A stretch of 63,317 bases of DNA, counting the filler, from Octopus bimaculoides (taxonomy: Eukaryota), in assembly GCF_001194135.2 (NCBI RefSeq). It is 8 parts of 6 records of this genome, joined end to end, with 100 filler letters (N's around TTAATTAATTAA, not from the genome) between each part and the next. Parts side by side here need not be neighbours in the genome. Positions count along the whole stretch, not along the records: positions 8,983 to 29,256 come from NC_069002.1; 7 more parts are not named here. The stretch is one strand, 5' to 3'. The position numbers and the translations under genes were made by a program. How positions within the stretch are numbered: position 1 is the first letter of the stretch; each line of letters starts with the position of its first letter. Positions 1 through 63,317 of this stretch are shown piece by piece. Below the pieces are notes generated by a model that saw only the letters and a program-made list of their open reading frames with translations, was not told the origin of the DNA and made no database searches.

Positions 1-69
1 GCATACACACACACACACACCTGTGTGTGTGTGTATGTATATATATGCATGTATGTATGTATGTACGTA

Positions 70-107
<38 letters not shown>

Positions 108-279
108 TGTGTGTGTGTGTGTGTAGGTGCATAGTGTGTGAGTGTATGTATAGAACGCCTGAATGTAAGTTTGCACATGTATACGTACATACATATATAA
201 ATATGAGCGCGTGTGTGTGTAAGATGTTGGACATATATGCGCATACTTGCTTGCATGAAAAGATGTGTGTGTGTGTACG

Positions 280-316
<37 letters not shown>

Positions 317-699
317 TCCTGTATGTAATGGCTGATATCCCTAGGGACTCCCTCATCATCGACATTTAATAGTAATGTAGACCAAATAGGCATTATGTTA
401 CAGTTAATGAAGGAAAACAAGACATTTATATTAATTTTAATTGCACCCCTTACCTTTAATGATAATGAGATAAATTCCTCAAAGTATTGAACAAGAACAA
501 CTGAATTATTGTGTGAGGGTTATCGAGCAATAATTCTGGTTATAAAAAGACAGGGGAGACAACTATGAAAACTGTAATTAAAGTTAGTCAAACATGGAAT
601 GTCGTGACAAGTAAATCCGATTTTTAGTACAAGGAGGGTAAGTATGAACATGTTTCTGTATCATTAACCCTCATCAGTTAAACGTACTGGATTCATGGA

Positions 700-895
700 T
701 TAGGCTATACGCACGTACACCCGCCTCCGCACACATTGAATGGACCTCAGTTCATCACTGATACTTTATTTTTATCGACCCCAGGAAGGCAAAACTGGTG
801 CGATACGAACTCGATATACGTAAAAAAATTCTGAACCAAAACCCATTGGAAATTTATCCAACGCTCAACCGATTCTGCCGACTCACCGCCATCGA
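700..895 (-). mobile_element. SINE family A, highly decayed copy
   Basis: remnants tttatcgacccc...ggcaaa and aaccgattctgccgactcaccgcc match the better-preserved family A copies in this window. Confidence 0.5.
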
Positions 896-1235
896 AATAG
901 TATTTAATACGATTCATAAGGTCCTGCGTTCGAATTCCAGTCGGTGTACGTTTGTTGATTTTACGGAATCTAATAAAACTTGATTTACTTAAACACTGGT
1001 TTCATCTGGCCCCTTGAATAACTGGGGGCACTTAATAAACATTGAAAGGGTTCTGTTTCAAATCCCGGAATGCATTTTTGTTTTCAATCCCAGAATGCAT
1101 CTCTGAGGCGTTTATTGATTTCCTGTCTTATCTTTCAAGGGAACTTTTATTTTCATTTCAATTTGCAAGGGTCTGTTTGTTGCCTTAATTTGTATTCTTT
1201 AAGGGGCTGCTTGTTGATTTGGTTTGTATATATTT

Positions 1236-2011
1236 TAGGGGCCGTTGGTTGTTTGCTCATGTGCCTGGTTGCATCTGTCATTCATGTCACATTTAAATAA
1301 TGTCTCGTTGCTGACGTTTCACTTTCGACTCTAAGCAAGTNNNNNNNNNNNNNNNNNNNNNNNNNNNNNNNNNNNNNNNNNNNNNNNNNNNNNNNNNNNN
1401 NNNNNNNNNNNNNNNNNNNNNNNNNNNNNNNNNNNNNNNNNNNNNNNNNNNNNNNNNNNNNNNNNNNNNNNNNNNNNNNNNNNNNNNNNNNNNNNNNNNN
1501 NNNNNNNNNNNNNNNNNNNNNNNNNNNNNNNNNNNNNNNNNNNNNNNNNNNNNNNNNNNNNNNNNNNNNNNNNNNNNNNNNNNNNNNNNNNNNNNNNNNN
1601 NNNNNNNNNNNNNNNNNNNNNNNNNNNNNNNNNNNNNNNNNNNNNNNNNNNNNNNNNNNNNNNNNNNNNNNNNNNNNNNNNNNNNNNNNNNNNNNNNNNN
1701 NNNNNNNNNNNNNNNNNNNNNNNNNNNNNNNNNNNNNNNNNNNNNNNNNNNNNNNNNNNNNNNNNNNNNNNNNNNNNNNNNNNNNNNNNNNNNNNNNNNN
1801 NNNNNNNNNNNNNNNNNNNNNNNNNNNNNNNNNNNNNNNNNNNNNNNNNNNNNNNNNNNNNNNNNNNNNNNNNNNNNNNNNNNNNNNNNNNNNNNNNNNN
1901 NNNNNNTAGGGGCCGTTGGTTGTTTGCTCATGTGCCTGGTTGCATCTGTCATTCATGTAACATTTAAATAATGTCTCGTTGCTGACGTTTCACTTTCGAC
2001 TCTAAGCAAGT
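1236..2011. repeat. 105-bp direct duplication on both sides of an assembly gap (1236-1340 and 1907-2011)
   Basis: taggggccgttggttgtttgctcatg...ctctaagcaagt occurs on both sides of the N run with one mismatch; probably a scaffolding overlap or a collapsed tandem repeat. Confidence 0.85.
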
Positions 2012-3389
2012 GCGCGCGCGCGTACACACACACACACACACAAATACAAACATGCATAGAATGTCACACATACATACACGCACAATCGCAAACAAACACA
2101 CACACATACACATTCTGACGTGCACATACATACATACACAACACACATACCTACCTACCTAATTACCTACCTATCTACCTACCCACATACATACACACGC
2201 ACACACATATATGCGTATTTATAGAGAGACACAGACATTGAAGACACACAGTGACACATGCACACAAATACACACTGTCATACACGATTGCATACGCACA
2301 CACGATCGCGCACACACATACACGCACACTGACTTGCATATACACACACACACAAATTCACATACATAGGGAAACGCATCTATATATGTTGTTGACACAT
2401 AATGATATACACACACACTGATACACGCACACACACAGACAACCACATGCACACACATATATATATATCTCCACGGCTTCTGACTGACACACACATATAA
2501 GCCGAACTCATTGCATCTCCAAGAGACGGAAATACTGACTAAAAAGTTAAAAATAAAAAAATAAAAAAAATTAAACTAAGTTTAAAAGCCACATTGAATC
2601 ATAATTCTTCTTATTTTTGCACTGAGTAACCTCAACATATACATACACACACATGTTTACACATATAGATACACCCACATACATACACAGGTTCATAGAT
2701 ATTCATTCATACATATGCCTACATATATGTTTATACACACAAATATATATATAATATATAATATATATATATATATATATNNNNNNNNNNNNNNNNNNNN
2801 NNNNNNNNNNNNNNNNNNNNNNNNTTAATTAATTAANNNNNNNNNNNNNNNNNNNNNNNNNNNNNNNNNNNNNNNNNNNNTATATATATATATATATATA
2901 TTCATGCATTATAATCAAGCCAACCGAGACAGAGCTTATTGAGCAAGGTACCTTTTGAAAAGTCACACGACGAGACACAGGTGCATTGAAATATGCACCA
3001 CGACCTGCTGTACTGTACCTCACCCGCTAGGGACCAAGGCAAGGTGAATCGAAATGAACTTATCGATTAACAAAATATCTCCTGAAATCCATGTTCTGTT
3101 TCTCTCTTTTGTTATATATTTTATATATACATTTGTACATCTGTATGTATAAATGTGTACAATATCTATCTATCTAGCTATATCTCCCCCCCCCCTCTCT
3201 CTCTATCTATCTAGCTATTATGAAATAAAATATTTACATAGTTGCATTTAATGATAATGTTACAATTTCAGGCTATCATGTGATGTTTTTCATTCTATGT
3301 CTGTAGGAGGAAGGATATCTTGTAAACGAACCAGGAGAGAAATATATTATAGGGGCGGTATTTAACTCTTGTTATTATCAAAAGCAGAG

Positions 3390-3530
3390 TAAATTCCGCC
3401 GAGGTCGACTTTGCCTTTCATCCTTTCGGGGTCGATAAATTAATTGCCAGTTCCGTACTGGAGTCAATCTAATCGACTGACTCCCTCCCCAAAAATTTCG
3501 GGCCTTGTGCCTAGAGTTGAAAAGATTTTT
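3390..3530 (+). mobile_element. SINE family A, 5'-truncated, plus strand
   Basis: aaattccgccgaggtcgactttgcctttcatcctttcggggtcgataaa...ggccttgtgcc, the shared family A body. Confidence 0.85.
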
Positions 3531-4781
3531 AAAACCAAGGGAGGTAATTCCTTTTCTTTTTTGAAAGTGAATGGAATCCATTTTGATAAAGAAGGTATAA
3601 ATTTATGTACTAAAATATTAGCCCAAAATTGACTAAACGTTCATATTCAGGCGCAGTTGGTATTTTTCAGTAAATGTAGTCTCTTTATTTAACTGTTGTT
3701 GTAAGCGCGCGCACACACACACACACACACGCACACACATATACACACACACATATACACACACACATTGATACACACACACACACACTAACACAAACAC
3801 ACACACACACTCACACACTCACACACACACATCTATGTGTGATCAACGAGGAGTGGTAGAGAGAGGAAAAGGGAGGAAGTTGAACAGAGGTGAGCGACGA
3901 GAGACAAGGAGGAAGAGTAAGAGAGAGATATAGCAGTGAAGGGGAGAAGCAAGGACAACAGAAGGAAGAACGAGAGGGAGAGATAGGTAAGAAGAAATAT
4001 AAATAGATAAATAGATAGATAGACAGACAGACAGCGTTGAAGGGGTTTCTTNNNNNNNNNNNNNNNNNNNNNNNNNNNNNNNNNNNNNNNNNNNNNNNNN
4101 NNNNNNNNNNNNNNNNNNNNNNNNNNNNNNNNNNNNNNNNNNNNNNNNNNNNNNNNNNNNNNNNNNNNNNNNNNNNNNNNNNNNNNNNNNNNNNNNNNNN
4201 NNNNNNNNNNNNNNNNNNNNNNNNNNNNNNNNNNNNNNNNNNNNNNNNNNNNNNNNNNNNNNNNNNNNNNNNNNNNNNNNNNNNNNNNNNNNNNNNNNNN
4301 NNNNNNNNNNNNNNNNNNNNNNNNNNNNNNNNNNNNNNNNNNNNNNNNNNNNNNNNNNNNNNNNNNNNNNNNNNNNNNNNNNNNNNNNNTATATACGACT
4401 TCTTTCTGTTTCCTTCTACCAAATCCACTCACAAGGCTTTATATATATATATGTGTATATATATATCCACATTGATCCGACGAGTAGCTAGCAGATTACC
4501 CCTCCGATTACTACTTCTACATATAGCCTGGATTTTATTTATTCTATTTCCTTATTCTGGGCTTTTTATTCCCATACACAGCAACCCCAGTTAGTAACAG
4601 TGACCTATAAAATAAATTTTTATAGCTTATTGAAATTCAATATGGAGAAAATTTTCAATCTTTTACGTCAATAAACTACTATTGTTCCTGCAAGTTGTTT
4701 TTTATACCTTATACGGTAAGCTCGAAGCTTACTAACTTCCTACACTTGAATCCTTGGTTCTTACCTTTACATATTACTATG

Positions 4782-4814
<33 letters not shown>

Positions 4815-4819
<5 letters not shown>

Positions 4820-5198
4820 TAAGTAGCTTGCTTATCAACCACATGGTTCCGGGCTCATTCCCACTCCGTGACACCTTGGGTAAGTGTCTTCTACTATAGC
4901 CTCGGGCCGACCGAAGCCTTGTGAGTGGATTTGGTAGACGGAAACTGAAAGAAGCCTGTCGTATATATGTATATATGTGTATGTGTATGTATATGTTCGT
5001 GTGTCTGTGCTTGTCCCCCCAACATCGCTTGACAACCGATGCTGGTGTCTTTACGTCTCTGTAACCTAGCGGTTCGGCAAAAGACCTCGATAGAATAAGT
5101 ACTAGGCTTACAAACAATAAGTCCTGAGTCGATTTCTTCGACCAAAGGCGTTGCTCCAGCATGGCCGCAGTCAAATGACTGAAACAAGTAAAAGAGTA
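4815..5198 (+). mobile_element. SINE family B (tRNA-like head, internal microsatellite), near full length
   Basis: head gtggtaagtagcttgc...ggttccgggctcattccc, body accttgggtaagtgtcttctactatagcctcgggccgacc...gaaactgaaagaagcc, TA/TG tract, 3' half ending gcatggccgcagtcaaatgactgaaacaagtaaaagag; many copies in the window. Confidence 0.9.
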
Positions 5199-5665
5199 AT
5201 ATATATATATATATGTCTTAATTACTATAAGACAAAGAACAGTTAGAAGGTAAAACGCATTCCCTTCCCGAGGTTTCCGACACTGTTAGAGGGAAATAAG
5301 CAAGCTATCGTGTAATCGGGAGCTTAACTTAAATGCGTGTAAAAGCGTGGATTCTACTACATGCCACCAAAGGCGTAGATGGCGGAGTTAAATCGTGAAA
5401 CGCATATAATTTAAGATTTAAAGGGTGAGCAGTAACAGGAGGTTGTAACGTAAATGCACTTTCCCATGTCATGAAGCGTGTAAGCGAACAGCCATATCTA
5501 CAAATGAAGGAGACGAATTCAAAAGCTAGATGTATCTCGCCAACAGATAAAAACTTTATTGCACGACGGGATGACTTAATGTAACCCGAGTAATTTTGAA
5601 GATTCTGATAGGGATGACATGTATATGGACATACATACATGCATACACACACATATGTTAAAGTA

Positions 5666-6434
5666 TGAGGTTGTATCAAAAAGTTCCCGGATTAGGTCTG
5701 TAGCGCGCCAGATGATAGCACACGTTTGCGTGCGCAGTGAGAGCTAACGCGAAATTTTGCGTTAAACCTGAGAAGTCTGCTACAGAGACACTGAGCATGC
5801 CTCGGTAAGCTTACGGCGACAAAGCGATGAGACGTACGCAATGTTTTGTGTTTCACGGACGCTTCAAAAGCAGAAGAGGGTCCCTGGAAGACGATGAACA
5901 ATCTGGAAGACCTGTCGCCAGCGTCAACCCCGGAAACGTGGTATTGTGTATCGAGTATTCGTCCCCCAGCGCCAGACCGTCAATCGAAAGTTCTACTGCG
6001 ACATTTTGAAGCGCTTGAGGGAGGACATTCAGTTGAAAGCGGAGGAATGCGAAGTATTGGATCCTTCATGCGCCCTGTCATCGAACTCTCCTCACTTGTG
6101 AGTTTCTTGGCAAAGACAACATGGTATCACTTCTGCACCCGTTCTATTCACCAGATTTAGTACCTGCGGATTTCCATCTTTTCCCCAAGATGAAAATGCA
6201 ACTGAAAGGTCGCCGTTTTAACACTGTTGTCCAGATCCAGAGCGAATCGCAGAAGATCCTCGACTCGCGTACGGAAAACAAATCCCAGGCTGGATTCTAA
6301 AAGTGACAGGAACGCTGGGACCGGTGTATTGTTGTGCAAGGTGATTATTTCGAAGGCGATGATGTTAAAACTTAGGTAAATAAGTCATTTTTGATTAAGC
6401 ATAATTAGTCCTAGAAGCTTTTGATACCACCTCG
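5666..6434 (+). mobile_element. mariner transposon, internally deleted and decayed
   Basis: TIRs (t)gaggttgtatcaaaaagttcc / agaagcttttgataccacctcg flanked by TA; translates to RFKSRRGSLEDDEQSGRP and HPFYSPDLVPADFHLFPKMKMQLKGRRF...WDRCIVVQGDYFEG (mariner YSPDLAP-type motif) with stops and frameshifts. Confidence 0.92.
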
Positions 6435-6524
6435 TATGTGACAAGGATGTCAATATGAGGTGTGTCCTCGTGAAGCACTTCTGCCAATTACTTTTCAAAC
6501 TAAGTTTGATGATTTCCACATGGA

Positions 6525-6620
6525 TAGCAAATAATAACCCTTTCTACTATAGGCACAACACCTGGAATTTGTGGGGAGGGAAGGTTAGGCGATTACATTG
6601 ACCCCAGTGCTCAACTGGCA
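6525..6620 (-). mobile_element. SINE family A, 3' fragment
   Basis: ggcacaacacctggaatttg...gattacattgaccccagtgctcaactgg. Confidence 0.7.
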
Positions 6621-6696
6621 CATATATATATGTATACGCACACTCACACACACACACACACACACATATAAAGATATATATGTATATATATGTATA

Positions 6697-6749
<53 letters not shown>

Positions 6750-7655
6750 NNNNNNNNNNNNNNNNNNNNNNNNNNNNNNNNNNNNNNNNNNNNTTAATTA
6801 ATTAANNNNNNNNNNNNNNNNNNNNNNNNNNNNNNNNNNNNNNNNNNNNCATACATACATGCATACATACATACATACATACATACATACATAAACAGAT
6901 GCACATGTACGTAACAGATTTAGTAATATTTTTAACTAGTATTGAAAACTGACTTTGAATCCGTGTTTATAATAAAAATCCGTAACAAGTATTGAGATAT
7001 AACCATTTTGAAATCATATGATTTGTTTCGTATCTTTTCCTTTTTTAGTTGTATTTGAACTTTGAGTAGGTCACCAGCTGAAAATGGAAATCATGTATAT
7101 ACTCAGAAAATATATAACTTAAGCATGATGCTGGAGATTTTCGCGATTCATTTCAAGATATTTGGAAGTGAAATTTCATTTATAGCTAAAATATATTTTC
7201 GTCATAGAAAAGTATTTCAGATTAATCTTAGATTATATACAAAAATAACGTATCAGAAGAGATTTGTATCTTCTTATAATGCACTGAAAGTTATTAAGAC
7301 GATAAGACATCATACCGTTAAGTATCTATACGAAGCTACAATCGCTCTCCGAGCTATGTTAAACAAAATGTTTAAGAAAATGCAATAAAACGTGACATTA
7401 TTGTATAGTAAATATAGACAAAGTTAAGATTATGCAGATACTCCTGATTGTTACCGCTGCTGCTGCTGATGGTGATGATGATAATGATGATGATGAGGAG
7501 GATGACGGTAGTGGTGGTAGGATGAAGGGTAAGCTTGAGAAAGATTATAATTGTGAGGTTGAATGGACACAATGATTCTATGAAATATCTTTATCGATAA
7601 CAGTAATTCCATATTTAGTAGAGATCTACAATAAACTTTCCTAGCTTCACCTTAC

Positions 7656-7753
7656 AGAGTTTCTTAACGTGTCATTATAGTCTACCAGGTTTTCGAGCAG
7701 ATTCAAGTCTTTTAACATTGAAAATATTTCAATAACACAACACCTATCGATTT
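7656..7753 (-). other. possible isolated coding exon (E)IDRCCVIEIFSMLKDLNLLENLVDYNDTLRNS
   Basis: open frame in unique sequence with a GTAAGG donor; weak acceptor (gagttcag); no recognisable domain. Confidence 0.15.
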
Positions 7754-8991
7754 CTGAACTCAACAGACGTTCACAAACGAAAGTATTTATTTCTGCCAGC
7801 ACAACGAGATTGTATGTGTTTGTATGTGGGGTGTGTGTGTGTGTGTACATATACGTATACATATATATATCGTAATATGAAATTTGTAAAGTATAATGGA
7901 AGATGTATTTTACATAATGCAAATATATTCTGATTTAGAGCTCATTGATATGTTTGTCAAGTCGTGAACAGCCCTACCCGGGGCGATTTTCTGACTAGAC
8001 TATAAACTTTTGAAGTGAGGAGAAGAAGAAGAAAAAGAAGAAGAAGAAGAACAACAACAACAACAACAAAAACAACAAAAACAACAAAAACAACAACAAC
8101 AACAACAAGAGCAAGAACTAGAAGAAAAATATATTTATATGTGTCTATATTACACGCATAATGACGGGGACAATTGAATAGAATGATAACGAGAGGTAAC
8201 GAAAAGAAGCAGGATATAAGACGAAGAGGTAGATAAAATACTGAGAGATAGAGAGAGAAAGAGAAGGAAATGGAAGATAATTGTCGTATTACAAAGAAAG
8301 AATTAGCAGTTGGTAGGGAAAAATAAATTCATTCCGTTAGAAGAAATATTATTTAAAACAGATGACACAGAGGCACAACAAGGAATTCTGCAGAAAAACA
8401 TGAGCCAGCACAAACGAACAGCCGTAGAATGGATCAGAGGCTTTGGACAGTAGTTTCCTTCAGTAATATTTCTTCTGGCAATACCAAGTAAATTGATTCT
8501 AACATGTTATGTGCAGATATGTTTGTCCACAACAAAACTCACGACTCCGTCACATCTCTGCCTTTCTATCTGCTAATATCTATCTCTTTGTTATATCTGG
8601 AAATACACCATGATACAGTAGGGACAAAATATCCCATTTTAACATTATAAGTAGATATTAAACACATCAGTTATTGGAAACATGTGTCGCTGGAGAGTCA
8701 GTCCTAACTAAATTTAGTGAAACACGATATATATAGCGTGAGAAATGGGATATTAAAACTTCATGCATATCTCCTGTATTTGTGGAAAGTGTACTGAACA
8801 TTATATCATTATATTTGATCCTTAGCAAATGATATACATACATATATACTATATATATATGTATATATATATATATATATATNNNNNNNNNNNNNNNNNN
8901 NNNNNNNNNNNNNNNNNNNNNNNNNNTTAATTAATTAANNNNNNNNNNNNNNNNNNNNNNNNNNNNNNNNNNNNNNNNNNNNGATACTTTC

Positions 8992-9046
<55 letters not shown>

Positions 9047-9267
9047 ACGAGAGAGAGAGAGAGAGAGAGATGTATATGTATACATATAGATGTACACGTA
9101 TATGTGTATATATATATATAGATCTATACATAAATGTATATGTATACATATGTGTAGATGTATATATATATATATATAGATGTACATGTAATACGTACAC
9201 ATATATACATATATACATGCATACAGATATCTATACATATATACACCCATCACACACACATACACAT

Positions 9268-9375
9268 GCTCGAAACGTCATACTCTCTCTCTTTCCTTTC
9301 CCGAGCGTCTAATAACACTATCCTTATCACGTCCTCACGTTGTTGTTTTCTGTTATTGTTTTTTGTATTTTTTTA
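9268..9375 (+). mobile_element. short Penelope-pLTR-like element, 5'-truncated, with the 3' half of a hammerhead-like core
   Basis: gctcgaaacgtcatactctctctctttcctttcccgagcgtctaataacactatcc...gtcctcac aligns with the reverse copy at 19725-19920; flanked by (TA)n. Confidence 0.6.
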
Positions 9376-9392
9376 AAACTTATATATATATT

Positions 9393-9493
<101 letters not shown>

Positions 9494-9600
9494 CGGGGGG
9501 GAAGAGAAAAGATGAAAAAACACAGCAGATTTGTTTTACGGGATTTAAGCGTACATCAGAACGATGATAATAAAGATATACAATTTTGTAACAAATAATG

Positions 9601-10554
9601 TTTTGTTCTTTTGAACATAATTGAAGGACCGGTTTCGCATTGCTCATCAAACTGAGAGTCGAAAGAGATAAATTGTTAGGGGAAAAAATATTGCTAGGGG
9701 AGATAATTGTTCACTCATTTAATTTGTACTAAAGGGGAGTTAAATCTAATTTTCATTAATTCTGGTTTATATTTTGGGATAAATGAGGTTTCTTTATTCA
9801 GTCTTACTTGTGTTGAGGTCCTAAGGCAAGTTGATAAAATGGGTAAATTTCGAATTGTGGGTGTCATCGTTCTGCACATTCGTCAATGTGTTGACTGAGG
9901 TATATTTGGCGATATTTTGGGGAGGAAATTTATTGTCTGTGGACTGTACATCTCTTTCGGATCGAGGTTCCTGTTGAGCCAATATAATTTCGATGGCAGC
10001 CCGAGCATCTTTACGTAAATGAGGTTTTGGGAGGCACAAGTGAAGTTAGATTTGATTTTGAATATTTGTCCTTGTCTGAAATGGAATTCCCATCCTTTCA
10101 ACAGATTGGGACATGTTCCACAATTAGGGCGACCACACTTTACGACACTTGTGCGCCTGTTCTTCTAGAGAATAGTTTGACATTGGTGGGAATTTTTTTC
10201 AATGTCTTAAACTGTTTGCTGCTCTTAAGGATTTTATAGTTACGTTGAATCTCTTTCAATTTCGGGGTCCCTATGGAGTATTGGAACATTTTGGACGATA
10301 ATATTGAATGCTTTGTTTCTGGGGTTGTATGTGAACATATAAGGTAGTGCTTTGAGAGTAGACGTGTTGTTGTGTTTGGCTTTTCTTAATGTTAAAAAAA
10401 AAGTAAAATTACAGATTTACGTCCCCTTTACTGCAAAATAAATGATTGAACAATTATCTCCCCTAGCAATATTCCAACCCTTAGCAATTTATCTCTTTCA
10501 ACTCTCAGATTGATCAGCAATGATCCTTACTTCAATTATGTTGAAAAAACAAAA
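9601..10554 (-). mobile_element. Penelope-like retroelement remnant (GIY-YIG endonuclease region) between ~120-bp inverted repeats
   Basis: minus-strand translation with frameshifts KCGRPNCGTC...FTCASQNLIYV.KCSGCHRNYIGSTGTSIRKRCTVHRQ; arms 9601-9720 and 10441-10554 are reverse complements. Confidence 0.85.
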
Positions 10555-10711
10555 CCTTATTTTGAACAAAAGTATGTCTTGATTATCATGGCTCTAATAT
10601 ACTCTTAAATCCTGTAAAACAAATCTATGATTTTTCATCTTCTCTCTTTCTCTATTTATATCCACCCCGTGTGTTTCCCCACTAAAATATTTTCTACCTT
10701 ACACACGCACA

Positions 10712-11466
10712 CAGAGTAAAGCCGCTTGGCAAAGATTGACCTTGATCTCTGCTGTGAATACATAATGCTTTAACGTTGTAGCTCACTTCCACTGTTTTAC
10801 AGCAGTGCTTGGAAGGAAGGTGTGCAGCGTGAGATCATCGCATTGACTATAACAGAAAGTTGAATGGAGAATCTTCTTCAAATTTTACCAAAAGCTTGAC
10901 CATACCAGCTCAGAGGCCCACGCAAGGTTTTCAGACAATATGAAATCTTGTGCAACTGAAACCCAAGGATCTTTTTTGGTCAGCTGAAAGCAGTTTTGGC
11001 ACAAACTTGGCAGGCACGCGTCTCATACCCAAATCTTCAGTGATAATGGACTGAACTGAATCGTAACTAATCTGCACATCCTCTGATAACTCACGGATGA
11101 TGATTCGACGATTTAACCTCAAAACAGCACGCACATCTGCGATGTTTTTCTCAGTTCTGCTGGTTCTTGGTTTCCCAGAACGTTCGTCAATATCGACATT
11201 CTTCGGCCATCTTGGAAATGTCTGAACCACTCGTATACTTGTGTGCGGCTCATACATTCCGCTCCATACACTTTCTGCAACTTTGCGCTAGCCTCTGAGC
11301 AGGTATCGTCATGACAACTTTCTCTGTCATGGTCAATGCAACAATCACACGCTACACACCGTCCTTCTAAGCACTGCTGTAAAGAACGGAAGTGATCTAG
11401 AAGTTAAAATTAAGTGCGCATGCACAGCAGAGTTTATTGTCAATCTTTTCCAAGCGGCTTCACTCA
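10712..11466 (-). mobile_element. mariner transposon remnant with ~60-bp TIRs
   Basis: ORF 10931-11257: DERSGKPRTSRTEKNIADVRAVLRLNRRIIIRELSEDVQISYDSVQSIITEDLGMRRVPAKFVPKLLS (mariner HTH plus WVPH-like motif); TIRs gagtaaagccgcttggcaaagattgac / gtcaatcttttccaagcggcttcactc. Confidence 0.9.
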
Positions 11467-11520
11467 GCGTGCTTTACCTTTGTTACTATGGCAACAGTCC
11501 GGATAACTATTGATTAAACT

Positions 11521-11564
<44 letters not shown>

Positions 11565-11799
11565 ACACACACACACGCACGCACACACACACACACACAC
11601 ACACGCACACACACACGCATACACACACATACATGATGGATTCTCTTGTCGAAGACAACATAAGAACTTTCACCTTTTGCCGAACGACCTGCACAAATGA
11701 TTTGTTTATAGGGATCAAATGTATGTGCCGCTCATTAGCTCATCTGCCCCTCCATCAAATCAGCGTTGCTTGAACATGTGTACGGTGTACTACACGGCA

Positions 11800-11935
11800 G
11801 GTGTCGAAATGAACGCAGAAGTGAGATGAAGTGTTTTCCCAGTAACACAACGCACCACTCGGTCTAGGAATTGAAACCACAATATCGCGATCGCGAGTGC
11901 AGCAATATTTACCACTAGGCCATGCGCCCTCCTAC
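11800..11935 (-). mobile_element. SINE family C (tRNA-like head)
   Basis: reverse complement ggcgcatggcctagtggtaaa...gtggtttcaattcctagaccgagtggtgcgttgtgttactgggaaaacacttc, similar to 55072-55230. Confidence 0.7.
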
Positions 11936-11981
11936 GTATATATATACGCGTGTGTGCGTGTGTGTGTGTAATTATATATGT

Positions 11982-12021
<40 letters not shown>

Positions 12022-12449
12022 ATTAGAAAATGGAGGATAATATGCTGAACCCAACGACTTGCAGACAGTGTATCCTGTTGAATTCATTAACTTAATTCAT
12101 AACTAAAGTGACAAAACGTCACAATGTACAGGTGTTTATGACAAATCATGTTATATTGACAACCGGGTTTACAAATAAAAGTACATAAGGAATTAGAGAA
12201 TGTTGGTAATTAGAGAATTAGGAATTAGAGAATAGCATTGGTAATTTAGCTATTTTATTTCTATGGTATTTTGCCCTAATTGATTAATTAATAACTAGCC
12301 TTTATTTATTCATAAATAAATAATGCAAATCTTTGCATCTCTATTAATTCATACTTAGCATATATAAAACTATACTAATATATTTACTGCATATATAAAA
12401 ATAACTCCTTAGAATATAATTTTATTAATATATAATTAGAATGTTTTTT

Positions 12450-13400
12450 ACCTCAATACTCCTTTATTCATATCAGTATATACCTATTAATCAATATTCA
12501 TAGATACCATATGATGAGTTAGTTTTTAAGTGTACAGTATATATAAATATTAAACTATTTCTGAATAATTTTCTTTTTCTCCCTCTATTGTGGTAAAAGA
12601 TTGGTATATACTCAAAAGTATCCATAAATTTGTATCCTTTTGTTAATATATTCTTATTAATAACCCTATGAATAGCTATAGATTTTGTTTCTATACAATA
12701 TAGCAGCATTGGTTTAAAACTTTTAACTATAGTACTACATGATAAGACTTCCCCTGTTTCATTATCAATGGTCTGCTAGTGGGTGACCCCTTAGTTATTT
12801 TAAGTTTTCTTTTACCAAACCTCATGAGTTTATGACTATACCTACCATGATTTCTGTCTGCCCTATCACCCCAACCCCTAATAGATAATGCCTTTATTCT
12901 CTTAAGCTTTAGATATACAAGGTTTGATATGATAGTCTATAAATCTAAACTAAAAAAACAAATAAAATCAGTGACAGGCAGAGTCTTCTTTGACATTTTA
13001 TTTATTAGCTTTGACATTTTATTTATTAGCTTTGACATTTTATTTATTAGCTTTGACATTTTATTTATTAGCTTCCATGGTGTGGCTAAAGCAAGATGTT
13101 CTCTGTCTGTCTCCCTAATCTCAGGGAGATTTTAGGTATAATTATATTAATGTGTCCATCTGTTCTAATTTAATTAAATTCTTTGTCTTTGTGCAGCTGA
13201 ATATTGCTCTGCATTTTAAATTGATGTAACGATTACATTGTTCAATTAAATGGAGTTGCATGAAACGATCGTACTGCTTTACCTCTTAATATCCTTGCTG
13301 CTCATTTTGATTTCAATCACCTTACTTTGAAATTGAATGGATAATACCGTACTAAATCCTGGTGCCTAAACTTAAGTACCATATTCACCTGAATCGAAAT
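12450..13400 (-). mobile_element. possible highly decayed LINE (RT C-terminal region)
   Basis: weak minus-strand fragments such as NLPEIRETDREHLALATPWK; many stops; family not assignable. Confidence 0.25.
12988..13071. repeat. perfect 21-bp tandem repeat, 4 copies (ctttgacattttatttattag)
   Basis: four identical units read directly. Confidence 0.95.
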
Positions 13401-14403
13401 TTTTGCTGAACTCATCTACCACACCCTAAGTATATATATATGTATATGTATATATNNNNNNNNNNNNNNNNNNNNNNNNNNNNNNNNNNNNNNNNNNNNN
13501 NNNNNNNNNNNNNNNNNNNNNNNNNNNNNNNNNNNNNNNNNNNNNNNNNNNNNNNNNNNNNNNNNNNNNNNNNNNNNNNNNNNNNNNNNNNNNNNNNNNN
13601 NNNNNNNNNNNNNNNNNNNNNNNNNNNNNNNNNNNNNNNNNNNNNNNNNNNNNNNNNNNNNNNNNNNNNNNNNNNNNNNNNNNNNNNNNNNNNNNNNNNN
13701 NNNNNNNNNNNNNNNNNNNNTATATATATATATATATATATATATGTAACGAACCCAAAACGTAGGCGTGTGGCTTCCAATACTCAGAGAACATATCGCA
13801 ATACATAGCTTCGGCATTATGGGATACCCATTCTGCCGGTGAAAAATAAAGAGACAAGAAATATATACAATAATCGAAGTAATCGAAGCATAGATTATAA
13901 ATGTGTTATACTTCGGTGCACTTTAACGATGAGGTGGGGTTTTAGGGGAGATGGGGTTTCGACACCACCGTGCACTTTATGAAACTTCGTCTGTGTGAAT
14001 ATCTTAGCATAGTAGACATGTGTAGAGTCATGCCTGATCGTATTGGCTAAACCCGTTTGCTGATCAGGGAGGAGCTTAAAGAACAGATTGGTTGGAATAT
14101 ATTCGATCGCAGAAGGAAAAGTGACATTCCGACCACCAGATAGACGCATTTAGCTTGTGACTGGTAACGTACAGTGAAAGTAAAAATTTGGGTCCAAGCT
14201 GCTGTAGCCCTGAAATCACAATACGTGGAGTTAATAAGCAGTGTTGAAGGGCGTGGGAGTCGAAAGAGAGAAAACAGAAGAGTGGTAATGAAAGGGAGAG
14301 AATGACATGTCATGAAATTCTGCTAATCGAAAATGTTAGGTATTATTCGGATTGCGAGAGGGAAACCTTCTAAATAGAGCAAGGTTTAGACTATTACCGC
14401 TTA

Positions 14404-14512
<109 letters not shown>

Positions 14513-14608
14513 TATACATACATACATACAATCATAAATACACAAAAATAATTTATACATACTTATATATGTATGTATATGTTTGTATATGAATGTGTGT
14601 GTATGTTC

Positions 14609-14642
<34 letters not shown>

Positions 14643-14868
14643 TTCCGTGTGTGTGCGCGCACATTACATGTATGCACGTAAACACCAAAAATCATAAATA
14701 AACCAAAATAATGATTATAATTCACTGCTGAGGAACGTAAAAAGAACAATATCAACAACAATCCAATATGGTAGCTTTGCTAGCACGCAAGATGTATATA
14801 AATGCTCCAATGCGGTAAATAATAACAGAGAGAGAGGGGGTAAGAGACAATGACAGAGAGAGAGGGAG

Positions 14869-14968
<100 letters not shown>

Positions 14969-15694
14969 CGACAGTGATGGGGTGAGAGAGACAGAGTCAG
15001 AGACAGAGGGAGAGTGATAGAGAGAGAAAGTGTGAGGGAGAGAAAGAAAGAGAGAGATAATAATAAGCGTTGACCTCAACCACCAACACCTTCGAACTTT
15101 CGAAACTCTGAAGTAGAAATTGTCCGCCATCTCTTATTTGCAAATGTCTACCGCTGGTAAAGCTAGATCAATCTTTAAAATGAAGTCACCGTTCATGATA
15201 TTTATGTCGGTTGAAAGGGATATTATCACGCTATACTGTTTTTAATAACTAAAGGTGATCTGTGTTGGTGGACGAATTTAACATAAAATTGGGTAGGGAG
15301 TGCATAAGTTTAGGATTCAGTTCTCTTTTACTGGTCAGTTTAGACTAAGAAGATTTCACCGTTTTCTTCTTTCATAGATATATGCGTGTATGTAAATCAT
15401 GATATAATTGGACTTTCTGACAAGAGTCAGAAGTCTAAAACAGTCGGGGAGAAGTGTAGTCTCTAAAATCGACTTTCACTGATTGTTTTCTTTTTGTTGA
15501 CCTCGTTGAGATTTGAACGCGAAAACATAAAAAGACGTCTCTAAACAATTGGCAGAAATGCTGAAATTAGTGAACAGTATTAGCTGATACTATTGATCCA
15601 ACTACTTACTCAGATTGTAAAAAGATGGAACAAATAACACAAGTCATTTTGTCGAGTGCTCTAACGATATTGTCACTCTGTTGCACTTCAATGT

Positions 15695-15823
15695 TTTCTA
15701 ATGAAAGCGCAAGGCCAGGAATTGTAAGGGAAAGGTATTAGTCGATGCCATCGACCCAATTACTTGGCTGGTACTTTATTTTATTGACTCTGAAGGGAAG
15801 AAAGGGGAAGTTGACCCAGGCAG
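15695..15823 (-). mobile_element. SINE family A body lacking its tRNA head
   Basis: gcgcaaggccaggaattg...gtcgatgccatcgacccaattacttggctggtactttattttattgactctgaagggaagaaaggggaagttgacccaggcag; similarity stops just before the B-box. Confidence 0.8.
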
Positions 15824-15967
15824 CGTTGTGCAGCTTTGACAGTCAGGTATGGCGGGGGACGGACGACTGAGCGGCGCGCTCGTCGGGCGGGCGCCGAGCT
15901 TCCTACGGCATCGCTGCCCAGCACCCTTTCCTGCAACGGAGCGACAGACGGCGTTTTCGTGTCCTGG
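15824..15967 (-). other. GC/CpG-rich spacer 3' of 5.8S, probable partial ITS2
   Basis: directly follows the 5.8S 3' end on the minus strand; sharply higher GC than the flanks; no 28S 5' motif reached. Confidence 0.65.
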
Positions 15968-16128
15968 CCGTCTCTCGACCGTACGGAGCCCCGGGACGAC
16001 AGCATCCCGGGGCCGCAATGTGTGTTCCAGGTGTCGATGTTCAGTGAGTCCTGCAATTTGCATCAGTTCACGCGGATAGCCGCGCTATTCATCGACGGAC
16101 GAACCGAGTGATCACCCGTCCACGGTTT
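15968..16128 (-). rRNA. 5.8S rRNA: orphan 5.8S rRNA copy (probably a pseudogene), about full length
   Basis: minus strand reads ggtgatcactcggttcgtccgtcgatgaatagcgcggctatccgcgtgaactgatgcaaattgcaggactcactgaacatcgacacctggaacacacattgcggccccgggatgctgtcgtcccggggc, matching the conserved 5.8S blocks GATCACTCGG, CGTCGATGAA, AATTGCAGGAC, GAACATCGACA, CACATTGCGGCCCCGGG; no 18S or 28S nearby. Confidence 0.93.
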
Positions 16129-16199
16129 CGGTACTTATCATTACACTACTGAAACGTTACTACTACGCTACTGAAAGCAGTTTGTTTGACACGCCAACA

Positions 16200-16950
16200 G
16201 TTAAGAACTGAAATTTTATGTGAGGGCAACAGCCAGTTACATGCACCCCGCTATGTGACTGATCTATTATTTCACCGAACCGGATACGATGAAGATTATA
16301 GTTGACCTTTATCGTATTCATTTCTAATATCTCTGAAATAAAGGAGTCAACCAGTAACAAAAACGTCCCCCTATGCCTTGAATCTCTCTCCATAATGACC
16401 ACTAATACGATTGCCAAAAAGTCAGATTCACTGGTAACTTAGTGTCTTATTTCACCGACCAGAAGAATCTTGCACCGGAGAAATTTGGTGAAAGTAATGT
16501 TGTCGCTCTCAATGTCTAGAAGATAGTCGACTGTGTCTGGCATGCGAATATCCTGTGTAAATTATCCAACCATGTGCCCTTATCTGTCTTTTACCTCTTG
16601 GATACTTAAATTTTATCAGTTCGCACTATCATGTTGTGAATTGACTGAGCTCTTATTTTCCCTCATTCTTTCAATTCTAGGTAGTCCCAGAGTTCGGTTT
16701 ATTCCTACACTCACTTCCTTCTATGCATCAAAAACTTACTTGCCGTCATGTATAACAACGTCCACTCATACACAGATGACATTATCCTCCACCCGAACAT
16801 TCTCCAGCCAGTAATTAGCCACTCGTAACATAGAGACTACAAAAGCAAGAAACTAACAAATACGACTTATAACAAGAAAACACTAACGCATTACACACCC
16901 TTTAATTAGAACCCTGAAAATTGCCCCAGTTGTTGGACTACACAATCACT
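16200..16950 (+). mobile_element. CR1/Jockey-group LINE reverse-transcriptase remnant
   Basis: frameshifted translation FGESNVVALNV*KIVDCVWHANILCKL ... SQSSVYSYTHFLLCIKNLL...VHSYTDDIILH, i.e. decayed LDISKAFDRVWH, PQGSVL and YADD motifs. Confidence 0.8.
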
Positions 16951-17337
16951 GAGAATCTCTCCAGGCACATATACGAGTAGCCAGGGCCGCACCCCGGTTT
17001 TTATCCTTCTCTTCACGGACAGAAGTTACTTTAGTCCCCAAGAATTGTTAACACTACAGAGGCTTTTCTTGTTGAAATTTACTTGCTGTAGATTAGCGTT
17101 CTCCTCGGGCCGTTATTTCTTTTGCAACCCTTTCGTTGATGGGAAAGATAGGGACCTATTCCATACTTATGTAAAATAAGATGACAGCCAATAAATTTTC
17201 CCGCTCCGAACCATTGGGAAACAATTACAATCGATTTGAAAACAAAACGACTGAATTTTATCTCAGTGTCTGTAACTTTTGACACTACATGTAGCCCAAA
17301 ATTAACAAATATTACAAACACACAGAGGCGACGGTCT

Positions 17338-17490
17338 AATTTCAGTTTCCGCCTAACAAATTCACTCACAAGGCTTTTTGTCGGCCCTTGAGTATCACGG
17401 AAGATACATGCCGAAAATAGACGCAATGGGATTGAACTCGTAAATATGTGGTTGGGAAGTAAACTTTCTACCACACAGCCACGCCTGGTA
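17338..17490 (-). mobile_element. SINE family B, 5' half
   Basis: tttcagtttccgcctaacaaattcactcacaaggc...tgtggttgggaagtaaactttctaccacacagccac. Confidence 0.8.
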
Positions 17491-18029
17491 TACAAACAGC
17501 CAATACTACTTAGAATAGATTATGGCGCCTAAGAAGCTTATGTTTAACCTAACACTATTTATTTGTTATGTACTTTCATTTCGTGTGATTTGCTGCTGTC
17601 ATTAACTCTGATATTCACCAACTAATATTAAAAAAAGTGTTGATAATAACAGCATCAATGATATTTTCCCAGCCTACTACAGTCACAGTCGTGACTATAA
17701 TCTTATTGGATTTATTACAAAAATGTATTAATATAGAATATTATAGACTATAGACTATCTTGTTAAAAATAATCGCAAAATTTTTGCGCTAATGTGCTAA
17801 GCTTTAAGAAATAACTTTATGAAATAACATGATCTGTTTAATGAGATTTCCCCTAGACATAGTTTTGTAGTGTGTCTATGGTAGGTGATATAGATAGCTA
17901 AATCTACCCCCCACCCAGTGTATTAGTGAGAAGATAAATGAAGAGCTTGAAGAAAAGCTATCTTGTGATTGTTACTTCGATAGTTAACGCTGAATTATCT
18001 CAGTACAGTTAGCTGTGTCAGAACTGCAG

Positions 18030-18200
18030 CCCTTTATGAGCGTGGTTTCAAGTTCGGTACCACTGTGGCACCATAGGCAAGTGTTTTGTCTTATAGCTCC
18101 GGGCCAACCAATGCCTTCAAAGGCTTGACAACCGGTGTTGGTTTGTTTTACGACATCCCGTAACTTAGAGATTCAGCTATAGAAACCGAGAAAATAAGAA
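18030..18200 (+). mobile_element. SINE family B, decayed
   Basis: ggtttcaagttcggtaccactgtggcaccataggcaagtgtt...gggccaacc...ttgacaaccggtgttggtttg. Confidence 0.7.
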
Positions 18201-18729
18201 CCAGATGTTATTCCATTCTATCCAGTTGTTGTGCAATACTTCATCCCTCCATACTGCTTCCGCTTCTACCATGTTCCGTTGGATCGACGACAGATGTGAG
18301 AGCGAATGTGTCTATGTCTGCTTGGGACTCCATCGACATCTAAAACAATTAACCCAAGCATGATACTTCCAACCAAGTCATATTCGCTTGGGAGTGACGG
18401 CTAAGCTTTATGTAGGTGATATGGCCCTCAACCGGAACAAGGTACATTAGGACAAGGTTACATCTATGGGTCGCTCCCAGTTATGGGACCGATTATTTAA
18501 AATCAAGGCTAAACGAGTGCAAGATATTCATATCGTTTAGCTTTTACTTGTTTCTGCCATTAGATTACGGCCATGCTACAGCACCGCCTTAAAATGTTTA
18601 GTCCATTTGTTCAACTAAAACACTCCAAGGCGCTGCCGTAGCATGGCTGTAATCGAATGACTGCAACAAACAAAGAATAAAAGATGAAAAAAAAAACAAT
18701 TATACATAGATTGATTGAATGTATATTGA

Positions 18730-19185
18730 TTTCAAATTTTGGCACAAGGACAGTAATTTCGGGGGAGAGGGTAAGTCGATTACATTGATCCCCCAGTACT
18801 CAAATGGTACTTATACTTTATTGACCCCACCCCCCCAAAAAAGAATGAAAGGCAAAAATCGACCTCGGTAGAATTTGAACTCAGAACGTGAACTGACAAA
18901 ATGCCGCTAAGCAGCTCGCCGCCTTTTATCATATATTTATTAATCACTCATTATAGATATATTCTTTTCTACTGTAAGCACAAGGCCCGAAATTTTGAGG
19001 AAGGGGGGGGGCACTCGATTAGATTGTCCCCCCACTACACAACTGGTACTTATTTTATCGACCCCGAAAGGATGAAAGGCAAAGTTGACCTCAGCAGAAT
19101 TTGAACTCAGAACGTAAAGACAGACGAAATACCGCTAAGCATTTCGGCCGGCGTGCTAACATTTCTGCCAGTTCGCCGCCTTACA
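18730..19185 (-). mobile_element. two adjacent SINE family A copies (18730-18925 and 18965-19185)
   Basis: both carry ggcacaagg...ctggtacttattttatcgaccccgaaaggatgaaaggcaaag...aatttgaactcagaacg...gctcgccgcctt. Confidence 0.92.
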
Positions 19186-19509
19186 TAACAGATATATCAA
19201 TTATTTACTGCTGTAACTTGGAAGAAAGGAACCATTGCAAGAAGTTTGGTAATGGTACTTAATTCTCAACTGACACACCTTAGAATTTATAACTTTATGT
19301 AGTTACAACATAGCACTATAAACGAATGTACCATGATATGGATGCGAATTCCGTTACTTACAATATTGGATTCCCGTTGGTTTACCGATCCCCAGTCGAT
19401 GAGAAACGTTTTGATTGGAAATAAAGACAAACAAGACAACGATGAAATTGTTTCAATTTCTTACAATTCAATTTCGCATTTGAAAGATGTGCGTTGATAG
19501 GTTTAAAGG

Positions 19510-19640
19510 GATGGCTGTGATTTAAAGAAACTCGCTTTGCAACCTGTCGGTCTCGGGTTCAGCCCCACTGCACCGCCCTTTGGCTAAGAGTCTTCTGCTG
19601 TAGACCCAAATCGACCAATACCGTATAGAAATCTGTGGTG
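19510..19640 (-). mobile_element. SINE family B, 5' half
   Basis: reverse complement gcgagtttctttaaatcacagcc head and cccttggctaagagtcttctgctgtag body. Confidence 0.7.
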
Positions 19641-19686
19641 TGTGTGTGTGTGGGGGGGTGTATGATGTGCATATGTGTGTATGTGT

Positions 19687-19724
<38 letters not shown>

Positions 19725-19728
<4 letters not shown>

Positions 19729-19920
19729 CAAAAAAACAATAACAAACAAACAAAAAAACAACAAAGTGAGGACGTGATATGGATAGTATTATTGGACGCT
19801 CAGGAAAGGAAAGAGAGAGTGTATGACGTTTCGGGTGTAGCCCTTCGTCGGAAAGATGGAAAGTTCGGAGAATGGAAGAACGGAGAAAGAGGAAAATGGT
19901 ACCGATGCCCACGAGGTTAT
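19725..19920 (-). mobile_element. short Penelope-pLTR-like element with a hammerhead-like core
   Basis: minus strand CCGACGA-A-GGG ctaca CCC-GAAAC-GTC at 19851-19825; 3' part aligns with 9268-9375. Confidence 0.65.
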
Positions 19921-20019
19921 NNNNNNNNNNNNNNNNNNNNNNNNNNNNNNNNNNNNNNNNNNNNNNNNNNNNNNNNNNNNNNNNNNNNNNNNNNNNNNNN
20001 NNNNNNNNNNNNNNNNNNN

Positions 20020-20079
<60 letters not shown>

Positions 20080-20114
20080 ATGTGCGTGTATCTGTGTATG
20101 TATGTGTGTATTTG

Positions 20115-20460
20115 TGACCGCCGCCCCTTGACTACTGGTGTCGGTTTGTTTACGTCTCCACTAGTTAAAAGAACTGGAAAAGAGACCGATAGAATAAAAG
20201 TTTTAACTGAATACCATAATTCCCTTTTCATTAAGAACTCTTTCTACTCAAGACACAAGGGTTGAAAATTTGCGGAGAACGGGAGAGTTGATTACATCCA
20301 TCCCAGAACTCAACTTGTACCTATTTCATCGACCCTGAAATGATGAAAGGAAAAGTGGGTTTTTGAACTGAGTAGGATTTGAACTTCGAATATAGTGACG
20401 GGCGAAATATCGCTAAGCATTTTGTCGAGTGTGCTAACGATTCTGCCAGCTCACCGCCTT
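20115..20460. mobile_element. SINE family B 3' half (+, 20115-20220) followed by SINE family A (-, 20245-20460)
   Basis: ttgactactggtgtcggtttgtttacgtctcc...gagaccgatagaataa; then cacaagggttg...atcgaccctgaaatgatgaaagg...gccagctcaccgcctt. Confidence 0.8.
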
Positions 20461-20858
20461 ATTTTGTCACTAATAATGATTTTTGACGTAGATAGAAGAA
20501 CAGACATTTTGTGAAGACTAATGATCGATTTTATCGATCCGACTTTTTACTTGAAAATTATTTTATTCACCTGAGTAGGGGATAATGTAAAGTAGAAATG
20601 GCAGCGTAATTAAATATCACTAAATATTTTGTTCGATGCTCCTCTGATCATGCAAATCGATCCAGTACTTATGTTTTTATGTCTGGTATTTATCCAATCG
20701 AATTCTTTTGCCGAACTGCTAAGTTACAACGATGTAAACAAACTAACATCTATTGTCTAGCGGTGTTGTGAACAAACCCAAACCCAAAGACATAAATAGA
20801 CACATACAAGGACACACATACATGCATAGATACATACATACACACACTCGCACACACG

Positions 20859-20898
<40 letters not shown>

Positions 20899-21089
20899 CA
20901 TGTATGTATATATGTATATATAAGATCCCACGATCGAGGTATAGGAAGACCTTTCAGGAACAATAGTGGTTTATTGAGACGGAAGGTTGTGGATTTTTTT
21001 CTTATCGAAGTACGTTGAACCGAAAAAAGTTCATTTTATATATATTTCACGGTAGGCGTCCAGGGTTGCCGGGTATGCGAATAAGTATA

Positions 21090-21437
21090 CAAGAGTTAAG
21101 GAATGGAGTAGATAAGATCCGACCTAGGTATGTTTCACAGCGAGCGGAACCTCCGAAGTGGTAAATATCCAAGTGAGATGTATAGCGCTGGATACTCGTC
21201 TCACCAAGGGTAACTTGATTAAATGAAAGTTTACATTATGTTCTGATCGATACTTCCATGCGTTAACAAGTACCTCCTGGCGACAGTGTAAACTTTCATT
21301 TAATCAAGATACTCTTGGCCTAACGAATAGCCTGCGGTATACATCACGTTTGGATATTTACCACTTCCGAGGTTCCGCTCGCTATGAAACATATGTAGCC
21401 CGAATCGGATCTTATTTTCTCCATTCCTTAACACTTG
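21090..21437. mobile_element. fold-back MITE with ~150-bp TIRs and TA target site
   Basis: caagagttaaggaatggag...cttgattaaatgaaagtttaca is mirrored by tgtaaactttcatttaatcaag...ctccattccttaacacttg; TA on both sides. Confidence 0.88.
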
Positions 21438-21445
21438 TATATACA

Positions 21446-21479
<34 letters not shown>

Positions 21480-21482
<3 letters not shown>

Positions 21483-21630
21483 TACCTTCTTACAGTTTCC
21501 ATCTACCAGATCAGCTTACAAGGCTGAGGTCCGCGGACAGTGTATATAGTAGAAAACATTTGACCAATGCCCGAAGCAATGGGATTGAAACCGGAGCTAT
21601 GCAGCTACCACACAGCCATGGTTGCACCTA
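21480..21630 (-). mobile_element. SINE family B, 5' half
   Basis: cagtttccatctaccagatcagcttacaaggc...gggattgaaaccgga...accacacagcc. Confidence 0.75.
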
Positions 21631-22282
21631 ATAGAGATTTTTAACATACGTATAAGACCAGCCATTTTGTGAGAGCTTCGGATCAATTCTATCGATCCCA
21701 GTTCATGTTTGAAAATAATCTTATTCACCTGAGTAGGACACGACGTAAATTCGAAACGGCAGCGTAATTAAAATATCACAAAACATTTTGTTCGCTGCTC
21801 TTCCGATTATGCATCCATCATCATCTTTCCACAAATAATCACATCGTCAGATTTAATTCTTTATATTCGTTCCATGAACGATGAAATGAAAAGGAAATAT
21901 TTGATGGTTGTCCGTCCAATCCTCAGCAAGTACGATTAATAAAATCATCGACGTACCCCTTGATTCCCAATTAAACTATCTTGGAAAGAAATTAAAATGC
22001 AAGAACACTGTCGAGGGGATCTATATATGGACGATATAATTAAACAGTTGAGACTGCATTAAATCATAACAGATATTTCAGCAAATGACATTCATTTGAA
22101 ATATAATACTGACAACGACTCACAGATAAAAGTGTTTATCTCACCAAAATATCTGAAATGAATGTCACTTCGTGGAACTATTTAACAAAGTTAAAATGTT
22201 GCAGCTGATCTGCAGCTGATAGCTTCAAAACTCATAAAATTCATACACACACACACTTACACGCAACCAAACACAAGCATAA

Positions 22283-22342
<60 letters not shown>

Positions 22343-22344
22343 TG

Positions 22345-22710
22345 ACTGAGTGGTAAGGAACTTGTTTTCCAGCCTCATGGTTTCGGTTTCCGTTTCACTG
22401 TATGGCCCCTTGGGCAAGTGTCTTCTACTGTACCCACGGGCCGACCAAAACCTTCTGAGTGGATTTAGTAGACGGAAACTGAAAGAAGCCCGTCGTAAAT
22501 GTGTGTGTGTGTGCACGCACGCGCATGTCTTTATGTGTGTCTATGCCTCTGTGTCTTTACAGCATCACTTGACAATCGGTGTTGGTTTGTTTCCGTCTCC
22601 GTAACCTAGCGGTTTGCTAAGTTACAGAAATCGCTAGAATAAATTCCAGAGTTATAATACAACTACTTGGGCCGCTGTCCAATGACTGAATCGAGTAAAA
22701 GACGAAAGAC
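22345..22710 (+). mobile_element. SINE family B, near full length
   Basis: gagtggtaaggaacttg...cccttgggcaagtgtcttctactg...gacggaaactgaaagaagcccgtcg, (TG)n, then cttgacaatcggtgttgg...aatgactgaatcgagtaaaag. Confidence 0.88.
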
Positions 22711-24182
22711 ACACACACACACACACACACATACACACACACACACGCACACACTGTTGCTCCCCGATCGTTTCTCCACCTCTTATCACCCATATTGAGT
22801 TCTCCATCTGCTAAGTTCCAAACCAAATATTTCACTCAATTCTTCCTTTCCAGACAGTCTTCTTTCTGGAATTTCCTCCCTTATTTTGTTTGTAGCTTTA
22901 TACTTTCCTTAATCTTTAGAGAGAAATTTGATACTAACGGATTAACGGCGTCCCTTCAGCCGTTAATCCGTTGGTAAATACCTGACAGCATTATTCAAAC
23001 GAAATCTTAAAGAGATGCCGACACACCACCCCATGAACTGCCGCTCAGTATTGATTGCGGCACTTCAAACGGCATTGGTCGTGCTGAAAAAGGTAATACC
23101 GTTAACCTCAGTATTATTTCTGTGTGGATCTCTGAAACGTCACGATAGAGATCACTCTCTGAAGAGAAAATCAAGTTTTATCTCATCTACGAATCATTTC
23201 AAGGAAAATGCATAGGGACATCTACACACTTCATACTTCGCCCTAGCCTTCTTTAATTAGCTTCTTCTCCCTCTCGTTACGTTTCTCCTTTGTCTTTTCC
23301 CATTGAGAAGAATGACGAAAGTCCGAAACGCCAAGCAAATTCATTCTACTTCATCCAAGGGATAAACCCATACCTTATACATCTATAATGCAGTAAAAGT
23401 CAGTTTCAATCTTGCTTGCTTGCAATGTTACCCAGGCAAACTGGCGCATAATGGGAAAATACTATGAGTTAATATTTCGTTTTTGGATTTGATTTGCAAC
23501 AAAAAGCAAATGAGTCTCCCCAGACACAACTATGAATTAAGTTTACCCTGAAATGTTAATAGAAACGGAATGAAACAAGTTTCGCGTAAATTGGAGCAGT
23601 AGTTATTGAGATACTCGGGGTTTGGGGTATAAATATCCAAAACGGTGTATAATGTGAAAATGTTCCGAATTTAACTTCATCCTGAAAAGGCAGAAACTCT
23701 AACCTTTAGATTAGACTGATTTGACAACAAAAACATACAATTTGTTTTTTGCTTTTTTTTACAGGAAATGTATATATATATACAACCTTAGACAGAGTAA
23801 TAGTCATATATACGACTTGAACAGAGACACATATCAGTACATAGACATACGTTTACATATACATACACATATATACACACGCAGATACGTCTGCACACAC
23901 ACATACATAAATGCTCATATATATATACATACGTACATACATACAAAAATAAATACATGCATACATAATACATACATACATACATGCGTATATGCGTATA
24001 TTCATGCATACGCATGTACACATCTGCATACGTACATGCATACATGCACACATACACACACACATTCATACATACCTACATGCATACCTACATACATACA
24101 TATCATGAACTTTGTAACCTCTTTGTGAAATAGTTTTTTTCCCTAGGATTTTTTCGAGCGCATTCAACGTTATCTCACCTCC

Positions 24183-24301
24183 AAAGATTTGGCTACTATT
24201 TCTAGCACGCCCTGCTACAATGTAACAGCTATTTGCGATAAAGGATCCGACATACATGTTACGTGGTAGCAGGGCGTGCAAGAAATAGCAGCCAAATCTT
24301 T
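24183..24301. repeat. inverted repeat, ~45-bp arms
   Basis: aaagatttggctactatttctagcacgccctgctac / gtagcagggcgtgcaagaaatagcagccaaatcttt. Confidence 0.85.
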
Positions 24302-25752
24302 TCTTCTAGGGGAAAGGAGCCGTTTACACGTGATCTCGGTGTCACATTCGTTGAAAGCATGCGAAATAACACGGAAAAGAAAAAAAACCACGAAACAAAC
24401 CTCCGTTGCTGGGAAACTGAGTTTTCTGGTGACCCAACGGGTCTCGGGTAGTCTAGTTATAAATACCACTTTGATACATACACATGCACGTGCACACACA
24501 CACACACACACACAGACATACACATATGTATATGTACACACACATCTATATACATACACGTATTTGTGTATAAAATATGTATTACTGTATATGTGTGTAT
24601 AACGATGTTCGTACATGCGTTCCTACACGAATCAACACATGTCTATATATTTAAGTGCAAGTAACAATAAGCTCTAGTTCTGCAATCTGTGTTATACGTT
24701 TTCATCATATTTTTAGATTAGTTTTTTTGAAAAAATCATTACAATTTGAAATCTATATAGAATCGTTTTATCTCTTTATATCTTTATTTATAGAACACAA
24801 TCCACATTTAGTAGGTGTCTGTAACATTAATACACACACATACACACATATACACCACTGTCACACTGCACACCTATAAACCCACCTACATAACCAGACT
24901 AATGCAAGCCTTCCGGTAATTATCTGATTGTTTAAGAGTGCAGCTAATGAATTATTTCGCAAGTTGACTCGAGGAAAGGTTAAAAGGAATTTTCATCGAA
25001 TTTCAATGCACCACGTGATCGAAAACGCATCCAGAAGCGCATGTATTAATTCATACTTATACATGTGTGCATGTGAATAATATACACACACATATATGTA
25101 TATATATATATCTGTGTGTGTGTGTGTGTTATGTATATATATATACTATATAGACGTATATATATTTCTTTGTGTGTTTGTCTTTCTCTCTCTCTATATA
25201 TATATATCTGTAAAAGCACGTGACACTTATTCGGTAGCCATGATATATATATATATATCAACATATATATATATATCAATATATATATATATGTATNNNN
25301 NNNNNNNNNNNNNNNNNNNNNNNNNNNNNNNNNNNNNNNNNNNNNNNNNNNNNNNNNNNNNNNNNNNNNNNNNNNNNNNNNNNNNNNNNNNNNNNNNNNN
25401 NNNNNNNNNNNNNNNNNNNNNNNNNNNNNNNNNNNNNNNNNNNNNNNNNNNNNNNNNNNNNNNNNNNNNNNNNNNNNNNNNNNNNNNNNNNNNNNNNNNN
25501 NNNNNNNNNNNNNNNNNNNNNNNNNNNNNNNNNNNNNNNNNNNNNNNNNNNNNNNNNNNNNNNNNNNNNNNNNNNNNNNNNNNNNNNNNNNNNNNNNNNN
25601 NNNNNNNNNNNNNNNNNNNNNNNNNNNNNNNNNNNNNNNNNNNNNNNNNNNNNNNNNNNNNNNNNNNNNNNNNNNNNNNNNNNNNNNNNNNNNNNNNNNN
25701 NNNNNNNNNNNNNTGAACCTAAATTCGATAAAAGTCACTTTGTCATGCACTA

Positions 25753-25974
25753 CAATAATCCCTAGCCATATCGCGGTTCATCCATCGCGGTTTATTATTT
25801 AAGCATCCGTTGATTCCTCCGTGATGCTGTTTTGCATTTATAATAAAATAAATATATACAAATCATAAAAATAATTTAAAAAATATACAGTACAGTACTG
25901 TTTCTACTTCGCGGATTTTCACCTATCACGGGGTGCTTTGAAACGTAACACCCGCGATAGTCGAGGGATTACTG
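25753..25974. mobile_element. Tigger/pogo-like MITE
   Basis: TIRs caataatccctagccatatcgcgg / ccgcgatagtcgagggattactg with TA on both sides. Confidence 0.8.
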
Positions 25975-26129
25975 TATATTTATCAGTTTATCTCTCTCTT
26001 TCTCTTGATCTCCTTTCCTCCTCCTCCCCTCTCTCTCTTTCTCATCACCTTTCTTCACCCAAGGGCCAACCCGCGGGTAATCTACTGTCAACGGTATTTC
26101 TTCTGATTTTTTCATCTTCTTAGTTCAAA

Positions 26130-26255
26130 TACCACCGAGATACACTGTGCCATTCAGCCTTTCGGGATCAATAAAATAAAGTACCAGTCAAGTAATGGGA
26201 TCGATGACATCGACTAACCTTTTCCTTAAAAATTGCTGTTCTTGTGTCAAAATTT
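26130..26255 (+). mobile_element. SINE family A body, plus strand
   Basis: ccattcagcctttcgggatcaataaaataaagtaccagtcaagtaatgggatcgatg...cttgtgtcaaaatttgaa. Confidence 0.75.
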
Positions 26256-26857
26256 GAAGAGATTAATTTTTCTCACATCGTTAGATATATGCATTATCTT
26301 GTCCACAGCGAGTTTCCTTTTACGTGAATCGAAAGACTCATTGAAATATTATCTTTGTTTCCTTGTCCCGAGTTTTTTCTTAACTATAGAACAAAATATT
26401 ATTCGTATGTCTTTTATTAATTCAATGGTCTTGTGTTGCCAAATCTTTCGTATGTTTCGTTCAGTTTCGTACATTAGTTCTTCTGTCTTCTCATAAAATA
26501 ACCATCCAGTTCAACGTCACACTGTCTCAGTATCTTTTATGTTCCTCTTCTCATCACACCATTCCCTAGTAGCATTTATAAAGCTGCATGCTCTCCGAAA
26601 CGAACAATCCTTTTCTTAAAGTGCCGAAATCGTCATGATCTTTTTAGTTGGGTTTTGTGCTTTTCCTGTGGCTCTATTAAATTAGACATCTATATAGCGT
26701 ATTTAATATATATACACAGCTGAGGCCAATTACTGCAATATTTGTGCTGAGATAACATCCCTTATGAACTTGCAGTGTTAAAAGACAATAAACATCAGAG
26801 GGAAACGAAAATTCGCCCCAGCAGCAGCAGCTAGTGAGAATGTCAGTCACAAATATA

Positions 26858-27076
26858 CGAATGGTGCTGAAAATTTCTTGACTTCTGGGTAAAATAAAAT
26901 ACAGGAGGATCAGTTAATTAGGATTTTATTCAACATATTCCCCTCGCAGATTTACACACAGATTTACAGCAGTCCTTCAGGTTTTCTAAGCCCTGTAAAA
27001 GAACTCGGAAGGTTGAACCTCCAACCAGGCCTTTCGCGATATTCTTAAAGCCAGGAACTTTTCAGCATCTCCATCG
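26858..27076. mobile_element. mariner-derived MITE
   Basis: TIRs cgaatggtgctgaaaatttcttgactt / aagccaggaacttttcagcatctccatcg with TA flanks. Confidence 0.78.
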
Positions 27077-27964
27077 TACTTTACAGCATCCAAGCAAAGT
27101 CACATGACGCACATAAAAACACACACATAGAGATTACTCACATAAAAACCGCACATACACACAACCCACACTTACATAAAAATATACATACACACAGCGT
27201 ACATCCACATAAAGACACATACATAGAGCGTATACGCACTCTTATTCCATACACCCATAAACGCTGACGAACACATAAAATCACGTAAACGAAACAACAC
27301 TCTCATAAACAGCGCACGCATATATACACACTATTAACGTTGCGCGCGTGCACAACACATAGACACACATTCTCACACATAAACAGACATCCACCAAATA
27401 CACAAAGATGTCATATACACACAAATGGTCATACACGCAAGGCAGTCATACATACACAGACCCATCGTCACATACCCATATAGGCGTCCGTTCATTATCT
27501 TTCCCCACCTCCCTCCGCTATTATTTGGACATCTGTAACCTCATACACTCGCCCTTCGGCTATTTTACCCTTCGATCAACCTCTCCACTTAAAACAAAAA
27601 TCATTTTAATTGGACCTCGTCTTTCATTTTAACACCAGCTGTCAATAAACAAGCAAACAAATACAAACGAATATAAAATAAAAGAATGAATAAATATAAT
27701 TCAAGACAAAAATATGTGTTGATGCTAGGCCTGGATCCCGCCCTATGTAAATTAAACGAAAAAAGGTAAAGACCCTCTTTGGTCACGAACGACCATGAGA
27801 TTGCACATAGACAGTTCCCCTTCCAGGTACAAGTACAGGCAAGGTTGTTTGTGAAAGACGAGCAGTCGCATATGCATACCCCCCACCACCCTGTCTCCAC
27901 ACTACCGATGTTATCGAAAAGAGAGACAAAAGCAAATGCACTCTGGCACCAGCGACTTCAAAAC

Positions 27965-28100
27965 TTTTTTTTAAAGGTGAGTGAACTGGGGCAACGTGAA
28001 ATAAAGTGTCTTACTCAAGAACACAACACACAACCCAATCTGGGAATCGAACTCATAACCTCACGATTAGAAGCCCGACACTCTAACCACTGATCCATGC
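27965..28100 (-). mobile_element. SINE family C
   Basis: gagtgaactggggcaacgtgaaataaagtgtcttactcaagaacacaac...gggaatcgaactc...ctaaccactga, reverse complement of the 55072 copy. Confidence 0.82.
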
Positions 28101-28356
28101 CACTTTGCTCTATGTAAATTAAAGTTTCCCCCAATGCATATGCACTCGCGCGTAGGTGTACACCTAAAATACGCAACTAAAACTGCATGTACACACGCAC
28201 ACACAAACGTACACACACACACACACGCATATACACTCACGCAGACACACACACATTTACACGCGCATGCATTCACATTACACACTGCTTATAAACAGAT
28301 ACATGCACAGGTAAACATAAATACCCACACCTCACAAACACACATATATACACATA

Positions 28357-28910
28357 TGAGGAGGTACTCCAAAGTAACCGGAAACATTCTCTGTGGGACA
28401 AGTCCATTGTAATTCGGGCTTTCGATGCCAGAAGCCACTTGATGCAACCCTCAGGCATCAGACTGCCAACCGGCGTTGTCATGTGTAATCATATTGTCAC
28501 ATGGCATGTCTTTGTTTTGAAGTACTTCTCCACTGTTCGTCGATTTTTGCGATGGCTGAAGGAAAGAGACAGCGTGCTTCTGAGAAATTCTGTTTTCTGC
28601 TGGGGAAAACAGCGGTCGAAACAGCTGTCACGCTTCAAACAGCTTACAAGGATGCTGCCATGAGCAAAGCACAAGTTTATGGGTGGTTCCCATGCTTTAG
28701 GAATGGTTACTTGTCATTTCAAGACCAACCTCGCTCAGGCCGTTCGTCGACCTTCGGAATAATTGAAGACATCAGGAAATTTCATGAACTGATCTTGGAG
28801 AACCATCACCGAGCAATTGACAAACTTGTTGACATGGCTGGTGTGGCCTGGAGCTTGTGCCAACGAATTTTGAGCGAGGAAGAGTTGCAGCAAAATTTTT
28901 CTCGCTTGTT
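28357..28910 (+). mobile_element. mariner transposon 5' fragment (N-terminal HTH)
   Basis: left end TA|tgaggaggtactccaaagtaaccgg; ORF QRASEKFCFLLGKTAVETAVTLQTAYKDAAMSKAQVYGWFPCFRNG..SFQDQPRSGRSS. Confidence 0.9.
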
Positions 28911-28974
28911 CACCGAAGATCATGTCTGTGTGTTTGTCTGTGTGTTTGTGTTTGTGTTTGTGTGTGTGTGTGTA

Positions 28975-29020
<46 letters not shown>

Positions 29021-29414
29021 GGGGGTGTCTACAAGTATATAAACATAAAATCTCCATCCCATGTTTGGATAGATATGTAAACACGTCTCTGTGGAAAATA
29101 TTTGCTCGTGTGAAAGCAAAAGAGTTGCTTATTAGATAAATAACTATTAAGTATTGTTCGTAGCCAGCGCCTGGGATGCAAATTCTGACAACAATTCTGT
29201 GGTCTCCGAGTTTGTTTTTACTAGAAACAGATACAAGCTACTGTATTTGTTGCAGGNNNNNNNNNNNNNNNNNNNNNNNNNNNNNNNNNNNNNNNNNNNN
29301 TTAATTAATTAANNNNNNNNNNNNNNNNNNNNNNNNNNNNNNNNNNNNNNNNNNNNGTGGGGGCAGAAGAAGAAAAGCGCAGCAGCATGATGCATTAAAG
29401 AAAATGTCTTTTTA

Positions 29415-29583
29415 TCGTTTAGCGTCTGTTTGTTCCTAGGCATTAGACTGCGGCCATGCTGCAGCACCGCCTTGAAGGGTTTTCGAGGCAAACAAAGCAA
29501 CCGTAGTGCTGATGTTTGCTCTACTTATTCTATCGGTCTCTTATTATAGAACCCCTTCGGTACGTAAACAAACCAACACCAGT

Positions 29584-29636
<53 letters not shown>

Positions 29637-29730
29637 CACACACATGGGAGAAAGGCTTCCTTCAGTTTCCGTTTACCAAATCCACTCATAAGCCTTTGGT
29701 CGACCCGAGGCTATAGTAGAAAACACTTGC
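29415..29730 (-). mobile_element. SINE family B
   Basis: cattagactgcggccatgctgcagcaccgcc...cttattctatcggtctc, (CA)n, ggcttccttcagtttccgtttaccaaatccactc...gaggctatagtagaaaacacttgc. Confidence 0.88.
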
Positions 29731-30300
29731 TCATCTGCTGTCTTATAAAATAAAGGACACGTCAGATAGTGTGGTTCTAGATATACAAAGAGACGTGACC
29801 ACGGACGGGAAGCTTTTCACTTTATATCTGCCCGACCTGGATTAGCCTAGGGTGAAACAAACAACAACCCCATTTGTGGAAATGTGCTTATTTAAGAGGT
29901 TGTCCTTTTCGTTGTTAGCATCCTAGAGAACAGCATGAAAGCCACTGCAAGCACCACAAAGCGTTACATTTTGTGAGCCAACACTCTACGTGGTTGCTAG
30001 TCCAGATAGAAAATGCAGTCGGATCCACCTCATGTCTTAGAAAATCTTAGAAAAGAACATTTTGGTTTGCGTGGGCCTGGGTTCTTTTCACTCTGGAAAA
30101 AGACAGGTTGCCTACGGTTGGAAGATTTTGATAACAATCCTGCTCAAGAACAACAAAGGCATGCTTAGAATTGAGAATTCTTTTAAGCTGAAGGTGCAAC
30201 TGTCGGTTTCAATTCTTGTTCCATCTTCACTTTTTTTTTTGTTAGAAAAATAATTATTTTTAAATCTCACAACGAGAGATATTCAGCAACAGTACTTTGG

Positions 30301-30573
30301 AGTAGAGATTGTTTGCCAACATAACATGGCAGTCCTGGTTTTGGACTAACGTTGCTGTAATTTAGCCCCAGGAGACATCGTCTCCAGCTGGCTATATGAC
30401 ACGATCTGTGTCCTTATATTTTCGAGTGGGGTTGCTAGATTCCCTTGTTCGAAAGTATAAGGACACAGATCGTATCGTATAGCCAGCTGGAGACGATGTC
30501 TCCTGAGACTAAATTACAGCAACATTCGTCCTAAACCAGGACTGCCATGTTATGTTGGCAAACAATCTTTACT
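30301..30573. mobile_element. near-palindromic fold-back MITE (~125-bp arms, ~20-bp loop)
   Basis: agtagagattgtttgccaacataacatggcagtcctgg...ccttatattttcga mirrored by tcgaaagtataagg...ccaggactgccatgttatgttggcaaacaatctttact. Confidence 0.92.
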
Positions 30574-30869
30574 ATTTTTTCGTTGCAAATTTCCTTTCAC
30601 TTGCAATGGGAAAATGGCATAAACATCACATCACCTAAAATATAGTAAAATATATTATTTGAATGTCAAGTAATTGAGAAAAAAAAAAGCCTGCTCTAAT
30701 TTCATATCATTTATGTTTTCTAATAAATTGGGTGTTGACATAATTGTTGTAATGATTGAAGAGATTTTAATTAATTGAAATTAAGCGTGTAGTAATGAGG
30801 GAAATAAAGTCATTATGTCAAGGACTAAGTCTAGTTAAGAAATGCAGGGAAGGCAACTCGGAAGGGGGT

Positions 30870-30909
<40 letters not shown>

Positions 30910-30924
30910 ACGCATATATATGAC

Positions 30925-31050
30925 AGGCTTCCACATTGTTTCCTTTAATCAAATTCACTCAGGTGGCATTAGTCGGCCCGGGGCTATAGTAGAAGACACT
31001 TGTCTAAGGCGTCGTGAAGTGGGACTGAACTTGAAACCACATGATTGCAA
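30925..31050 (-). mobile_element. SINE family B, 5' half
   Basis: gtcggcccgggctatagtagaagacacttgtctaagg...gtgggactgaacttgaaaccacatg. Confidence 0.82.
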
Positions 31051-31294
31051 AGCGAGCTTCTTAACCAGCACCGAAATAATATGACTGGTAACTTTGGACA
31101 TGTTCCGGGCTTATATGACCTCATTAGCGAAACAATGTCTTAATTTCTTGCTCTTAAAATAGGATAGAGTTATAACTGAAAAGGAGTGAACATAGGAAGC
31201 GGCTGTATCTTATTTGCGATATAATCAGTACCAGTAATATACAGCGGGATGGCTCAGTATATATATATATATATCTATATATATATATATATAT

Positions 31295-31470
31295 ATACAT
31301 GCCCTCTTCTCTGGAGTTTTTCCTCTATCCGACGAAGATCCGTGCTCGAAACGTCATTTCAACTCCTATTTTTCTATTTAATACTTTAAGCAGGCGTTAA
31401 TGTCTAACGTATTCACTGTGTACAGCCAAATGACTGTTGTTGCTTATCCCCTGCTGTTTTTGTTCATGGA
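31295..31470 (+). mobile_element. short Penelope-pLTR-like element with a decayed hammerhead-like core
   Basis: ccgacgaagatccgtgctcgaaacgtc at 31329-31355; flanked by (TA)n. Confidence 0.55.
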
Positions 31471-31779
31471 TTTCCCGACATATATATATATATATATGTG
31501 TGTGTGTGTATATATGTATGTGTGTTTGTATGTATGTATGTATTATTTTCAATTGTTCTTTTTTTTAGTTGTATGACGTCACGGCAGAGGCGATAACTGA
31601 TTGGCTTATCGCCACACTCATTCATATTTAATGACTAATTAATGTTATATGATACAGACAGCAACATATAAATAAATAAGTAAATAAATAAATAAAAATG
31701 ATAATGATAATTTCCATCATCATGATCATGATCATCATCATCATTATTATTATTTCTAACGACAAGAACAATAACTGTA

Positions 31780-32160
31780 ATTCCCTTTATTGGCCACAAG
31801 GGCCCAAAACGTTGGCGTTGCTGGGGAGAAACTACAAAGTCGAAATGCAAAAAAAAAAAAAACCGAAAAATTCCAGAAAACATGAACAAAAAAAAACTCT
31901 CCGGCCAAACAAGGAAGGGTTTGTATTGGTGGGCGGTGTAGATCGATAAAACCATTGAGATCAATAACAAGAAATAACAAGAACGGTCCCGAGAAATGGT
32001 GGGACGGGGTGTGGGTGGTCCCGAGAAATGGTGGGCGGAGGGCGGTCTGTGACTACATAATGTGGTGTGGGGTACCCAGGCTGCAAACCCCTTCGATTAC
32101 CATGATATACCAAGCTCTGTAAGTTGCCGCCCTCCAATTCTGACCACCAACAGAGAGAGA
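31780..32160 (-). mobile_element. probable LINE 3' UTR (Tx1-like terminus)
   Basis: minus strand ends cccttgtggccaataaag, like gccctgtgtggccaataaag at the end of the Tx1-like copy at ~52005; followed by a trinucleotide tract. Confidence 0.4.
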
Positions 32161-32458
32161 GGTCTACAGTTAAGGCCCACGTAGCGACACATGCACATGA
32201 GTGTGTGTGTGTGTGTGTTTATGAGTGTGCATGTGTGTGAGTTTGTGTGTGTGCTTGTGTGTGTGTGTGTGTGTGTGTGTGCGCGTTATTAAGTATGGCT
32301 GTGTATGGTAAGTGAAAGGATGAAGTAACTCGTGAATCATTATCACGGGTGTTATATTATTATTTGGGGAGAGGATAAGGGATTTGATGTCCGAGAGAAA
32401 TACGTAGTACACTACACTACACACACACACACACACAATTGCATAGATATCTATCTAC

Positions 32459-32504
<46 letters not shown>

Positions 32505-32766
32505 ACACATTGAAGTGGGGTGCGCCAAAACTAGCCTTTCCCGATTCTTAAACAAGGTCTCAACGTCAAACGCACGGAAGTGCCACGGTGAAAAACGTGA
32601 TGCCAGAAGGAAAAATATATAACAGAAACCAACAATAAACCAATTCCTTCTGCTTAACCGAACTTCATTTGCACCACCTTAATGGGTAAAACATGGGACG
32701 TTTTTCTGCCGCACGCTGTGTCAATGTATGTGTTTCTATCTATCTATCTAGCTAGCTATCTTTGCT

Positions 32767-32809
<43 letters not shown>

Positions 32810-32889
32810 CACATACATACATGCATACATACATACATATATATGAATATATATAAACACGCATTGGTGGTACATATATATATATTCTT

Positions 32890-33095
32890 TTCTGCTCTAG
32901 GCACAAGGCCCGAAAGTTTTAGGGAGGGGGTGAGGGCAGTCGATTAGAACGATCCTAGTACACAACTGGTACTTAATTTATCGAACCTGAAAGTATGAAA
33001 GGCAAAGTCGACCTCGGCGGAATTTGAACTCAAAACGTAAAGACGGACGAAATACCGCTATACATTTCGCCCAGCGTGCTAACGTCTCTGCCAGG
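32890..33095 (-). mobile_element. SINE family A, well preserved
   Basis: ggcacaaggcccgaaag...ggcaaagtcgacctcggcggaatttgaactcaaaacgtaaagacggacgaaataccgcta...gtgctaacgtctctgccag; reverse complement has a B-box-like gagttcaaattcc. Confidence 0.92.
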
Positions 33096-33114
33096 GTACA
33101 TGTATATTGATGGA

Positions 33115-33148
<34 letters not shown>

Positions 33149-33815
33149 TATGGCCGTAATTATTCCCGCGCGGATACACACACACACACACACACATATA
33201 TACATGCACCCCAAGATCTGATATCGTTTCTGACACACACCACACAGCATTTGATAATCATTCCACGCCGAATCTACCCGGATTCTAACACATTAAACAA
33301 ATATAAGGGGTGGAGCACATCAGCTGTAAAACCCCGCCCACTTTAAATTTAAACTGAAACAAATACCCGCCCATCTCATACTGTCACTCTCACTCTCTAA
33401 CTCTCCTTTTTCTTCTCTCTTTCCGTCTCCCGCTCATCTTTACTCTCCCTCTTTCATTCATATATTTACTCTTTCCATATGTGTGTGTATGTGTATGTGT
33501 GTGTGTGTGTATGTGTGTGTGTGTGNNNNNNNNNNNNNNNNNNNNNNNNNNNNNNNNNNNNNNNNNNNNNNNNNNNNNNNNNNNNNNNNNNNNNNNNNNN
33601 NNNNNNNNNNNNNNNNNNNNNNNNNGTGTTTATCCAAAGGAATCGTGGTCTTATTGGTATGATCTATTTTCTATGAAAGAATGTGTGTGAATGTATGTAT
33701 TTAGTTGCTATTTCTAGCAGACCTAGCAATTACATAGTCTCCACCTTAGGCTCATAGTTTTATTTCTTGTTAATGTAGGCGTCTAAGGCTCCTGGGTAAC
33801 CTATATATATATACG

Positions 33816-33859
<44 letters not shown>

Positions 33860-34022
33860 CTATTCGTCCCATTCCGTTTAATATAATGTGTGGGTGTCAC
33901 GATAAGATTGAAACATTAGACATGTGTTCTACCCTCAACTTACCCTTAATTGATAAACGGGGTGAAAAATGTGTTGATGCGGTGGATGTTGCGACTACTA
34001 CCATTTACAACGCGCGTGTGTA

Positions 34023-34055
<33 letters not shown>

Positions 34056-34696
34056 CTACGGGTGGGTGTGTCTATGTATATGATAGATTTGAGATTTTAT
34101 GTCCAGTTTCCTCTAACCGATTCTACTCATATGGAATTGGTCAACCCTTTATTTGTATAGCAAAATACATATTTTTATGGTGCTGTGTCGGGGTATCGAA
34201 CACAGAACCATGGGGCCTTGTAGTGGTGAAGCGAGCCTCTTAACGTCACAGGCATCCGTAAATCCATACACACATACATACACACATATATATATACACA
34301 TGCATATATACATACATATATATATATATGTATGTATATATATGTATATATATGTATGTATGTATATATATGTATATATATGTATGTATGTATATATATG
34401 TATATATATGTATGTATGNNNNNNNNNNTATATGTATATATATGTATGTATGTATATATATGTATATATATGTATGTATGTATATATATGTATATATATA
34501 TATATATATATTATGTAAATGTATATAAGTGGGGGAGAGGGAGGGAGCGGCATATAGTGTTGTACTCGACAGACGTTCGATTCCCGCATGGCTCATTACC
34601 CATCACATATCACCCGTCCGTTTTCCTACGTGTGATGTCCAGTCACAGTCAATAAGCCTGCTGGCTGTAGTCGCCAGTACAATGCCCATTGTCCAG

Positions 34697-34736
<40 letters not shown>

Positions 34737-34886
34737 CTACACGCACGCATACAATATACATATGGTTACATGAATTACACATCTCTTTCATAAACGCGCA
34801 CTCTCATAGTCAAGACCAACCATATACATGCGTGCATACGAGGTATTATCATAAACATATACATACGCAAGTTCAGCTACGCCTAC

Positions 34887-34921
<35 letters not shown>

Positions 34922-35278
34922 AGTAAACATACATACATACATACACAGTCTCATGTACACATGTATATTTAGGACTCTAACACGCTTCCTAATTCTTGTG
35001 TGTACACACGTACCAGAATGTTTCCGGTATGTATGTACATACACATATACATACGTGTACATGTATATATATACATGCCTAGAGACACACACAAACAAAC
35101 ACTTTCACGAATGCATGATTGCATATATATATATATATGTAAATATATATATATATATATTGATATGTATACAATCACGCATACACACATAAATATATGG
35201 ACACATGTACACACACATACGCCGATGCATTTACACATATATGCTCGCACGTGCACTCACATACACACATGATCATGT

Positions 35279-35309
<31 letters not shown>

Positions 35310-35519
35310 TATATATACTTTAACACACATACGCACATACACTCTCGCACGGNNNNNNNNNNACACACATATATATACTTTAACACACATACGCACATAC
35401 ACTCTCGCACGGACACACACACACACGCACACACACACACAGAGCGAGCACTATGGATCTAACTGAAAATAACTGTTGTGGAAAGTTTGGCCCAGGTCAG
35501 AGGAAAGGGAGGGAGAGAA

Positions 35520-36300
35520 GATGGAGGAGGAGGAGGAGGAAAGAGAATGGTAAATGATGATGATGATGATGATGTAAGTAAGGGGTAGGGTGAGTGAGGG
35601 GCAATACGGATGGGCATAAGGATGGCGTTGGTGGGGATGGTGATGAGGGAAGTGGTGGCGGCGACGGTAGTTCTTTTTTTTTTTTGGTGGTGGCAATGAT
35701 GAAGATAATTGTGGCGATCTAGATGATGATGATGATGACGATGATGACGATGATGATGACGATGATGATGACGATGATGGGGGGGTTGATAAAGGAGATG
35801 GTGGTGGTGGTGGTGGTGGTGGCGACGGTGGGATGGTACAGATTGGGATGACGTAGGTGAGATTTCGGGGATCTTGGTGTTGGTCGTGATGATAATAATG
35901 ATGGTGGCGGCGGTTGCGGTGGTGGTGGTGGTGATGGTGTGGGTGGTGATAGTGATGATGATGATGATGCTGATGATGATGATGGTGGCAATGTTGTAGG
36001 TAAGGATGGTACTCTCGATGTTTTGATGACAGTGATGACGATGATGACGATGATGATGATTAGGGTAAGGATGGTCATGGCGGTATAAGTAGAGGTGATG
36101 ATGGTGGTGGTGGTGGTAGGGGTGGTAGTGGCAACGAAAGGGGGTGAAAGAAAGGATGGTCCAATCCATGGGCGTGGGTAGGGGGTTGAGGTTTGGGGTA
36201 GGGGGTAAATATGGGGTGAGTGTAAACTAACACTTCCCCCCCCTTTCACAAAGAAAACCTACTATATCATTCAACACTTCCGCCATCAAGAGCACACTGC

Positions 36301-36331
<31 letters not shown>

Positions 36332-37690
36332 TCAGCATTAGTAAATGTTGATGTGGTGGTAGTAGTAGAGGGTCATAGTAAAAGTGCTGGTGGTAGTAGT
36401 CGTGGTAATAGTGGTGGTGGTGGTGGTGATAGTAGTGGATTAGTAAATATTGTTTCGGTAGTAGTAGTAGTAGTAGTAGTAGGGGCGGTCATAATAAAAG
36501 TGCTAATGGTGGTAGTGGTAGTAGTAGTAGTAGTAGTTAAGGGGGTGGAGGTGGTGGTGGCGTAATGATAGTGGTAGTCGTAGTAAAAGTGCTAATGTTG
36601 GTGGTGGTGGTGGTGGTGGTGGGAGTACTAACAGCAGTAGTAGTAGCAGTAGTAGTAGTAGTGGTAGTGGTGGTAGTAGTGGTGGTGGTGGTGTGTTTGT
36701 AGCGATTGTAGCGGTCGTAGTAAAAGTGCTGGTAGAGGTGGTAGTACTAACGTGAGTAGCAGCAATTGCAATGGTGGTGGTGGCGGCGGTGGTGTTGATG
36801 GCGGTTGCAGTGGTGGTGGTGGCAGATTTGAGAAAGGGACAGCGTGACCGGGGCTGGGCCCCTTGTCAGTAAAAGTGAAGCTGGTGGGGGTGGGGGAACC
36901 GGATTGCGAAGTCTAACCGTCCTCGTCTGAACCCTAATCATAAGTGACAGTAGTAATGGTAGTAGTAGCAGCAGCAGTAGTAGTAGTAGTAGTGGTGGTG
37001 GTGGTGGTAGTCGTGGTAGTAATATTCGTACTAATAGTAGCAAATAGTTGTGCTAGTGGTAGAGGTAATTATAATAGTAGTGGTAGTAGAAGCAATTGTA
37101 GTAGTAGTAGTTGTTGTTGTTGTAATAGTAGTGGTGGTGGTGGTTGTCGTGGTGGTATTGGTGGTTGCAGGGGGTGTTGTGGTAGTCACGTGGTAGTGTT
37201 GTTGTCAGTGGTAAATTGTAATGATAGTAATCAGTTACAATATATTTGTGGCGGTAATAGTAGTAGTGGTGGTGGTGGTGGTGGTGGTAGTAGTGGTGAC
37301 GGTGGAGGTAGTAGTAGTGGTGGTGATGGTAGTAGTAGTAGTGGTGGTGGTGGTGGGAATAGTAGTGGTGGTGGTGGTTGTAGCAATACTGGTGGTGGTA
37401 GTGATTATAGTTGTAGTAGTAGAGGTGGTGGTAGTAGCAGTAGCACTAATACTGGTGGTTGCAGTAGTTAAAGTAGTAGTGGTGGTAGTAGTAGCCATAG
37501 TAGAAATAGTAGTAGTAGTAGTAGTGGTAGTGGTGGTGGTGGTAAGGGTAGGAGGAAGAGGAGTAAGGCTTACTTCCGTGAACCTCGGCTTTAGCAAGTC
37601 AGGGGAGTTTGGGTTGAGGGAGGGAGGGGCGGGGGCGTCGTAGTGATGGAAATATATGAGGTAGGGCGGGGATGGGAGTGTGGGAGGGGA
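35520..37690. repeat. ~2.2-kb compound trinucleotide low-complexity block (GAT/GGT/AGT)n
   Basis: continuous gatgat, ggtggt and agtagt runs; plus strand strongly depleted in C; source of the poly-V/G-S/T/H ORFs. Confidence 0.95.
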
Positions 37691-37814
37691 TTGGATCATT
37701 CACTGGAACAGTGTGTGGATAATCCGGTTTCAATTCCTGCCTTAGGTTTAATTTTGTAACTAGCCGTGTGCCTTTGAATGTGTAAGACACACCGACGCAA
37801 TATATATAGACAGA

Positions 37815-38100
37815 TACATGATGGGCTTCTTTCAGTTTCCGCCTCTGAAATCCACTCGCACAATATATATATATATATATATATATATTCTTTTCTTTTA
37901 TTTCTTCTATTTGTTTCTGTCATTTGACTGCGGCCATGCTAGAGCACCACCTTTAATCGAGGAAATCGACCCCAGGACTTATTTCTTGTAAACCTAGGGC
38001 TTCTTCTATCAGTCTTTTTTGCCGAAACGCTCAGCTACGGGGACGCAAGCTTACCAGCATCGGTTATCAAGCGATGGTGGTGGGTGGACAAACACACACA
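37815..38100 (-). mobile_element. SINE family B
   Basis: gggcttctttcagtttccgcc...; tttctgtcatttgactgcggccatgctagagcaccacc...gcatcggttatcaagcgatgg. Confidence 0.85.
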
Positions 38101-38111
38101 CACACAAATAC

Positions 38112-38146
<35 letters not shown>

Positions 38147-38689
38147 NNNNNNNNNNNNNNNNNNNNNNNNNNNNNNNNNNNNNNNNNNNNTTAATTAATT
38201 AANNNNNNNNNNNNNNNNNNNNNNNNNNNNNNNNNNNNNNNNNNNNTATATATATAATGTAATTATACGTAAGAATCAAGGTTCTATGTGTAGGAACGTA
38301 ATAAGCTCCGACCAACCCGTTGTAGGTATAACAGTCAACTTTCAGGCATAATAATAGTTTACTGGCGTAGAACGTCGTAGGCTTTCTCTATATTGAATTT
38401 CGATAACCTAAAAAAAAGTTATTTTATAGTTCGCGGTTAGCATCTAGAGTTGTTATGACTTGGAGTTGTTATGAATCCAAATTGATAGAATAGATCAGGT
38501 AAAATCCAGGCTACATATGTTTCGTAACAAGCAGAACCTCGGAAGTAATAATTAATCATCAGACTGAAGCGAAAGTAAACGAAGATTGTATTGTCGTCAG
38601 GAATCTTAAGTTAACTCGCTGCTGATGTAATTTTAATGGAGTACCCCTCGTTGAGTAATTAATAATTTAGAGTTTGTGCCAGCTAGCAA

Positions 38690-39380
38690 ACATATACGCT
38701 TGGAATTTATCTGTACCTAGAAGACACAGACAGAGAAAAATATTATGGTTCAACTCACCTTATAACATGAATTTAGCCACTAACATAGTTACGAAATTTA
38801 AAAAACTAATAGACAAACACTTTTCACATTCACACAAATGCCATTCGATCTTCAACAGAAATACTTTTAAAGATAGCTATAGTTGCCTTCCAAGTATAGG
38901 GTCAATAATACTCAATCACAATAAACATAAGCACACCAGAAATACCTCCGAAAGACAATGAAACTGTTGATGCCCAAACCACTACAATTTAAACCATAAC
39001 TGTTTCGAGAAAGAACTCATGTACAAGTCCAAGATCACTGACTTCCACGGAATAGCATAAATATATATCGGAGTGACGGGCAACTCATTCAAGGAAAATT
39101 ATAAACAAAATTAGGCGTCATTTGGAGACAAACCCCCCCCCCCAAATATATATGCAAAATCTCTGTTAAATATGATGTTGAAAGATGGTAGAATAAGCAA
39201 CCCGTAGATAAAATGGAAAATCATTGCTAAAGCCAGAACATTCAGTGAACGGGGTGCGAAATGTGAACTCTGTATTACTGAAATATTAGATGTTGTACAG
39301 TCAACAGATATATTTCTAAATATTAGAGATGAAACCTTCACCTCTGCATACATAAACAATATTTTACACTCAAATATTTC
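38690..39380 (+). mobile_element. Penelope-like retroelement C-terminal fragment (RT thumb to GIY-YIG)
   Basis: RQRKILWFNSPYNMNLATNIVTKFKKLIDKHFSHSHKCHSIFNRNTFKDSYSCLPSIGSII then YIGVTGNSFKENY ... KWKIIAKAR...CELCITE, typical Penelope-like motifs. Confidence 0.85.
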
Positions 39381-39794
39381 AAAGAGCCCCTATACGCGAG
39401 GGTAACCCAATCGGGATAGCCCAAATACTAAACGTGGACACACATAGCACCCAACTCTCACACGAAGAAGAAATATGCCTCAAAAGCGAACTCTCTGAGC
39501 ACTGAAGTATAGGAACACGATTCCCAGAACAAAAACAAAATAATGCAAAATAATGGAAACAAAAGACAAAATTAAGGGAGACAAACATCCAAAAGATGAT
39601 ACTCAAGATTGATTTATTGATTTATTTACGCGAATTTACGAGGAATCTCGTGGAAGAAGCGTGACTGTTTTGCAAAATAGATTTGAACAACTTTCTCCAT
39701 GTAATCGGCTTGAAAATAGTTTACACAATGGGAAATTATTCTACTTTTCTCAACATGAAACCAATGGTAACCTTAATTCACAAATATACACACA

Positions 39795-63317: not shown

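What the first reader, a model, noticed from the sequence alone, without database searches (positions are those of the whole stretch)
15695..16128. Orphan 5.8S rRNA plus partial ITS2 joined to a SINE body in place of the tRNA head
Seen: on the minus strand the segment starts at about the mature 5.8S 5' end. It runs through the whole 5.8S and ~140 nt of GC-rich spacer, then continues in the same orientation into the family A SINE body. The junction lies just downstream of where the tRNA-derived B-box ends in intact copies. No SINE head is on the far side, and no 18S or 28S is present. Established: 5.8S plus the 5' part of ITS2 is a known pre-rRNA processing intermediate (yeast 7S, mammalian 12S), and SINE heads derived from tRNA, 7SL, 5S, 28S and snRNA are known; I know of no 5.8S-headed SINE. 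Inference: this is a retrocopy of a pre-rRNA intermediate, a template-switch chimera, or a member of a 5.8S-headed SINE subfamily. Caveat: the SINE part is visibly decayed while the rDNA part keeps its CpGs, so the two may differ in age, with an rDNA fragment replacing the head of an older SINE.
Basis: partly seen in the sequence, partly recalled or inferred. Interest (0 to 1): 0.72.

Follow-up and report, generated by a model that had tools for sequence, protein, structure and literature searches.

The report
Orphan 5.8S rRNA copy fused to SINE
A stray copy of the 5.8S ribosomal RNA plus about 140 bases of GC-rich spacer is joined head-to-tail to the back half of a common octopus SINE; it is most likely a one-off accident of reverse transcription, not a new mobile-element family.

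Summary
Rfam finds a complete 5.8S rRNA on the minus strand (16127..15969, model 1-154, 92 bits, E 4e-22) and no 18S or 28S in the piece. A 141-152 nt spacer follows (67% GC). It runs directly, in the same orientation, into the body and tail of SINE family A (15827..15693, profile positions 83-219 of 221, E 5e-18). The SINE head with its A and B boxes is missing on both sides.

Four compensatory pair changes against one broken pair show that the source 5.8S was functional but derived, and that the copy has decayed little.

The best explanation is a dead-on-arrival chimeric retrocopy. A LINE reverse transcriptase began on a SINE RNA, left it just 3' of the B box, and jumped to a 3'-extended 5.8S precursor, which it copied to the mature 5' end.

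Several points are not shown:
- No significant target-site duplication was found, though the test had low power.
- The spacer could not be confirmed as octopus ITS2.

A 5.8S-headed SINE family is unsupported: the rDNA part has no pol III boxes, and the 42 kb of octopus DNA available holds no second copy.

The parts
15969..16127 (-). Complete 5.8S rRNA-derived segment (159 nt). Its 5' end coincides with position 1 of the Rfam model.
   Evidence: cmscan RF00002, 92 bits, E 4e-22, model 1-154/154. Of 25 modelled pairs, 17 are unchanged, 2 changed on one side, 4 are compensatory and 1 is truly broken (G106->A).
15828..15968 (-). GC-rich spacer directly 3' of the 5.8S, 141 nt (up to 152 nt if the junction is at 15817). 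Presumed to be the 5' part of ITS2; this is not verified.
   Evidence: 67% GC and CpG o/e 1.12. No Rfam hit. No similarity to the SINE head. The fold is no better than shuffled sequence, z +1.9.
15817..15827 (-). Junction zone between the spacer and the SINE; low-confidence start of the SINE alignment (AACGCTGCCTG).
   Evidence: nhmmer posterior probabilities are 4-7 at the first positions. Forcing an extension through the B box gains only 0.5 bit.
15693..15827 (-). 5'-truncated SINE family A body with its own 3' tail (profile positions 83-219 of 221). The A box and the B-box core are missing.
   Evidence: nhmmer E 5e-18, 58.7 bits. 80% identical to the copy at 26150-26244.
16128..16309 (-). 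Neighbour, not part of the chimera: a diverged headless SINE-like body (16309..16203) with a tail-like stretch running up to the 5.8S start.
   Evidence: nhmmer profile positions 92-201, E 2e-5; alignment A1.
15608..15675 (-). Neighbour: the decayed head of another same-orientation SINE. It begins within a few bases of the chimera's tail.
   Evidence: nhmmer profile positions 14-79, E 2e-3; BLAST hit to copy C's head.

Best explanation
This is a single, dead-on-arrival chimeric retrocopy made by template switching during target-primed reverse transcription.

Proposed sequence of events:
1. The reverse transcriptase of the LINE that mobilises octopus SINE family A started on a SINE RNA at its 3' tail.
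2. It copied about 135 nt, up to the edge of the structured, promoter-bearing head, just 3' of the B box.
3. It then jumped onto the 3' end of an abundant nucleolar RNA: a 5.8S precursor still carrying about 140-150 nt of ITS2. This is the class of the yeast and human 7S pre-rRNA.
4. It copied that RNA to its already matured 5' end, and the cDNA was integrated.

Shown: the architecture, the boundaries, the orientation, the absence of a head, ITS1, 18S and 28S, and the structural integrity of the 5.8S.

Inferred: the RNA origin, the template jump, the identity of the spacer as ITS2, and that the locus is unique. The product has no promoter and no function.
For: - The two parts are fused directly in the same orientation, and only the 3' part carries a retroposon tail.
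- The 5' border of the rDNA part falls on 5.8S model position 1, and GC drops from 55-60% to 37-40% there. A random DNA break would rarely land there; an RNA 5' end would.
- No ITS1-like sequence, 18S or 28S is present.
- 5' truncation is common in this SINE family: profile starts at 47, 74, 83 and 92 in four of the eight pieces seen. That is expected for copies made by LINE reverse transcription.
- The missing head is not on the far side, so the rDNA piece did not simply insert into a SINE.
- The sequence after the SINE tail is an AT-rich SINE head, not more spacer, so the SINE did not insert into a longer rDNA fragment.
- The 5.8S has 4 compensatory pair changes against 1 broken pair, so it was copied from a functional gene.
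- Template switching by LINE reverse transcriptase is the accepted route for chimeric retrocopies and for head replacement in mollusc SINEs (PMC4758252; bioRxiv 10.1101/2025.02.02.635956).
Against: - No significant target-site duplication flanks the unit. The test is weak here: the plausible duplication around intact copy A reaches only p 0.14, and TSDs were found for only 4 of 34 mollusc CORE SINE copies in PMC4758252.
- The spacer could not be compared with octopus rDNA, so 'ITS2' and 'ends at a processing site' are untested. Its fold is no better than shuffled sequence.
- The locus sits in a dense same-orientation cluster of SINE pieces, so adjacency through separate events is possible.
- No reads or second assembly could be examined.
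Confidence: 0.55

Rival explanations
1. Two or more separate events at the DNA level. An orphan rDNA fragment (captured at a break, or left over from an ectopic rDNA copy) and a 5'-truncated SINE came to lie side by side through independent insertion or deletion in a SINE-rich hotspot.
For: - The neighbourhood is a pile-up of same-orientation SINE pieces: 16309..16203, 15827..15693, 15675..15608, and further pieces downstream.
- No target-site duplication ties the two parts together.
- 5.8S+ITS-2 pseudogenes are known elsewhere, for example in triatomine bugs (PMC4489472).
Against: - The rDNA part begins exactly at the mature 5.8S 5' end, which a DNA break does not explain.
- No spacer sequence lies beyond the SINE tail and no SINE head lies beyond the 5.8S, so a simple insertion of one into the other is excluded and an extra deletion would be needed.
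- No duplication flanks the SINE body alone or the rDNA part alone (p 0.88 and 0.28).
Confidence: 0.22
2. The locus is a member of an amplifying SINE subfamily whose head is 5.8S plus spacer in place of the usual A/B-box head.
For: - The junction sits at the head/body boundary, where SINE modules are known to be exchanged (PMC4758252).
- The SINE tail needed for mobilisation is intact.
- SINEs with 5S and 28S rRNA heads exist (PMC10946416).
Against: - No A box or B box with <=2 mismatches lies in 15817-16127, and 5.8S is a pol I product.
- No second copy occurs in the 20 kb piece plus 22 kb of Octopus sinensis.
- No translated frame of the unit matches anything in a database of 5.8 billion proteins.
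- Neither the rDNA/TE review nor the L1 chimera catalogue lists a 5.8S-derived element.
Confidence: 0.08
3. Assembly artefact: the short-read scaffold joined rDNA-derived reads to SINE reads wrongly.
For: The scaffold has N gaps at 13456-13720, 19921-20019 and 25297-25713, so it is a gapped draft. No reads could be checked.
Against: - The finding lies inside a gap-free stretch, 13721-19920.
- Two wrong joins would be needed, one on each side.
- The rDNA and the SINE share no long identical word at either junction that could mislead an assembler.
- The 5.8S carries a pseudogene-type change in a conserved helix, unlike reads from the functional array.
Confidence: 0.05
4. Tripartite version of the main model: after reaching the 5.8S 5' end, the reverse transcriptase jumped a second time onto another SINE RNA. 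One event would then have produced the upstream headless SINE body, the rDNA part and the downstream SINE body.
For: - The upstream SINE-like body with its tail-like stretch runs up to the 5.8S start and is itself 5'-truncated at nearly the same profile position (92 against 83).
- Double template jumps are documented in Magnaporthe (PMC2104539, listed).
Against: - The upstream body is far more diverged from the family profile (17.6 against 58.7 bits) and belongs to a different variant.
- About 15-30 nt between its canonical tail and the 5.8S are not clearly SINE.
- No duplication flanks the three-part unit (p 0.12).
Confidence: 0.07

Closest known systems
Chimeric retrocopies made by LINE reverse-transcriptase template switching (U6/L1, U3/L1, 5S/L1, 28S/L1, Alu/L1 in mammals; MINE and tripartite chimeras in Magnaporthe)
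   Same: A small, abundant, structured non-coding RNA is fused in sense to the 5'-truncated 3' part of a LINE-mobilised element. The 5' partner reaches its own 5' end. The copies are one-off and do not propagate (bioRxiv 10.1101/2025.02.02.635956; PMC2104539).
   Different: - The 5' partner here is 5.8S with a 3' spacer extension, which is not in the published lists I could read.
- The 3' partner is a SINE rather than the LINE itself.
- The host is a cephalopod.
- The target-site duplication that defines the mammalian cases was not found.
SINEs with rRNA-derived heads (5S-headed SINE3, AmnSINE1 and others; 28S-derived SINE28), and head replacement in mollusc SINEs
   Same: An rRNA-derived 5' module is joined to a SINE body and LINE-type tail at the head/body boundary. 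Template switching is the proposed mechanism (PMC10946416; PMC4758252).
   Different: - 5S carries its own pol III promoter; 5.8S does not, and no A/B boxes are present.
- No evidence of more than one copy.
7S pre-rRNA (yeast, human): 5.8S with a 3' extension into ITS2, left by cleavage at site C2 and trimmed by the exosome
   Same: It has a mature 5.8S 5' end and a 3' extension. That the extension is on the order of 140 nt comes from my own knowledge; the pathway is described in PMC5702609.
   Different: Nothing is known here about octopus ITS2 length or cleavage sites, so the match in length may be coincidence. The true 3' end is blurred by a 10-nt uncertainty at the junction.
ps(5.8S+ITS-2) rDNA pseudogene of triatomine bugs
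   Same: A paralogous, non-functional copy of 5.8S plus ITS-2 outside the functional array (PMC4489472, abstract).
   Different: As far as the abstract shows, that pseudogene is described only as a paralogue of the 5.8S gene and ITS-2 carried by many triatomine species, whereas this copy is cut off after about 150 nt of spacer and fused to a SINE.

Membership tests
Template-switch chimeric retrocopy | Two unrelated RNA-derived parts are fused directly in the same orientation | tested here: met
   5.8S and spacer at 16127..15828, SINE body at 15827..15693, both on the minus strand with no intervening tail.
Template-switch chimeric retrocopy | The 3' part is the 3' end, with tail, of a LINE-mobilised element, truncated at its 5' side | tested here: met
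   Profile positions 83-219 of 221. Other copies are truncated at positions 47, 74 and 92.
Template-switch chimeric retrocopy | The 5' part starts at the 5' end of its source RNA | tested here: met
   cmscan model position 1 falls at 16127. The upstream sequence is AT-rich and SINE-tail-like. Precision is a few nt; the octopus 5.8S 5' end itself is unknown.
Template-switch chimeric retrocopy | One target-site duplication flanks the whole chimera | tested here: inconclusive
   Best local matches are no better than shuffles. The test has low power in AT-rich flanks: control copy A reaches only p 0.14.
Template-switch chimeric retrocopy | An empty site exists in relatives or alleles (single insertion event) | not testable with these tools
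No orthologous locus was reachable.
SINE family with a 5.8S head | Many dispersed copies share the same junction and have different flanks | not testable with these tools
   No octopus genome search was available. None was found in the 42 kb held. Protein-space and collection scans were empty.
SINE family with a 5.8S head | The head contains an internal pol III promoter | tested here: not met
   No A box (TRGCNNAGTGG) or B box (GGTTCGANNCC) with <=2 mismatches lies within 15817-16127.
SINE family with a 5.8S head | A 3' tail shared with a partner LINE | tested here: inconclusive
   The tail matches family A's tail, but the partner LINE was not identified.
Genomic rDNA unit or orphon (DNA-level copy) | 5.8S is flanked by ITS1/18S and by full ITS2/28S | tested here: not met
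   No SSU or LSU hit in the piece at gathering score, nor at E<=10 in 15300-16700. GC falls to about 40% at 16128.
7S-type pre-rRNA as source | The spacer is the species' ITS2 and ends at a processing site | not testable with these tools
   No octopus rDNA could be obtained.
CORE-SINE superfamily (for the family A body) | The central domain is homologous to the CORE of MIR or the octopus OR elements | tested here: inconclusive
   Alignment to a MIR consensus recalled from memory was not significant. No reference octopus OR1/OR2 sequence was available.
tRNA-derived SINE (family A head) | The head is recognisable as tRNA-like | tested here: not met
   ARAGORN finds no tRNA in the piece. No Rfam tRNA hit at E<=10 over copies A to C. 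Only A/B-box-like motifs are visible, for example at 20438-20448 and 20375-20385.

The most novel reading that the evidence does not exclude
The unit is one copy of a so far undescribed octopod retroposon family whose 5' module is 5.8S plus ITS2. It would be mobilised through the SINE family A tail and transcribed by read-through or from a cryptic promoter. That would be the first 5.8S-derived SINE-like element.
Probability: 0.08. Interest if true: 0.7.

Novelty: new member of a known kind. Interest (0 to 1): 0.3.

Why it matters
If the retrocopy reading is right, the locus is a fossil of an octopus pre-rRNA processing intermediate, with a mature 5' end and an untrimmed 3' end. It would show that the reverse transcriptase that moves octopus SINEs can pick up nucleolar precursor RNAs. 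It would add 5.8S to the short list of RNAs known to be captured this way, which currently covers U snRNAs, 5S, 28S, 7SL, 7SK, Y RNAs and tRNA. It would also illustrate, in a mollusc, the head-swapping step by which new SINE families are thought to arise. Here the result would be a dead end, because the new head has no promoter.

In practice, it warns annotators that an isolated Rfam 5.8S hit in cephalopod assemblies need not mark an rDNA locus.

Tried and rejected
- **Reads:** I did not try run ids from memory.
- **Paralogues or the true rDNA through protein space:** the 95-aa ORF across the junction is not on record. Neither that ORF nor a concatenation of the five other long frames found any homologue.
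- **Nearby ORFs, to fetch another assembly of the locus:** not on record.
- **Pattern scans:** scans for the unusual 5.8S helix variant and for the spacer end found nothing in JGI metagenome contigs. A scan for the 5.8S helix variant alone found nothing in GTDB genomes.
- **Literal sequence strings in the paper library:** nothing.
- **Spacer as a diverged, GC-rich SINE head:** rejected.
- **SINE homology running on through the B box with a 10-nt insertion:** rejected.
- **Spacer as a short ITS2 followed by the 28S 5' end:** no LSU hit.
- **Local tandem array of SINE bodies:** TRF finds none.
- **CORE-SINE affinity of the body:** not significant against a recalled MIR consensus.
- **Target-site duplications:** six flank pairings were tested across five insertion scenarios, and none was significant.
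- **ITS2-like structure in the spacer:** none, z +1.9.

Full report
**What is there**

On the minus strand, Rfam's 5.8S model matches 16127..15969 end to end: model positions 1-154, 92 bits against a gathering score of 42, E 4e-22. It is the only Rfam family that reaches its threshold in the piece 8983-29256. A permissive scan of 15300-16700 at E<=10 gave no small- or large-subunit rRNA match.

Directly 3' of the 5.8S lies 141-152 nt of GC-rich sequence, 15968..15817, with 67% GC and CpG o/e 1.12. GC falls to about 40% at both outer borders of the rDNA-like block.

The sequence then continues in the same orientation into a repeat. I built a profile from three copies of this repeat in the piece: 19182-18963, 20460-20239 and 18922-18727. 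nhmmer aligns 15827..15693 to profile positions 83-219 of 221, with E 5e-18. The first 82 positions are absent. These carry the A-box-like and B-box-like motifs.

The absence of the head is real:
- The spacer has no significant similarity to the head (p 0.16 and 0.70).
- An attempt to extend the SINE homology through the B box by deleting 10 nt gained only 0.5 bit.

So the junction lies at 15817-15827.

**Surroundings**

No head lies beyond the 5.8S. Upstream, in the minus sense, there is another diverged, headless SINE-like body at 16309..16203 (profile 92-201, E 2e-5), followed by a tail-like stretch. Downstream, the decayed head of a further same-orientation SINE begins within a few bases of the chimera's tail (15675..15608, E 2e-3).

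Intact copies A and B are likewise arranged head-to-tail. TRF finds no tandem array.

The finding lies in a gap-free stretch, 13721-19920, of a gapped scaffold.

A 22-kb locus of Octopus sinensis (CM016879.1) contains one family A copy, truncated at profile position 74. The family is therefore octopod, and 5' truncation is common: profile starts at 47, 74, 83 and 92.

**State of the 5.8S**

Twenty of the 79 highly conserved consensus positions differ. Even so, the structure is intact. Of 25 modelled pairs:
- 17 are unchanged;
- 2 are changed on one side but still pair;
- 4 are changed on both sides and still pair;
- 1 is non-standard in the consensus itself;
- 1 is truly broken, G106 to A, a CpG-to-CpA change in the near-universal GAACGCA motif.

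Four compensatory changes against one broken pair mean the source was a functional but derived 5.8S gene, and the copy has decayed little since. A simple binomial estimate puts decay at up to about 12% per site.

The SINE part is 80% identical to its closest relative in the piece. CpG retention is weak evidence, because background CpG o/e is 0.8-0.9.

**Mechanism**

The simplest account is a template-switch chimeric retrocopy. Reverse transcription starts on the SINE tail, stops at the border of the head, jumps to the 3' end of a 3'-extended 5.8S precursor, and runs to that RNA's mature 5' end.

Three observations argue for an RNA source and a single event:
- The left border coincides with 5.8S position 1.
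- No spacer lies beyond the SINE tail, so the SINE did not insert into a longer rDNA fragment.
- No SINE head lies beyond the 5.8S, so the rDNA piece did not insert into a whole SINE.

The literature supports the mechanism:
- Template switching is the accepted origin of U6/L1, 5S/L1, 28S/L1 and similar chimeras (bioRxiv 10.1101/2025.02.02.635956).
- It is also the accepted origin of head replacement in mollusc SINEs (PMC4758252).
- Neither that catalogue nor the rDNA/TE review (PMC10946416) lists a 5.8S-derived case.
- A 5.8S with part of ITS2 attached is the form of the 7S pre-rRNA (PMC5702609). That its extension is on the order of 140 nt is my own knowledge.

**What is missing**

- No significant target-site duplication was found for the whole unit, for either part alone, or for larger units. 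The test has little power in these AT-rich flanks: the plausible duplication around intact copy A gives only p 0.14. TSDs were found for only 4 of 34 mollusc CORE SINE copies analysed in PMC4758252.
- The spacer could not be compared with octopus rDNA, and it shows no excess structure. 'ITS2' therefore rests on position and composition only.
- Indirect routes found nothing: ORF look-ups, protein searches, pattern scans and literal string search.

**Rivals**

- **Separate DNA-level events in a SINE hotspot** remain possible, but they need an extra deletion and do not explain the exact 5' border.
- **A 5.8S-headed SINE family** lacks a promoter (no A/B box within 15817-16127) and lacks any second copy in the 42 kb held.
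- **Misassembly** would need two wrong joins without shared words.
- **A tripartite double-jump version** that includes the upstream SINE body is conceivable but unsupported.

**Verdict**

It is most likely an ordinary, if rare, by-product of retroposition: a new member of the known class of template-switch chimeras, with an unusual 5' partner. I rate the interest as moderate to low unless a genome-wide search shows multiple copies.

Noticed in passing
window 18724-19182 (-), and 15545-16309 (-): SINE copies tend to sit head-to-tail in the same orientation, with a new copy starting within 0-40 nt of the previous tail. This suggests the retroposition machinery prefers SINE tails or AT-rich (ATATAT-like) targets.
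   Followed up: partly
window 10931-11257 (-) and 28501-29139 (+): There are two mariner-type transposase N-terminal fragments (HTH_48). The second is 100% identical to the first exon of a 160-aa Metaclust gene model (P0001). The nearest named relative is 'protein GVQW3' of Octopus sinensis.
   Followed up: partly
window 15440-15530 (-): This stretch has a B-box-like motif plus GAGGTCAAC, as in family A, but is followed by a different body. It may belong to a second SINE family sharing the head. No other copy occurs in the 42 kb held.
   Followed up: partly
window 11860-11925 (-) and 28040-28110 (-): A perfect A box (TGGCCTAGTGG at 11912-11922) lies near a B-box-like motif (11867-11877). A one-mismatch B box (28043-28053) lies near A-box-like motifs. 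These may be other tRNA-derived repeats. ARAGORN calls no tRNA here.
   Followed up: no
window 19667-19734 (+): Sub-threshold Rfam hits to mir-297 and mir-1277 fall on a (TG)n(TA)n microsatellite. They are low-complexity false positives.
   Followed up: yes
window 13456-13720, 19921-20019, 25297-25713: Assembly gaps (runs of N) are flanked by microsatellites, so the source is a gapped draft scaffold.
   Followed up: yes
window 16128-16175 (-): The tail region of the upstream SINE-like body contains two tandem, diverged units: TTTCAGTAGCGTAGTAGTAACG and TTTCAGTAGTGTAATGATAAGTACCGA. They end at the 5.8S start.
   Followed up: no
L001 7574-7715 (-): In Octopus sinensis, a 5'-truncated family A SINE appears to lie inside the C-terminal part of a mariner-like element. 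This is from my own reading of the sequence.
   Followed up: no
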